Shown here piece after piece: positions 1-64,000 of a stretch of 64,000 nt of DNA. The DNA comes from an uncultured bacterium (GTDB lineage: Bacteria; Verrucomicrobiota; Verrucomicrobiia; Verrucomicrobiales; DEV007). How positions within the stretch are numbered: the first letter of the stretch is position 1; each line of letters opens with the position of its first letter. Position numbers and translations under genes: made by a program. The stretch lies in assembly GCA_963977015.1 (NCBI GenBank), contig CAXBMO010000005.1, positions 224,001 through 288,000 of the forward strand, written 5' to 3'. The notes under the pieces were generated by a model that was given only the letters and a program-made list of their open reading frames with translations, did no database searches and had not been told where the DNA came from.

Positions 1-3000
1 CAGGTTACCCAGCTCGAAGTCGTCACCGACGTTGCCGGCGAACAAGGTTACCCCTCCTCCGGTCGTGTTCACCGTCAAATCCCGGTCGTGGTCCGCATCG
101 CTGGAATCCAACTTGCCGTTGAAGGTGATGTTGTTTCCAGTCAACACCGCTTCGGTTTGCAACTGAACCGCTCCACCGAAAAGCTGATCACCCGTCGTGG
201 TTACCTGGACGTTGTGATTCGCCACCTCCTCGTAATTGGCGAGAACCCCCGCCGCCCCGACCGAATTCGTATAGATGCGGAATTTGGCGATATCCCCGAT
301 GAACGGCGTCGTAGCGAGACTGCCTTCAGCCGTCGCTCCATTTACCGCGCCCAACCCGGCACCATCCGAGCCTGCCCAGTCGTCGATCAAATTGGTGTCC
401 GTGTCGTTGGACACGTCGTCAGTGGTCGTTGCAGTAATGTTATCATCGACAAAAACCCCGTCGATGTAGATCCTGAGAATGTCCCGGTTCGAATTGTCCC
501 GGTCGTAGGTAAGAAACACCTGGTGAAACTCGCCATCGATCGGCAATGCCGCCGAAACCTGCCCCTGAACGTTGCCATCATCGGCGGTCCAAATGACCTG
601 TTGGTTCACTCCATCGTAAACCACGGAACTTCCGTCCCCGGACCCGCCAGCCTCGAAAATCATCCCGGTGGCCGTGTTGGAAGTCGGGCGAATCCAGAAT
701 TCTAGGCTGGCGTCCGCATCGGTCGGATTCCCCGTCAGGTTGTGGAAATTGCCTCCCACGCCTCCTGACGTTCCGTCGAGCGTGTAGGCATTCAGAATCC
801 CGGTCACACTGGAGTCGTTGACGGGACCAAAACTGATTCCCGCGCCAGACATGTTGAACCGCTCATCGACGGTAGCTCCGCTGGTGCCCTCGAACAGCCC
901 CGAAGTCGCCAACGTCTCTTCGTCCGCATCGAAATTGAGCAACAGCGTCCCGCCGGCAATCGGCGCCGGCCCGCCCAGTTGGGCAAAGCCATTCCCATCC
1001 GTGGTAAGCGAAGTCAACGCAACGCCACTACCGACATCGCCTCGGAAAAGCGTGCTCGCGCTACCCGGAGTGTTCACCGTCAGGGCGAACGCGCCGTCCA
1101 CCGTCGAGCCGAACGTCACGTCACCGCTGGCGTGATTGGACTCCAAATCCACGTCCGTGGTGAGGGTGACGCGGTCGCCGAACGTGATTCCGCCGGAACC
1201 TGCCACAATCACGTTCGCGCCGAGTTGGGTTATGCCGGCAGCGTCAGTTGTGAGCGAACCCAATGCCTCCAATCCGCCGATGATGCTGTCCAAATCGGTC
1301 GTTCCGGAGGCGTTCAGCGTCAGATCGCGGAGGTTCCCCACGTCGGAGTCGATCGTCGCGGCTGCGGCAACGATGATGTTGGTTGCCGTTACCGTGGTGG
1401 TTCCGCCCAGGGTCACCACTCCGTCGAACGTGGCATTGCTTCCCGCATCGATGGCGGCATCCGCACCGAAGGTCAGAGTGTCATTGAAATCTGCGTTGCC
1501 GCCCGCGTTGATGTCTGCCAACCCGCCGAGGAAGTTCGCGGCGGCATTGAAAGTGGCATCGCCCAAAGCCGTCACCGTTCCGGTCGCGTTGAAGGTCGCT
1601 TCGCCGGTGAAGGTGGCGTCGGCCGAAGTCGCCGTTACGGTGGCGTCAGCATTGAAGGTAGAGGTTCCCACGAAACTCACCGATGCGCCATCGATCGCGA
1701 CATTCGCGCTCGTCGTAACGTTGTCGCCCAAGACGATTGCGCCGGACGACGTCACGGCCGTGGTATCAATCGTCGTCGTACCAGCGCTATCCGTAGCCAA
1801 TCCACCCAGCGGAGTGCTACCGCCAATGATTCCGTTGAAATCGGTCACACCCGCCGTGTTCACGGTGAGCGAGCCCGGGGCTGCGGCAGCCGGGTCCGCA
1901 TCAATCGTCTTGCCGGTCCCGAACGTCACGTTGCCCAGCGCGCCTCCGCCACTCGATTCAACGACCGTGGCGATACCAAGGGAAAGGTCGTTGCCAAACG
2001 TCTGGGTTTGGGTGGTCTTGATCTGGATCTCGGTCTGACCACCAGCTTGGACCGCGTTGAAGTTGTTTTGGATTTGGCCGGAAGGTCCACTCGTCAACAC
2101 GCCGCTGTAGAGGCGGAATGCCGCAATTTGACCGTCAAACGGCCGGTATCCCTGCGCACCGCCGCCAAATCCGCCCATGTTGGCACCGCCGACGGTGCCA
2201 AGACCCGAAGGATCGCCTCCATCCCAATCGCTCAATGCGCCGTCCTTGACATCGCTTCCCACCGATGTGCCGTTGACGAACAGTTCGACGGTCTTGGTGC
2301 TGACATCGAGCGTCCCGATCACCTGGATGAAGTCATCGGAAGCGGGGTCGTAACCTGAGCCAGGAGTAACGCCGTCGCCACCGAAGATGCCGCTCGGATC
2401 CAGATCCAGATCATAGACGACTGTTCCTTTGTTGGGCGCCGAGCCCTGAATCACCTGGAAAATCAGATTGCTGCCATCCAGCCCGAATCCCGTTCCCGTG
2501 CCTCCGCCGGTTTCCCAAATCACCTCTTTCCCGGTCAAATCATCCGGCTTGAGCCAGAACTCGAAGGTGACGTCGCTGACATCCACATCGGGAACGCCCA
2601 GCAAGGTGTGATTCACATCCTGCGGCGCCTCATCATTGCCACCAGTCTGCAATTCCAACCCCGCAAGTCCACGCTGATTGTCCGCCGAACTCCCAGTCGC
2701 TCCAGGCAGGACGTAGGCCCCGGTGATTCCCGCGAAACCGGCCGAAGGATTTGAGGCAAACGTCACCACCGAATCATCGATCAACAGGTTGAACGGTTGC
2801 CCGTTCACCGTGGCGCTGCCGCCCACCGCGCTGCCGAGATCCGGAACCAAATTATCCGCCGTGTTGGGATCGAATGAGGCGTCAAAATTGAAGATGATGC
2901 CGCCGCCGGTTTGAAGATTGTCCAGCACCGTGTTGCCAATGACATGGGTCGTCCCGGTCGATCCGGTATCCAGCGAGAGCAACTCGGAGGTGTTCCCCAC

Positions 3001-6000
3001 GTGATCCTTGAACGTAAGAGTGCCGGCGGCCCCCAGGCTGGTCGCCAGGCTGCGTGGCGTCCCATCCGAATCGACCGTTCTCTGGAACGTGACGTCGTTG
3101 CCGGTCAGGGTCGTGTCCGCGCCCAGAATGACCGCGCCGTTGTAGTCCTGATTCGCCGTGCCCGTGTTCACAGCTCCACCGTTCAAGTTGATTGCCTCCG
3201 CGTTGACCGTCACCGGCCCGTCAAAGGTCAGTGCGGTTCCAAAGGTGACCGTATCACCCGCCGCCGTCTCATTTTCCCCGGCGTTGACGATGAGTCCTTC
3301 CACCGCCGTTTTATCGACCCGAATCGTATTGCCATCGACCCGCTCGAATCCCGATGACGTCGTCAGCGCCAGATTCGCATCCTGAATCACGTAATGCGTA
3401 CCGTCATCGGTGATGGTCAAGGCATCGTCGGAATCGTTGTTGATGTCCGTGATGACAAGGTTGTTGCCCACTTTTTCAACGCTGGTCTCCGCCGAGCCGA
3501 AGCTGTTCAACACCACGTCGTTGCCATCACCTCCCGCGTAATTGATCTGGAAGGTGTAAACATCGGTGCCGAACGTCAGGTCAAAGGCCTCGCTCAGCCC
3601 GGTCGCCCCCACTTCGGGGTAGTTGCTGAAGCTGCCGGTTACCGCGTCCGCGGTGCCGTCATTCGCGATCAGAACGTGGGAATTGCCGCTCGCCGCCGCG
3701 TAGTTCAGAGTCAGGAGCAGATTCGAATTGGAGATATCCACCGCCTGATCAGCCGCCGTGCCGTCTTCGACCGTGATGGAATCGTTCACGCCATTGCCAT
3801 CGAGCGCGATTTCAATCGCGCCGCCGGTGACGTTGAAATCACCGTCCACCGTCATCGTGTCGATCGCGCCGTCAGCGCCAATTTGCAACGTGCCGCCAGT
3901 CTGATTGTAGGTCACGCCAAAATCGTTCACATCCTTCAGCAAACCCGTTCCACTAACCGTGAACGTCTCCGCTCCAGCCCGGTTGATGACGTCCTGGCCG
4001 CTCAAATCGAGCACCCCGCCGCTCAGATTCACCGAAGACGCTCCTGCGGCGAGCGAATCCAGATTGAACGCGGTTGTCACCGTGACCGTTCCGTCGGTGA
4101 TGTTCACCGTCGAGGCGCCGTCCGCCAGGTTGATCGTGCCCACCGTGAGGTCGCCGCCGTTGTGATTCAGCGTGCCGGTGGTGTTTTGCGTATTCGAGGA
4201 GGTGCCGCCGTCATTGGCATTCGCCAATGTGATGGAGTTCGCGGTAATGGTGCCCGCGTTGTAGGTCAGCGTGCCCTTGCCGCTCCCACTACTATTCTGA
4301 TGCTGACCGAGGGCCAGCTCATCAAGCGTCGCCTTGAAGGTGGCGCCGGTCATGTCGAAGATGCCGACCGCGTTGTTCCCCGTGCTCACGTCATTATCGC
4401 CGATGAGTAGATTGGCTGCGGTATTCGCATCCCCCGTCAGATTCAGTGTCCCGCCTCCAGCGATATCGACCGTGCCCAGGCTCTTCTCGCTGCCGACTTC
4501 AAAGGTATCGACATCCACCGTGTTGATGGTGCTGCCAAAGGTCAGCGTGCTGGTGACGGCATCGTTGCCGTGCGTCGCCGAATTGCCGACCCGGACCGTG
4601 CTCGCGGTAATCGCGTTGTTGCCCACGTTGGAAAGATCCACCGTGCCGAATGTGCCACCGCCGCCAGAGCCGCCGGCCATATCACCGATGAGCACCTGCG
4701 TTACGTTGATCGCAACCGAATCCGCCGCGGTCAGATCCAGCGTCCCAACTCCGGCCGGAATCCCGGTGTCGCTGCCGGTACGGGTTCCCACTTCCAATTG
4801 GCCGCCGTTCACGACGTCTCCGATGGTCACGGCCCCGCCTTGAACCGTCACCGTGGCGTTCTTCGCGGGTTCTCCGGCATTGCTCGCGTCCTGTTTCGCA
4901 ATGTGCAAGGTATCCACCTGCAGACCGGCCGCCGTGACTGTAAACTGTCCGTTCTCGATGTTCAGGGTGCTGGTCTGGGTCTCGGTGACGCCGTTGGCGA
5001 CGGTAAAGGAGCCGCCGCGCTGGGTAATCGTGCCCGAGGAATTTCCCGTGCTGGTGGCGAGCGCCACCGTATTCGCGGTGACCGTGCCCGCATCGAAGAT
5101 CAACGTCCCGATCCCGGCACCGCTACCACCGACGTGGCGTCCCAAATTCAAGGTGCCAAACGCGGCGTTCAGCGTCGCGCCGGAGGCATCGATCACCCCG
5201 TGGGCCTGGTTTCCGGTGCTCCCGTTGACATTCCACCCAAGATTGGCATTGGTCGCCGCTCCGGTGTCGCCGGAGATGTTCAACTCTCCACCTGCGGTGA
5301 TGGTAATTTTGCCCTGGGCCTTGCCGTCGCCAAGGGTCAGGGTATCCACATTGAGATCGTTCGTGCCGCTGCCGAACTGAATCTCAGAAATGATGTCGGC
5401 AACATTCGTCCCATTGTTGCTCTCATTTCCCGTGCCGGGAGATCCTCCCACAATCATGGTCGTAGTGTTGACCGTATTGGCTCCGGAGTCAGACAACAGC
5501 AGGGCACCATGCACCTTGAACTGCCCTGCCCCACCGGTGAGCCGTCCCATCAGGGTGCTGGCCACATTGATGGTTACGCCGGATGCGGAGGAGAAGTCCA
5601 CCGTCGCCGTGGCATCGTTCGTCACATCGGCATCCCGATTACCGATGGCGAGGGTTTCCGTGCCATTTCCAACCGAAACGGCGCCAGCGCTCACCACCAG
5701 GCTGGAATCAGTGCCCGCATCTTCGCCAACCCGGAGCGTATCAAGCGCCAGTCCGTCGCCGACTGTCATCGTGCCTTCATCAATCAGCAACTGACCCGCG
5801 CCCGCGCCATTGGTCACCCCGTTGGTCACGTTCACATTACCTTGGTTAATGACCTGAAGCGTTCCCGCATCAATCGCGACGGAATCCGTATTTGAAATCG
5901 CCCCGCCGTCGACCTGAAGAGTACCGGCGTTCACCGCCGTGGTACCGGAATAGGAGCTAGCGCTCGTCAGAGCCATCGTGCCCGCACCGTTCTTGACGAT

Positions 6001-9000
6001 TTCCCCTGCCGCACCGGTGCCGGCCTGGTCCATCAGGTTCCCAGCTACAATCAAGTCCGCACTGGCATCGCCCGTCACATCCGCCACATTGAATACCGTA
6101 GCCGCGCTCAGGTGAATCGCCCCGTTGGTACCGGACGTGGTGATGGTGGACGCGGTGGTTCCGCCAACGGTGACATCTCCTTCAATGAAGAAGGTCTGGT
6201 AGGCGGCACTCACCCCGCCATTGGAGGCCAAAGTGCCGCCATTTAGCGTCACATCGTTGAGAACGGTGAAGGAGTTGTTGCTCGTAACCGTACCACCTGC
6301 ATTGATGACAAGCGTGTTGGTCGGCGACGGGCTCGAGGCCCGCCCAAACGCGTTGTACGAGGTGAACCGTAGCTCTCCTCCATTGTTCACAGTTACCGTT
6401 TTGGTACCGGTTCCGAGGAGGTATTCCCGACTTCCACTGGAGCTCCCAGCTTCAAGAACACCCCCATCCACCACCACATCCCCGGTGAAACCCGCATTGG
6501 TGCCGTCTCCGGCAGAGTCGATGGTCAACGTACCGTCGCCGGTCTTCGTCAACTCGCCACTCCCGGTAATCGCCCCCTTGATCTCACTGGCCGTGGAGGT
6601 GCTGCTGTTGGAAACCGTCAAGGCGTTCGTCCCCAGGGCAACCGAGCTCTCGAAGGTGACGCTTTCCCCGCTGACCTGCACATTGCCCCCGAGCGTGACA
6701 GCGCCGTTGTAAGTCTGATCGCCCGTGGCCGTGGTCACATCGGCGTCCAGATTGATCGTCTCCGCAGTGATGCTGAGGTCTCCCGGCAGGCTGGTGAAGC
6801 CGTTCAGGGTCACGGAATCGGTCCCCGCGCCGGTGTTGACGGAAAGCGAGCCTCCACTGAAGTCTGCGATCGCCACCGTCACCGTGTTGGTTCCGCTGCC
6901 ACTACCGACAGCGCTGTAAAGCAGGTTGCTCGAATCGGTGAAGGTGATGTTGGTCCCGTCACTGGTGATGACGAGGGTGTCGTCCACGTTTGTCTGCCGA
7001 TCAAAAACCAGATCATTCGAACCATCGACATAGATGAACCCGACGGAGGTGCTCAAGGTCACGCTGTCGGAGGCCGAGTCAGCAAAGGTTCCGGTGCCGC
7101 CAGTCTGACCGGTGATGTCGACCGCATTTCCGGTTCCCGGGGTCACCACGCCATCCCAAGGCAAGGCGGTGAGGCTGCCCGGAGCGCCGGAGTAACCGGC
7201 AGCGGGCACGAAACGCAGACTGTAGGTGTCCTCAACCACGGTGGCGTTGGTGGTGGCATCGACCGTGGTGGGGATGGCCGTCCAGCCGCCGCCCACGTTG
7301 TCATTGAATTCCCAGGTTCCCTCCGCCGCCGTCGACGCGTTGCCGACAATGGCCACGCCCGCAAAGCTCGCCCCATCGTCCACATCGGCAAAATTGGTCG
7401 CGAAGAGGTTGGCAACGGTGTCGCCGGATGGATTGGCGTCGGTTTGCGGTATCAGAGCCAGTTCAGCCGTGCTGTCGCCGTTGTTCGTCGGCGCGTCGTT
7501 CGCACCGTCGACCGTCACTTCGACCCGTGTCCCGAAGAGGGACTGGGCCGGGCCTGTGCCGGTGGGTGCGGCAAGGCTGACTTCCTGCAACGCCCAGGCG
7601 TCGAGCGCTGCACCGTCTTCGCGCGGTTGGATCCGCAGGGTGTAGGTTCCCTCTGCGAGGTTAAACGTGTTCGGGGTCCCGCTGCCGGGGCTGGTGCTTT
7701 CCGGGTTCCCCGAGCCATACCAAGTGAACGTGGAGGAGCTGTTGGTTTGAATTGCGTACCAATCCTGGTTCACATCACCAGCTCCGCTGGTTCCATCCTG
7801 AAGCTCGACAATCCCTGCGTAGATCGAGTCGCTGCTGCCATCATATCCGGCCGCGTGGATGTAAAGCCGATAGGTTCCTGCCGTGGTGATGTTGATCTTG
7901 TAATCCACGAACGGTCCCTCCACCATCACGCCGCCAATTCCGGCCCCATTGGGATGCTCCAGGAATGTGCCCGTGCGCGAGCCGCTGAATCCGGTGGTCT
8001 CATCGGTCCAACCCAACCCGCCGGGAGCCGCGACGTTGGACTGGAAGTTCACCGCATCACCCGCAACGACGCCACCCACCTCCTGGAACTGGCCAATGTC
8101 GTTACCGGCCGCATCGCTGGAGATGTGGACGAAAGAATCCGTGTCCGAGTCTCCCAAGGCGAGGTTTTCGAACTGACCATTGGGATCGTAAGTCACCGTA
8201 TCACCACCGGCATCAACCGTAACCGTCCCCGTTGTCCCCGTCGTATCGATCGACGCAATCGTGACATCTCCCGCGTCCCCTTCAACGCTGGGGTCAGCCA
8301 GAGCGAGGGTGTCTCCGGAGCTGTCCTCGCTCACCGTCGCGGTGTTGGGAGCGAAGCCCGCGCCAAGGTGATTCACCTCGATGGCTCCGAGATCCCGAGC
8401 CGGATCATCCCCCGCGATGCGCGTCGTGCCGCGTTGATCGGCGGCAATGACCGAATTGGTTGCTGCATTGGCCGCCCCACCGGTGCTGGCCGGCAGGTGA
8501 CTCTGCATCCCCGCAATTCCTGCGGCGGCCGCCAGAGCGTTGAGCGTGGCGGGTCCGCCATTTTCCGACAGAGCACCCAAATCGGGATCAACCACAATGC
8601 GGCCATCGGTATCGCCGCTCAAGGTACCGCCCTGACGGACGCCAAGCAGGTTTTCCCCCGCGAGTACGATGTTGCCGTTGGTGTCGCCATCCCGATTGGT
8701 GTTGTCGATATCGCGATGGTTACCAAACACGATGCTGTTTTCGATCGTGATCGTTGAACTTCCACGCTGAATCCCGCCGCCATTCCGGGTTGCCCCGTTG
8801 TCGGAGACGGTGACGTGGTTCAGGTTCACCGTCGAGGCATTGGTAAAGTAGATTGCGCCGCCATCGCGGTCGTTTACGAAGGCGCCACCGCCATTTCCGT
8901 TGATGCCGGCCCGGTTACCACTGAAGGTTACGTTGGTCGCGGTGAGGGACGAACCGTCCGTCTCCCCCCAGATCGCGCCGCCGTGACCATCCGAAGTGTT

Positions 9001-12000
9001 GCCGGACACTTCCCCGTTTACGAGGACAATCGTCCCGCGATTGGCCGTGGAAATCGCGCCGCCACGCCCCCGGCCTTCATTGCCGTCGGAATCGGTGCTG
9101 TTGCCGCGAAGGATGAAGTTGGTGAGATGTAAGAGACCGTCGTCCACGTAAACCCCTCCGCCGCGGCCATAGGAATGGTTGTCGGCAATGATGACGTTGC
9201 TTCCCGTGAAAGAAGCCTCCGCGCCACCCAGGTAGATGGCGCCACCACGGCGATCCTGACCGGTGGAACTGACGGAGGCCGCGGTGTCGAGATCGTAATT
9301 CGTGCGGTTGTCCGTGAACACCACCGAATCGCCCGTCACCGTGCCTGCGGAATAAATTGCACCGCCGTATTCGGTGCGAACCGCGTTGCCCGTGAAGGTG
9401 ACGTCCTGCAGGGTCAACTTCGATTGATCGGAAGCCAGGTAGATCGCGCCGCCCCGCCGGTTCGATTCATTGCGCAGCACGTCGACACTGGTCAGGTTGA
9501 CGATCGAAGCGTTCTGCTGCATGATCGCGCCGCCCGTCCGCGGCGACCGGTTATCGGCAATGGTCGCATCAGTGATATTGACCGTCGTATTCGCGTGCGT
9601 GATGAAAATCGCGCCGCCACCGCGATTGTCGTCGTTGGTCTCCACGGTGGTGTTGTTGGAGATTGTCGAGGTCTTGATCCCGGGCGTGCTGGAATTAATG
9701 GTGATCACCGAGGAACGATCGCCGTATATCGCGCCCCCCCGACCTTCGGCATTGTTGTTTGTGAGGGAGGCATCCGTCAGGTTGACCTTTGAGCCGCCGG
9801 TCACGTAGATCGCGCCGCCGACGTGGTTGCCGGGATTGGCGACATAGTCGCGATCTCCCGCATGGTTGAAGGTAAAGCTCGAGTTGGTGGAATTAAACGT
9901 TCCAGCCCTTACGGCGACGCCTCCACCATGTTGATTAATGGAACTGTTTTGCGTGATCGTCCCATTGTCAAAATTCACGGTGACAGCACCTTCCAGCATC
10001 AAACCACCACCGTCGTCCTCGCTGAAGTTGCCTTGAATGGTGGTGCCGTCAAAATTGACGGTAACCGCTCCCTTGATCGACAGACCAGCCCCATCGTCGT
10101 CCGCGTAGTTGCCGAAATCGATTTTCCCATCGCCCGCCTGAGGTCCTCCAATCAATCCGCCGACGAAATTCACCGTGTTGTTGGTCCCTGCAATCATTCC
10201 GCCGCCGCCATCGCGGTCGGTATTGGTCGCCTGAGCCGCGAAAGCAACGTTGTCAAAACTGGTGGCGGCATCCGTGTCCTGCGCGGTGTTCTCGACCACG
10301 TTTCGTTGAATCGTGACGTTTTCGAACGTCGCCGTGTGGTCGCTTCCCACCAGGATGAAGCCGCCGCCGTCATCTTTCGTGGAGTTGTCGAGAATGGAGA
10401 CGTTCTTGAGTTCCAGAACGTTGTTCTGACCCGTGAAGTAGAATCCACCACCATCAGCCGTACCATCGTCGTTGAACGAGGCCTTGTTGGCCGAGACTTC
10501 CACGCCATCCATGACGACGGTCGTTGTGGACGCGATGTTGCCGGTCGCAAGAAATCCGCCGCCATGATCGCCGGCAATGTTTTCGCTAATTTTGCCGCCG
10601 GTCATGACCACCGTAGATCCCCGAAGCCCACTGCTCGTTGCGTAAAAACCCCCACCTTGGTTGCCGCTGCCTCGAATCGCCTGGTTGCCAACGATTTCCA
10701 CGTTGGTCAGAATCACGGTGGCTCCATCAGCGCGAAACCCCGCCCCGTGGTCGTTGTCCACAGTGACTCCGCCGGTGATGGTAAGACCGCTGAAAAACGC
10801 CGTGACCGCAGGTTGAATGTCGAAGACCCGGCCGATTCCGCCGCCATCGATGATGGTGTTCGCGGCGCCATTGCCCTTAAAAACGATCGCGCCGTTGGTC
10901 TTCCTGAGGTCGTAGTCTTCCCCGGCGTTGTTGTTTTCGTCTCCCGTCGTACTCAGGGAGGTGACGATGTTGCTGGTATCGAGCGCGGAATTGAAGGTGA
11001 TGACAAAATCCCCGGCGCCACTGGCGTTGGCAATGTTGATCGCCTCGCGCAGCGAAACCGAACCATCGGTGTCGGAAGTGGTCTCGATCGTCCCGGTTTC
11101 CACCAGCGTGTTGACTTCGATCGTCCCGGCGGCCGGGGTCATGGGACTCGCCAGCGGATTGAACACGGTGATGGTGTCGGACTGCGTCACCGTTTGATTG
11201 GTCGTCAAATCCGTGACAGTGAGAGTCACCGTCCAGGTTTCGGAAACCGTTTCCGCGCTGGCAATGGTGTGGGTAAAGCTGACGGCGTCCGTTTCGTTTT
11301 CGGCGGGATCGACCGCCGTGGAGTTGGTGGCGGTGAAAATGTCGGAAGTTCCGTCGTTCACCGTCCACGCGAACTGAACATCTCCCGCGCCGGTGGAGTT
11401 GGCCACGGCATCCAGGTTGATCTCGACTCCGCTAACGCCTAAAGCTGGCAGATTAAGCGCGTCCAGAGTCAAGGCGGTGGCGAGTCCGTTCAACTCGACG
11501 GCCCCGCGATCGCTCGAGGCAGTCGTTCCGCCGTTCGCCGGGCGGCCCGCTCCCGTTTGATCCGCCGCGAGGACTTCCGTGGTGACGGCGTCCACGATAT
11601 TGGAGGCACCGGCGTCCGGGATGTAAACCTGGACGTGAGCGGTTGCCGAAGTCGCCGCGCTCGAGCCCGCATTGGAGGCTCCCACCAGGAAGGCGTTGCT
11701 CAGCGCGTTGAGGGTGGCATTCGTGTTGCCCTGGTAGGTATCGACCAGGTTAAGCGCGGTTGCACCCTGAGTGCCGCCCACATTGCGCGCCGCTCCGGCG
11801 TTGTTCTCGTTTTGGGTAACGACCGAGGCAACCACGTTCACGTTGTGGGCATCGCGCCGGATTCCCGCGCCATTGTTGGCGACGTTTTCGGAGAATGTGG
11901 TGTGAGTCAGGTTGGAGATGCCCCGCCGGTTGTACCAGCCTCCACCATTCCGATTCTGGACGTAATCCGGAGTTGTATCGCCGCCTTCCGCCCGGGTAAA

Positions 12001-15000
12001 TCCGGCGTAGTTGCCGGAAAACGTGCTGTTTTCCACTGTGCTGCGCAAATTCCAGTCCCAGCTGGCCACACCACCGCCATGATCGCGGGCCACGTTTCCA
12101 GCGACGGTCGAATTCGTCATCGTGAACTGAACGTCGTTCTGCATCATCAAGCCTCCGCCGTATTGGGTAGCCTCATTATCCAAAATCGCGGAATTGTGAA
12201 CGTCCAGCTTCGTTCTTCCGACCACTCGGATACCACCACCATGTGAGTTGACGGTTCGGACAGTGCCCGCGGAGTCGTAGCCCGCCAAGTTTCCTTGAAT
12301 GAGCGAACCACTAATCAAAACCTTGGAGTCATCGTTGATGTGGAGTCCGCCTCCGTCATCCCGCGCAATGTTATCAGAGACAGTACTGTCAATCAGTTCC
12401 AAAACGGTGCGTTCCCGGCCATAAATCCCGCCGCCTTCAGAGCCCCCGTTTCCGCTGCCGGTTGCCGTGGTAACATCCCCAATACTATAAGTGTGGGTAG
12501 TTTGAACGACCGAATATCCGCTTGCGGTGGTCTTGTTGATCCCGGTCTTGTTTCCCGTAATGATCGTGTTCTCGAAACGCACCAAAATGGGCTCGCCTTC
12601 GATGTAGACGCCACCGCCGCGATCCCAAGAGACATTGCTAGAGATCACCGAATCGGTGAAGATCACATCGGACCGGTTATCAAGAAACAGCCCGCCACCG
12701 TCATCATCGTTGCCGTCTCCTGCGGCGTTTTGATCAATCGTGACGTGATCGCCACGCAGAATTCCGTTGTTGTTACGAATTCCTCCGCCATCGCCGACAT
12801 CGGAGATGTTGTTCTGAATGGTGACATAGCTGAGATTGAATTCGGAGATCTCGGAATTGTTGTTCAACGCTCCCCCACCGGCACGTGCGTAGTTGCCGGA
12901 AATCGACACCGCCTGAGTCGATGTGCCGATGATGTTAACCACACTACCGTTGGAGCTGTTCGTAATCGCGCCGCCCCACTCCGCACGGTTGTTGGTGAAA
13001 GTGGAGTTGCCCGAAATATTCAGAACCGACTGATCGCTGTTGAAAACGGCGCCGCCTGATCCCTGAAGCGTCCCGTCACCGCCCGCGTAGGTTCCGTTTT
13101 GCCGGCTGGTCTCATTGGCTTGGAAGGTGACGTTTTCCAGATTGACGATGCCGCCCAGATAGTTCCAAAGCGCTCCACCACTGCGGTCGGAGTTGTTATA
13201 GATGGTGTAGTTCCCCTCCCAAGTGTTCCCATCCGCGTTCACCGTGCCGCCCTGATTGAATCCACCACCGCCATGGCCCCAAGCATAGTTGTTCCGAACG
13301 TCACTGTTGGCATCAAGATTCAAGATGCCGCCGTCCCCATTGAAGAATCCGCCACCATGACCGTCGCGCCGGTTCGCCCCATTCAGATCCAGGGTGTAGT
13401 TGCCCTCAATATCGGTATTCACCAAGGTCATCGTGCCGTGGTTGTAAATGCCGCCACCGTAAAAGTCTTCAGCCACGTTATTGCTGATGATCGAATCGGT
13501 CAGATTCATGATCGCCCCTTCGTGCGCGTTGTAAACACCACCGGCCCGATCGCGAGCCAGGTTGGAGTCGATGGTCACCCTCGTGCCATCAATCCGTGAC
13601 CCCGCCTGCTCGTTGTGGATCGCCGCTCCGTAGCGGGCGTCGTGGTTCGTTATCGTAACATCCGTCAGCGTCACCCGCCCCTCGACCCGATTTCGCAACG
13701 CACCGCCGTCGAAATCCGCATCGTTGTTGTCGAAAACCAGATCCGTGCCGCCAAATCCGCCCTCCACGAACAACGTCGCCCCGTCGTTGTAGATCCCCGC
13801 GCCGTTGTCCGCAGTGTTGTTGCGAATCTGGGAGTTGGTGCTGCCGCTGCCCGTAATGGTGAGGGTCGTCCCCACATTCGCCCGCGCCGCCCCACCATTG
13901 ATGGCCGCGATGTTCCCGTTGAAATCAACGCCCTCAAACGTGGCTTCACCTCCGACGCTCCACATGTAGAAGCCAGCTCCGTCTCGTGCTTCGTTCCCCG
14001 AGATCTCGCCGCCGGTCCACGTCGTCCGTGCCGCGCTACCATTGCTGAACAACCCACCGCCACCTGCGGTTTCGTTCCCGCCATTGCGATTCGCCTTGTT
14101 GCCGATCAGGTCGGAATCGGTCGCAACAATCGTCCTGCTGTTGTTATAAATGCCGCCTCCACGGGCATTGGTGCTGTTGTCGACCGTATCCTGCACCTCG
14201 TTGCCGGAAACGGCGACCCGGGTCAGGGTCAGCGTGCCACCGTTGTGGTAAATTCCCGCGCCATCGCCCTCGGTGAGGAAACCACCCGTGATCGTGAGAT
14301 CCTGGAAGGTGACGTTTGCGCCGTTCGTGATGTTGAACACCCGGCTTAGCCCACCCGCGTCAATAAAGGTCTGTCCTTTGCCCTGTCCCGCAATCGTGAT
14401 GATCCGGTTACCTCCGATCGCGTTTCCGTCGATTGTGATTTGGCCGTTGGTCAGGTCGTAAGTGTCAACTTGATCAAGCGTAACCGTGTCTCCATCCACA
14501 GCCTGCGCGATCGCCGCCCGCAAATCGGTGCCGGAACCATCATCGGCAGTGTTGGAAACCGAAACATCCGCGTGCGCCACATGAGCAACGCTACCAACCA
14601 CGGCATCATCGGCCTGTCCTTCAACCGGCAGCCGCCGCTCACCTTCCGCGTAACCTCCATACATCAATTCCCCAAAATTCTCGGGCAGGTAGGTATCCGC
14701 CAGTCCCAACGCGTGCCCCTGCTCGTGTAAAACCACGCTCAGCAAATCCACTCGATCCTCAGCCTCCCCAATGGCTGCGAACAACCGGGATTCAGGCCCT
14801 CTCGAAATGAATTCCACATCGTCCATCGGCGTGGAATCGACAAACCAGCTCATCCCCGACGCATCGTCGTCAATCCGGATGATGTTGTTCGCCCCGTCAT
14901 ACTGAGCGAGCGACAGCCCTGCCAGATCCCCGATCTCATAGGTAACGTTGGCCAGGGCCAGTGATTGCTCCTCCGTCAAGCCCGCCAAATGCCAGCGTTC

Positions 15001-15513
15001 TTCCGCCGCAGTTGCGATCTCCTCCAACACTTCAGCCGACAAATCCGGCATTCCCGTCGTTCCCTGAACCTCGATTTCAGCAGGAGCACTGATCAACTCG
15101 TTCCCTAAATCATTGGCGCTCCCCTCTGCCTGGGGCGCCCCGCCATCCACACCCTGCTCCTCTGGATCCGGCAACAAATCCGTCAGCAAATGAACCTCGG
15201 TCTCCAAAACCGACTCCGGCGCGGCCTGCAACTCCTCGGCGCCAACCTCAGTCACCTCATTGGGAGCCGAAGTCGCGGAATGGTCTTCCGGCGTCGATGC
15301 GGACGGTTCCTGAGCTGGCTCAGGAGACTCGGCTACCTCGGGAGCAGCGTCACCATCCACCGGGGCGGCCGAATAGAGAATGCGCGGCTCAAGGGCATCA
15401 AACATCAGCTTGCGTTTGCCGTCGCCGGATGTCGAATCGGTTTCGCGCTGACCAAAGAGACGGGAAATCAGGCTGCGCTTGTTTTTGTTATTATCAGGTT
15501 CGCTATTCATCAT
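1..15513 (-). CDS. Giant secreted/surface adhesin-like protein, at least 5171 aa, 3' end outside the window (LEPR-XLL, metzincin motif, PMP-like beta-helix repeats, CSLREA-like, choice-of-anchor-Q-like, autotransporter-associated strand repeats, LamG-like domains)
   Basis: ATG at 15513 gives MMNSEPDNNKNKRSLISRLF...FDALEPRILYSAAP. The same frame still reads sensibly at position 1 (GGGVTLFAGNVGDDFELGNL), and the track has no terminated ORF in this frame, so no in-frame stop is apparent. Motifs: HEQGHALGLAD ~14695-14727; many GGAI/GGGI repeats ~8600-14300; GSVSLREAINIAN ~11030-11070; DQRG..DLGAIE ~8375-8440; GELTKTGDGTLTI and GEIVKNGAGTMAL 5900-6560; FEFWLKPDD and LRIYIDG (LamG-like) 450-2600. 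Confidence 0.9.
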   Translation of the reverse strand, partial: MMNSEPDNNKNKRSLISRLFGQRETDSTSGDGKRKLMFDALEPRILYSAAPVDGDAAPEVAESPEPAQEPSASTPEDHSATSAPNEVTEVGAEELQAAPESVLETEVHLLTDLLPDPEEQGVDGGAPQAEGSANDLGNELISAPAEIEVQGTTGMPDLSAEVLEEIATAAEERWHLAGLTEEQSLALANVTYEIGDLAGLSLAQYDGANNIIRIDDDASGMSWFVDSTPMDDVEFISRGPESRLFAAIGEAEDRVDLLSVVLHEQGHALGLADTYLPENFGELMYGGYAEGERRLPVEGQADDAVVGSVAHVAHADVSVSNTADDGSGTDLRAAIAQAVDGDTVTLDQVDTYDLTNGQITIDGNAIGGNRIITIAGQGKGQTFIDAGGLSRVFNITNGANVTFQDLTITGGFLTEGDGAGIYHNGGTLTLTRVAVSGNEVQDTVDNSTNARGGGIYNNSRTIVATDSDLIGNKANRNGGNETAGGGGLFSNGSAARTTWTGGEISGNEARDGAGFYMWSVGGEATFEGVDFNGNIAAINGGAARANVGTTLTITGSGSTNSQIRNNTADNGAGIYNDGATLFVEGGFGGTDLVFDNNDADFDGGALRNRVEGRVTLTDVTITNHDARYGAAIHNEQAGSRIDGTRVTIDSNLARDRAGGVYNAHEGAIMNLTDSIISNNVAEDFYGGGIYNHGTMTLVNTDIEGNYTLDLNGANRRDGHGGGFFNGDGGILNLDANSDVRNNYAWGHGGGGFNQGGTVNADGNTWEGNYTIYNNSDRSGGALWNYLGGIVNLENVTFQANETSRQNGTYAGGDGTLQGSGGAVFNSDQSVLNISGNSTFTNNRAEWGGAITNSSNGSVVNIIGTSTQAVSISGNYARAGGGALNNNSEISEFNLSYVTIQNNISDVGDGGGIRNNNGILRGDHVTIDQNAAGDGNDDDGGGLFLDNRSDVIFTDSVISSNVSWDRGGGVYIEGEPILVRFENTIITGNKTGINKTTASGYSVVQTTHTYSIGDVTTATGSGNGGSEGGGIYGRERTVLELIDSTVSDNIARDDGGGLHINDDSKVLISGSLIQGNLAGYDSAGTVRTVNSHGGGIRVVGRTKLDVHNSAILDNEATQYGGGLMMQNDVQFTMTNSTVAGNVARDHGGGVASWDWNLRSTVENSTFSGNYAGFTRAEGGDTTPDYVQNRNGGGWYNRRGISNLTHTTFSENVANNGAGIRRDAHNVNVVASVVTQNENNAGAARNVGGTQGATALNLVDTYQGNTNATLNALSNAFLVGASNAGSSAATSATAHVQVYIPDAGASNIVDAVTTEVLAADQTGAGRPANGGTTASSDRGAVELNGLATALTLDALNLPALGVSGVEINLDAVANSTGAGDVQFAWTVNDGTSDIFTATNSTAVDPAENETDAVSFTHTIASAETVSETWTVTLTVTDLTTNQTVTQSDTITVFNPLASPMTPAAGTIEVNTLVETGTIETTSDTDGSVSLREAINIANASGAGDFVITFNSALDTSNIVTSLSTTGDENNNAGEDYDLRKTNGAIVFKGNGAANTIIDGGGIGRVFDIQPAVTAFFSGLTITGGVTVDNDHGAGFRADGATVILTNVEIVGNQAIRGSGNQGGGFYATSSGLRGSTVVMTGGKISENIAGDHGGGFLATGNIASTTTVVMDGVEVSANKASFNDDGTADGGGFYFTGQNNVLELKNVSILDNSTKDDGGGFILVGSDHTATFENVTIQRNVVENTAQDTDAATSFDNVAFAAQATNTDRDGGGGMIAGTNNTVNFVGGLIGGPQAGDGKIDFGNYADDDGAGLSIKGAVTVNFDGTTIQGNFSEDDGGGLMLEGAVTVNFDNGTITQNSSINQHGGGVAVRAGTFNSTNSSFTFNHAGDRDYVANPGNHVGGAIYVTGGSKVNLTDASLTNNNAEGRGGAIYGDRSSVITINSSTPGIKTSTISNNTTVETNDDNRGGGAIFITHANTTVNITDATIADNRSPRTGGAIMQQNASIVNLTSVDVLRNESNRRGGAIYLASDQSKLTLQDVTFTGNAVRTEYGGAIYSAGTVTGDSVVFTDNRTNYDLDTAASVSSTGQDRRGGAIYLGGAEASFTGSNVIIADNHSYGRGGGVYVDDGLLHLTNFILRGNSTDSDGNEGRGRGGAISTANRGTIVLVNGEVSGNTSDGHGGAIWGETDGSSLTATNVTFSGNRAGINGNGGGAFVNDRDGGAIYFTNASTVNLNHVTVSDNGATRNGGGIQRGSSTITIENSIVFGNHRDIDNTNRDGDTNGNIVLAGENLLGVRQGGTLSGDTDGRIVVDPDLGALSENGGPATLNALAAAAGIAGMQSHLPASTGGAANAATNSVIAADQRGTTRIAGDDPARDLGAIEVNHLGAGFAPNTATVSEDSSGDTLALADPSVEGDAGDVTIASIDTTGTTGTVTVDAGGDTVTYDPNGQFENLALGDSDTDSFVHISSDAAGNDIGQFQEVGGVVAGDAVNFQSNVAAPGGLGWTDETTGFSGSRTGTFLEHPNGAGIGGVMVEGPFVDYKINITTAGTYRLYIHAAGYDGSSDSIYAGIVELQDGTSGAGDVNQDWYAIQTNSSSTFTWYGSGNPESTSPGSGTPNTFNLAEGTYTLRIQPREDGAALDAWALQEVSLAAPTGTGPAQSLFGTRVEVTVDGANDAPTNNGDSTAELALIPQTDANPSGDTVANLFATNFADVDDGASFAGVAIVGNASTAAEGTWEFNDNVGGGWTAIPTTVDATTNATVVEDTYSLRFVPAAGYSGAPGSLTALPWDGVVTPGTGNAVDITGQTGGTGTFADSASDSVTLSTSVGFIYVDGSNDLVFDRQTNVDDTLVITSDGTNITFTDSSNLLYSAVGSGSGTNTVTVAIADFSGGSLSVNTGAGTDSVTLNGFTSLPGDLSITAETINLDADVTTATGDQTYNGAVTLGGNVQVSGESVTFESSVALGTNALTVSNSSTSTASEIKGAITGSGELTKTGDGTLTIDSAGDGTNAGFTGDVVVDGGVLEAGSSSGSREYLLGTGTKTVTVNNGGELRFTSYNAFGRASSPSPTNTLVINAGGTVTSNNSFTVLNDVTLNGGTLASNGGVSAAYQTFFIEGDVTVGGTTASTITTSGTNGAIHLSAATVFNVADVTGDASADLIVAGNLMDQAGTGAAGEIVKNGAGTMALTSASSYSGTTAVNAGTLQVDGGAISNTDSVAIDAGTLQVINQGNVNVTNGVTNGAGAGQLLIDEGTMTVGDGLALDTLRVGEDAGTDSSLVVSAGAVSVGNGTETLAIGNRDADVTNDATATVDFSSASGVTINVASTLMGRLTGGAGQFKVHGALLLSDSGANTVNTTTMIVGGSPGTGNESNNGTNVADIISEIQFGSGTNDLNVDTLTLGDGKAQGKITITAGGELNISGDTGAATNANLGWNVNGSTGNQAHGVIDASGATLNAAFGTLNLGRHVGGSGAGIGTLIFDAGTVTANTVALATSTGNSSGTITQRGGSFTVANGVTETQTSTLNIENGQFTVTAAGLQVDTLHIAKQDASNAGEPAKNATVTVQGGAVTIGDVVNGGQLEVGTRTGSDTGIPAGVGTLDLTAADSVAINVTQVLIGDMAGGSGGGGTFGTVDLSNVGNNAITASTVRVGNSATHGNDAVTSTLTFGSTINTVDVDTFEVGSEKSLGTVDIAGGGTLNLTGDANTAANLLIGDNDVSTGNNAVGIFDMTGATFKATLDELALGQHQNSSGSGKGTLTYNAGTITANSITLANANDGGTSSNTQNTTGTLNHNGGDLTVGTINLADGASTVNITDGTVTVTTAFNLDSLAAGASSVNLSGGVLDLSGQDVINRAGAETFTVSGTGLLKDVNDFGVTYNQTGGTLQIGADGAIDTMTVDGDFNVTGGAIEIALDGNGVNDSITVEDGTAADQAVDISNSNLLLTLNYAAASGNSHVLIANDGTADAVTGSFSNYPEVGATGLSEAFDLTFGTDVYTFQINYAGGDGNDVVLNSFGSAETSVEKVGNNLVITDINNDSDDALTITDDGTHYVIQDANLALTTSSGFERVDGNTIRVDKTAVEGLIVNAGENETAAGDTVTFGTALTFDGPVTVNAEAINLNGGAVNTGTANQDYNGAVILGADTTLTGNDVTFQRTVDSDGTPRSLATSLGAAGTLTFKDHVGNTSELLSLDTGSTGTTHVIGNTVLDNLQTGGGIIFNFDASFDPNTADNLVPDLGSAVGGSATVNGQPFNLLIDDSVVTFASNPSAGFAGITGAYVLPGATGSSADNQRGLAGLELQTGGNDEAPQDVNHTLLGVPDVDVSDVTFEFWLKPDDLTGKEVIWETGGGTGTGFGLDGSNLIFQVIQGSAPNKGTVVYDLDLDPSGIFGGDGVTPGSGYDPASDDFIQVIGTLDVSTKTVELFVNGTSVGSDVKDGALSDWDGGDPSGLGTVGGANMGGFGGGAQGYRPFDGQIAAFRLYSGVLTSGPSGQIQNNFNAVQAGGQTEIQIKTTQTQTFGNDLSLGIATVVESSGGGALGNVTFGTGKTIDADPAAAAPGSLTVNTAGVTDFNGIIGGSTPLGGLATDSAGTTTIDTTAVTSSGAIVLGDNVTTSANVAIDGASVSFVGTSTFNADATVTATSADATFTGEATFNATGTVTALGDATFNAAANFLGGLADINAGGNADFNDTLTFGADAAIDAGSNATFDGVVTLGGTTTVTATNIIVAAAATIDSDVGNLRDLTLNASGTTDLDSIIGGLEALGSLTTDAAGITQLGANVIVAGSGGITFGDRVTLTTDVDLESNHASGDVTFGSTVDGAFALTVNTPGSASTLFRGDVGSGVALTSLTTDGNGFAQLGGPAPIAGGTLLLNFDADEETLATSGLFEGTSGATVDERFNMSGAGISFGPVNDSSVTGILNAYTLDGTSGGVGGNFHNLTGNPTDADASLEFWIRPTSNTATGMIFEAGGSGDGSSVVYDGVNQQVIWTADDGNVQGQVSAALPIDGEFHQVFLTYDRDNSNRDILRIYIDGVFVDDNITATTTDDVSNDTDTNLIDDWAGSDGAGLGAVNGATAEGSLATTPFIGDIAKFRIYTNSVGAAGVLANYEEVANHNVQVTTTGDQLFGGAVQLQTEAVLTGNNITFNGKLDSSDADHDRDLTVNTTGGGVTLFAGNVGDDFELGNL

Positions 15514-15995
15514 CTAGGGGGGGAAGGGGGAGAAAAAAGGGCATAAAAAAACCGCGCCTCCATCCGGCCAAATTCGGCAGGGCAGATCGCGGTTCGTCCG
15601 TTTCGGAGAACTTGAGAAAGGGATTCGGGATCGGCGGCATCGCCGTGGCTCGGCGCGCGATTCCCAAAGAGATTCATATAACTGAGCTGGTCGCAGATGG
15701 CTGCGAGGAAGCCTGCTTCAAGCGGCGCTGCCGGTGGCAGAAAATGCATTCGTTTGAAAGCAGAGCGGCTCAGCGTAACTGCCGACCGCTTTTTGCCATC
15801 CTGCCAGGAAGAGAGCACCCAACGCGAAGCTCCCCTCTTGACTCCAGTTGGGAGCGGAACTAAATCCCGTGTCGGAACAGCAACCTCCAAATTCGGCTCT
15901 TCGGTCGAATCGTAAGTCGTCTCAGGAGCCTCCGTTGCCAAAATTTGACTCGGCTCCGGAGCTTCTGTAATGAAGATGTGGGGGGGGCAGTCCAC
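15510..15995 (-). CDS. Hypothetical protein, possibly translationally coupled to the giant gene
   Basis: 161-aa ORF whose TGA overlaps the ATG of the giant ORF (ATGA); no recognised family. Confidence 0.4.
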   Translation of the reverse strand: MDCPPHIFITEAPEPSQILATEAPETTYDSTEEPNLEVAVPTRDLVPLPTGVKRGASRWVLSSWQDGKKRSAVTLSRSAFKRMHFLPPAAPLEAGFLAAICDQLSYMNLFGNRAPSHGDAADPESLSQVLRNGRTAICPAEFGRMEARFFYALFSPPSPPR

Positions 15996-16463
15996 GTTGA
16001 AGACAGGGACGTTGATCAGGAGACGAGCGGGCTCTGACTCCCAAGGGGGGCGTTTTTGAAAGGGGGTGGGTTTTTAGTTGAGCTCCATTTCAACAAGCTT
16101 TCGGATAAGAATCTTGTAATAAACGAACAAATTTCGTTAAAAACCGAGCACACCAACCAAGTCGCAGTGGTTCTGAAGTATGGCGGTGTGGATCTGAGTA
16201 ATCCCTGGTTATTCGCAGTCGTCGAATCGCCCTCGACCAGCCCAGCTGGAGCCTGAGACGAAAAACGCGAGATTGGTCGAACTCTTGCCGTGTCCATCCC
16301 AAACCTGCGCTGCGGTTGCCTGTCGGGCCTTCCCGCGGCCTTTGCCATTTCTTCGGAGTTGCCCTCCGCGCTCAGGGAAAGCGAGCCCCCCAATCCCACC
16401 GTCACCATCATTGCCACGCGAACCTCAGCGGAATGGGACCGGTTTCGCCAAGATCATAAAAAG

Positions 16464-16537
16464 TCGGGCTAGCGGGATTCGAACCCACGACCTCTGCACC
16501 CCCAGTGCAGCGCGCTACCAGACTGCGCTATAGCCCG
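16464..16537 (-). tRNA. tRNA-Pro(GGG)
   Basis: CGGGCTATAGCGCAGTCTGGTAGCGCGCTGCACTGGGGGTGCAGAGGTCGTGGGTTCGAATCCCGCTAGCCCGA folds as a cloverleaf with anticodon GGG; CCA is not encoded. Confidence 0.97.
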
Positions 16538-16706
16538 ATTTGATTCCGAAACCGGACCATGATCAAAGGGCTGAATCGTTGCGATTGCAAGCGGAAGGTC
16601 AAGAATAGAAGGGCAAGGGTTCAACAACTTATGCGGCAGTCGCAGCAAACCATGCAGGGTTTCTTTGCAACATTGGGTGAAATATTCTTGGAAAGCGAGC
16701 GTGTAG

Positions 16707-16769
16707 TTGAGACTGGGTCTCAAAATCAATTTGATTTCTCGAATCCAACAGTTATGAGACTCAGTCTCA
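16707..16769. promoter_or_regulatory. Two Fur-box-like 7-1-7 palindromes upstream of bfd-bfr
   Basis: TTGAGACTGGGTCTCAA (16707-16723) and TGAGACTCAGTCTCA (16755-16769). Confidence 0.65.
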
Positions 16770-16783
16770 ATCCCCCTAATCCC

Positions 16784-17086
16784 ATGGTCATTCAGCACCC
16801 CAATTCTTCTCCCAAATCCGAAAGGGCTTCAGAGAACTCGGCTGACAAGATCGTGTGCCATTGCCACGATGTGAGAGAATCGACGGTTCGCGACGCGATC
16901 GTCCAGAACCTGGCGGAGTCGGTCGCGGAGGTGACTCTCAGCACCTGTGCCGGCGGAAGTTGCCAGGCCTGTCACTGCAAAATCAAACGAATGCTCAAGG
17001 GGGAACCTCCCGTTCCCGAGTCAACCACTGCATTCTGCCAACAATGCAACAGCCTCACTGCAATTTGCGTTTGCACTGCCGCTTAG
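16784..17086 (+). CDS. bfd: Bacterioferritin-associated ferredoxin (BFD-like 2Fe-2S protein)
   Basis: IVCHCHDV...CAGGSCQAC motif, directly upstream of bfr; start taken as ATG 16784. Confidence 0.85.
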   Translation: MVIQHPNSSPKSERASENSADKIVCHCHDVRESTVRDAIVQNLAESVAEVTLSTCAGGSCQACHCKIKRMLKGEPPVPESTTAFCQQCNSLTAICVCTAA

Positions 17087-17116
17087 GATCAGGACACTGC
17101 CGAATACACGATTAAT

Positions 17117-17599
17117 ATGAAAGGAAACGACCAAGTTATTGAGGCGCTGAACGCAGGACTGACGATCGAGCTAACAGCGATCAACCTTTACTTCATCAAC
17201 GCGAAGATGTGCAAGGACTGGGGACTCGAGCGCCTCGCCAAACATTTTTACGATGAGTCGATCGAGGAAATGAAGCACGCTGAGGAAGTGATCGACCGCA
17301 TTTTGTATCTGGAGGGCACTCCGGAAATCGCCCGCTACGACCAGATCAAAGTCGGGAAGACTCCAGAGAAACAGATCGAGAATTCCTACGAACTGGAGAA
17401 GAAGGGCGTCGCCACCTACAACGAGGGCGTCGGCATTTGCACCGAACATAAGGATGCTGGTAGCCGGGATTTGATGGAGCGGATGGTGGTCGAGTCTGAA
17501 GAAAGCATCGACTGGGCCGAGTCTCAGTTTGACCTGATCAAGATGGTCGGAATGGAGAACTACCTTGCTCAGCAAATGGGTGAGGGCGAGGAAGGCTGA
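17117..17599 (+). CDS. bfr: Bacterioferritin
   Basis: MKGNDQVIEALN..ELTAINLYF..ESIEEMKHAE..RILYLEGTP..ENYLAQQM. Confidence 0.96.
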   Translation: MKGNDQVIEALNAGLTIELTAINLYFINAKMCKDWGLERLAKHFYDESIEEMKHAEEVIDRILYLEGTPEIARYDQIKVGKTPEKQIENSYELEKKGVATYNEGVGICTEHKDAGSRDLMERMVVESEESIDWAESQFDLIKMVGMENYLAQQMGEGEEG

Positions 17600-17637
17600 T
17601 TGCCGCCTCCCGTTTCCTTTCGATCAACAGCGTCTTC

Positions 17638-17758
17638 CGTCGAAGCGATGTCACTGCCTGCCGACGGCGCGCTCCGACATCAGGGTTAAGGTTTGAATGT
17701 TCACTTGGATTTCGACTCGGCGCGGGCAGGCAGTTGACCATCCGCGTCTTGTTCGCTG
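17638..17758 (-). repeat. attC-like recombination site
   Basis: Minus strand: CAGCGAAC, 5 nt, GCGGATGGTCAACTGCCTGCC ... GGCAGGCAGTGACATCGC, 6 nt, G. The arms pair with three extrahelical bases; R' is degenerate (G|GAAG). Confidence 0.7.
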
Positions 17759-18075
17759 TTGGTTTGTTCGTTGTCGCTGGCTGCATGGTAGACTTCTGTG
17801 CCCACTGGAACATCAAACTTATGGATCTCCTTGGGAAGGGAAAATGGGGTGGCTTCAAGCCTCTTCGCACCAGGACGATAGCTGATCATCTCGATGTCTT
17901 GCAGATTCGTTTCGATAATATCCCCGAGAGGAGTTCGAAGGATTAGGGGATCGCCTTTCTGGACGTTTGGAGTCCCCTCAGTTCATGGGATACCTGGGAC
18001 AACCACAACGCCTCGCCCCAAAATGGCAAAACGGTCGGTAATCGTGAAAAGGTAAGTATGATCCTGAAGGTTCAT
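17701..18075 (-). pseudogene. Small EF-Tu domain-II-like hypothetical protein interrupted by an in-frame TGA at codon 31
   Basis: MNLQDHTYLFTITDRFAILGRGVVVVPGIP*TEGTPNVQKGDPLILRTP... continues in frame into track ORF 17701..17889; TGA at 17983-17985. Confidence 0.6.
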
Positions 18076-18085
18076 ATCGTCGAGC

Positions 18086-18313
18086 TTAGATCACTATCAT
18101 AAACTTGGACTGCTCGAAATATTCATCGATCTCAATTGGAAGCGTGTCCTCGCGGTCGGCTAAAACTGTAAATCCGCCTCGATTGTGAGGCTCAATGGTA
18201 TCAACACGATTAATTCCCGGAGCGCCTTCGACACATGCCCTGAGCATCTCAACAAGATTAGGATCCGCGCTGAGTGCTGCATCTCGGGGAACCACGCGTA
18301 AGTAGAGGTGCAT
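18086..18313 (-). CDS. Hypothetical cassette-encoded protein (75 aa)
   Basis: MHLYLRVVPRDAAL...; ATG 13 nt after the cassette core site. Confidence 0.6.
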   Translation of the reverse strand: MHLYLRVVPRDAALSADPNLVEMLRACVEGAPGINRVDTIEPHNRGGFTVLADREDTLPIEIDEYFEQSKFMIVI

Positions 18314-18439
18314 TTTCTTCAGCGAACTTTCTTGCTTGGTGCAGTTGAACTGCACCTGTAGCCAATACTTTGCCCAAGGGCGGCTTCGTGGAAGGAAGAG
18401 GAACAGCGGTGTCTTTTCCTCGCCGTCCATCAAGACGTT

Positions 18440-19327
18440 CTAGCCCGCTTCGGATGTTGCCATTTGGCAAGCCCGGACGGTGTTGTGCATCAGCATGGCG
18501 ATGGTCATGACGCCGACCCCACCAGGGACCGGAGTGATCGCTGACGTTTTCTCAGCAACGGCAGTGAAATCCACGTCGCCGACCAGTCGATAGCCGCGTT
18601 TCGCCTCGGGATCGTCCACGCGGTTGATGCCGACATCAATGACGACGGCACCGTCTTTGACGAAGTCAGCCGTTACGTAATTGGCGCGCCCAATCGCGGC
18701 GACCACCACATCAGCTTCGCGACAAACCCCCGCCAAATCGGCGGTTCGTGAATGCGCAACAGTGACGGTGGCGTTCGCCCCCTCCCCTTTGCCCATCAAC
18801 AGCAACGCAAGCGACTTTCCAACGAGCAGACTTCTCCCAACGATGACAACTCGTTTGCCGGAGACATCGATTCCGGCGTGTTGCAGCATGCGTTGGCAAC
18901 CCAGTGGCGTACAGGGAACGAATCCGGTGGGATCGTCCATCACCAATTTGGCCATGTTGGCGGGATGAAGGCCATCCACGTCTTTGGCGGGGCTGATCGC
19001 CTGAATGACGGCCTCGCTATCCAGGTGAGGGGGAAGCGGCATTTGGACGAGAATCCCGTGAATCGCGGAATCCGCGTTCAGTTTGGCGATAAGATCGAGA
19101 AGAGCTTCCTGGGACGTATCCTCTTCCAGCTCGTGCTTCACGGAATGGAGCCCCAATTCCTGACATTTGCGGTCTTTCGCCCCGACATAGGCTTTGGAGG
19201 CGGGGTCATTGCCGACCAAAACAACTGCCAATCCCGGCAGCTTTCCCTGTGATTTTAGCGCAGCCAGATTTTCAGAAACTTCTTCGTAAACGGAGGCGGC
19301 GACTTCTTTTCCTTTGATGAGGTGCAT
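18440..19327 (-). CDS. folD: Bifunctional methylenetetrahydrofolate dehydrogenase/cyclohydrolase
   Basis: [29 protein letters not shown] and TPVPGGVG motifs. Confidence 0.97.
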
Positions 19328-19389
19328 GTTAGGATGGCCGGAACCTAGCCGCAGAAGGACTTTCGTCCAGCGTCATTTCTGCAGACAAC

Positions 19390-19848
19390 TTACGCGTTCA
19401 CATTCATGAACCGCAGTTCCAGTTGCCGAATCGGGCGATAACTCAGCTGTGAGATCATCTTCGCTTTGGTGAGGCTGGTGTTCCGTTTGCCGAGGAGAAC
19501 TTCGGAAACCCCGGCCAAGTCAGACTTGGAAAGCGGCTCGCAAATCGAGGAGACTCTTGACCGGACAAGATGATAGTCCGGTGCGCTCCAAGTCCCGATC
19601 TCGCCCTCCAAGTTCCGAAATGCCTCGAGAGCTGAGGCGACCTTTGCCGAACCTTCCATCCCGGGCTTCGCATTCGCCGGCTTAGCCTTTCCCGTCAATC
19701 GCTTTGTCAACTTGGCAAGGGTCTCGTCCCCTCTCACCGAGAGACCGTTGATGAATTGCTCGAGTTCGGAGACTTCGTCTTTGGAAAGACCTGCTGCGAG
19801 CCGATCAAATTGTGTTCTCAATCGACGCTGTAACTCTTCCACCTGCAT
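19390..19848 (-). CDS. Hypothetical protein downstream of ParA
   Basis: 152-aa ORF overlapping the ParA 3' end. Confidence 0.6.
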   Translation of the reverse strand: MQVEELQRRLRTQFDRLAAGLSKDEVSELEQFINGLSVRGDETLAKLTKRLTGKAKPANAKPGMEGSAKVASALEAFRNLEGEIGTWSAPDYHLVRSRVSSICEPLSKSDLAGVSEVLLGKRNTSLTKAKMISQLSYRPIRQLELRFMNVNA

Positions 19849-21178
19849 TTTCTAAGATGGGCTTCGGAGAATTGCTTCGCCGACCGTGGTGACTGGGAAG
19901 GCCTGCACCGAGAACCGCCAAGACTTCGTTGGCCAATTCGGTGACCTGGGTCATGGCGCGGGGGTTCAGGTCGATCCCGAACTCACGCATTTCCGATGCA
20001 TCGCTCATCGCGGCGTTTCCGTAAGCGACGTATTCGATAAGGAGCGAATCGAGGACGATCAATTCTGGCATTTGCGGGCGTAGCTGCAGTTGAGCCGAAT
20101 CTGCCATGGCCCGAGCCTGCCTGACCATCGTTCCGCGAACCTTGTTCCCAACCAGCGCGAAATGGGGATAGCGGTCCGGCCAGAGCACTTCCCGAAGCTG
20201 AAAGAGCGGATCGGAGAAAAGAAGCCCGGCACCATCGATCGAGACCTGGTCGGGGATGATCGGGACGAGGACGAGGTCGGAAGCCGCCAACGCGCCCGTA
20301 AAACTGACCGTCAAACGCGGCGGACAATCCAGAATCACGAAGTCGTAGTCCTGAGACCATTTGCGAATCAGGTTCCGAATGAGAAATCGCGCATCATCTT
20401 TGGCGGGCTCGGCGAACGACGTCAGCAAAGCCGCATCTTCCCGGTCCATGTGGTGAAAGTGCGTTGGCGCGAGATCAAAGGTCGCGCCTGTTTCCCGAAC
20501 CACCTGAAGCGGCATCAGGTCCGTTTCCGTCCAGGTATCGGTTTTGGAGTAGTTCTTCAGCGCGGTGCAAACCGGAGCGTAGCCGCTTTCAAAAAATCGC
20601 GACCGCTGATCACGCGTGAGACAAAGCCGGGTGAGCGATTGCTGCCAATCGAGATCAACCACCAGCACTTTTTTCCCAAAATCAGCCATCGTCGCCGCCA
20701 GGTTTGCGGAGATGGTACTTTTTCCCACGCCCCCTTTCAGGTTCGAAACCGAAATGATTTTGGCCAACGTTTCCGGCGCCTTCTTGACCTTGCCTCGACC
20801 GACGTTCCAGACTCCCCGCTGCTTGGCGACATCGAGTTTGCGAGCGAAGGCCTGAATATCGACCAGACTTTGCTCCACGCTATCGACCAATTCCTTGGGC
20901 AATTCGCGCTCGCTCTGTTGGTCCCACACCTTTTGTTGAAGGGAACTCGCGCGTTCATCAGCCGCGATCAATTCCTTTCGCAAGTTCTCGTTTCTCCGAC
21001 ATTGATTGTTGTTTTCGCGCCGCAGGGAATCGTTCTCCGCTTCGGCCAAATCCACCATCCTTCGCATCTCTGCCATGGAAGCGAGGCCTCTCACGATGAA
21101 AACCAGCGTGGCAAGAAAGGCCCCGAGAACAAGAGTTCCTCCAGCCCAAGCTTCCCAATCATGAGATGGGATCGTCAT
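19805..21178 (-). CDS. ParA/Soj-family ATPase with N-terminal TM helix and coiled coil
   Basis: NLKGGVGKST deviant Walker A, VLVVDLDWQ, VILDCPP; hydrophobic residues 13-30 followed by a charged coiled coil. Confidence 0.85.
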   Translation of the reverse strand: MTIPSHDWEAWAGGTLVLGAFLATLVFIVRGLASMAEMRRMVDLAEAENDSLRRENNNQCRRNENLRKELIAADERASSLQQKVWDQQSERELPKELVDSVEQSLVDIQAFARKLDVAKQRGVWNVGRGKVKKAPETLAKIISVSNLKGGVGKSTISANLAATMADFGKKVLVVDLDWQQSLTRLCLTRDQRSRFFESGYAPVCTALKNYSKTDTWTETDLMPLQVVRETGATFDLAPTHFHHMDREDAALLTSFAEPAKDDARFLIRNLIRKWSQDYDFVILDCPPRLTVSFTGALAASDLVLVPIIPDQVSIDGAGLLFSDPLFQLREVLWPDRYPHFALVGNKVRGTMVRQARAMADSAQLQLRPQMPELIVLDSLLIEYVAYGNAAMSDASEMREFGIDLNPRAMTQVTELANEVLAVLGAGLPSHHGRRSNSPKPILENAGGRVTASIENTI

Positions 21179-21328
21179 ATCTCTTCCTAACGATCGGGTT
21201 CAGGAGGTCGCAAGCGAAAGTTGCACCGGTCATCGCCCCGGAATTCTCTCCATTTGGGACGGCGTTTCGCGATTTTCCCTCCGAATCCGCCGCTTGCGAA
21301 AGGCTCAAACTGAGGCTAGTAGCACGCA

Positions 21329-22552
21329 ATGCCCAAACGAATCGCATTTCTCACCGCCGGAGGCATCGCCCCCTGCCTGTCTCCTTCGATCGGAGCGTTG
21401 ATCGAAAAGTACAAAGAAATCGCTCCAGATGCCGAGTTGATCGGCTATTTGAATGGATACCAAGGTCTGCTTTTGGGGCGCAGCATTGATTTCCCGCCCG
21501 CCGTTTGGGAACGCTTTCACGTGCTCTACAAATTTGGCGGAAGTGCAATCGGCAATAGCCGCGTAAAATTGACTAATGTGAATGACTGCGTGAAGCGCGG
21601 ATTGGTCCAGGAAGGCCAGGATCCACTTCACGTCGCGGCAGAACAACTCAAGAAGGACAGGATCGACATTCTGCATACGATCGGTGGCGATGACACCAAC
21701 ACGACCGCAGCGGACCTCGCCCACTATCTTCAGGACAACGGGTATGGACTCACTGTGGTCGGGCTCCCCAAAACGGTCGACAACGACGTCTTCCCGATCC
21801 GGCAAACGCTCGGAGCGTGGACGGCGGCTCAAGAAGGCGCCATGTTCTTTGAGAATGTCGCCAATGAGAACACCACCAGCACCCGCCAGCTCATCATTCA
21901 TGAGGTAATGGGTCGCCATTGTGGCTGGCTGGCCGCGGCGACCGCCAATGAGTATCACCGGTCTCTGGAGCATTACGAATGGCTCCCCGAATTGCGGATC
22001 AGCAAAGATCGCTGGGATGTGGACGCGGTATGGCTCCCGGAAATGGGAATCGATTTGGACGCAGAATGTGACCGCCTCAGCCAGCGGATGGACGACACCG
22101 ACAAGGTGCATCTGTTTCTCAGTGAAGGCGCCGGAGTCGATGCCATCATTCGCGAAAAGGAATCCAGCGGGGAAGAAGTGAAATACGACGCGTTCGGTCA
22201 CGCGCGAATTGACGAGTTGAACCCTGGCAAATGGTTTGCCAACCAACTCAAAGAGCGATTGGGCGCCGAGAAAGTGTTGGTCCAGAAGAGTGGTTATTTT
22301 GGCCGTTCGGCCGCCCCGATTGAGAAAGATCTCGAGTTGATCAAGCAGAGCGCCTTCGCCGCGGCCGAGTACGCGCTCGAAGGAAAAAGCGGCGTTGCCG
22401 GGCTCGATGAAGACAACAACGATCTCATGACTTGTATCGACTTTTCGAGAATCAAAGGCGGCAAGCCCTTCGACATCGACGTTCACTGGTTCAATCGTCT
22501 GCTTGAAGAGATTGGGCAGCCCAAGGGAGAGAAGCTCACGGTGCATCACTGA
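21329..22552 (+). CDS. pfp: Pyrophosphate-dependent phosphofructokinase
   Basis: TAGGIAPCL, IGGDDT, LPKTVDND and EVMGRHCG motifs. Confidence 0.93.
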   Translation: MPKRIAFLTAGGIAPCLSPSIGALIEKYKEIAPDAELIGYLNGYQGLLLGRSIDFPPAVWERFHVLYKFGGSAIGNSRVKLTNVNDCVKRGLVQEGQDPLHVAAEQLKKDRIDILHTIGGDDTNTTAADLAHYLQDNGYGLTVVGLPKTVDNDVFPIRQTLGAWTAAQEGAMFFENVANENTTSTRQLIIHEVMGRHCGWLAAATANEYHRSLEHYEWLPELRISKDRWDVDAVWLPEMGIDLDAECDRLSQRMDDTDKVHLFLSEGAGVDAIIREKESSGEEVKYDAFGHARIDELNPGKWFANQLKERLGAEKVLVQKSGYFGRSAAPIEKDLELIKQSAFAAAEYALEGKSGVAGLDEDNNDLMTCIDFSRIKGGKPFDIDVHWFNRLLEEIGQPKGEKLTVHH

Positions 22553-22639
22553 TCCGCTGCCACCGGGTGGTGAGATTGATCTTGACTTGAGTTGCTCCTC
22601 TGAGCGATTTCATGGGGGTAATCCTTAAAAAATCCCCTT

Positions 22640-23131
22640 ATGAAAAAAATCCTCTTGGTTCTTTCCACCCTCATGATGGCCCTCGGTTCGCCGCTCTACG
22701 CTCAAGATGGAGCGAAAGAGAAGAAGAAGGGGCCGGTCTCGATGACCGAACGAACCATCAAGCGCTATGAAGCCGTTGGCCTGACCGACGATCAAACCGC
22801 GAAAATCAAAGAACTGGCCGCCGCAACGGAGACCAAGCTGGCAGCGGCCAAGGATAAGGCAGCTCTAACCGACGACCAAAAGAAAGCTCAACGGGAAGCC
22901 ATGGAAGCCGCGAAAACCGCCGGCAAGAAGGGAAAAGAGATGAAGGATGCCGTAACGGCTGCAGTCACGTTGAGCGATGACCAACTCGCGGCGAAAAAAG
23001 AGATGAAAACCATCATGGGAGAATTCGGGAAATCCGTGCAGGGGCTCCTGACGGACGAACAGAAGGCAAAGCTGAAGGAATCTCGGCCAGCCAAGGCAAA
23101 TCCCAAAGCAAAGCCGAAAGCGACCAGTTAA
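22640..23131 (+). CDS. Secreted Lys/Ala-rich helical protein (Spy/CpxP-like LTxxQ repeats)
   Basis: Signal peptide; LTDDQ / LSDDQ / LTDEQ repeats. Confidence 0.75.
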   Translation: MKKILLVLSTLMMALGSPLYAQDGAKEKKKGPVSMTERTIKRYEAVGLTDDQTAKIKELAAATETKLAAAKDKAALTDDQKKAQREAMEAAKTAGKKGKEMKDAVTAAVTLSDDQLAAKKEMKTIMGEFGKSVQGLLTDEQKAKLKESRPAKANPKAKPKATS

Positions 23132-23155
23132 TCGCTTCACAAATTTCATTCCGAC

Positions 23156-23187
23156 AAAGGGGCTTTCGCAGTGGAAGCCCCTTTTTG
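23156..23187 (+). terminator. Intrinsic terminator, probably bidirectional
   Basis: AAAGGGGCTTT-cgcagtg-GAAGCCCCTTTTT between convergent genes. Confidence 0.8.
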
Positions 23188-23259
23188 ATTCACCTCCTCA
23201 TCAAGCATCACTCCCGCGCTCCCCTGGCGGTTGGCGGGATCAGCCGAAAGGCTAGTGCT

Positions 23260-23913
23260 CTAATCAGGCAGCAACGCCGGCAGTTGAGCGACGGAATCGA
23301 TGGTTAGGTCGGGCTCAATGCCACAGGAATGCTCGGGAAAGAGCTGAATCCAACACGTTTTCATCCCCAACGCGGCGGCCCCTTCGATGTCGTTTTCCGG
23401 ATTGTCGCCAACAAACAGAACGTCCTCCGGCGCCAGCCCAAAAGAGTCGATGAGAGGCTGAAAGGCGCGTTGATCGGGTTTGTGATGCCCAATGTCTCCC
23501 GTTGCAAAAACGTGGGATGAATCAAAGTGCCGGTCGATCCCGAGACTGGAGAATTTCTTCAGTTGGAAGCCGGAATCTCCATTCGTCAGGATCCCGAGCT
23601 TGTAGCGCTTGCCGAGGCGTTCGACCGCTTCGTGAATCGCGGTGTCGATTTCGATCATGCTCATGACTTCGCGTTGAAACCTGGCCTCCGCATCCTTCCA
23701 GCCTTCCGCCCAATCGACCCGCTCCGCAATCCAGGAATAAAAGTCGGGACGCGGGATGAAACCGCTGTTGTCATAGGCGATCCCGGCGTTGGCCGTGGCT
23801 TCGTCATCCCCAAAAACGGACCGAATCCAACGGTTCACAGCTTGGTCTCGACTGTAGAGGGTATTGTCGAGATCAAACCCAATCGCTTTGAGGTTGGTTA
23901 GTTTGGCATTCAC
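23260..23913 (-). CDS. HAD-superfamily hydrolase
   Basis: FDLDNTL, LTNG, KPD and FVGDNPENDI motifs. Confidence 0.9.
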   Translation of the reverse strand: MNAKLTNLKAIGFDLDNTLYSRDQAVNRWIRSVFGDDEATANAGIAYDNSGFIPRPDFYSWIAERVDWAEGWKDAEARFQREVMSMIEIDTAIHEAVERLGKRYKLGILTNGDSGFQLKKFSSLGIDRHFDSSHVFATGDIGHHKPDQRAFQPLIDSFGLAPEDVLFVGDNPENDIEGAAALGMKTCWIQLFPEHSCGIEPDLTIDSVAQLPALLPD

Positions 23914-24039
23914 AGGGCGGCAGTTTCAAGCGGTTCGCCCAAGTTTCAAGTTCCCGCGACGATTGAAATCGGACCTAACGCATGAAAAACGATTTTCGAG
24001 TTTCGTTTTCGTTTTTAGGAGGTATAGCGCTATTCTATC

Positions 24040-25179
24040 ATGAGCGAAACTGCCGTATATTCCCGCAAGAATCCGTTTCCAGCGACCCTGAAAGTTCACG
24101 AACGCCTTTGCGGCGAGGGTTCAGTGAAAGACATTCGTCACTTTGAACTCAGCTTAGCTGGTTCGGGCTTGGAGTACCAGTTGGGCGACTCGTTGGGTGT
24201 TGTCCCAAAGAACGATCCGGAATTGGTGGATGAATTGATTACCCTGTTGGGGCTCGATCCCGCAGAAGTCGTGCCTACGCCGGACAAATCTGAAGCGCCG
24301 CTGCGTGAAGCCCTGATCGAGAAGTGCAACATCACCGGTCCTTCACGGAAGTTCATGAAGGACTTCGCGGAACGCGCCGACAGCGACGAAATGCGTGGTT
24401 TGCTCGAGAAAGAACGCGCGAAAGACTTCAACGCCTATGTCGAGGCTCGCGAGATCATCGACTTTTTTATCGAAAACCCGGAGGTCAAAATGACCGGGGC
24501 GGAATTAACCGGCCTGCTCGGGAAATTGCAGCCTCGTCTTTACTCGATTGCCTCCAGCCTGAAGGTTCATCCAGAAGAAGTTCACCTGACGATCGCCCGG
24601 GTTGACTACGAAACGTTGGGCCGCAAACGCAAGGGAGTCTGCTCGACCTACCTCGCGGATCGCGCACCAAACGGCACCCAAATGCCGGTCTTCGTTCATG
24701 CGGCAAAGGGCTTCAAACCACCGGAAGATGACACGGCCCCAATGATCATGGTTGGACCGGGAACCGGGATTGCACCATTTCGTGCATTCCTTGAAGAGCG
24801 AGTTGCCACGAATGCTCCCGGCAAGAACTGGCTCATCTTCGGCAATCCTCATTCCAAGACCGATTATCTCTATGGCGAGCAATTCGAAGGTTACAAAGCC
24901 TCCGGCGCCATCTCGCGATTGGATTTGGCATGGTCCCGCGACCAGGATCACAAAATTTACGTTCAGGACAAGATCAAGGAAGCTGGTGCGGAACTCTGGA
25001 AGTGGCTTGAAGAAGGAGCTTACTTCTACGTCTGTGGTGACGCCGTCTACATGGCAAAAGACGTGGACGATGCCCTCCACAAGGCGATCGAGGAATTCGG
25101 AGGAATGTCTGCCGAAGCCGCCGCTGAGTACGTGGCGCAAATGAAGAAGGACAAGCGCTACCAACGCGACGTTTACTAG
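24040..25179 (+). CDS. Sulfite reductase flavoprotein-like FAD/NADPH module (CysJ-like, no flavodoxin domain)
   Basis: RLYSIASS, GVCSTYL, MVGPGTGIAPFR, YVCGDA and C-terminal RYQRDVY. Confidence 0.88.
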   Translation: MSETAVYSRKNPFPATLKVHERLCGEGSVKDIRHFELSLAGSGLEYQLGDSLGVVPKNDPELVDELITLLGLDPAEVVPTPDKSEAPLREALIEKCNITGPSRKFMKDFAERADSDEMRGLLEKERAKDFNAYVEAREIIDFFIENPEVKMTGAELTGLLGKLQPRLYSIASSLKVHPEEVHLTIARVDYETLGRKRKGVCSTYLADRAPNGTQMPVFVHAAKGFKPPEDDTAPMIMVGPGTGIAPFRAFLEERVATNAPGKNWLIFGNPHSKTDYLYGEQFEGYKASGAISRLDLAWSRDQDHKIYVQDKIKEAGAELWKWLEEGAYFYVCGDAVYMAKDVDDALHKAIEEFGGMSAEAAAEYVAQMKKDKRYQRDVY

Positions 25180-25374
25180 AGATCCCCGGCATCTTTCCGC
25201 TTCCGGAGAAAAACGACCGTTGCGAAAACCTTCGTGCTTCGTGCCGAAGCGAGGTGAAGTCGTGATCAGGGAAACCAAGGGAACGACGAACACCCAAACC
25301 GGCCTTGCTCCGGTTTCCGTGTGCTCAATCAAGTGAACCCAAGTAGAGATTCCAATCTGCGCGGCGTTCGTCCG

Positions 25375-26328
25375 TCAAACCTCTCGGACGCCTTCCGATT
25401 GGATCGATTGGCAAAAGTCGGCGTAAGCGTGGCGTAGCCCGTTTTCGAGGTTGAACTCCGGTTTCCACCCCGTTTCGCGCAAGATCGAGGAATCCATCAG
25501 CTTTCGCGGAGTCCCGTCCGGCTTGGAACCATCCTGCTTGATCTCTCCTTCAAATCCGGTCACTTGCGCGATCAATTGGGCCAGATCGCCAATCGACACC
25601 TCTTCGCCCGAGCCAACATTGACCAGATTTGGTGGATCTTCCAACGCCAGGAGGTGGAGACAGGCTGAAGCAAGATCCTCCACATAAAGAAATTCGCGAA
25701 GCGGCTTTCCACTCCCCCAAATCGCAACGGACTCGGCCCCCGATTGCGCAGCCTCATGAAAACGGCGCAGCATCCCGGGAATGACGTGCGAATTGTCCGG
25801 ATGATAGTTGTCACCCGGCCCATAGAGATTGGTCGGCATGGCCGAATGATACACCACTCCGTGCTGACGCCGATAAAACTCACACAGCTTCAACCCAGCG
25901 ATTTTGGCGATCGCATACGCCTCGTTCGTCGGCTCAAGAGGCCCGGTCAACAACGCGTCCTCGCGCATCGGCTGTTCCGCCAATTTCGGGTAGATGCAGG
26001 AACTTCCAAGGAAGAGAATCCGCTCAACTCCCGCTTGAAAACTCTCGTGCACAAGGTTGCTCGCAATGGCCAGGTTCTGATAAATGAAATCTGCCGGATA
26101 GGTATTGTTCGCGTGAATCCCGCCGACACGAGCGGCGGCGATCACCACGGTTTTCGGCTTCGCTTGCTCCAAAAACTCACGAACTTCAGCCTGCTCGGTC
26201 AGATCGACTTCCTGGCGAGTGGCCGTGATTACGGAAGAGTCTTCCCTCTTTTCCAGCGCCCGCACCAGGGCCCCCCCCACCATGCCGGTGTGGCCCGCGA
26301 CGTAAATTGATTCGAGCAGAGCGTCCAC
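25375..26328 (-). CDS. fcl: GDP-L-fucose synthase
   Basis: [27 protein letters not shown] and YAIAKIAG motifs. Confidence 0.95.
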
Positions 26329-26343
26329 CTTCGCAGAGTTCCG

Positions 26344-27369
26344 TTACTTCGCAACTCCGGCCCTGGCTTCCTCATACGCCTTTTCCTCGCGCGCCAATTG
26401 GAGATCGGAATCGACCATGATTTGCACCAACTCCTTGAACTTCACCTTTGGCTCCCAACCAAGTTGCTTCTTGGCTTTCGCGGGATCACCAACCAGCAAT
26501 TCAACTTCAGCAGGTCGCAGGTAGCGCTCATCGAGCTTCACGAATTCTTTGTAGTCCAAATCCAAACGACCAAAGGCTTCTTTGCAGAACTCCTCGACAG
26601 TGTGCGTTTCGCCGGTCGCGACGACGTAGTCGTCAGGGGTGTCCTGCTGCAGCATCATCCACATCATCTCGACGTATTCCTTGGCGTAGCCCCAATCGCG
26701 TTTCGCATCCAGATTCCCGAGATAAAGCTCACTCTGCAGACCAACTTTAATCCGCGCCGCAGCCCGGCTGATTTTGCGCGTCACAAACGTTTCGCCACGG
26801 CGGGGTGACTCGTGATTGAAGAGAATCCCGTTACTGGCATGGAGATTGTAGCTCTCCCGATAGTTTACCGTGAGCCAGTAGGCATAAACCTTCGCGCATC
26901 CGTAAGGCGAACGCGGCCAAAACGGGGTGGTCTCCACCTGCGGCACTTCCTGAACCTTTCCGAACATCTCAGACGAGGACGCCTGATAATAGCGAACCTT
27001 TTCTACCAAACCGACCTCACGAATCGCCTCCAAAATCCGCAACGAGCCCAATCCCACAATGTCTCCGGTCGACTCAGGCACATCAAACGAAACGCGAACA
27101 TGGCTTTGCGCTCCCAGATTGTAAATCTCGTCGGGCTGAAGGTTGTAGAGCAACTTCGCCAAGGCAGAGCTGTCGCTGAGATCGCCATAATGCAAGGTCA
27201 GGCGCGGATTGGCGGTGTGGGGATCCTGGTAGATGTGATCAATCCGCTCGGTATTGAACGATGAACTCCGCCGAATGATTCCATGCACCTCATAGCCTTT
27301 ATCGAGCAGAAGCTCGGCAAGATAAGAGCCATCCTGCCCGGTGATCCCTGTAATTAGTGCGCTTTTCAT
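26344..27369 (-). CDS. gmd: GDP-mannose 4,6-dehydratase
   Basis: [16 protein letters not shown] and [15 protein letters not shown] motifs. Confidence 0.97.
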
Positions 27370-27480
27370 GAAATTTCTGTCCCGAAGAAGAGCGCTGACG
27401 AAACAACAGCGCAAACTTACCGTCAACGTTTTTCACGAACACTTGACCGCATGGAGATTTGGGTGCTCAGGTTAGCGTTT

Positions 27481-28029
27481 ATGAAGCTCCTACCTCTTTT
27501 TTCATCCCTTATTCTTCTGGCCTGCATCGGTCAATCCTCAGCCCAAGACTTTAAAGTCGCTGTGGTCGACTTCAAAAAGGCCATTCTCGCTCATCCCAAA
27601 GCAAAGGAGCTGGAAGCATCGCTGAAAAAAGAAGGCGAGAACGCTGCCAGCGTCATCGCCGCCAAGCAGAAGGAGCTTGAAGGCCTGAGAGAGACCGCGG
27701 CAGGACTTCAATCCCAAAAAGGACCCGATGGAAAATTGACGGAAGATGCTTTCAAAAAGCTTCTCGAGCTCCAGAAAAAGGCGGATGAAATCAAGCAAAG
27801 CATGATTCAGACCCAATCGAGAACTCAACTGGGCCTCAACGACCTCCGGCTCAAGGGGTTGACCGAAGTTGCCAATGAGGTGGGCGATCTCGTCACCAAG
27901 GCCAACAATGGCAAGTACGCCCTCGTTTTCGATAGCTCCGGCGCGACGCGCGATGGAACGCCCCAGCTGCTCGATTTTCCCGGAGCCGACGACATCACCG
28001 ATCAAGTCATCGCGCTTCTGCCCAAATAA
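27481..28029 (+). CDS. OmpH/Skp-family periplasmic chaperone
   Basis: Signal peptide, KVAVVDF, YALVFD..DITDQVI. Confidence 0.85.
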   Translation: MKLLPLFSSLILLACIGQSSAQDFKVAVVDFKKAILAHPKAKELEASLKKEGENAASVIAAKQKELEGLRETAAGLQSQKGPDGKLTEDAFKKLLELQKKADEIKQSMIQTQSRTQLGLNDLRLKGLTEVANEVGDLVTKANNGKYALVFDSSGATRDGTPQLLDFPGADDITDQVIALLPK

Positions 28030-28042
28030 CGCTCCCTCGGGT

Positions 28043-28393
28043 TCAGCTTTTGGCCCGTATCGCGAACCAGAGCCAACCCGCCAGGAATGCGACGCCTCCA
28101 ATTGGGGTAATCGCTCCAAAAATCGCGGCCCCGGTCAGGCAATACAGGTAGAGACATCCGCTGAAGACCAGAATTCCGACGGCCAGGCAAATCCATGGAC
28201 CTTTCGGAACGGATTCTGCTCGCCATGCGATTGCAAAAAGAGCAACCGCATGAATCAAATGATAGTGGCTCGCCGTTTCCCAGAATTCGATCCGACTGAA
28301 GATTTCCGCGTGTTTCTCCAATCCATGTGCGCCAAAAGCGCCAAGAGCGATTGCAAGAAAGGCGAGAATGGCGGAGATGCGAGTGTAGTTCAT
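28043..28393 (-). CDS. DUF423 (YgdD/TMEM256) membrane protein
   Basis: GAFGAHGL, YHLIHA, FSGCLY and ITPIGG motifs. Confidence 0.9.
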   Translation of the reverse strand: MNYTRISAILAFLAIALGAFGAHGLEKHAEIFSRIEFWETASHYHLIHAVALFAIAWRAESVPKGPWICLAVGILVFSGCLYLYCLTGAAIFGAITPIGGVAFLAGWLWFAIRAKS

Positions 28394-28428
28394 CCTCCCA
28401 ATGTTAAGCTGAAATTTGTCACCACAAC

Positions 28429-29391
28429 ATGAATTCCCGAATCGCTTATCTCGACTCCGCCACGCTTGATGCTGGCGACATCGACTTTTCTCCGCTCGAA
28501 GCCCTCGGCGACCTCACGCTCCACGGCGTCACCAAACCGGAAGAACGCCTTCCGCGTTGCCTGGAGGCCGACATCGTCTTGGTCAACAAAGCCGTCCTCG
28601 ATCGCGAAATCCTGGAAGCGTGCCGGGACAACCTCAAGTTCATCGTCGTCACCGCAACCGGCACCAACAACCTCGATCTCCAGGCCGCCCGCGAACTCAA
28701 GATCCCCGTCAGCAACGTGAGCGGCTACTCCACCGAAGGCGTCGCCCAGCACACCCTGGCAATGATCCTCAATCTCGCCACCAACGTCCACCGTTTCGCC
28801 GCCGAACCCGAAGAGTGGGCAAAGTCGCCCATGTTCACCCGGCTCGACTACCCCATCATCGAACTGGCGGGCAAAACCCTTGGAATCGTCGGCTTGGGAA
28901 CCATCGGAAAACGCGTCGCCGCCCTCGGCAAAGCCCTCGGCATGAAAGTCATCGCCCTCGGCCGGGAAGGCGCCAGCTTTGAAGGCGAAGTCCCGAGGCT
29001 GCCTCACAACTCCTTCTTCGCCAATGCCGATTTCGTCACCCTTCACTGTCCGCTCACTCCGCTCAACGAACGCTTCATCAACGCAGAAACCCTGCAGCTC
29101 ATGAAGCCGGGCAGCTTCCTCATCAACACCGGGCGCGGCCAACTGATCGACGAAACCGCCCTGCTCGAAGCTCTCAAGAGCGGTCACCTCGGCGGCGCTG
29201 GATTGGACGTCCTCAGCGCGGAACCACCTGCCGAAGGCCATCCACTCCTCGATTCGAGCATCCCCAACCTCTTCGTCACGCCTCACACCGCCTGGGCATC
29301 CTATGAATCCCGAATTCGCCTCCTGGACGCCGTCTGCGAAAACATCCGCTCCTTCCAAGCAGGTGGCGAAATCCTCAGTCGCGTCGCCTGA
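28429..29391 (+). CDS. D-2-hydroxyacid dehydrogenase (glycerate dehydrogenase-like)
   Basis: ATGTNNLD, GLGTIG, LINTGRG and TPHTAWAS motifs. Confidence 0.9.
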   Translation: MNSRIAYLDSATLDAGDIDFSPLEALGDLTLHGVTKPEERLPRCLEADIVLVNKAVLDREILEACRDNLKFIVVTATGTNNLDLQAARELKIPVSNVSGYSTEGVAQHTLAMILNLATNVHRFAAEPEEWAKSPMFTRLDYPIIELAGKTLGIVGLGTIGKRVAALGKALGMKVIALGREGASFEGEVPRLPHNSFFANADFVTLHCPLTPLNERFINAETLQLMKPGSFLINTGRGQLIDETALLEALKSGHLGGAGLDVLSAEPPAEGHPLLDSSIPNLFVTPHTAWASYESRIRLLDAVCENIRSFQAGGEILSRVA

Positions 29392-29406
29392 CAATCGTCA
29401 AGGAGA

Positions 29407-29424
29407 GGCGACAATCCTGTCGCC
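29407..29424. repeat. REP-like short palindrome
   Basis: GGCGACA-ATCC-TGTCGCC between convergent genes. Confidence 0.45.
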
Positions 29425-29436
29425 AACCTTTGAATG

Positions 29437-29737
29437 CTATTGCTTTACGTTTCTTCTCCAGGATTGCGGCTTTCGACTTTGGTGAAAGACCGAAACAATG
29501 ATTACCTCCTCGTCACCCACAATCGTGTAGATGAGAGTGTATGGAAATCCGTCGCAGGTTGCTACGACGGTAATCATCCGCAATCTTCGCCCAAGCTTCT
29601 GGGTAATGAAGAATTCTCCCGATAGCCGCATCAACCTCATCGATGAAATCTGCTCCCAATCCCATCACCCTCTCGTCGTAAAACTCGGCCGCATCCTCGA
29701 GTTCCTGAAGCGCAGGGGAGAGGAAGCGATAGTTCAT
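29437..29737 (-). pseudogene. RelE/ParE toxin, frameshifted
   Basis: N-half MNYRFLSPALQELEDAAEFY...RRSNLR and C-half FPYTLIY...VFHQSRKP are in different frames; one extra base near 29548-29551. Confidence 0.8.
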
Positions 29738-29958
29738 TTGGCGAACTTGGAACGGAGCTCAGCCATCGCCCGGGTGCCGTCAATAGCGGCAATCTCTCCA
29801 TCGCGAAAAGCCTTCATCCGATCATCCGCCTCCTGAATCCACGCTTCTGTAATCTCTGAAGGTGTCATTGAAAGGCTCTCCAGCAGGCGATCCGCCAAAA
29901 CCGCCCTCTCTGTATCAGAGAGTTGCAATGCTTCCTTTTCAATAATTGCGTGATCCAT
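29734..29958 (-). CDS. Addiction-module antitoxin (TIGR02574-like)
   Basis: ALQLSDTERAVLADRLLESL..AWIQEADDR; stop overlaps the toxin start. Confidence 0.85.
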   Translation of the reverse strand: MDHAIIEKEALQLSDTERAVLADRLLESLSMTPSEITEAWIQEADDRMKAFRDGEIAAIDGTRAMAELRSKFAK

Positions 29959-30142
29959 TTCAGGAAAATGCTAGTGCACCACCAAGTCAATTTCAAACGG
30001 AACACCGTCCGCAACTCCTTCAGAGCTGTCGGACATGACGTTTTCAAATACCCAAGGTAACATCGCTTCGCCTTTGCCCCCTTGTGTTCATGCAATCCTT
30101 GCCTCAAATCTCTGTTCGGATCAGCCAAACTCCGGGACCTTT

Positions 30143-30775
30143 TCACCGTTCGTTCCAACCTTTCCCTTCAAAGATCTTGGGCCTGCATTTTTCGATTCGC
30201 GCGGACCTGGTTTTGGACTGTTTGGCGGATGAGAAGTGGAGGAGGTAGCCTCGTTGACGACCCGGTGTGAGGGCGGCAAAGGCGGTTTCGAAGTCGGGAT
30301 GTGTTTTGAAGGCTGAGATCAGCTCTTCCGGATATTCCAACGGCGGATCCTCGGGTGACTCCATCTTTTCGCCGGCGTCTTCGAGTTCGATGGCCTGTTG
30401 AATGAAGCTAAGAATCGCATCCTTTCGTGAGTCAATCGCTTGTTCATCCGTGAAACGGAGATAGCGAGCGAATCGGGAATTTTCACCAGGCTTTTCCAGG
30501 AGTTTCTGGGGATCCTTCAATTGTGCCCCTCGGAAGAATGAAAGGACAACGCTCTCTTTCAGTGCGCTCAGCATCAAAACGTTTTTGCCATGATGCGTGT
30601 AGCATGGCGCGCTCCATTTTAGCGTCTCAGCCAACCCGGATTGTTGCACGATGTCTCGCAGCAGGTGGAGTTCGCGAACCCAGGAATTCACTTTGCATTG
30701 GGGAGTTCCTCCGAGTTCACATCGGCCACAACCGCTTTCCAGATAATGATCGACGTTTTCGGGTTTGATCGGCAT
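30143..30775 (-). CDS. YdeI/OmpD-associated (DUF1801) protein
   Basis: ETLKWSAPCY, FAALTPGRQRGY and AKQSKTR motifs. Confidence 0.88.
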   Translation of the reverse strand: MPIKPENVDHYLESGCGRCELGGTPQCKVNSWVRELHLLRDIVQQSGLAETLKWSAPCYTHHGKNVLMLSALKESVVLSFFRGAQLKDPQKLLEKPGENSRFARYLRFTDEQAIDSRKDAILSFIQQAIELEDAGEKMESPEDPPLEYPEELISAFKTHPDFETAFAALTPGRQRGYLLHFSSAKQSKTRSARIEKCRPKIFEGKGWNER

Positions 30776-30827
30776 GGGTCATTAGAAGGGACGGGCCAAT
30801 CCGCGTTCCAGCGCCGTCAAACGCGGC

Positions 30828-31544
30828 TTATTCTTCGGTCACGTTGACCCGAAACCGACGGGAATTGAGCCATTGAACGCCAAACATGTCTTCCGTTGCG
30901 GGTTTGGCGCGTTTGAGGCCTCCGCCGTACTTGCTGTCGCCGTGCTTGCGGGCTCGGTGATTGACGGGCTGCTCAATAACGTTGAATCCGGCACTTTTGA
31001 TCAATGCCGGGATAAAACGATGCATGCCGGTGAAGGGCACGAGGGCTTCGCGGCATTCGCGGCGCATGACTTTGAGGCTGCAGCCGGTATCGCGGACTCC
31101 ATCCCCGGTGAAGCGGCTGCGGACACCGTTGGCGATGCGACTTTGCATCCGCTTAAAGGCGGTGTCTTTGCGATTGGCGCGGTAGCCACAGACGAGATCG
31201 GCGTTCTCGGTTTCGAGAGCGGCCATCAACTTGGCAATGTCGTTGGGGTCGTTCTGAAGATCGCCATCGATGAGGGCGATGAGTTCGCCCTTGGCCCGCA
31301 TCATGCCTTCGTACATGGCGGCGCTTTGGCCGGTGTTCTTGTCGAGACGCAGGACGCGAACACGCTCGCCCTTCCGGATGCGTTCGACAGTCGCGTCGGA
31401 AGAACCATCATCGACGAGGACGAGTTCGTAGTCGATCCCGTCGAGAACCTCGCTGACTTCCTGCTGCATGGGCTCGACGTTGTCCTCCTCATTGTAGAGG
31501 GGAACGACGAGAGAAAGTTTGGGGCTGTGTGAGACTTCGGACAC
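30828..31544 (-). CDS. GT2 glycosyltransferase (DPM1-like)
   Basis: VVPLYNEE, VDDGSSD, DGDLQNDP and DTGCSLK motifs. Confidence 0.9.
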   Translation of the reverse strand: MSEVSHSPKLSLVVPLYNEEDNVEPMQQEVSEVLDGIDYELVLVDDGSSDATVERIRKGERVRVLRLDKNTGQSAAMYEGMMRAKGELIALIDGDLQNDPNDIAKLMAALETENADLVCGYRANRKDTAFKRMQSRIANGVRSRFTGDGVRDTGCSLKVMRRECREALVPFTGMHRFIPALIKSAGFNVIEQPVNHRARKHGDSKYGGGLKRAKPATEDMFGVQWLNSRRFRVNVTEE

Positions 31545-31600
31545 GCCGGGCCAGAATGGAGTGATTTAGGCGCGTCGCAAGCGATGATTTCGCCGGGCGA

Positions 31601-32683
31601 TCAATCCACGCGGATGAGTTTCTCGCTGGAAGGATCAGCTGGACCGACCTTGCCGATGATGGCCTGACACAGAGCACTTTCTTCCTCGAGAATCCTTAGA
31701 ACAGCGTCGAGATTCGCCTCAGGAACGGCGCAAACGAGTCCGCCACTGGTTTGAGCGTCGGCCAGGATGAACTTCATCGCATCACTGACGGAGTCGCCCC
31801 ACGTCATGAATGGCTCGACCGTGCGGAGGTTTTCCTTGGTTCCGCCGGGGACACATTCTTCCTCCTCGACGAGACGCAGGATCTCAGGATCGATCAGCGG
31901 AATGTCGGCAGCGGAGAGGGTGATGGTGGTTCCACTGGATGCGCAGAGCGATTTGAGATGACCGAGTAAGCCGAATCCGGTGACGTCGGTGGCGCACTTG
32001 ACCAAGCCCGCTTCGCCAATGCGCTGACCGGGCGTGTTGAGCGTGCTCATGAGCTTGACGGCCTTATCGACGACGGCTTGGGCGGCCAGTCCGCGTTTGA
32101 TGGCGGTGGTGAGGATTCCAGTGCCGAGCGGCTTGGTGAGGACGAGGATATCTCCGGGCTTGGCGCCAGCGTTCGTCATCATGTTTTTCGGATGAACCAT
32201 TCCGGTAACGGAAAGTCCGTAAATGGGCTCCGGATTTTTGATGGAGTGACCGCCGGCGAGGGCGCATTTCGCCTCTTTGACCTTCTCGGCGCCACCTTTG
32301 AGAATCTCGTTGATGATCTCGCTGCTGACCAGGTCGACCGGCATGCCCATGACGTTCATCGCGGTGATGGGACGACCTCCCATGGCATAAACATCCGAAA
32401 GCGAGTTCGTCGCGGCAATCTGGCCGTAGATGAACGGATCGTCGACAATGGGCGTGAAGAAGTCGACGGTCTGGACGAGGGCCCGCTCTTCATCGAGCTG
32501 GTAGATACCCGCGTCATCAGACGTCGCTGATCCCACCAATAAATTGGGATCTTCATACTGAACTAACCCCCGCAAAACTTGCGTGAGCGCCGATTGGCTA
32601 AGCTTGGATGCTCATCCCGCGCAGGAGGAAAGGGAGGTAAGTTTCAGTTTTTCGTCTGCTTTGGCAGCGTCAGGGGAACTCAT
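31601..32683 (-). CDS. selD: Selenophosphate synthetase (SelD/SenC), selenoprotein with Sec24
   Basis: ATG 32683 gives MSSPDAAKADEKLKLTSLSSCAG-TGA-ASKLSQ, in frame with track ORF 31601..32575 (DDAG, QTVDFFTP, DVYAMGG, TDVTGFGLLGH, DAQTSGGL); TGA at 32612-32614. Confidence 0.95.
32567..32587 (-). promoter_or_regulatory. Candidate bacterial SECIS of selD
   Basis: CTCACGCAA-GTT-TTGCGGGGG hairpin; apical G about 34 nt after the UGA. Confidence 0.65.
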
Positions 32684-32772
32684 GGTCGTAAGTTTCATGT
32701 AAGGCGGTCCGGTGGAGTTTCCAACGAAACTTTTTGCGGATTCGCACGACAAAATGACAGAATAGCTGACGC

Positions 32773-33723
32773 ATGAAGATTTGAATCCTTACACCATCGG
32801 CCGCAGTTTCGCGGACCGGGAATCGCTGCACGGCGAGCCAATGGGCCGAGATGATCGCCGGGCCGGGGTTGGTCATCTCAAAGTGCGAAGGATCGTGCAC
32901 CGGTGGGCCGAAAATCCTGATTGGGCTTCATGCCGAGCGAAGCCACGCGTCGATCGTGAATTTTCGCGAGGAACATCCGGAGGGTCGCGTAATCCTGGCT
33001 CTGACGGGAACCGACATTTATCCCGCGCCCAATGAGACCTCACGCGAATCGATCGAATTGGCGGATCGGCTCGTCGTTCTTCAGCGCAGGGCGTTGAACC
33101 AGCTTCCGCCGGAATCGCGGGACAAGGCGCGGGTCATCATTCAGTCCGCGGTTCGCTTGTCTGACAAACCCGCGAATCCCGATACTTTTGACGTGTGCGT
33201 GGTCGGTCACCTTCGCGATGTCAAGGATCCGCTCCGGGCCGCCAAAGCCGCGCGCCTTCTCCCCGCCACGTCCAAGATCCGCATTCTTCACGCCGGCGGC
33301 CTACTCGATCCCCACTACGAAGAACTTGTCCAGATCGAACAGGCAGAGAACCCGCGCTATCACTACCTCGGCGAGTTGGACGAACAGGGAATCGCGGATT
33401 TGATGGCCCAAAGCCGGATTCTCGTCGTGTCGTCCCGCCAGGAAGGCGGCGCGCGGGTCGTCGGGGAAGCGATCGTGCATGATACGCCGGTGATTTCATC
33501 CCGGATCGATGGAGTCGTTGGCCTGCTCGGTCCGGAGTATTCCGGATATTTTGACGTTGGCGACACCGCAGGTCTCGCGAACCTTCTTTCCAAGGCGGAA
33601 ACAAATCCGGAATTTGCCGCAGCCCTCAACCGTGAAACCCAGGACGTCGCTCTTCAATTTGACCCGCAAGTCGAATGCGATGCCTGGAAACAGCTGATCG
33701 CTGAACTTACCCCCGCTTCATGA
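32773..33723 (+). CDS. senB: Selenoneine biosynthesis selenosugar synthase SenB (GT-B fold) with in-frame UGA at codon 4
   Basis: ATG AAG ATT TGA ATC CTT ACA CCA...GNRCTASQW, in frame with track ORF 32851..33723; LHAERS, LTGTDIY, VGHLRDVKDP and EGGA motifs; located between selD and senA. Confidence 0.88.
32797..32819 (+). promoter_or_regulatory. Candidate bacterial SECIS of senB
   Basis: TCGGCCGC-AGTTTC-GCGGACCGG hairpin; loop begins 21 nt after the UGA with G at loop position 2. Confidence 0.6.
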
Positions 33724-35012
33724 ATTGCTGCCCCCAAGAACTCCTCTCCTGTCTCGATGAAGCCGACTCGCGCATGGTTGCCCTCATTGACACGTTGACC
33801 GACGAACAGCTCCACGTGCCTTATGAACGTGGCATCAATCCGCCCATCTGGGAAATGGGCCATTCCGCGTTCTTCTTTGAGTATTTTTTGCTGCGAGAAC
33901 TCTACGGCGGCGAGGTCCGCATGCCGGGCTACGACGAGATCTGGGATTCGTTCGAGATTCCGCATCGCGAACGCTGGAGCCAGGGCGTCGTCCCGCCAAA
34001 AACCGAATCGTTCGATTACTATCGTCGCGTCATCGACGAGACGCGTTCCAAGCTCGATCGCGAATCCGAGCTTACCGGGAAGGAAGCCTACCTGACGAAG
34101 TACTGCATCGCCCACCAGTGCATGCATCTTGAGTCGCTCATCTGGTCGCGACAAACGCTGGGCTATCCTGCCCCACCCTTCTCCGAACTGGCTCCGGACG
34201 GACTCGAAACCACAATTGATTCCGGGGACGCGGAGATTCCCGGCGGAGACTACTTCATCGGCATTCCTGCTCACGATCAGAATGCGCCGGACGCGACCTT
34301 CAGCTTCGACAATGAACGCCCCGGGTTCACCAAACGACTCGAACCGTTCCAGATCTCCAAGACCCTGGTTTCCAATCAGGAATTCGCTGAGTTTGTCGAT
34401 GACGGCGGCTACGAGAATCCGGACCACTGGAGCTTTGGCGGCAAATACTGGCTGCGCGAGTCCGCCGCCAAACATCCCATCTACTGGCAAAAACGGGACG
34501 GAGAATGGTGGATGCGACGGTTCGATCAACTGGAACCGCTGCGTTTGAAAGCTCCGGCGCTTCATCTCTCGTTCCGCGAAGCGGAGGCATTCTGCAAATG
34601 GTCCGGGCGCCGTCTCCCTACCGAATTCGAATGGGAAGCAGCCGCCCGTGGCCCCGGGGCGTTTCTCTATCCCTGGGGCAACCAAATCGTCGATCACGCA
34701 GCCTGGGACCTCGACGCCAAGTATCTTGGCACGGCTCCGGTTACCGCGTTTCCTCAGGGAGCAAGTCCGTCCGGTTGTCTGCAAATGCTCGGCACCGCCT
34801 GGGAGTGGACCACGAGCCAATATCTCCCGTTCGACGGTTTCAAAGTCGACATGTATCCTTATATGTCGACCCTGCAATTTGGCGATCACAAGACCACGCG
34901 CGGTGGCGGCTGCGCGACGTCTTCCTGCATTATTCGCAACACCTACCGCCAAGCCTATTTTCCGGATCGAAACGACGTCTTCATTGGTTTTCGAACCTGT
35001 GCTCAGGATTGA
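33720..35012 (+). CDS. senA: Selenoneine synthase SenA (EgtB-like; DinB plus FGE-sulfatase domains)
   Basis: INPPIWEMGH, HQCMHLES, RLPTEFEWEAAA, AWEWT, YRQAYFPDRND; start overlaps the senB stop. Confidence 0.88.
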   Translation: MNCCPQELLSCLDEADSRMVALIDTLTDEQLHVPYERGINPPIWEMGHSAFFFEYFLLRELYGGEVRMPGYDEIWDSFEIPHRERWSQGVVPPKTESFDYYRRVIDETRSKLDRESELTGKEAYLTKYCIAHQCMHLESLIWSRQTLGYPAPPFSELAPDGLETTIDSGDAEIPGGDYFIGIPAHDQNAPDATFSFDNERPGFTKRLEPFQISKTLVSNQEFAEFVDDGGYENPDHWSFGGKYWLRESAAKHPIYWQKRDGEWWMRRFDQLEPLRLKAPALHLSFREAEAFCKWSGRRLPTEFEWEAAARGPGAFLYPWGNQIVDHAAWDLDAKYLGTAPVTAFPQGASPSGCLQMLGTAWEWTTSQYLPFDGFKVDMYPYMSTLQFGDHKTTRGGGCATSSCIIRNTYRQAYFPDRNDVFIGFRTCAQD

Positions 35013-35113
35013 ATCCCGGAATCGGGATCGCATTCCAATCCGATAATCCGATTATAATGGCTACGGAATAGCTTGATCCTGTAGTCTAGCGTCAATTCTA
35101 ACCCAATGACTTG

Positions 35114-35704
35114 ATGACTGACTTAAATAATTGGTGGGATGCGATGGGCACAGGCACTCAGATTTTTTACGGGATTGCGCTGCTTTCGACGCTCTGCCTT
35201 CTCATTCAAACAACGCTCTTGCTTTTCGGACTCGACCACGGCGGGGATCTCGACTTCGACGCCGACGCGACGGGAGATTTCGATCATGGAGATGACGGGC
35301 TTTCCCTGCTTTCGGTGCGCACCATCATTTCCTTCCTTGTCGGATTCGGCTGGGTTGGCGTCATCACCACCAAATCCGGTTTGGGCGTTCTCCTCGGATT
35401 GGTCTTCGCCACGATCGCAGGTTTCATCCTGATGTTGACCGTCTTCTGGATCATGCGAAGCTTTGCCCGCCTGCAGTCTGACGGAACCTTGAACTTCACC
35501 AACGCGATTGGAGAAATCGGAACGGTCTACCTACCCATTCCTCCGGAGAAACAATCGGCTGGCCAGATCGAAGTGATGATCCAGGGCAGGCTCATGGTGG
35601 TGCGGGCATTTACCAGTTCCGAGGAGAAACTCGACAACCGTTCCAAAGTCCGAGTGATCGATGTTGTCGGTGAAGACGCGCTCCTCGTTCAGCCCCTGAA
35701 CTAA
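35114..35704 (+). CDS. NfeD-like membrane protein
   Basis: TM helices plus C-terminal OB-fold (GTVYLPIP..GQIEV); upstream of a flotillin. Confidence 0.85.
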   Translation: MTDLNNWWDAMGTGTQIFYGIALLSTLCLLIQTTLLLFGLDHGGDLDFDADATGDFDHGDDGLSLLSVRTIISFLVGFGWVGVITTKSGLGVLLGLVFATIAGFILMLTVFWIMRSFARLQSDGTLNFTNAIGEIGTVYLPIPPEKQSAGQIEVMIQGRLMVVRAFTSSEEKLDNRSKVRVIDVVGEDALLVQPLN

Positions 35705-35744
35705 CCCTTTACCTGGATTTTTTTAACACACAACCCAAAGACCC

Positions 35745-37286
35745 ATGATGGAAACCCAACCCATGCTCGCCATTGCTTTCGAGTTTATTATCGGAGCCGG
35801 CACCTTTATCCTGGCGATTTTCGCAACGATCATCGCCCTCGCCAGTCGCTATAAACGCTGCCCCCCGGACCGCATCCTTGTTCAATACGGACGCATCGGA
35901 AACCGAGGGGCCAAGAGCGCACGCTGCTCTCACGGCGGCGGCGCCTTTGTCTGGCCAATCATTCAGGATCACGCGTTTCTCGATCTGACGCCGATCCCCA
36001 TCGACATCCGGCTGGAGGGAGCACTCTCCCAGCAGAACATCCGCGTGAACACGCCCTCCACCTTTACGGTCGGAATCTCGACCGAACCCGGGGTGATGGA
36101 GAACGCCGCAGAACGCGTCCTGGGCCAGAGCCTGGAACAGGTGCGCGATTTGGCGAAGGACATCATCTTCGGCCAGATGCGCGTCGTCATCGCAACCATG
36201 CCGATTGAGGAAATCAACGCCGACCGCGACAAATTGATCGATTACATCTCGAACGGCGTCGAAGTGGAGTTGAAAAAGGTCGGGCTACGGCTTATCAACG
36301 TCAACATCCAGGATATTACCGATGAATCCGGATACATCGACGCGCTCGGACGCGAAGCCGCGGCCCGGGCGATCAACGATGCCAAGATCAAAGTCGCCGA
36401 GAAAGAGCGCGATGGAGAGATCGGGAAAGCCAGCGCCGAAAAAGTACAACGCACAGAAGTGGCCGCGCTGCATGCCGCCGCGACCGAAGGGGAAAACATT
36501 GCTGCGGTCACGGTCGCCCAGTCGATGGCGGCTCGTCGCGAAGCGGAAGCGGAAGCCCAACGTCGTGGTCAGGCAGCCGAGATGGTGAAAGTTGCCGAAG
36601 CCAAGAAGGAAGCTTACCTCGCCGAAGAAAACGCTGAGCGCCAGCGGGCCAAGCGGGAAGAAGCAACCCAATACGCCAACGTCGTTGTTCCTGCGGAAAT
36701 CGAGAAGCAGCGCATTGAAACGCTGGCTGAAGCCGCCGCTGAAAAAACGCGGCGTGAGCGCACCGGTGAGGCCGACGGTCTCCGTGCCGTTCGTCAGGCC
36801 GAAGCCGATGGTATCAAAGCCGATCTGGTTGCCAAAGCAGAGGCCCTCAAGGTCGAAGCCGAAGGAATCAAGGCACAGCTCGATGCGAAAGCCGAAGGTA
36901 TCCGGAACCTCTACGGATCAGCCGGAGAAGATGCCGATTTCGTGAGCCTCATGCTCGTGATCGAACAACTGCCTCAACTGATCGAGGAGCAGGTCAAAGC
37001 CGTCTCCAACCTGAAGATCGACAAAGTCACGGTCTGGGATGGCGGCAGCAACGGCAAGGGAACTGGTGGCACGACCGACTTTGTCTCGAATCTGGTCAAG
37101 GCGCTCCCGCCCCTGCACGAGTTAGCCGGAAACGTGGGCGTCAAGCTGCCTGAGTATTTCGGCCAGTTGACCGACGGAGGAAAACCAAATGGAGCTTCGG
37201 AACCCCCAATTCGGGTGGCGGAAGCCGAGGCCAAAGTGGCGAACCCGACTCCGAAACTGCCGGAGAAACCTTCCAAAGCCAGCTAA
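35745..37286 (+). CDS. Flotillin/SPFH-domain protein
   Basis: RYKRCPPD, GGGAFVWP, INVNIQDITD, Ala/Glu-rich coiled coil, KIDKVTVWD. Confidence 0.92.
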   Translation: MMETQPMLAIAFEFIIGAGTFILAIFATIIALASRYKRCPPDRILVQYGRIGNRGAKSARCSHGGGAFVWPIIQDHAFLDLTPIPIDIRLEGALSQQNIRVNTPSTFTVGISTEPGVMENAAERVLGQSLEQVRDLAKDIIFGQMRVVIATMPIEEINADRDKLIDYISNGVEVELKKVGLRLINVNIQDITDESGYIDALGREAAARAINDAKIKVAEKERDGEIGKASAEKVQRTEVAALHAAATEGENIAAVTVAQSMAARREAEAEAQRRGQAAEMVKVAEAKKEAYLAEENAERQRAKREEATQYANVVVPAEIEKQRIETLAEAAAEKTRRERTGEADGLRAVRQAEADGIKADLVAKAEALKVEAEGIKAQLDAKAEGIRNLYGSAGEDADFVSLMLVIEQLPQLIEEQVKAVSNLKIDKVTVWDGGSNGKGTGGTTDFVSNLVKALPPLHELAGNVGVKLPEYFGQLTDGGKPNGASEPPIRVAEAEAKVANPTPKLPEKPSKAS

Positions 37287-37340
37287 CCCAGAGTCCATCC
37301 CGGTCATCGAACCTGACCACGCTGAGATGGAGCACCAAAA

Positions 37341-37375
37341 GAGCCGTTTCCCGGAATCAACCCGGGAAACGGCTC
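37341..37375. terminator. Bidirectional terminator hairpin
   Basis: GAGCCGTTTCCCGG-7nt-CCGGGAAACGGCTC, a perfect 14-bp stem between convergent genes. Confidence 0.75.
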
Positions 37376-37413
37376 GTTCTTGTGGAAGGAGATTCTCCAA
37401 TCCCGATGATGCT

Positions 37414-38079
37414 CTAATTCAGCTCGCGAATCTTCAGATTGCGCCAAGCGACATCAAAGGGGCCATTGTTACCGACAGAATGCACCTGAAGGCCAATGAA
37501 ACCTTTGGGGTGTGTCTTGAACTTCTCTTCGTCGACAAGATCAGAGATCTGCTGACCATTGATCCAAACCTGAATTCGCGGACCTGACGCAAGAATCCGA
37601 TAGGTGTTCCACTCGCCATCCTTGAAGTGTTTGTGAGGTTTCAGATCCTCTTTCGGAGTCATCCAACCACCGACCGCCTCGCCGTAAATGTATCCGGCTT
37701 CCGCACCCTTCGATCCGCTCGCCTCGATTTCCACCTGTGGTCCATTGACTCGACCATCGGGTTTTCCGTCCTTTTGATTGGAACGAATTTGCACCCCGGA
37801 GTTGAGACTGTTGTGACACTTCACTTCAAAAATGAGCTCAAAGTCGCCATACAATTTGTCGGTGCAAAGAAAGGAATTGGGGCTCCCTTTTACGGTTGTG
37901 CCGACAATGGTATTTTCTTTGACTTCATAAGTCGCGGTGCCGTTTTTCTGGGTGAAACCGTCAAGGTTCTTTCTATTAAACAGTTCCGTCCAGCCTTCGC
38001 TCGCCTCCTCGCTTTGCGCCCAAGCGGAAAGGGCTACGACAACGGAAAAGCACGATAAGACAATCATTGGTTTTTTCAT
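37414..38079 (-). CDS. DUF1080 (3-keto-disaccharide hydrolase family) secreted protein
   Basis: WTELFNRKNLDG, NSGVQIRS, GFIGLQVH and WRNLKIREL motifs. Confidence 0.9.
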   Translation of the reverse strand: MKKPMIVLSCFSVVVALSAWAQSEEASEGWTELFNRKNLDGFTQKNGTATYEVKENTIVGTTVKGSPNSFLCTDKLYGDFELIFEVKCHNSLNSGVQIRSNQKDGKPDGRVNGPQVEIEASGSKGAEAGYIYGEAVGGWMTPKEDLKPHKHFKDGEWNTYRILASGPRIQVWINGQQISDLVDEEKFKTHPKGFIGLQVHSVGNNGPFDVAWRNLKIRELN

Positions 38080-38199
38080 GTGCGGCGACGATAGCGAGCT
38101 TTCTTTCCGAAGCAATAACCAGAAATATCTGCCTCGATTCGAATGGCCGGGAACGGCGGTCTCGTGAATCGGGAGGCTGCGCGGAGCGCAAACCGATCA

Positions 38200-39117
38200 C
38201 TACACTCCAATGGGCGGCTTGAAGCCCTCCGGTTTGATGACCAGGGTTGAGCACGGAGTGGCCCCAATCACCTTTTCCGCCGTCGTTCCGAGAAGCAGCA
38301 CGTTCAGTCCGGTGCGCCCGCGACTGGCGAGCACGAGCAAATCGATGTCATGTTGCTTCGCAAACTCAATGACTCCGTTGGATGGACTAACGCTTTCGGT
38401 GACGTGAGTCTCGACTTCCAATCCCTCCAGATCTTCCGCGCATTCTTGCCGGATGTCCCGGAACCCGGCTTCGGCTTCCTCGCGCCAGGGCGGCTCGCCA
38501 CCGGGGGGAATCACCTTCGACAGGGCGATCAATTCGCCCAATTTTTCGCCGACGGGCCGAATCACATTCACCAGATGCAGACGTGAGCCAAACTGCCGGG
38601 CGATGGCCGTGGCCTCCCGCACGACCAGTTTTGAGGTGACCGAAAAATCAAGGGCAGCTCCGATGTTCGAAAACGGCTCCTCCTGATGGTAGCGAACCAG
38701 CATCACCCGGATGGGCGCCTTGCGGACACACTTGGCGGCAACAACGCCCGTACGATCGTCGGATCCCGTGAGACCGCGCGTGCCCAGCACCAACAGATCG
38801 GCATCATGACGATAACAGGCCTCGACCAGTTCCAGGAACGGTTGCCCCATCAACACTTCGCACTTCACGGGACCGGGTCTTCCCAGCTGCTCGACGACCC
38901 ACAACTCGAGTTCTTCACGCCCTTTCTTCATCACCTCGGCCTTGGTCAGTTGAATTTTTGAAGCGAGATGCGCGTAGCTTTGCTCATCAATGATGTGAAC
39001 CGCGGTTACTTCCGCACCTTTGGCCCCGGCCAACCGGACCGTCTCCTTCAAGGCATTGGCGGAACAATGAGAGAAATCGATTCCCACGACAATGTGATGA
39101 CTGGTCATGAAACTCAT
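38200..39117 (-). CDS. Tandem universal stress protein
   Basis: IVVGIDFS, DLLVLGTRG and LLGTTAEKV; two USP domains. Confidence 0.9.
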   Translation of the reverse strand: MSFMTSHHIVVGIDFSHCSANALKETVRLAGAKGAEVTAVHIIDEQSYAHLASKIQLTKAEVMKKGREELELWVVEQLGRPGPVKCEVLMGQPFLELVEACYRHDADLLVLGTRGLTGSDDRTGVVAAKCVRKAPIRVMLVRYHQEEPFSNIGAALDFSVTSKLVVREATAIARQFGSRLHLVNVIRPVGEKLGELIALSKVIPPGGEPPWREEAEAGFRDIRQECAEDLEGLEVETHVTESVSPSNGVIEFAKQHDIDLLVLASRGRTGLNVLLLGTTAEKVIGATPCSTLVIKPEGFKPPIGV

Positions 39118-39259
39118 GATCTCATTTCCCAAGCATTTTTGCAGCGCGTAGCTTGCACATCGCTCGCCGCCTGTTGGCAACGGTGCTTCCCAAAAACTTT
39201 TCCCACCTCAGACGCGCACGCCTGGCTCGCTCGGAATCACGCGAGGGTCTAAAAAATAG

Positions 39260-39353
39260 CGGAGTGGGAAGGAATCGAACCAACCTCGGCAAGGATCACT
39301 TGTCGACAACGGTTTTGAAGACCGCGGGGGCCACCAGGCACCCATCGCACTCC
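39260..39353 (-). tRNA. selC: tRNA-Sec(UCA)
   Basis: GGAGTGCGATGGGTGCCTGGTGGCCCCCGCGGTCTTCAAAACCGT...long variable arm...GGTTCGATTCCTTCCCACTCCG; anticodon TCA, discriminator G. Confidence 0.93.
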
Positions 39354-39501
39354 ATTGGCTTATGCAGCGGAGAAGCTTGGTCTCTCAGTCGCTCCCGTCA
39401 ATAAAAACAGACAGGGTATCGTAGCATTTGCACATTTTTTTTTGTGTGCGACTAACCATCTCAAGCAGGGTTGCATCTCTCAACGGATCACAACAGCTAA
39501 T

Positions 39502-40266
39502 ATGAAATTCAATATTTGCTTGGCAGTACTACTCGTTTTTTGTCCCTTGGTTTTGTTCGGGCAGAAAGACAGTTTCCCTCCCCTTTCAGAGGAACAATCA
39601 ATGGCCGAGGGTTGGGTGGATGAGTATTCCGGGAAAACCATCAAGGCTGGCGATATGGCCTACAAACTCATCAATCATCGTATAAAGCATTCTCCGCGAG
39701 TTGGAATGCGCGCTCCCGAATTCAGACTCTATTCCATTCAGAGAAAAGAATTCGTTACCCTTGAATCGCTCCGTCGAGAAAAAGATGTTGTCCTGCTTTT
39801 TTCGAGTTGGACGTGCAATGTTTTTATGGAATCAGCATTGGGGCTATCTTCGCTGGCCTCCGAATTCAAGGATTCTGCCAATTTTGTATTCGTCTACATC
39901 CGTGAGGCACATCCCGGGAACGGCGGATTCGGGGAAATATTAGATCCTAGATCTGATGAGGAGCGAATTCAGGCAGCTCAGAGATTTAAGAATCAAGTCC
40001 GTCTTCCGTTCGAAATTCTGGTGGATCCTCACAAGGATCCAATGGCGACAAGGTGGGCAGCGTGGCCCGTCCGAGTCTATGTTGTCGATACCAACGGAAT
40101 TGTGATCTACAGCGGGGCACAAGGACCGTGGAGTTATCGCCCCTACGAAGGTTTTCTGCACGGCGACGGAAGCTGGGACGACATTGACCAAGGCTTCAAC
40201 GAGGACACTCTTGAATCCTTTTTGAGATCTCGTTTTTGCCGTGAGATAAGCACGGGGGCTCAGTGA
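39502..40266 (+). CDS. Secreted iodothyronine-deiodinase-like thioredoxin-fold protein (Cys form)
   Basis: VGMRAPEFRL, LLFSSWTCNVF, FVYIREAHP and AAWPVRVYVV motifs. Confidence 0.75.
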   Translation: MKFNICLAVLLVFCPLVLFGQKDSFPPLSEEQSMAEGWVDEYSGKTIKAGDMAYKLINHRIKHSPRVGMRAPEFRLYSIQRKEFVTLESLRREKDVVLLFSSWTCNVFMESALGLSSLASEFKDSANFVFVYIREAHPGNGGFGEILDPRSDEERIQAAQRFKNQVRLPFEILVDPHKDPMATRWAAWPVRVYVVDTNGIVIYSGAQGPWSYRPYEGFLHGDGSWDDIDQGFNEDTLESFLRSRFCREISTGAQ

Positions 40267-40323
40267 TTCACACAACGAAGGCCGACACCCAGAGGAGCGT
40301 TTTCAACTGATGACGGACGCTCC

Positions 40324-42681
40324 CTAGTAGTATTTGCCGAGCGTCGACTTCCAGACCTCTTTCATCTTCCCAATTTCAAGGTCAATAGCTCCCGAAACCT
40401 TGAACCGGTCGGAGCCCGCAACCGTTTTTCCGATTTCGAGCGCTGAGTTTCCAAAATGCTTTTGCACTTCGGCGGCGTCAGATGCCGCGACCTCGATCAC
40501 GATGCGGCCCGGAGTTTCGGAAAACATCTCAGCCACTGAGTCACCAAGTTTCAGTTCAACCCCGGCGACCTCTGAGAAAGCCATCTCGGCGAGGGTGGTG
40601 AGAAGCCCTCCTTCTGAAACATCGTGGGCCGAACGAATCCAGCCGGATTTGACCGCTGCGAAGTAGCTCCGATAGAGCGACAAATTGGCTTCCAGTTCCG
40701 TTTTCGGGACGGGTTGCGCCCCGAGGTCGAGTTTGCGGGCGAGCACGCTGCCACCAAGATCAGCCGTTGTCTTGCCGAGGAGCATCAGGACCGAGTCGGT
40801 TCCCGTGATCGACGAGCCGACAATGTGATCTGCGCTTTCGACAATCCCCATGCCACTCAGGAGCAGGGTTACCGGGATGGAAATCGATTCGCCATCGACT
40901 TCGAAAAAGTTGTAAAATGAGTCTTTGCCGGAGACGAAGGGTGCCTGATAGGCAAGGGCCGCTTCGGCCATCCCCTTACAGCTTTCGACCAAGGCTCCGA
41001 GTTCGCGGGGATCATCGGGATTCCCCATGCAAAAGTTGTCGAGAATCGCGATGCGATCGGGATCCGAGCCGACCGTAACGAGTTGGCGGACACATTCATC
41101 GACCACGGCCGCTCCCATGGCGTAAGGGTCGGTTTTTCCCCACTCCGGCAAAATGGCCAGGCCCATGGCCATGAGTTGATCGCTGCCATCAATGTGCATG
41201 ACGGCACCGTCCTGAGGCGCATCGCCTTTCGCGCCTGCCAATGGTTTCAGGTAGGTGTTGCCCTGCACCTCATGGTCGTATTCGCGGATGATTGGCGCAC
41301 GACTGCAAATCGCGAAATCGCCGAGCACTTCCAGGAGCGTCTCGTTGAGATCGAGGCTCTCCAGGTTGGGGGCCGGGTCATTGGGAACGGGAGACCACTC
41401 GCTGGTGCGATATTGTCGCGGAGCGGTGTGGAGCTTGGAATTGTCCAGCTCACAGACCATTTCGCCATTGTGACGAATCTTGAGGATTCCGGAACCGTCG
41501 GCCTGGCCCAGGACGCACATCTCCGTCTCGTAAATTTCAGCCAACCGTTCAAGTTGGGGCAGGGATTCCTCGGCGACGGCGAGCACCATGCGCTCCTGGC
41601 TTTCCGAGATGAAGATTTCCCAGCTGATGAGGCCTTCCTCCTTGAGCGGCGCATTCTCGAGATACAACTCACCGCCAATTTCGCTCAACATTTCCCCGGC
41701 GGCAGACGAGAACCCGCCAGCGCCGCAATCGGTGACAAATTCGATCAAGCCCTGCGCGCGTGCATCGAGAATGAAATCGCTAACCTTTTTCTCTTCGATC
41801 GGGTTCCCAATTTGGACGGCTTGGATATCTTCCTGGTGACTGGCGTCATCGAGCGCCATGGAGGAAAAGGTCGCTCCCTTAAGGCCATCCCGCCCCGTTC
41901 GACCACCCACGGCCACCACTTTCATCCCGGCTTCCACCGTTTTTGGGATGTCGGCAATCGGGATTACGCCGGCAGTGCCACAATAAACCAGAGGGTTATA
42001 AATGTAGGCCGGATCAAACTGGATCGCTCCGGAAACCGTGGGAATCCCCATGCGGTTCCCGTAATCCCGAACGCCGCGCACGACTCCTCGCATGATGCCA
42101 AGCGGATGAATCACGTCGTCGGTGCGAAGATCCCCGGCATTCGTGTCAGGCGGTCCAAAGCAGAAGACGTCCAGATTGGCGATGGGCTTGGCGCCCTTGC
42201 CGGCCCCGAGAATATCGCGAATCACGCCGCCGAGTCCGGTATTCGCGCCCGCATAGGGCTCGATGGCGCTGGGATGATTGTGCGTTTCGGCTTTCAGGCA
42301 AATCGCGAGGTTCTCATCGAGCTTGATGAAACCGGCGTTGTCGTCGAACGCGGCAACGACAAATCCCGGCTTTTGCTCGCGAATCCGGTCGGTGATCGCT
42401 TTGACGTAGGTCTTGAAAAGTCCATCGACGGTCTCCGTTTTGCCATCGTTGGTGTGCTGGATCTCCGCGCCAAAAATCCGGTGTTTGCAGTGCTCGCTCC
42501 ACGTTTGCGCAATGACTTCCAGTTCAACATCCGTTGGTTCGCGATCCCAATTCTGATAGATTTTCTGGACTTCGAGCATGTCCTCCCGGCTCAGCGAGAG
42601 TTTCATATCGGTGCTGAGCGCGAGCAACGCATCGGCGTCCAGGCCGGAAATGGGGATGTGGCGATAGGTCTTTGAGGACAT
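40324..42681 (-). CDS. purL: Phosphoribosylformylglycinamidine synthase subunit PurL
   Basis: QTWSEHCKH, KAETHNHPSAIEP, DCGAGG, SESQERM and SAHDVSEGG motifs. Confidence 0.95.
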   Translation of the reverse strand: MSSKTYRHIPISGLDADALLALSTDMKLSLSREDMLEVQKIYQNWDREPTDVELEVIAQTWSEHCKHRIFGAEIQHTNDGKTETVDGLFKTYVKAITDRIREQKPGFVVAAFDDNAGFIKLDENLAICLKAETHNHPSAIEPYAGANTGLGGVIRDILGAGKGAKPIANLDVFCFGPPDTNAGDLRTDDVIHPLGIMRGVVRGVRDYGNRMGIPTVSGAIQFDPAYIYNPLVYCGTAGVIPIADIPKTVEAGMKVVAVGGRTGRDGLKGATFSSMALDDASHQEDIQAVQIGNPIEEKKVSDFILDARAQGLIEFVTDCGAGGFSSAAGEMLSEIGGELYLENAPLKEEGLISWEIFISESQERMVLAVAEESLPQLERLAEIYETEMCVLGQADGSGILKIRHNGEMVCELDNSKLHTAPRQYRTSEWSPVPNDPAPNLESLDLNETLLEVLGDFAICSRAPIIREYDHEVQGNTYLKPLAGAKGDAPQDGAVMHIDGSDQLMAMGLAILPEWGKTDPYAMGAAVVDECVRQLVTVGSDPDRIAILDNFCMGNPDDPRELGALVESCKGMAEAALAYQAPFVSGKDSFYNFFEVDGESISIPVTLLLSGMGIVESADHIVGSSITGTDSVLMLLGKTTADLGGSVLARKLDLGAQPVPKTELEANLSLYRSYFAAVKSGWIRSAHDVSEGGLLTTLAEMAFSEVAGVELKLGDSVAEMFSETPGRIVIEVAASDAAEVQKHFGNSALEIGKTVAGSDRFKVSGAIDLEIGKMKEVWKSTLGKYY

Positions 42682-42683
42682 GA

Positions 42684-43145
42684 TCAACAGGCGGCTAAAG
42701 ACTTCTCTTGAATGTTCCAGTTGTGAATCGCCCGATTGACGATGTCGCGCTCAAATTGCTGAACAACTTGTTTTGAGGCCTCGCCGAAAACATAAATCCG
42801 GTGCCTGATCGCGAGACTCTCCAATTCAAATCCAGGGTCTTCCAAACTGCGATAGTAGTTCAAAACGGCTTCTTTTTCCAAGTCCAGCGCTCCCGGCTTC
42901 ATCCCGTAATCCAGAACAAACGCGAAGTCACTCCAAGGCTCAGCCCCGGTGGAGAGGTCCTGGCTTATCTCATCGAGCAGACACTTGCGGACAAACTCGG
43001 TCAGGCGATCAACCGGACCGCCAAAGTCGAATTCATAACTCCGTGACTGCCGATAGCTCAGCGTCCCGCTCAGCGGCGCATAGAGCAGGGCATTGCAGTC
43101 TGCGGGTTCCTCAAATTTTCCTGTGATTTCGTAGCGGGTATACAC
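42684..43145 (-). CDS. PurS-like protein
   Basis: Immediately upstream of purL; YGMKPGALD and IVNRAIH resemble PurS motifs. Confidence 0.55.
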   Translation of the reverse strand: MYTRYEITGKFEEPADCNALLYAPLSGTLSYRQSRSYEFDFGGPVDRLTEFVRKCLLDEISQDLSTGAEPWSDFAFVLDYGMKPGALDLEKEAVLNYYRSLEDPGFELESLAIRHRIYVFGEASKQVVQQFERDIVNRAIHNWNIQEKSLAAC

Positions 43146-43208
43146 GGCGTGTTCGGTCTAACAGAGCCGCCATTCTTCCACGCTACCAAGTGGGTTTGCA
43201 AACGCTTT

Positions 43209-44390
43209 TCAGCCTTCAAAAGTTGCGCTAACCAAGCTTCCGGAATCGGCTTCCTCCGCCTCAACCGGCTCGACCACCGCCCGGGGAGTTGCGGTTTCCT
43301 CGGCAAATGAAGCCTCTTCCCAACTCGAAAAGTAAACCGGACTCGAGGCGACTTCTTCCGCGATCGCCGCGCCCACTTCCCGCATCCGAACTTCCGCTGC
43401 AACTTCGTCCGCGATCAGGCGCCAATTGAGATTCGCGACCGAATCATCGCTTTTCCGCAGCTGATCGAGGAAAATTTCTCCGAAGTTGCTGTACACTTCA
43501 CCGGAGGTTCCACGAAAGCTGTCACGATCGTGTCGGGTCGCGGTGAGGACGGCGAGATTTGGCACGTTGGTCAGAGTATCCTCGGCCAGTTCTTCGAAAT
43601 TACTCCTCACAAAGCCACCACTGTAATCAGCCTGCAGCACGACGTATTTTGGAGTTTCCTCAGGGAATTCCGCCAAAACCTGCTTCAAATAGCGCGGAGT
43701 GAACAATAGATGCTCGATCGCGATTCCATCACGGAGAGCCTCCAACCTCATCCGGGAATTCATGTGGCCGCTGGGGCCGCCGGCCAGATCAATGCGATAT
43801 TGGCCAAAGTATTCCGTGTGATGTTGCGCCAACTCACGTTCCACGCCGTTGGCTTGATCCACCCAGATTGGCTTTCGCCCCTTTCCTGCCGCATACAAGT
43901 AGACAAATTCCGGTTCCCCTTTAATCGCCTCCCTCATGTGACGGTAGATCAGATGCGGCGCCGCGAGATAGAAGCCTTCCACTTCGGTTGCCAATTGATC
44001 AAACTGTTCCCGGTGAGCTTCGTATTCGGCCGGATTTGGCTTTACGTAAAAACAACTAATCCCGCTCGCCGGATGCCCTGACTGGATCAACAGGCGCCGA
44101 TGGTCGACAATTTCCTGGAGATAATTGGGAGATTCCGCTCCGCCGGCAATCAGGAAAATGTGGGCGCTGGAGGATGCGGTGGTTCGGTTGTAGTCCGGAA
44201 ATTGATCCTTCACACTGAGGTCACCGGTGGTCTCCTCGTCGGTCAGATCTCGAAGCTTCAAGGGTTCGCCCGAGACGGCTGTGAGATCTTTTTTTCCGAG
44301 GTCTGTAACGGAGCAGCTGGTTAGGCCCACGACCCCCGCCAGCAAAGAAAGAACGGCGAGATATCGGATGGAAATGGGAAACTCGAACAT
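43209..44390 (-). CDS. Lipoprotein, peptidase C13 / clan CD-like, catalytic dyad apparently lost
   Basis: Lipobox LTSC; VYLYAAGKG, VVLQADYSGGF and VLTATRHDRDSF mirror C13 motifs. Confidence 0.6.
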   Translation of the reverse strand: MFEFPISIRYLAVLSLLAGVVGLTSCSVTDLGKKDLTAVSGEPLKLRDLTDEETTGDLSVKDQFPDYNRTTASSSAHIFLIAGGAESPNYLQEIVDHRRLLIQSGHPASGISCFYVKPNPAEYEAHREQFDQLATEVEGFYLAAPHLIYRHMREAIKGEPEFVYLYAAGKGRKPIWVDQANGVERELAQHHTEYFGQYRIDLAGGPSGHMNSRMRLEALRDGIAIEHLLFTPRYLKQVLAEFPEETPKYVVLQADYSGGFVRSNFEELAEDTLTNVPNLAVLTATRHDRDSFRGTSGEVYSNFGEIFLDQLRKSDDSVANLNWRLIADEVAAEVRMREVGAAIAEEVASSPVYFSSWEEASFAEETATPRAVVEPVEAEEADSGSLVSATFEG

Positions 44391-44527
44391 AGGCGGGGCA
44401 ATTTTGAATGGAGGAAACCTCTGAAAGTTACTTTCGAGAAATTAACTATCAACAGAACTTGTTAATTTTGTTCTGTGTCAGGTTAGCGCCCTCCAGTTCA
44501 AAGGGTTGGAAACCGCCGGGCTGAATT

Positions 44528-46486
44528 TCAGCCGTCCAGTTCTTTCAATTCCTCCTCAAAACCTCCCGACAAGATGGGAAATCGACACCAGGTTTTGGGG
44601 TCGAGATTCGCGTCATCCAGATGAAAGGACGGAGCATAACGCTCGCGCTTCCACTGATTGCGGCTCCAGAGCGTGAAAAATCGTTTCACCCAGCCTTTGA
44701 GAAGAGGCTCGTCATGCTTGGGAAACTGAACGCACATCAGCTCGAAAACGGCTTTGGGCATTTTCTTGTCGCGAATCGCGGCGCATTCGATCGCATTGAG
44801 GACCGGATACGGCATCAGGTCGTCCTCATCGGTCTGCTTCGACGCCTGAGGCCGCAATTCTGCGGTAGGTTGCTGATCGTTGATGAATTTGAGCGCGGGA
44901 ATCGGCTCGATGTCCGGGCCGCCCTCCGTTTCCAACCACCGCAGCCAATTTCGCAAAAACGCTTTATCGATCCCGGCAATGGGGCTCAATCCACCACTCG
45001 TATCGCCATCCATCGTGGCGTATCCCACGGCTGCTTCGGAGCGATTGCTGGTGCTGAGGAGCAACGCGCCCTTGATGTTGGTCAGCATCCAGATTCCGGG
45101 AGAGCGAACGCGAGCCTGGATGTTTTGCAGCGCGATATCGTCCTTTTCCCAAGTGAGCTCGCGCCCAATGGATTCAGCGATTCGGGCGGAATACCCTTCG
45201 ACCAATTCCTCGATATCCCACTCATGAAACCCCGCGCCCAGCGCGGAAGCGACTTCGCGTGCGGCGGTTCTCGTCACCTCGCCGCTGTTTCGCGTGGCCT
45301 GGTAAACGCAGGTCAGCAGGTTCGATGGCCAATCTTCCACTTTCTTCCCGAGCCAGTCTCCCAACCGGCTCTTGACCTCGGCGTCGCCCAGTTCCTCCCG
45401 GGCAAGGCTCAACATGAGGTGAACGAGGCAGGCAACCGCTCCTGAATCCGCCCCGCCGCTGAGCGAAACGACGAATCCGCGACTGTGGCTTTTTCTCAGG
45501 TAATCGAAAAGTCCCAACGACACCGCGCGGCTGAACTCGGACTCTTTCGACATCGGTCCGGTTGGCATGGCTTCCGGTAATTCGGGAGCCACTTCCGGCC
45601 AATCGAACGCGACCGCCGGCAGATCGCGATGGGTTTCCGGATCAATGTCGCGACTGACGACTCGAGCTTGAAGCGTGCGGATTTGGTGAAGGTCGAAAAC
45701 CGCACTAGTGACGTGAACCTCGCCAAACTTGAGACGCGGCCCTTCCGCGAGGAGCCGGCCGCCACTCGCCAAAATGCAGCCTCCATCGTAGATCGAGCGG
45801 CCCGCCTCATTCCCCATCAAATTCGCGTAAACGTAGCCACACGAAAACGCGCGGGAGTTGTCCAGGATGAACCCTTTGCGCGTATCCTGCTTGCCAAAGG
45901 CGAAGTGGCTCGCGCTGGGATTCAGAATGATATCCAAGCCCTCCCTGGCCAGTTTGATTCCGGGCGGATCCGTAACCCAGGCATCTTCACAGATTTCGAG
46001 GCCGACCCGCACTTTCCCAGTCTTGGAATTGCCGATTTCGAAAAGTTGGTCACCGATGAGGTAACCACCCCGCTCGGTTTTGCCGAGTTTCCCTTCGGGC
46101 CAGGCTTTGAACCAGCGCGGCTCATAGTGGAGACCGTCACCGGCCAGATTCTGCTTGGCGACGAGGCCCTTCAATTCGCCATCAACCAGCATCGCAGCCG
46201 CGTTGAACAATCCACCCCGCAGAAAAACGGGTAGCCCAATAACGACGGCCATCCCGACGGTTTCTTGCTGCAGAGACTCCAGAACGTCCCAGGCTCGATC
46301 GGCGACATCAATGGAGAGAAACGCGTCTTCGCAACCGTATCCCGTGATCGAAAGCTCTGGAAAACAAAGCAGGGAGACGCCCTGCTCGCGCGCCTGACCA
46401 ATGGCTTGAACAATGCGATTGCGGTTTCCGACCCAATCGAGCGGAGTTTGGTTGAGAGCGGCAGCGCCGACACGGATTCGATTCAT
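44528..46486 (-). CDS. nadE: Glutamine-dependent NAD+ synthetase
   Basis: FPELSITGY, EICEDAW, SLSGGADS, QNIQARVR and NQWKRER motifs. Confidence 0.95.
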   Translation of the reverse strand: MNRIRVGAAALNQTPLDWVGNRNRIVQAIGQAREQGVSLLCFPELSITGYGCEDAFLSIDVADRAWDVLESLQQETVGMAVVIGLPVFLRGGLFNAAAMLVDGELKGLVAKQNLAGDGLHYEPRWFKAWPEGKLGKTERGGYLIGDQLFEIGNSKTGKVRVGLEICEDAWVTDPPGIKLAREGLDIILNPSASHFAFGKQDTRKGFILDNSRAFSCGYVYANLMGNEAGRSIYDGGCILASGGRLLAEGPRLKFGEVHVTSAVFDLHQIRTLQARVVSRDIDPETHRDLPAVAFDWPEVAPELPEAMPTGPMSKESEFSRAVSLGLFDYLRKSHSRGFVVSLSGGADSGAVACLVHLMLSLAREELGDAEVKSRLGDWLGKKVEDWPSNLLTCVYQATRNSGEVTRTAAREVASALGAGFHEWDIEELVEGYSARIAESIGRELTWEKDDIALQNIQARVRSPGIWMLTNIKGALLLSTSNRSEAAVGYATMDGDTSGGLSPIAGIDKAFLRNWLRWLETEGGPDIEPIPALKFINDQQPTAELRPQASKQTDEDDLMPYPVLNAIECAAIRDKKMPKAVFELMCVQFPKHDEPLLKGWVKRFFTLWSRNQWKRERYAPSFHLDDANLDPKTWCRFPILSGGFEEELKELDG

Positions 46487-46584
46487 CTTAGCCGGTACCA
46501 TGCCTCATCCGACGGAAGCCGTAAACGCGGATTCTTCTCGACTTGGCTGACCTCACGGTTCAATCTTTTTTTAGCCTCACACGC

Positions 46585-46824
46585 ATGAAACTCACAGGAT
46601 TCACACTCGGGATCATCTGCGCCGTGGCCCTTTCCAGTTGCAAAACGACGGAAACGACCGCCTCCGGCAACCTTCCACTGATTTCCCCGACTCAATTCGA
46701 GCAACGCTACGAGCTCGACCAGGTTCACTCCGCAGTGACCGATACGTTTATCGACCGAACGCAGGTGGTCCCCTCTCAAATCGCCAATCTCCAGGCTGAA
46801 GTGACCGGAATGGGAGTGCGCTGA
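46585..46824 (+). CDS. Small lipoprotein
   Basis: MKLTGFTLGIICAVALSSC lipobox. Confidence 0.6.
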   Translation: MKLTGFTLGIICAVALSSCKTTETTASGNLPLISPTQFEQRYELDQVHSAVTDTFIDRTQVVPSQIANLQAEVTGMGVR

Positions 46825-46828
46825 TCGG

Positions 46829-47527
46829 CTACTTTTGCCCGTAATAGGCGCCGGGGCCGTGTTTGCGAAGATAGTGCTTATTGAGGATGTGCGCCGGTAA
46901 ATCAGGAGCGCCGGGATCAAGTTGGTAGGCCCCCAGAACCATCTGGCAACACACCTCCAAAGCGATGCTGTTCTTTACGGAGTCGACCGCGCCTTTGCCC
47001 CAGGTAAACGGAGCGTGAAACCGCTGAAGCGCGGCCGGCATTTCAACGGGATTGATCTTTCTCTCGCGAAAACACTCCACAATCGCCAAGCCGGTGTTCG
47101 TTTCGTAATCCGCCTCCACTTCTTCCGGCGTTAACTCCCGAACCAACGGAACGGTTCCGTAGAAATGGTCCGCGTGAGTCGTTCCCTGGCAGGGTAATTC
47201 CCGTCCCGCCTGGCAAAACATGACCGCGTTGACACTGTGGGTGTGGGTAATCCCCCCGATTTCAGGAAACTCCCGATAGAGCACGAGATGGGTCGGGGTA
47301 TCGGACGAAGGATTGTAGCTCCCCTCAACCACCTTTCCCTCCAGATCGACGACCACGAGATCCTCCGCCCGGAGATTCGCGTAGGCAACGCCACTTGGCT
47401 TGATCACAAAGCAACCCGAGTCGCGGTCCATTCCACTCACGTTTCCCCAAGTGAGTTTCACCAACCCCTCACTTTCGAGCATCAGGTTCGCCTTCAACAC
47501 TTCCTCACGGAGTTCTTCTAACATCAT
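46829..47527 (-). CDS. araD: L-ribulose-5-phosphate 4-epimerase
   Basis: TWGNVS, IKPSGV, PSSDTPTH, HTHS, GTTHADHF and HYLRKHG..AYYGQ motifs. Confidence 0.95.
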   Translation of the reverse strand: MMLEELREEVLKANLMLESEGLVKLTWGNVSGMDRDSGCFVIKPSGVAYANLRAEDLVVVDLEGKVVEGSYNPSSDTPTHLVLYREFPEIGGITHTHSVNAVMFCQAGRELPCQGTTHADHFYGTVPLVRELTPEEVEADYETNTGLAIVECFRERKINPVEMPAALQRFHAPFTWGKGAVDSVKNSIALEVCCQMVLGAYQLDPGAPDLPAHILNKHYLRKHGPGAYYGQK

Positions 47528-47658
47528 GGGAGGCAATGAGAGCGGAAAAGCGGGGTTTTGTCCATCAGACAGGCTGTTATCTAACAATCCGGTGCATTCC
47601 GGCAAAGTTGACTTTTTATCTTTAGAAAAGAGTTTATCGTTTCCTAACCTATTGTCCC

Positions 47659-48639
47659 ATGAGTTTTGAACCTTCTGATTTTAAGGAACCTGCCACTTCA
47701 ACCTTGGCTCGTAAAATCGCGGCTGTGATGATTCCTGTCGTGGCTGCAGTTCCGGTCACGATTGCGGTCGTCCAGAATTCGAAAAGCAACGTTCCGTCAG
47801 CGCCCGAAATGAACGCGATGCTGGGAGCCGAGGTGCAGGAAGAAACTCCGAGTGTGATATCGAACGATCCCGACATTCCACTGGATACCCCGGAAAATGA
47901 GGTGCCTCCTGGCCCAACCAATTTGGCTGACACCGAAACGCCCTCTGAGGATTTGGCTCCGCAAACCGACGACGCCGCAACTGAGGATTCGGCTTCGAAA
48001 AGTGATTCAGAAGAAGAGCCGCCAATGGATTTGGCCGACACCAGCCTTCCGGCGCCTCCAGCAACAGATCCCATTGCAGAAGTCGTGGAGACACCTGCGG
48101 AACACACCGTTCAGCCGGGAGAAACCCTTTACGGGATTGGTCAGAAGTATGGTCTGGAAGCGGATGAGCTTGCGCAGGCCAATGGCATTCCCATCGACAA
48201 ACCGATTATTCCCGGCCAATCGCTTGGCATTCCCAAAGAGGGACTCCTCGCGGTTTCCGGAAGAAAGCCCTTTACCAGGGATGACACCGTCACTCCGCCA
48301 TCAGGCCCCGTTGCGATGGATCGTTCCGGAACTGACGAAGGCTACTCTCCACCTGCCGCCCCAAGATACATTCCACCTTCCATCCCGGCAGAAAACCTTC
48401 CCGTAGACAAGACAACCCAGGAAAATGGGCGTTTGAGCTGGGACAAATCCAACAGGACCCCGGCAACCGCGAAATATTGCATCGCGTATGTGGTTCATCG
48501 CGGGGACACCCTCGAATCGATCGCGTTTTCACACTCGACGACTGGAGAAATCATCAAGGGAATGAATCACTCCACCGTCATCACTCCCGGCCAGGTTATC
48601 ATGATCCCGGTTGATGGAATCATGACGCCCTGCCAGTAA
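47659..48639 (+). CDS. LysM-domain membrane-anchored protein
   Basis: HTVQPGETLYGIGQKYG and YVVHRGDTLESIA LysM repeats; acidic linker. Confidence 0.85.
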   Translation: MSFEPSDFKEPATSTLARKIAAVMIPVVAAVPVTIAVVQNSKSNVPSAPEMNAMLGAEVQEETPSVISNDPDIPLDTPENEVPPGPTNLADTETPSEDLAPQTDDAATEDSASKSDSEEEPPMDLADTSLPAPPATDPIAEVVETPAEHTVQPGETLYGIGQKYGLEADELAQANGIPIDKPIIPGQSLGIPKEGLLAVSGRKPFTRDDTVTPPSGPVAMDRSGTDEGYSPPAAPRYIPPSIPAENLPVDKTTQENGRLSWDKSNRTPATAKYCIAYVVHRGDTLESIAFSHSTTGEIIKGMNHSTVITPGQVIMIPVDGIMTPCQ

Positions 48640-48701
48640 CCCGCTGCAGGGTTTGCGACTTGGCCTTGAAATCGTTGCATTGCAGCGACAAGGTCGAGGC
48701 A

Positions 48702-49376
48702 ATGAGCGAGTTGATCGTTGAGCTACGACAGGTCACCAAAAAGTACGAGGATCGCGCGGTTTTGCGCAATTTGGAATTCAGCGTCTCTGCTGGAGATCGA
48801 ATTTCGATTGTCGGGTCATCAGGTTGCGGGAAATCCACCCTTTTGAACCTTCTCGGCACCCTCGACCGACCCACCTCCGGGGATATCATCTTCGAAGGGA
48901 AGAATTTGGCCGAATGCAGCGAAGAGGAACTCGCCGCGCTGCGCCGTGAAAAAATCGGGTTCATTTTTCAGCTCCACCATTTGCTGCCCCAGTGCACCGT
49001 TCTTGAGAATATCCTCGTCCCGACTCTCGCCGGTGAAAAGCCGAGCAAAGCAGCCCAATTTGAAGCCAGCAAACGCGGCGAGAAGCTGTTGGAACGCGTC
49101 GGACTGCGCGATCACGTCACCAAGTATCCCGCCCAGCTTTCCGGGGGAGAACGCCAACGCGTCGCCGTGGTTCGCTCCCTCATCAATCAACCCAAGTTGC
49201 TGCTCGCGGATGAGCCGACGGGTGCGCTCGACGAAGAAAATGCGGAACGGCTCGTCGATCTGTTGGTCGAGATCAGCAATGCGGAAGGTGTCGCCCTGGT
49301 GATGGTGACTCATGATCGCAATTTGGCGAACCGGATGCGAGTGACCCGCGAAATCCACGGAGGTCGACTGAAATGA
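48702..49376 (+). CDS. ABC transporter ATP-binding protein (LolD/MacB-like)
   Basis: GSSGCGKST, LSGGERQR and LADEPTGALD motifs. Confidence 0.93.
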   Translation: MSELIVELRQVTKKYEDRAVLRNLEFSVSAGDRISIVGSSGCGKSTLLNLLGTLDRPTSGDIIFEGKNLAECSEEELAALRREKIGFIFQLHHLLPQCTVLENILVPTLAGEKPSKAAQFEASKRGEKLLERVGLRDHVTKYPAQLSGGERQRVAVVRSLINQPKLLLADEPTGALDEENAERLVDLLVEISNAEGVALVMVTHDRNLANRMRVTREIHGGRLK

Positions 49377-50578
49377 GCATCGCAGCTCGGTTTCTCGTCA
49401 CCGCGATTGTCTGGGTTTCTGCGAATGCCGTTCCAACCAGCCTGCAAGCTGCCGACTGGCCGCAATGGCGAGGTCCCGATGAATCGGGAATCGCCCGGGA
49501 AACCGTTTCCCCCATTTCGGACATCGACTTCGTCTGGAAAAGCGAGGTCGGGAAAGGCTTTTCCGGCGTTTCCGTGGCCGACGGGCTCGCCTACACCATG
49601 GGATCAAACGGGGAGGAAGAAACGGTTTGGTGCTTTGACGCCAACACGGGTGAGGTTCGTTGGCAGGATTCCTATCCCGCAGCATTGATGCCGAATCTTC
49701 ATGAAGGAGGCCCGGGTTCGACCCCGACGATTGACGGTGATCATCTCTTCACCCTGAGCAAGGATGGCTTGGCTTCCTGTTACGACGCAAAGAGCGGCAA
49801 ACGCATTTGGCAGACCAAACTGGGAAGCCCGCCGGAATGGGGATTCGCAGGGTCTCCCTACCTTTTCGGGACCGAGGAAGTCTTGTTTGAAGCGGGCGCC
49901 ACGATTTCCCTGAATCGCCGAGATGGCCGCCGCATATGGGCCAGTTCCCCTTTCAAGCCGGGTTACGGCTCGCCGATCGCTTTCGACTTTGCCGGGAAAT
50001 CGCGGATTGCGGTGCTGAAAAACGACGACCTAGCGATCCTGGATCCTCAGGGAAAAACCATCGCGACGTCCCCCTGGAAAACGGCATTTGCAACCAACGC
50101 AACCACTCCAATCGTTCATGGCGATTTGATCTTCCTCTCGACCGGATATGCACGGGGATGCGCCTTGCTGCGCTTCGACGGAACACGCCTGGAGGAGGTT
50201 TACCAAAACCAATCGATGAGCAATCACATGAACAACAGCGTGTTGATCGATGGTTACCTCTACGGATTTGATGGAACGGCTCATCGCGGTCCCTCGACAC
50301 AGTTTGCCTGTGTGGAATTCGCAACCGGAGAAGTGCAATGGAAGGAAGGCGGCCTGGGATGTGGCGGCGTGATCGCCGACAACGACGGCACATTGATCAT
50401 CCTCAGCGAACGCGGCGAACTGGTTTTGGCCAAGGCATCCCCGGAAGCTTTTGAACCCGAGACTCGCGAGCAAATTGTGGGCGGACGTTGTTGGACCGCT
50501 CCCGTCCTGGCAAACGGTAAGGTCTATGCGCGAAACGCGTCTGGCGATTTGGTCTGCGTGAGTTTGCAGGCTAACTAA
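49373..50578 (+). CDS. PQQ-binding-like beta-propeller (BamB-like) secreted protein
   Basis: ADWPQWRGP and repeated TGEVRW / SGKRIW / TGEVQW blades. Confidence 0.88.
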   Translation: MSIAARFLVTAIVWVSANAVPTSLQAADWPQWRGPDESGIARETVSPISDIDFVWKSEVGKGFSGVSVADGLAYTMGSNGEEETVWCFDANTGEVRWQDSYPAALMPNLHEGGPGSTPTIDGDHLFTLSKDGLASCYDAKSGKRIWQTKLGSPPEWGFAGSPYLFGTEEVLFEAGATISLNRRDGRRIWASSPFKPGYGSPIAFDFAGKSRIAVLKNDDLAILDPQGKTIATSPWKTAFATNATTPIVHGDLIFLSTGYARGCALLRFDGTRLEEVYQNQSMSNHMNNSVLIDGYLYGFDGTAHRGPSTQFACVEFATGEVQWKEGGLGCGGVIADNDGTLIILSERGELVLAKASPEAFEPETREQIVGGRCWTAPVLANGKVYARNASGDLVCVSLQAN

Positions 50579-50601
50579 TTTCCCCCTACGTTCGCATCCC
50601 C

Positions 50602-51066
50602 GTGGAACTCGTTCGCTATAAACACGCCCAACTTTCGGCCCGCTTCCCCAAAGACTTTCGGTATTCCAAGTCGCACTACTGGATGTCGGATCAAGGCGAA
50701 GGAATCTGGCACGTTGGCTTCACCAAATTTGCCACGCGCATGCTCGGCGAACTGGTCGAAGCGGAATTCAAAGTCGAAATTGGCGCTCCCGTGGAACCGG
50801 GACAGGAGATCGGCTGGGTCGAAGGCTTCAAGGCCGCCAGTGACGTTTTTTGTGCCCTGAAGGGCGAGTTTCAGGGCATGAATCCCGCCCTCGCTGAAGA
50901 CGCCTGCATCATTCGCTCCAGCCCCTATGTCGATGGTTACCTTTACGCGGTTCGCGGCGAACCTGAGGAGTCGAGTCTGGACGTTCATGGTTACATCAAA
51001 CACCTCGACGGTCTGATCAACCTGATGCAGAACGATCCCAAATACGCCAACCAAGATCCCGAATGA
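50602..51066 (+). CDS. Glycine cleavage H-like lipoyl carrier protein
   Basis: RYSKSHYW, VGFTKFA..LGEL, VEGFKAASD (lipoyl-Lys motif), SPYVDGY. Confidence 0.85.
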   Translation: MELVRYKHAQLSARFPKDFRYSKSHYWMSDQGEGIWHVGFTKFATRMLGELVEAEFKVEIGAPVEPGQEIGWVEGFKAASDVFCALKGEFQGMNPALAEDACIIRSSPYVDGYLYAVRGEPEESSLDVHGYIKHLDGLINLMQNDPKYANQDPE

Positions 51067-52172
51067 ACAAAGCTCGTTACCTCATGATTGGTGGCTTCCT
51101 CGGCGCAGGAAAAACCACCACCATTCAGAAATTCGCCCAGTGGCTCGACGCCAAAGGATTGAAAGTCGGGCTCATTACCAATGATCAGGGACAGGGGCTC
51201 GTCGATTCAGCTTTGGGACGTTCCAACAAGTTCGCCGTTGAAGAAATTTCCGGCGGATGCTTCTGCTGCCGCTTCAATTCGCTCATTGATGCGGCCCGAA
51301 ACCTGACCGAGGAGACACGACCTGACGTGTTTCTCGCCGAACCGGTGGGGAGTTGCACGGATCTGGTCGCCACAGTGAGCCTTCCCCTTCAGAAGATCTA
51401 TGGTGACGATTACCAGGTGGCCCCGTTGTCGGTCTTGGTCGACCCTGTTCGGGCCTTGCGCGTCCTCGGCCTGGAGCCGGGCAAGAAGTTCTCGGAAAAC
51501 GTCCGCTACATCTATCGCAAACAGCTGGAAGAGGCGGAGATGATCGTCATCAACAAGATCGACATCCTCGACGAAGAGCGACTGAAGACTTTACGCGAAG
51601 GGCTGAAAAAGGAATTTTCCGAGGCACAGATTTTCGAGCAATCCGCCCGCGATGAGATCAATCTGGAAACCTGGTTCAACGCAGCATCCGAAACCGAGAT
51701 GAACGTTCCCCGCTTTTTGGACATCGACTATCAGCGCTATGGCGATGGCGAAGCGCTGCTCGGTTGGCTCAACACCACTGTCGAGATCCGCAGCGACGAG
51801 GAATTCGACGGCAATCAGCTACTTCGCGATTTGGCGAATCAACTGCGCGAGTCGCTCGGGAAGGAAGGCGCGGAAGTCGCCCACCTCAAGATGACGCTGA
51901 CTCCACTTGGCGATCCGTTTGAAATCGCTGCGGTGAACATGGTGAGGGATGATCAATCTCCCGAGCTATCCCACCAACTGTTCGAGCCGCTGGAGGACGG
52001 CGAGTTGCTGCTGAACATGCGCGTTGAAACCTCTCCGGAGCTTTTGGAAAAAGCCTCCAACGACGCGCTGAACAGCGTCCTTTCCGGCTTCGACTTCAAG
52101 ATCACACATTCCGAGCATTTTCGGCCAGGCATGCCGGTCCCGACGCATCGATTTGCGGAAGAAACCGCCTAA
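51063..52172 (+). CDS. CobW/G3E-family metal-chaperone GTPase
   Basis: GGFLGAGKTT, ITNDQG, GGCFCC, EPVGSC and INKID motifs. Confidence 0.88.
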   Translation: MNKARYLMIGGFLGAGKTTTIQKFAQWLDAKGLKVGLITNDQGQGLVDSALGRSNKFAVEEISGGCFCCRFNSLIDAARNLTEETRPDVFLAEPVGSCTDLVATVSLPLQKIYGDDYQVAPLSVLVDPVRALRVLGLEPGKKFSENVRYIYRKQLEEAEMIVINKIDILDEERLKTLREGLKKEFSEAQIFEQSARDEINLETWFNAASETEMNVPRFLDIDYQRYGDGEALLGWLNTTVEIRSDEEFDGNQLLRDLANQLRESLGKEGAEVAHLKMTLTPLGDPFEIAAVNMVRDDQSPELSHQLFEPLEDGELLLNMRVETSPELLEKASNDALNSVLSGFDFKITHSEHFRPGMPVPTHRFAEETA

Positions 52173-52179
52173 CGCCCCC

Positions 52180-54729
52180 TCATTCGCCGCGGACGGCTTC
52201 GCTCACTTCAATCTTCGCTGCGCCCGAAGCCGGAATGAAGCCGGCGAGAATGGCCACGGGAACAACCCAGAGCGGCGTCGCCCAGACTTCCGCCCAGGGA
52301 ACGTGAAGCTGAATCGTCCAGCCAAAGAACGATTTGTTCACAACCAGAGTCAGGATCAGCGCCATCCCAAGACCGCAGGCAATCCCAATCAGGCTACCGA
52401 ACAGTCCTGTGAACCCGGCCTCCACCAAATAAACCGTTCGCACCTGAGCTCGACTCGCTCCAATGGCGCGAAAGATGCCGATATCCCGGGTACGCTCCAT
52501 CACCAGCGTTGCCAGGGAAAGACTGACGCCAAAAACGGCCACCAGAATCGCGATCGAGCGCAAGACATAAGTTATCGCGAACGTTTGATCAAAAACCTCG
52601 AAGATGCGTTCGCGAATGGTTTGATTGCTGTAGATCGCCAACTCTTCATTCGCACTGAATCGTTCGCGAAGTTCCCGGTTCAACTCTTCCGCAAAATTCG
52701 GGTCCTTGAGAAAAACGGAAAAGGAATGAATGCGATCATCGCCCCAATGCCTCTTATATTCCTCCCTTGTCAGAACGAGTTTTCCACGATCGTCCGAGTA
52801 ATCATAGTAGACACCGGCGATCGTAAATTCCCGTTTCCCAGACGGAGTGGGAATGGAAACCCGACTTCCTTCTTTCAGCTCCAGTTTCCGTGCGAGGGAT
52901 TCCGTTGCCAGCGCGTAACCAGGAAGCTGAAATGTCTCAACCTTGCGATCTGCTTCCCCATCAAGAAACCGGAGAGTTTTGCGGGCCGGATTGCCAACGG
53001 CTCCCAAGATGAAGTGCGTTCCATCCTGCAAATGGATGACCGACTGACGATACGTCTCGATCGAGGCCACCTCTGGAAGCGCTTCCAGATAATCGACGAT
53101 TTCTCCAGGTAGAAACCCCTGAAATCCGATCACCTGACTCGAGGCGGGGGTGACGTAAACATCTGCCTTCATCACCTGATTGATCCAAAGGTCGATTGTA
53201 TTGCGAAACGAGGAGACCATGACGGTAACGCCAATGGTCATAGAAACCGCCATCATCAGCGCAGCGACCGTCACCGCAGAGCGATGAAGCGAACGCCCCA
53301 AATTGTCGCTCGCAAGCCGGACAAGCATCGCAGTTTGGCTTTGTCCCTGATTCCAACGAGAGGCCCAATACACCAACCATCGGCAGACCCACGGAGTCGC
53401 GAGGGAAGCACCGGTCGCGAGCGCCAAACAAGCGAGAAAACTCATCCATGCCGGCCCCGTCGTCAGTGCTTTCCACGAAAAAAAGACGGAAAGGAGAAGC
53501 GCAGCGAGCCCAAACGTGAGGAGCCTTCCAACGGGAAGATCCTTTGCCTCAACCGCGCGATTGGGTCGCAGCGCACTCAAGGGGGGGACGCGGGAAGCCT
53601 CCAGCGCGGGAAGATATGCCCCGATCAACGTTGCTCCGATTCCATAGACCATTGCAACGAACACATCGCGACTCGCAACCGTAATCTGCGTCGCATTGAC
53701 CAGAATGTAATGAGACGAAATCGTCTGACTAACATCGCCAATCAACAAACTTGCGAGCAGAGCCCCGAGCGGAATCCCAAGAACAACACCGGGAATGCCG
53801 AGCAGCAATCCCTCCGCCAGGAACGCTCCCATCACTTGACGCTGCGTCGCCCCGGTTGATCGCAAAATCCCAATTTCCCTTCTGCGCCGCACGACGGAAG
53901 CCGAAACCGAATTGTAGATCAGAAAGACACCAACCAGGATCGAAACCATACTCAGGGCCGTGATATTGAGTTGGAACCCGTCCAGCATTCGTTGCACCTG
54001 TTGGCTTCGTTGCTCCGGAGCCTGAACTACAGCATCTTCCGGAAGCAGGCTGGCGAGCGACTCACTCGCTTCCTCCATTCTCGACGGATCGTGCAGGAGA
54101 ATCTGAATGGAGGTCAACCGGCCTTGATTTCCGTAGAGTTCCTGGAGCCAACCGATATCCATTACCGCCATGGAGCTCGAACCGACGCCTTCCGGCAGCA
54201 CCCCCGCGATCGTCAACTCGACCGTTCTCCCATCAATATCAGCAACCATTGATGAACCCGGTTGAACGCCAACATTCTCGACCAACTCGGGATGAGCAAT
54301 CACCAACCCCGGACGCGACAACCAGGTTTCGAGATCAAACCCCTCTGCCATCTGCGCGAGCGCTCCGACTGTTTCAAACTCCGAATTCGTAAACGGATCT
54401 GTTCCCAGAAGGTGGATGTAACCGCCAGGAATGGAAGGAGTCGTGGCATAGCCTTCCAGCACGGGGGTCGAAGCCTGCACGGCCGGATGATTCGCAACTC
54501 GTTCGATCCACGTTTCCGGGATCCATTCACTAGCGCCGCGAACCTCAAGGTGACTCTTCCCTGCGATTAAGTCGATGCTCGATCGGAACGCCTGATTCGC
54601 ACTATGATTGGCAGTTTGAATCGCCAGATACACCGCGACTCCAACCGCAACGCTCAACACATCCAGAACGGCAATGAGTTTGTGTCGAGCGAGGTATCGG
54701 AGAACGATCTGATGGAGAAGATGAAGCAT
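52180..54729 (-). CDS. FtsX/MacB-like ABC transporter permease (duplicated)
   Basis: RRREIGILRSTGAT and ERTRDIGIFRAIGAS motifs. Confidence 0.9.
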   Translation of the reverse strand: MLHLLHQIVLRYLARHKLIAVLDVLSVAVGVAVYLAIQTANHSANQAFRSSIDLIAGKSHLEVRGASEWIPETWIERVANHPAVQASTPVLEGYATTPSIPGGYIHLLGTDPFTNSEFETVGALAQMAEGFDLETWLSRPGLVIAHPELVENVGVQPGSSMVADIDGRTVELTIAGVLPEGVGSSSMAVMDIGWLQELYGNQGRLTSIQILLHDPSRMEEASESLASLLPEDAVVQAPEQRSQQVQRMLDGFQLNITALSMVSILVGVFLIYNSVSASVVRRRREIGILRSTGATQRQVMGAFLAEGLLLGIPGVVLGIPLGALLASLLIGDVSQTISSHYILVNATQITVASRDVFVAMVYGIGATLIGAYLPALEASRVPPLSALRPNRAVEAKDLPVGRLLTFGLAALLLSVFFSWKALTTGPAWMSFLACLALATGASLATPWVCRWLVYWASRWNQGQSQTAMLVRLASDNLGRSLHRSAVTVAALMMAVSMTIGVTVMVSSFRNTIDLWINQVMKADVYVTPASSQVIGFQGFLPGEIVDYLEALPEVASIETYRQSVIHLQDGTHFILGAVGNPARKTLRFLDGEADRKVETFQLPGYALATESLARKLELKEGSRVSIPTPSGKREFTIAGVYYDYSDDRGKLVLTREEYKRHWGDDRIHSFSVFLKDPNFAEELNRELRERFSANEELAIYSNQTIRERIFEVFDQTFAITYVLRSIAILVAVFGVSLSLATLVMERTRDIGIFRAIGASRAQVRTVYLVEAGFTGLFGSLIGIACGLGMALILTLVVNKSFFGWTIQLHVPWAEVWATPLWVVPVAILAGFIPASGAAKIEVSEAVRGE

Positions 54730-54773
54730 CGCCTTTTCGTTTTAGCTACGCTTCACCTCGTCACCCGGTTGGG

Positions 54774-57551
54774 TCAGATCCCAACCGCTTTTTCCACGTT
54801 CCGCTGAAGCGCAGCCAGCAGGATGGGATCGAAAATCCGCTTCCCGGCTCCATCAGTCAGGTAAAACGTGTCGATCGCAGCCCCTTTTTCGGTGCAAATT
54901 CTGGAGTGATCAATTTCCACCCCCAGATTTCCGATGGCGTAGAACACATCAAACAATAGCCCCAACCGGTCCAATGCCTGAACCTCCATCACCGTGTGTT
55001 TGGAATTCATACCCTCCGGAATAATGGTCACCCGCGTTGGAAAATTGACGACAAGTTCGTCCCCTGCCCCATCGGGTGCGGGAATCATCTTGGCGACGTT
55101 TTCAACCTTCTCTGAAGTGTCCATCATCTTCTTGATCAACGTCTCCACATTGGATTGCATTCGCTCGGAACGAACCGGCTTCAAATCCGTGGTACAGACT
55201 CGGAAGGTGTCGAGCACGAGGTTGTCTTTCCGGGTAAAGATGTCTGCACTGAGAATGTTGATCCCTTTTGCAGCCAACGCCCCGGCCACTTTCATCAACA
55301 AGTGTTTGCGATCCCAGCACACAATTTCGAGCCGGGTAAATCCTCGGTCAGGGTAGTGAATCCAATTGATCGCTGGATGAAGGCTCTCCTGCCCATCGGC
55401 ATGATAGAGGTGCTCTGTATACCAGCGAAACAGCTTCACATGCTGTACGATATCCGTAACCTCCCGGAAGAGAAAATAACGCTCCGGCATGAGCTCGAAA
55501 AGAGCATTCAGTTCCTCGGAGTATTCCTTCTTCATCCGCTTCTCGACCTCCTTCTTAAGCTCCACCTTGGCGTCCTCGATTCGCCGGGCAAACGCCTTCT
55601 GATCCTCCAGAAACGAACAGGTAGCCCGATAGAGCTGCATCATCAGCATCTCTTTCCATTGATTCCAAGCTTCTTCATTGGTGCCATTGGAATCGGCAAA
55701 CGTCATGAGGAGAAGCGTCTCCATATACTGACGATTCCCCATGATCCCGGCAAACTCCGCAATCACTTCCGGATCTTCGATATTCCGTGTCGTCGCGGTT
55801 TTCCAGAACGTCAGATGGTTGTCCACCAGGAAAATCAAAAGCCGACGGCGTTCCCCTCGAATATTGAGCCGTTTGCAGACATCGCTCGCCATCTCCGTAC
55901 TTGCGTCCGTGTGAAAGCGCTTGTTTTCAGCACGACCGGCATCGTGAAAAATCAAGGCAATGTAGAGAACAGCCGGGTCCTCCAATTCATGGAACAACTT
56001 TTGAAAAAACTTGGTTTTCGGATCGCTCGAATCACTCAGGGAATCGAGGACATCGATACACTTCAAGGTGTGCTCATCCGCGGTAAAGCGGTGAAAGAAC
56101 TCGTGCTGAACCAGACAATCCAGTTCCCCAAACTCCGGCAGGTACTTCCCCAGAAATCCAACGCGATGCATTTGGCGGAGTATCCTCGCGACTTCTCCTT
56201 TCCGGCTGAGGATCGACTCAAACGTATCGTTGACGGCCCGGTTCCTTTGAAAACGCCAATCAACCAGGTTGTAACAATTCTTAAACAGGCGACGAATTGA
56301 GGGGCTCAATTCTAGATGACGAAGCTGGGTTTGTTGAAACACCTTCATCATCTGAGTCGGGTCGTCTCGAAAGACGTTCTTATCTTTCGGGAAGATGAGT
56401 CCATCCCGGCTGACAAAGGATCCCAGGTCTTCCTGACTCGAATTTCTCCTCGCCAGGAAACTCATCAACCCGGGTTCCTCTTCCTTTTCCGCCAGGCGGA
56501 ACGTCTGCATGAGCGAGGTGCTATGCATATAAATTGCCCGCGTATGACGATAGTAATCCCGCATGAACGCTTCGATTCGTCGAAGGATCTTCGGTTGGGG
56601 ATAGCAGAGATTGGTGGCCACAACCCCTTGCAGTCTCAGCGTCAGGTTGTCGGTAATCGATCGCTCAGAATAATGCAGCTCATTGCGGACGCGCATCAAA
56701 AACTCATGAGCCCGCGTCATTGCCTGATAGGCTGATTTGGAAAGGATTTTCTCATCTCGCAAATACTTCAAATCATTCCGCCCAAACTTCACCTGGAGGA
56801 CCCAGATGATATTCTGATAGTCACGCAGGCCACCGCAGCCCTCTTTGATGTTCGGCTCCTGAACATAGACCGTGCTGTGATACTTTTCGTGCCTCCGCTT
56901 AAACTCAATTTGTCGCGTTTTGAGGTACTCGTTTTCCTTCCCGACAATGCAGTCCTTGTGAAAACGCTCTGCAAAGTCGTCGTACAAAGACTGGTCCCCG
57001 GTGATGAAGCGCATGTCCAACATCGCCGTTTTGGTCGCATGATCACCATTCGCGACTTTGACCGATTCACGAATCGAACGAACGGCATGTCCCACCTTAA
57101 ACCCAACATCCCAAAGCATCTGCAGGATGGCTTCGACCATCCCTTCCGTATCATCGGCCAGTTTGGTGGTGTCATCGGGACAGAGGAATAAGAGATCGAC
57201 ATCACTACCGACGTTCAACGCTCCACGACCAAACCCACCAAAGGCAACCAACGTAACCGGATGCGAACTCTTCTTCCGGGCGCGCGAGGGCTTGGGGTCC
57301 GCATCGACCGATTCGATTGCATCCGCAAAAAATTGTCGCAACACATGGTCCAGCAAATCAGCTCGCTTCTTGGCAAATTCCAGGCCCCCCAATCCGTTGC
57401 GGTGTTGAACCTTCAGCCGGTAGTTTTCATACTTGAGATAGCGCCTGTAGAGCTGAATCTGATCCAGCTTGGACAAAGCACTTCGCCGTTCCGCCTTGAG
57501 TTCAGCCGGATTTCGGAAATTTTGTTTGTGTGACGAAGGGGTTTCTGCCAT
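54774..57551 (-). CDS. glnD: [Protein-PII] uridylyltransferase
   Basis: GGFGRG..SDVDL, EPNIKEGCGGLRD, HRFTADEH, HD motif and two ACT domains. Confidence 0.95.
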   Translation of the reverse strand: MAETPSSHKQNFRNPAELKAERRSALSKLDQIQLYRRYLKYENYRLKVQHRNGLGGLEFAKKRADLLDHVLRQFFADAIESVDADPKPSRARKKSSHPVTLVAFGGFGRGALNVGSDVDLLFLCPDDTTKLADDTEGMVEAILQMLWDVGFKVGHAVRSIRESVKVANGDHATKTAMLDMRFITGDQSLYDDFAERFHKDCIVGKENEYLKTRQIEFKRRHEKYHSTVYVQEPNIKEGCGGLRDYQNIIWVLQVKFGRNDLKYLRDEKILSKSAYQAMTRAHEFLMRVRNELHYSERSITDNLTLRLQGVVATNLCYPQPKILRRIEAFMRDYYRHTRAIYMHSTSLMQTFRLAEKEEEPGLMSFLARRNSSQEDLGSFVSRDGLIFPKDKNVFRDDPTQMMKVFQQTQLRHLELSPSIRRLFKNCYNLVDWRFQRNRAVNDTFESILSRKGEVARILRQMHRVGFLGKYLPEFGELDCLVQHEFFHRFTADEHTLKCIDVLDSLSDSSDPKTKFFQKLFHELEDPAVLYIALIFHDAGRAENKRFHTDASTEMASDVCKRLNIRGERRRLLIFLVDNHLTFWKTATTRNIEDPEVIAEFAGIMGNRQYMETLLLMTFADSNGTNEEAWNQWKEMLMMQLYRATCSFLEDQKAFARRIEDAKVELKKEVEKRMKKEYSEELNALFELMPERYFLFREVTDIVQHVKLFRWYTEHLYHADGQESLHPAINWIHYPDRGFTRLEIVCWDRKHLLMKVAGALAAKGINILSADIFTRKDNLVLDTFRVCTTDLKPVRSERMQSNVETLIKKMMDTSEKVENVAKMIPAPDGAGDELVVNFPTRVTIIPEGMNSKHTVMEVQALDRLGLLFDVFYAIGNLGVEIDHSRICTEKGAAIDTFYLTDGAGKRIFDPILLAALQRNVEKAVGI

Positions 57552-57576
57552 TGGCCAAGATCGTAATGTGGTTTTT

Positions 57577-58635
57577 ATGTCGCGACAAATTTCAACTTAC
57601 TTCGTAGCCGCTGCGATTTCGGTGGCGTCCCTCTTCACCTGCATTGCGCAAGAATCGGAGACAGACACCGTAACACGAATTGCTTTTGGCTCCTGTTGTC
57701 ACCAGAGCCGAAGTCAAGCCATCTGGCCGTCGATTACCAAACTCCATCCGCAGGTCTTCCTTTTCATGGGCGACAATATCTATGGAGACACGGAAAGAAT
57801 GGATGTGCTTCGGCAAAAATACCAGCAGCTTTTGACGGAGCCGGGCTATCAGGACCTTCAGGCTTCCGGCTGCCGAATCCTGGCGACTTGGGACGATCAC
57901 GATTATGGCAAAAACGACGCGGGTGTGGAATATACGATGAAAAAGGAATCCCAGAGCATCTTTTTGGAAACTTTTGCGGTGGCGCCAACGCGCTCCCCTT
58001 GGTCTCGCCCCGGGATCTACGATTCCTACACCTTGGGGAGCGAGGGAAAATCCCTTCAGGTCATCCTTCTCGATACCCGTTACTTCCGAAGCGAGTTGCT
58101 TCGAAAAAAGACGTTTGAGAAAGGATCGTATCGGGGGCGCTATGCCGAAAACACCAGGGATGGCGCGACTGTCCTGGGGGCAGAGCAATGGGCTTGGCTC
58201 GAGCGGGAGCTGCAAAAACCGGCCGATCTTCGTGTCATCGTTTCCAGCATCCAGGTTCTGGCAATTGATCACTTCTGGGAGCGGTGGCAGAACTACCCGA
58301 ATGAGAGGACCAGATTTCTCAACCTCCTCAAAAAGACCGACGCCAAAAACACGATTCTATTGAGCGGAGATCGTCATCTCGCGGAAATCATGAAGATGCC
58401 CGCCTCCGATCCACAGAGTCCCGGCTTTCCCGTCTTCGAGATTACGTCCAGCGGGCTCAATCAGACGTTTGATCGAGGCGGCGACGAACCCAATCGCTAC
58501 CGGCTTGGAAACAACTTCACCGGGGCGAATTTCGGATTCCTCAGCATTGATTGGAAAGCGAGATTGGCAGAAGCGGAGATTCGGGATGTGAACGGAAAAG
58601 TTGTCCGGACGGTACCGATCCGTTTTCCCCAGTAA
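57577..58635 (+). CDS. phoD: PhoD-like alkaline phosphatase
   Basis: AFGSC, GDNIYGD, WDDHDYG, LLDTRYFR and LSGDRH motifs. Confidence 0.88.
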   Translation: MSRQISTYFVAAAISVASLFTCIAQESETDTVTRIAFGSCCHQSRSQAIWPSITKLHPQVFLFMGDNIYGDTERMDVLRQKYQQLLTEPGYQDLQASGCRILATWDDHDYGKNDAGVEYTMKKESQSIFLETFAVAPTRSPWSRPGIYDSYTLGSEGKSLQVILLDTRYFRSELLRKKTFEKGSYRGRYAENTRDGATVLGAEQWAWLERELQKPADLRVIVSSIQVLAIDHFWERWQNYPNERTRFLNLLKKTDAKNTILLSGDRHLAEIMKMPASDPQSPGFPVFEITSSGLNQTFDRGGDEPNRYRLGNNFTGANFGFLSIDWKARLAEAEIRDVNGKVVRTVPIRFPQ

Positions 58636-58735
58636 TTGGGCCGTTTGGGAATGAACAATCAGGCACTTTTTCTTTGCGCTGTCGTCCTTCTTGGTGTGAT
58701 GCTAGCGACCCCTGAATCATCCAGACAACCCCGAA

Positions 58736-59635
58736 ATGAGCAAAAAAATTGGATTCGTTGGCGTTGGGCGCATGGGCGCAAACATGGCCCGCCACCTCAA
58801 AGACGTTGGTTACAAAGTATCCGCCGTTTACGACATCAACCGCGAGGCCGCCTCAAGCTTGGCGGATGAACTTGGAGCAACCGCCTACGAAGCGTTGCCT
58901 GACGTGACCGCCAACTCTGACGTCATCATTACCGTGGTGACCAATGATGCCGCCATGCGGGCGATTTTCCTCGAAGGCGATGCCACACTCCTTTCGGGAG
59001 CGAGCGGCAAAACCTTTATCAACTGCGCAACCCTTTCGCCCGCGATTCACCGCGAAATTTCCGCTGCAGCCAGCGAAGTTGGAGCCAAAACCCTGGAGGG
59101 TTGCATGGCCAGCAGCATCAGCCACGCCCGGGAAGGCAAGCTTTACCTGATGGTCGCTGGTGACCAGGACGCGTTTGAAGCAAACAAGCAACTGCTCGAT
59201 GACCTGAGTGTGAACATGCGCTTCGTCGAAGGCGGGCCCGGACGGGCTGCGGAAGTGAAGGCGTTGGTGAACATGGTGATGAACATCAACACCGCAGGCT
59301 TGGCGGAAGGTCTGGGCTTGGCCAAAGCGTTGGGACATGATTTAAACATGATCTGCGAAGTTTTCAGCCAGACGGGAGCGAACTCCCGGGTGTTGGAAAC
59401 AGACGCCGAAGACATGATTGCCCGCGACCACGAATGCTGGTTCTCCGCCGATCATGCGGCGAAGGATTCCGGGATCGCCGGTGACATTGCCAAGGGACTG
59501 GGGCTCAACCTGCCTCTCAACGAAACCACCCAAGCTCAGTACGCAAAAATGACCGCGGAAGGCCTTGGGGAATTGGACAAGTCTGGAATCGCCGAAATGA
59601 CGTTCCCCGGTCGGCATTCCCATCCCAATCTTTAA
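58736..59635 (+). CDS. Beta-hydroxyacid dehydrogenase family (MmsB-like) oxidoreductase
   Basis: GFVGVGRMGANMA, KALVNM and KDSGIA motifs. Confidence 0.88.
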   Translation: MSKKIGFVGVGRMGANMARHLKDVGYKVSAVYDINREAASSLADELGATAYEALPDVTANSDVIITVVTNDAAMRAIFLEGDATLLSGASGKTFINCATLSPAIHREISAAASEVGAKTLEGCMASSISHAREGKLYLMVAGDQDAFEANKQLLDDLSVNMRFVEGGPGRAAEVKALVNMVMNINTAGLAEGLGLAKALGHDLNMICEVFSQTGANSRVLETDAEDMIARDHECWFSADHAAKDSGIAGDIAKGLGLNLPLNETTQAQYAKMTAEGLGELDKSGIAEMTFPGRHSHPNL

Positions 59636-59661
59636 CCAAAAAAACCTAACACTCCAAACTA

Positions 59662-60099
59662 ATGAGCAAAATCGTACCCACCATCAGTTCCGGCACCGCT
59701 GGCCCCCTCGGCGCGTTGCACCTTCCCCGTTTCTGGCAGAAAGTTTCTCTGGAAGCCGCTGGCAAACTTCATGCTGATTACCCGGCATGCGGAGCAGGCT
59801 ATGACCAGATGACTCTGGATGCCCTGGGACTCGATAAGGACGCCACTCTTGCCTACATCAAAGAGAACAAGCCCAGCTACACCGCGTTTGAAGCCTGGGT
59901 GAAGGAAAATGCGACCAATCTCGGCAACATCGCAGAGCACAACGCAGCCATCACCGGCTACAATCACGAGGATGCAACTCGCGCAGAAATTTTCGCAGCG
60001 ACCAACCTGACGGACGAAACCTGCTCGTTTCGCGATGCCGTGAATCTCAACAACCTTGACGACTGGGCCATCTTCCACGCGGAAGAAATCGCGGGATAA
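59662..60099 (+). CDS. DUF5069-like protein
   Basis: GPLGALHLPRFWQK, YPACGAGYD and LNNLDDW motifs. Confidence 0.65.
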   Translation: MSKIVPTISSGTAGPLGALHLPRFWQKVSLEAAGKLHADYPACGAGYDQMTLDALGLDKDATLAYIKENKPSYTAFEAWVKENATNLGNIAEHNAAITGYNHEDATRAEIFAATNLTDETCSFRDAVNLNNLDDWAIFHAEEIAG

Positions 60100-60123
60100 G
60101 TCCTCACCGGCTCCATTCTTTTC

Positions 60124-60160
60124 AAGCTCGATGCGTCACCTGGCGCTTCGGGCTTTTTTG
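60124..60160 (+). terminator. Intrinsic terminator
   Basis: AAGCTCGA-TGCGTCACCTGGCGC-TTCGGGCTT followed by a T-run. Confidence 0.6.
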
Positions 60161-60346
60161 GGCTCTCAAGCCAAGCTGAATCCCCCTGATTTTGTGAACG
60201 CCGAAGCCGATTCCCGGGCTTTTCGAAAATCTTCCGGTTGAAATCGAGATCGCCTTCCCTAGCATTACCACGACAACAGACTGTAGTTGTTTGTTTTCAT
60301 GGTTCTAGACCCGGTCGCGAAGGCGGCCGGGTCATTCCATTTTCCC

Positions 60347-61408
60347 CTAGGCAGCGTCGGTACAACAGGGGCATGGCTGCACCCAATGCCGGTCACCAAC
60401 CTCCTTTAACTCCAGATCCATCCCGATGCTGTCTTTCCACTTGGGATGATTGACGCGATGCCCGAAGGCGCAGCCTTGCGGCGGATTGATTGGCGAAGGA
60501 ACATCGCCCTCAAGGGGAACATGCTGCCGGCGAACCGTCGGATCAGGCACGGGGATCGCCTTGATCAGCGCCTTGGTGTAGGCGTGCTGCGGGTTCTCGT
60601 AAATCTCGTCGGCCCCTGCCATCTCAACAATCTTTCCGAGATACATGACGGCGACGCGATCCGAAATGTGACGAACCACCGCAAGATCATGGGCGATGAA
60701 CAAGTAGGAAAGGCTGAGTTCACGTTGCAGGTCCATCATCAGGTTCAGAACCTGGCTCTGCACGGAAACATCAAGCGCCGAGACCGGCTCATCGCAGACG
60801 ATGAGCTTGGGATTGAGGGCGATGGAGCGGGCGATTCCGATTCGCTGACGCTGGCCTCCCGAGAACTGAAAGGGAAAGCGATTGATCGCGCTTTCGTTGA
60901 GTCCCACCTTCTGCAGGAGATCGATGATCCTCGCTTTACGCTCCTTGGCGTCGCCAATTTTGTGAATCAGGAAGGGTTCCTCCAAAATGGACCCCACATT
61001 CATCCGTGAATTCAGCGATTCGGCCGGATCCTGAAAAATCATCTGCAAATCCCTGCGCAAGGGCAGGATCTCGCGGCGATGCTGATAGGCCTCAACGAAT
61101 TCCTTCGCCTGAGTTGCCGGCTTCAGCAACGGGCTGGGACTTTGGAGCGTCTCGCGATTCAAGCGTTGACCTTCAAAAACGACCTCGCCCTCGGTTGGTT
61201 CGAGCAAGTTCACGATGCACTTCCCGAGGGTCGATTTTCCGCATCCGCTTTCGCCTACCAGCCCCAGCGTCTCGCCTTCATCCACGAACAGGGAAACTCC
61301 ATCCACCGCCTTGCAATTGGCGACAGAACGAAGCAGGACGCCACCCTTCACCGGAAAATACATCTTCAGCCGGTTGACTTCGAGCAAATGGGATCCGTTT
61401 TCTTTCAT
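60347..61408 (-). CDS. Oligopeptide ABC ATP-binding protein (OppF/DppF-like)
   Basis: GESGCGKST, FSGGQRQR, DEPVSALDVS and GDVPSPINPP motifs. Confidence 0.93.
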   Translation of the reverse strand: MKENGSHLLEVNRLKMYFPVKGGVLLRSVANCKAVDGVSLFVDEGETLGLVGESGCGKSTLGKCIVNLLEPTEGEVVFEGQRLNRETLQSPSPLLKPATQAKEFVEAYQHRREILPLRRDLQMIFQDPAESLNSRMNVGSILEEPFLIHKIGDAKERKARIIDLLQKVGLNESAINRFPFQFSGGQRQRIGIARSIALNPKLIVCDEPVSALDVSVQSQVLNLMMDLQRELSLSYLFIAHDLAVVRHISDRVAVMYLGKIVEMAGADEIYENPQHAYTKALIKAIPVPDPTVRRQHVPLEGDVPSPINPPQGCAFGHRVNHPKWKDSIGMDLELKEVGDRHWVQPCPCCTDAA

Positions 61409-62403
61409 GCGTCGGCGGCAAAACAGGGACAAGCCTCGATCCAGTGACCTGGCTCAATTTCTCGCAAGGGTGGTCGCTTCGCGACCTGCGCTTCGGTGTG
61501 GGGATTCGGGCAACGTGAGGCAAATCGACACCCCTGAGGCATGGCATTCAGGGGCGGAACGTTGCCTTCGATGGTTTTGAGCTTGGTCTTCCGTTGGTTG
61601 TCGATCCGCGGAATCGACTGAATCAGCCCCTGGGTGTAGGGATGTTGCGGAGATCCAAAAATCGTGGTGACCGCGCCCCGTTCCACCACTCGCCCGGCAT
61701 ACATGACCAAGACCTCGTCACAGGTTTCCGCGATCACTCCGAGATCGTGAGTAATGAGGACAATCGCCATCCCCATTTCTTCCTGAAGCCCCTTCATCAG
61801 GTCGAGGATCTGCGCTTGAACGGTGACATCCAACGCCGTGGTCGGCTCATCCGCGATGACCAGGTCCGGTTTCAGCGCCAACGCCATCGCAATGACGACG
61901 CGTTGCCTCATTCCTCCGGAAAGTTGATGCGGATACTCATCAATGCGGATTTCAGGCGCCGGAATTCCGACTTTGTCGAGGATATCGATGGATGCCGCCC
62001 GGACCTCCTCATCCGTCAATTCTGGCCGGTGAAGTTGAAACACCTCCCCGACCTGTCGGCCAATCTTCTGGACGGGGTTGAGCGCCGTCATCGGCTCCTG
62101 AAAAACCATCGTGATATCGTTTCCGCGTATCTCATGCATGCGGCGCTCGGATACCTCGAGCAGGTTCTCACCATGAAGCAGAATTTTGCCGCCGAGAACC
62201 TTCCCCATCGGTTGGGGTAGCAGTTGCATGATGCTGAACGCCGTCACGCTCTTTCCGCAACCGCTCTCGCCGACAATTCCCAAGGTTTTGCCGCTCTCGA
62301 CTTCGAACGAAACGCCATCCACGGCAACCAGTTGACCGCCTTCCGTGTCGAAAGCGGTCACCAGGTTTTGAACTTCGAGCAGTTTTTTTGATTCTTTGGG
62401 CAC
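61405..62403 (-). CDS. Oligopeptide ABC ATP-binding protein (OppD/DppD-like)
   Basis: GESGCGKSVT, YPHQLSGGMRQR and GCRFASRC motifs. Confidence 0.93.
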   Translation of the reverse strand: MPKESKKLLEVQNLVTAFDTEGGQLVAVDGVSFEVESGKTLGIVGESGCGKSVTAFSIMQLLPQPMGKVLGGKILLHGENLLEVSERRMHEIRGNDITMVFQEPMTALNPVQKIGRQVGEVFQLHRPELTDEEVRAASIDILDKVGIPAPEIRIDEYPHQLSGGMRQRVVIAMALALKPDLVIADEPTTALDVTVQAQILDLMKGLQEEMGMAIVLITHDLGVIAETCDEVLVMYAGRVVERGAVTTIFGSPQHPYTQGLIQSIPRIDNQRKTKLKTIEGNVPPLNAMPQGCRFASRCPNPHTEAQVAKRPPLREIEPGHWIEACPCFAADA

Positions 62404-62458
62404 GAGCCTTGATCGAGTTTGGGAAACGGGGTGTTTCTAAACCCGTTTCGAGCCCGGA

Positions 62459-63100
62459 TCAATCCCCATCCAAATGGATCGAAGTTGAAGAACGCTTCCT
62501 GCCCCCTGAATAAGTCGAAACCCGCATTTTGCTGGCAATCCGCTGGTCTCCGACTTTGCGAATGAGTTGCACTTCAAGCTTTTTGGCCAAACCGGCCCGG
62601 TCGTAGGCGTCCAGCCTCATCAAGGCGAGTGCGTTCTGCTGAATCCAGATGTCGGCATGGGTATAGGCGCCTTTTCCCGTATCGTTCTGGACGGTGAGGA
62701 TGAAGCAATTGGAGACGCCGGTTCTGCCTTCCCGCACATTGGTCACCTTCCACCCCAATTGATGGACCGTGAGGTCTTCCAGGGTCACATCGGTTCCCCG
62801 AAGTTTTTTGGTCAAGGTTGCATTGTTGCCAGTCGCCTCCCCTACCTTCACCCGAACCGTTTCCGTCGGCTTCTGAAAGTAGTAGGTCATGACGCCGGAG
62901 CGGTCGGTCCGCAGCACGAAGGGAGATTTTCTCACTCCGATTCCCTGAATCAACCAGCCCTCAAAGTCGCCCGTCATCGAGGCAATGGACTCTCGGGCCT
63001 TGTCCAGCAACTCTTCCGGTGAAAGTTGGATTTGAGCCTGGGCCGTGGACGAGCCGATCAGGGCTGCCGCGACAAAAATTGGGGTGAATGAAAATCGCAT
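62459..63100 (-). CDS. LolA-like outer-membrane lipoprotein-sorting protein
   Basis: Signal peptide; GTDVTLEDL and YTHADIWI motifs. Confidence 0.7.
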   Translation of the reverse strand: MRFSFTPIFVAAALIGSSTAQAQIQLSPEELLDKARESIASMTGDFEGWLIQGIGVRKSPFVLRTDRSGVMTYYFQKPTETVRVKVGEATGNNATLTKKLRGTDVTLEDLTVHQLGWKVTNVREGRTGVSNCFILTVQNDTGKGAYTHADIWIQQNALALMRLDAYDRAGLAKKLEVQLIRKVGDQRIASKMRVSTYSGGRKRSSTSIHLDGD

Positions 63101-63118
63101 GTGAGGATAAGGTGAGGG

Positions 63119-63832
63119 TTATTTCAGTTCCTGGATCTCCAACCAAGTGGTGCCTTGCTTGTCACCATTGAGGTAGGATCTCACACGAATGACGTCTGCA
63201 ATCCAGACATCTTGCATTTTTTTGCCGTGGGTAACATCAAAGTCTTTGAGCAGCCCGGGCTTTTCAGCGCGATCATATCCCTCCATCTTGATGAGACCTC
63301 CGCTCGCTTTGTCGATCCACACAATGACGTGACCGTAGGGGCCGCGCTGATCCGGATTGTCGAGTTTCAGCTTCCAAGTCGGGCGCGCTTTGACCAACTC
63401 CATCTTGTCGATGACTTTGGGATTCGGCCAATAGAGAAAACGCATCGCCAGATCTTCATACGTCAGGTCCGTTCCCCGAATAAATTCGCCGTAACGCGCC
63501 AACGCGACGGGAGCATTACTGCCTTCCACGACCTCCCGCAGAATGAGTTGCTCTCCACTCGTATCGAGATGCACGGCTTGAGCCGGATCGTCGAATCTGA
63601 AGCGAATGTAATTGGGCTTCAGGGAAAGTTTGAAGGGAATAATCTCGAATTCCTTGCGCAGCCGGGCATCAAAATCGTGATCGTGCAGGGTGTAGCTGAG
63701 TCGCACCAATCTCAAAATCTCATCGGGAGACAATTGGTCGACAGGTTTGCCGAAGGGCGTTTCTTTTTGCGCCAGCGCCAAGGGGGCACCAACTAGGAGG
63801 GCGACGAAAACAAGGAAAATCCTGGATTGCAT
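63119..63832 (-). CDS. LolA-like outer-membrane lipoprotein-sorting protein
   Basis: Signal peptide; GTDLTYEDLAMRFLYW and YGHVIVWIDK motifs. Confidence 0.78.
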   Translation of the reverse strand: MQSRIFLVFVALLVGAPLALAQKETPFGKPVDQLSPDEILRLVRLSYTLHDHDFDARLRKEFEIIPFKLSLKPNYIRFRFDDPAQAVHLDTSGEQLILREVVEGSNAPVALARYGEFIRGTDLTYEDLAMRFLYWPNPKVIDKMELVKARPTWKLKLDNPDQRGPYGHVIVWIDKASGGLIKMEGYDRAEKPGLLKDFDVTHGKKMQDVWIADVIRVRSYLNGDKQGTTWLEIQELK

Positions 63833-64000
63833 GGTTTTTGGGTAAATTTCAGAACCTTGCGAGGGGTTCTTCAGGTCTATCGATTGTAACGTGTTTGCTA
63901 GGGTTCTCAACCCGCATCGCCGCCGCAGTCGGTTTTGTTTTGACACACCCCTCCAAAAACGTATTCAGTCAGCCGCAATGTCACCAAAGCTCGAACGCAA

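Follow-up and report, generated by a model that had tools for sequence, protein, structure and literature searches.

The closest described system is the bacterial recoding of in-frame UGA codons as selenocysteine (Sec) under the direction of SECIS hairpins, as in fdhF of E. coli. The locus described here, the senB gene of a marine member of the Verrucomicrobiota, resembles it in that a UGA is followed by a small hairpin loop at 16–37 nt with a G in the first two loop positions, and in that selA, selB, selC and selD are all present in the genome. To our knowledge, the known selenoproteins carry Sec at a redox or catalytic site, with Cys at that site in homologues. SenB differs from them, as its UGA falls in a column of mid-strand β1 where homologues have Ser, Leu or various other residues, and the enzyme is a glycosyltransferase.

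Two further comparisons concern the logic of expression. The Sec-type selenophosphate synthetase SelD, encoded at the same locus, also belongs to the selenium pathway and cannot be made without Sec-tRNA, so that its expression is fed forward by selenium. The Sec of SelD is catalytic and stands in a classical Sec/Cys column, whereas a Sec in SenB would be without evident chemical role. The gene of release factor 2, prfB, is autoregulated through an early in-frame UGA, where a +1 frameshift senses RF2. Here the likeness is one of logic only: in both, the abundance of a translation factor at an early UGA would decide whether the full protein is made. In senB, by contrast, the reading frame continues past the UGA without a shift, and SelB with Sec-tRNA would be what is sensed.

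As for the protein, SenB of V. paradoxus (PDB 8JJQ and 8FBX; PMC10891094) belongs to the same family and shares the fold, and the four pocket or active-site residues named in the sections of that paper used here have counterparts. It differs in carrying Val (residue 7) at the UGA column, and its gene is without an in-frame stop.

Reading frame and identity of senB

Within the window, i.e., the whole analysed stretch of 64,000 nucleotides, senB (selenosugar synthase) occupies 32773..33723 on the + strand when the frame is read through an in-frame TGA; the assignment is based on TIGR04348, PDB chains and an AF2 model. The 5′ end consists of the codons ATG, AAG, ATT, TGA, ATC, CTT, ACA and CCA, in frame with the ORF listed from 32851, which agrees with the frame claimed in the preliminary description. 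The proposed start ATG (32773..32775, +) lies 15 residues ahead of the GN motif, the candidate selenocysteine codon is the TGA of codon 4 (32782..32784, +), and the terminal stop, also TGA (33721–33723, +), overlaps the ATG of senA.

When the TGA was translated as U, a protein of 316–317 residues was obtained. Against the NCBIfam profile TIGR04348 (SenB, curated cut-off 300 bits), this read-through form scored 330 bits, with residues 3–310 corresponding to profile positions 1–309 of 310 and the TGA to profile position 2. PDB SenB chains matched the window SenB at E 1e-48. In the alignment to these chains, N17, T20, K151 and E224 correspond to N20, T23, K158 and E231 of V. paradoxus SenB, the first two being encoded within the codons N17-R-C-T20 at 32821..32832 (+). 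G16, N17, K151 and E224 were invariant, and T20 nearly so, in an alignment of 36 sequences. According to the sections of the structural work used here (PMC10891094), N20 and T23 of the V. paradoxus enzyme are needed for binding of the sugar donor and selenophosphate. The clustering expected of a SenB family member was also found: the stop of senB is overlapped by senA, and selD lies 89 bp upstream in divergent orientation.

The ORF caller began the gene at the ATG of codon 27 (32851..32853, +), yielding a product (P0003, 290 aa) without strand β1 and without N17/T20. The preliminary description had noted both that the ORF track starting at 32851 loses the N-terminal segment, here β1 and the donor-binding Asn/Thr, and that no start codon lies between the UGA and the GN motif; indeed, no ATG, GTG or TTG is present in codons 5–26 of the window sequence. 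The ORF from Met27 cannot be a functional SenB product, because codons 5–26 are under purifying selection and encode the donor-pocket residues N17/T20. The current gene calls for senB in this genus are considered wrong, being either cut at Met27, with loss of the active-site Asn/Thr, or begun at an ATC codon.

In the AF2 model (mean pLDDT 93.8), β1 comprises residues 2–7, and the UGA column falls in the middle of this strand, off the active-site loop and 13 residues before the first active-site residue. The earlier placement of codon 4 in the first β-strand at a non-catalytic position was therefore borne out, the catalytic N17/T20 lying elsewhere. Across 50 senB loci and most of the stored proteins, the column contained L, S, Q, I, F, A, T, K, H or G. 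In the nearest relatives lacking the TGA it was mostly Ser, and also Gly or Lys. Cys was found at none of the 50 loci and in three of the 68 stored proteins with the modal start, so the usual Sec/Cys pairing was not found at this column in either set. A Sec residue, if inserted here, would have no evident chemical role as judged from the model.

Conservation of the in-frame UGA and the start of translation

Genomes are designated as follows: G000 is the genome of the window, G001, G002 and G003 represent all three other species of its genus, and G042 belongs to another family of the same order. Of 61 related genomes searched, these five were flagged as having a senB with an in-frame TGA. The codon-4 TGA stands within ATG-AAR-RTY-TGA in all four species of the genus, and the conservation across relatives on which the preliminary description had made its claim depend was thereby found. 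The SenB proteins of the three other species share 76, 71 and 56% identity with that of the window, and the four TGA-type genes of the genus are otherwise intact, scoring 316–330 bits. The stop at codon 4 is TGA in each of the four, while TGA makes up only 44% of terminal stops in the long ORFs of the genome.

Wider sampling showed the in-frame TGA to be limited to one genus and one singleton MAG. In the family survey, senB was present in 80 of 134 genomes, with an internal TGA in the genus of the window alone. No further TGA case was seen in the order-level sample (senB in 99 of 401 genomes) or in the phylum sample (senB in 1 of 401 genomes, this being G000). A TGA flagged in G113 was dismissed, as it is the natural stop codon. 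Ten senB matches with a late start of the HMM alignment were also inspected as candidates: eight have ordinary starts and no stop in the N-terminal stretch, and of the other two, L094 lies at a contig end and L095 in a broken region.

Sequences obtained separately gave the same result. An identical read-through SenB translation comes from a separate metagenome scaffold, which belongs to the same species. Contigs of the runs X1, X2 and X3, from two studies, span 32782–32784 with no difference listed; one of them may come from the source sample of the window, and one represents a slightly divergent strain. For the check at the level of reads, which had been proposed earlier for these three positions, TGA was thus found in independent contigs of three runs and two studies. 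A DNA pattern search of metagenomes for senB with a codon-4 TGA returned nothing beyond the above scaffold of the same species, and a contig search with the SenB protein returned the G003 record alone.

An early stop is the simplest sign of a pseudogene, and senB might be dead in these genomes, or the TGA an assembly error. For the window's gene, assembly error and strain-specific decay can be regarded as excluded on the sequences compared, because four species, the separate scaffold and the contigs of three runs carry the TGA. Moreover, the rest of senB is intact and reaches HMM scores at the top of the family, dN/dS is 0.05–0.19 immediately after the stop, and the coupled senA is intact as well. 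The fragmented state of the G042 assembly, described below, is the other point in favour of decay. Across these genomes, a dead gene or an erroneous TGA is considered extremely improbable.

Codons 5–26 gave dN/dS values of 0.05–0.19, with pS of 0.28–0.60, in all six species pairs of the genus, and because of these values the segment is taken to be translated. Purifying selection is also evident on the other side of the conserved TGA. Between G002 and G000, codons 1–4 are identical at 12 of 12 nucleotides, against an identity of 0.23 in the 30 nt upstream; between G001 and G000, the corresponding values are 0.75 and 0.17. The onset of cross-species conservation thus coincides exactly with the ATG at 32773. 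The changes seen in codons 1–4 of G001 are AAG to AAA, which is synonymous, and ATT to GTC, an Ile-to-Val exchange by two substitutions; both fit the SenB family consensus M-[KR]-[IV].

The main rival reading is that SenB starts at codon 5, so that ATG-AAR-RTY-TGA would be a relic of an old start or a three-codon upstream mini-ORF, and the protein would be four residues shorter and free of Sec. This is how NCBI annotates the orthologues of G003 and G001 (P0004, 312 aa, and P0012, 313 aa, both beginning MLTP), and it needs no special mechanism. The codon following the TGA in G001 is GTG, a usable start, and the downstream hairpin, considered in the next section, is not beyond chance. ATC is a very poor start codon, however, and it is the codon present in the three other species (G000, G002 and G003), though a single change would give ATG. 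The identity of codon 5 follows the Ile/Val consensus of the family and not start-codon usage. A start at this position also leaves it unexplained that the 12 nt ahead of codon 5 are conserved when the preceding 30 nt are not, and that the changes within them are synonymous or Ile to Val. It would further halve strand β1 of the model, to three residues.

The stored proteins are informative in this respect. A start 15 residues before GN is the modal one, found in 70 of the 117 stored SenB proteins with the GN motif, or in 68 of 115 when the window's own two translations are left out. Among these 115, only P0004, P0012 and six other short gene calls begin less than 13 residues before GN. Finally, the TGA of G042 lies in a loop and is not explained by such a start. 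Taken with the evidence on both sides, a start at codon 5 is held to be unlikely.

Other short SenB calls (P0070, P0077, P0082, P0083, P0092, P0114, P0030 and P0005) start 3–10 residues before GN, or after it; P0005 and P0030 are SenB gene calls without the GN motif. Behind short calls of this kind there may be additional in-frame stops, or start codons of a non-canonical type.

A sigma-70 promoter scan of 32500–32900 gave no sites. A near-leaderless senB transcript, suggested by eye from the elements TTGCGG ... CAGAAT located 9 nt before the ATG, was dropped, since the scan did not return them.

The second case, in G042, differs in position. Its senB is of full length (324 bits) apart from one in-frame TGA (locus L019, G042:C387, TGA at locus positions 1204–1206), which aligns to G30 of the window SenB, in the loop after helix 1. 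Judging from this position, an alternative start cannot account for it. A hairpin of 6 bp with a GGUC loop beginning 20 nt after the TGA is present, and the genome carries Sec-type selD, selB and tRNA-Sec. G042 is represented by one fragmented MAG (670 contigs, 83% complete), the sole genome of its family, and a recent nonsense mutation could also account for its TGA.

Selenocysteine machinery and the downstream hairpin

The gene for selenophosphate synthetase, selD/senC, lies at 31601..32683 on the − strand, divergent from senB, and itself contains an in-frame TGA at 32612–32614 (codon 24). The listed ORF, from 32575, misses about 30 N-terminal positions of the profile. When read from the ATG at 32683 through the TGA, the gene scored 381.8 bits over profile positions 1–309, and the TGA falls at the known Sec/Cys site. 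It is assigned as a Sec-type SelD, because the read-through form matches the SelD profile from position 1. Behind this TGA, a hairpin at 32571–32583 has 5 bp and a GUU loop, with an A-U to G-C double change between G000 and G003. A second, divergent selD-like gene (L078, L082) is present in G002; it shares 43% identity with the window SelD and also has an in-frame TGA, with a hairpin of 6 bp and a GGUC loop 11 nt further on. One of the copies is incomplete and lies on a second contig.

The tRNA-Sec gene (selC) was found at 39260..39354 on the − strand with Rfam/Infernal (RF01852, 61.8 bits, gathering score 47), 4.2 kb downstream of senA; ARAGORN did not list the window copy. In G002, tRNA-Sec was located at C17:12126-12220, on the contig that also carries senB and about 1.3 kb past the point where the senB match ends. 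Because tRNA-Sec lies near senB in both G000 and G002, the sen genes and selC appear to travel together in this genus. The preliminary description had made its claim depend on selA and selB; both are encoded elsewhere in the G000 genome, outside the window, which together with selC and selD gives the complete set of machinery genes. In G001–G003, selB, tRNA-Sec and a Sec-type selD were found. None of the refutation tests named in the preliminary description and run here went against the selenocysteine reading.

The gene for selenoneine synthase, senA, is located at 33720..35012 (+) and matched NF041186 with 402 bits (curated cut-off 420) and EgtB with 272 bits. The start codon of senA and the stop codon of senB overlap in the sequence ATGA, and this overlap is kept in all five genomes examined. 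Because of this conservation, SenA production is probably also affected by the senB UGA. Between senA and a flotillin-like gene, an ORF of 197 residues (35111–35704, +) had no NCBIfam or Pfam match.

Further selenoprotein genes were found in G000. When the whole genome was scanned for TGA codons combined with a Cys-type motif and a hairpin, 435 raw hits were obtained and 50 remained after filtering; these were mostly noise, and six were picked by eye. Five of these were confirmed by Pfam across the TGA: a thioredoxin, two Thioredoxin_8 proteins, an AhpC-TSA and an HMA protein (U-x-x-C motif). The loci, L085–L089, are C1:180557-180967, C2:344358-344849, C11:142004-142702, C18:94914-95693 and C10:58231-58548. 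Each has a hairpin of 6–8 bp with a small GU loop 21–26 nt after the TGA; the five had been pre-selected for stems of at least 6 bp, and they illustrate SECIS shapes without being an unbiased control. The sixth candidate, L090, belongs to no Pfam family.

The candidate SECIS hairpin of senB is located at 32798..32818 (+) and consists of a 4-bp upper stem, three pairs below a bulged A and a 6-nt loop. The 5′ arm spans 32798–32804, the loop 32805–32810 and the 3′ arm, with the one bulged A, 32811–32818. The loop begins 20 nt after the UGA and has G at its second position. All four species of the genus have a hairpin at this position, with a GU-containing loop that starts 20–21 nt after the UGA, and the loop resembles the small GU loops found 21–33 nt downstream of the confirmed Sec codons of this genome.

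The bacterial SECIS model, as given in the main text of a 2026 review of the prokaryotic selenoproteome (PMC13188914), comprises a loop of 3–9 nt, a stem of at least 4 bp, a G in loop position 1 or 2, a distance of 16–37 nt from the UGA and a minimum free energy of −7.5 kcal/mol or lower. The hairpins of the four species and of G042 formally fit this model, though the hairpin energy lies within the range of shuffled sequences. For G000, the folding energy was −12.1 kcal/mol; dinucleotide shuffles gave −11.5 ± 2.3, and 66 out of 200 of them folded equally well or better. The corresponding z-scores were −0.27 (G000), +0.78 (G002), −1.97 (G001) and −0.94 (G042). With a score for stem and loop, the fractions of shuffles were 0.037, 0.12, 0.04 and 0.007 for the four species of the genus and 0.03 for G042. 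Among random codons in the long ORFs of the genome, 11.8% had a downstream hairpin at least equal to that of the window by this score.

Comparison with senB genes lacking the TGA was made on 50 loci. Nine of them scored at least 4 bp, five of the nine at the same place, because the conserved peptide Ala/Ser-x-Val-x-Arg encodes the arms. Such a pre-existing hairpin could explain how a Ser codon, one substitution away from UGA, became a tolerated UGA. The stems of G002 (6 bp) and G001 (8 bp) exceed those of all TGA-less loci, none of the 50 reaching 6 bp. In the 3′ arm, all four species use CGG for Arg, a codon with a genome usage of 25%. The 4-bp core of the hairpin is invariant across the four, and the outer pairs shift register without clean covariation.

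An Rfam scan of 31000–40500, with E up to 10, returned tRNA-Sec alone and no bacterial SECIS family, not even behind the selD UGA; since the selD UGA also had no match, the scan is uninformative with regard to SECIS elements. Of the SECIS-like hairpin claimed in the preliminary description, the presence and the fit to the bacterial model have held, and support from energy beyond chance, from clean covariation and from restriction to TGA-containing genes has not. We regard the hairpin as weak evidence for Sec insertion.

The weakness of the hairpins in G000 and G003 would also suit a different reading, in which a near-cognate tRNA (Trp, Cys or Arg) reads the UGA at low frequency without SelB, and a leaky stop keeps SenB low with no sensing of selenium. 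The UGA column tolerates many residues, and the UGA is followed by A in three of the four species. UGA followed by A is a leaky context in E. coli. For a low level of SenB, however, a weaker promoter or start would suffice, and the long conservation of TGA specifically is left unexplained. These organisms also have a working Sec system and several confirmed selenoprotein genes, the UGA of the four species and of G042 is followed at the canonical distance by a hairpin with a GU loop, and the hairpins of G001 and G002 are stronger than at any of the 50 TGA-less loci. Near-cognate readthrough is judged distinctly improbable, more so than a start at codon 5.

Proposed selenocysteine-dependent synthesis of SenB

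The best explanation, held with moderate confidence, is insertion of Sec at the codon-4 UGA, a structurally permissive site, where it would act as a selenium-dependent gate. Translation of senB would start at the ATG at 32773, and SelB with Sec-tRNA(Sec), recruited by the hairpin at 32798–32818, would decode the UGA as selenocysteine. The residue would be placed in the middle of β1 and would not be catalytic, because the column is open to almost any small or hydrophobic residue; the effect of the Sec codon would be on synthesis and not on chemistry. When charged Sec-tRNA and SelB are scarce, ribosomes would terminate after three codons. SenB, and probably also the translationally coupled SenA, would then not be produced, and selenoneine production would thereby be tied to selenium status.

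From the gene and its genomic surroundings, we infer that the inserted residue is Sec, and regulation as the purpose of the UGA is likewise only what we infer. As a speculation, the weak hairpin of G000 and G003 would fit a SelB client of low priority. For the Sec-gated selenoneine switch put forward in the preliminary description, the conservation of the TGA, the presence of the machinery and the non-catalytic nature of the site have been substantiated, while covariation of the hairpin and the usual Sec/Cys pairing did not appear.

A broader reading, which includes G042, is that Sec was recruited twice independently to structurally indifferent sites of SenB as a translational checkpoint, and that a weak SECIS makes SenB and SenA the SelB client of lowest priority. 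This reading is tentative and, on balance, doubtful. If it is true, selenophosphate would be passed to selenoneine only when selenium is plentiful; bacteria would then have an equivalent of the selenoprotein hierarchy of eukaryotes, and this would be the first case in nature of Sec insertion serving as the switch of a metabolite pathway.

A Sec-containing SenB is not described in the titles and abstracts of the papers found on SenB, selenoneine, selenocysteine and in-frame UGA. The main text of the 2026 review (PMC13188914) contains no occurrence of either "SenB" or "glycosyltransferase", and the sections used here of a 2022 preprint on the sen cluster contain neither "UGA" nor "regulat" and do not mention a SenB with Sec.

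If the UGA indeed encodes Sec, SenB would represent a new and unusual selenoprotein family, a glycosyltransferase with Sec at a non-redox, non-Cys site. Searches built on Sec/Cys pairs would miss such selenoproteins by design. The gene would also connect, for the first time at the level of regulation, the two pathways that consume selenophosphate, towards selenoproteins and towards selenoneine, and would constitute a translational switch of natural origin that responds to selenium. Selenoneine is a selenium antioxidant, and the UGA in senB would couple its production to the selenium supply of the cell.
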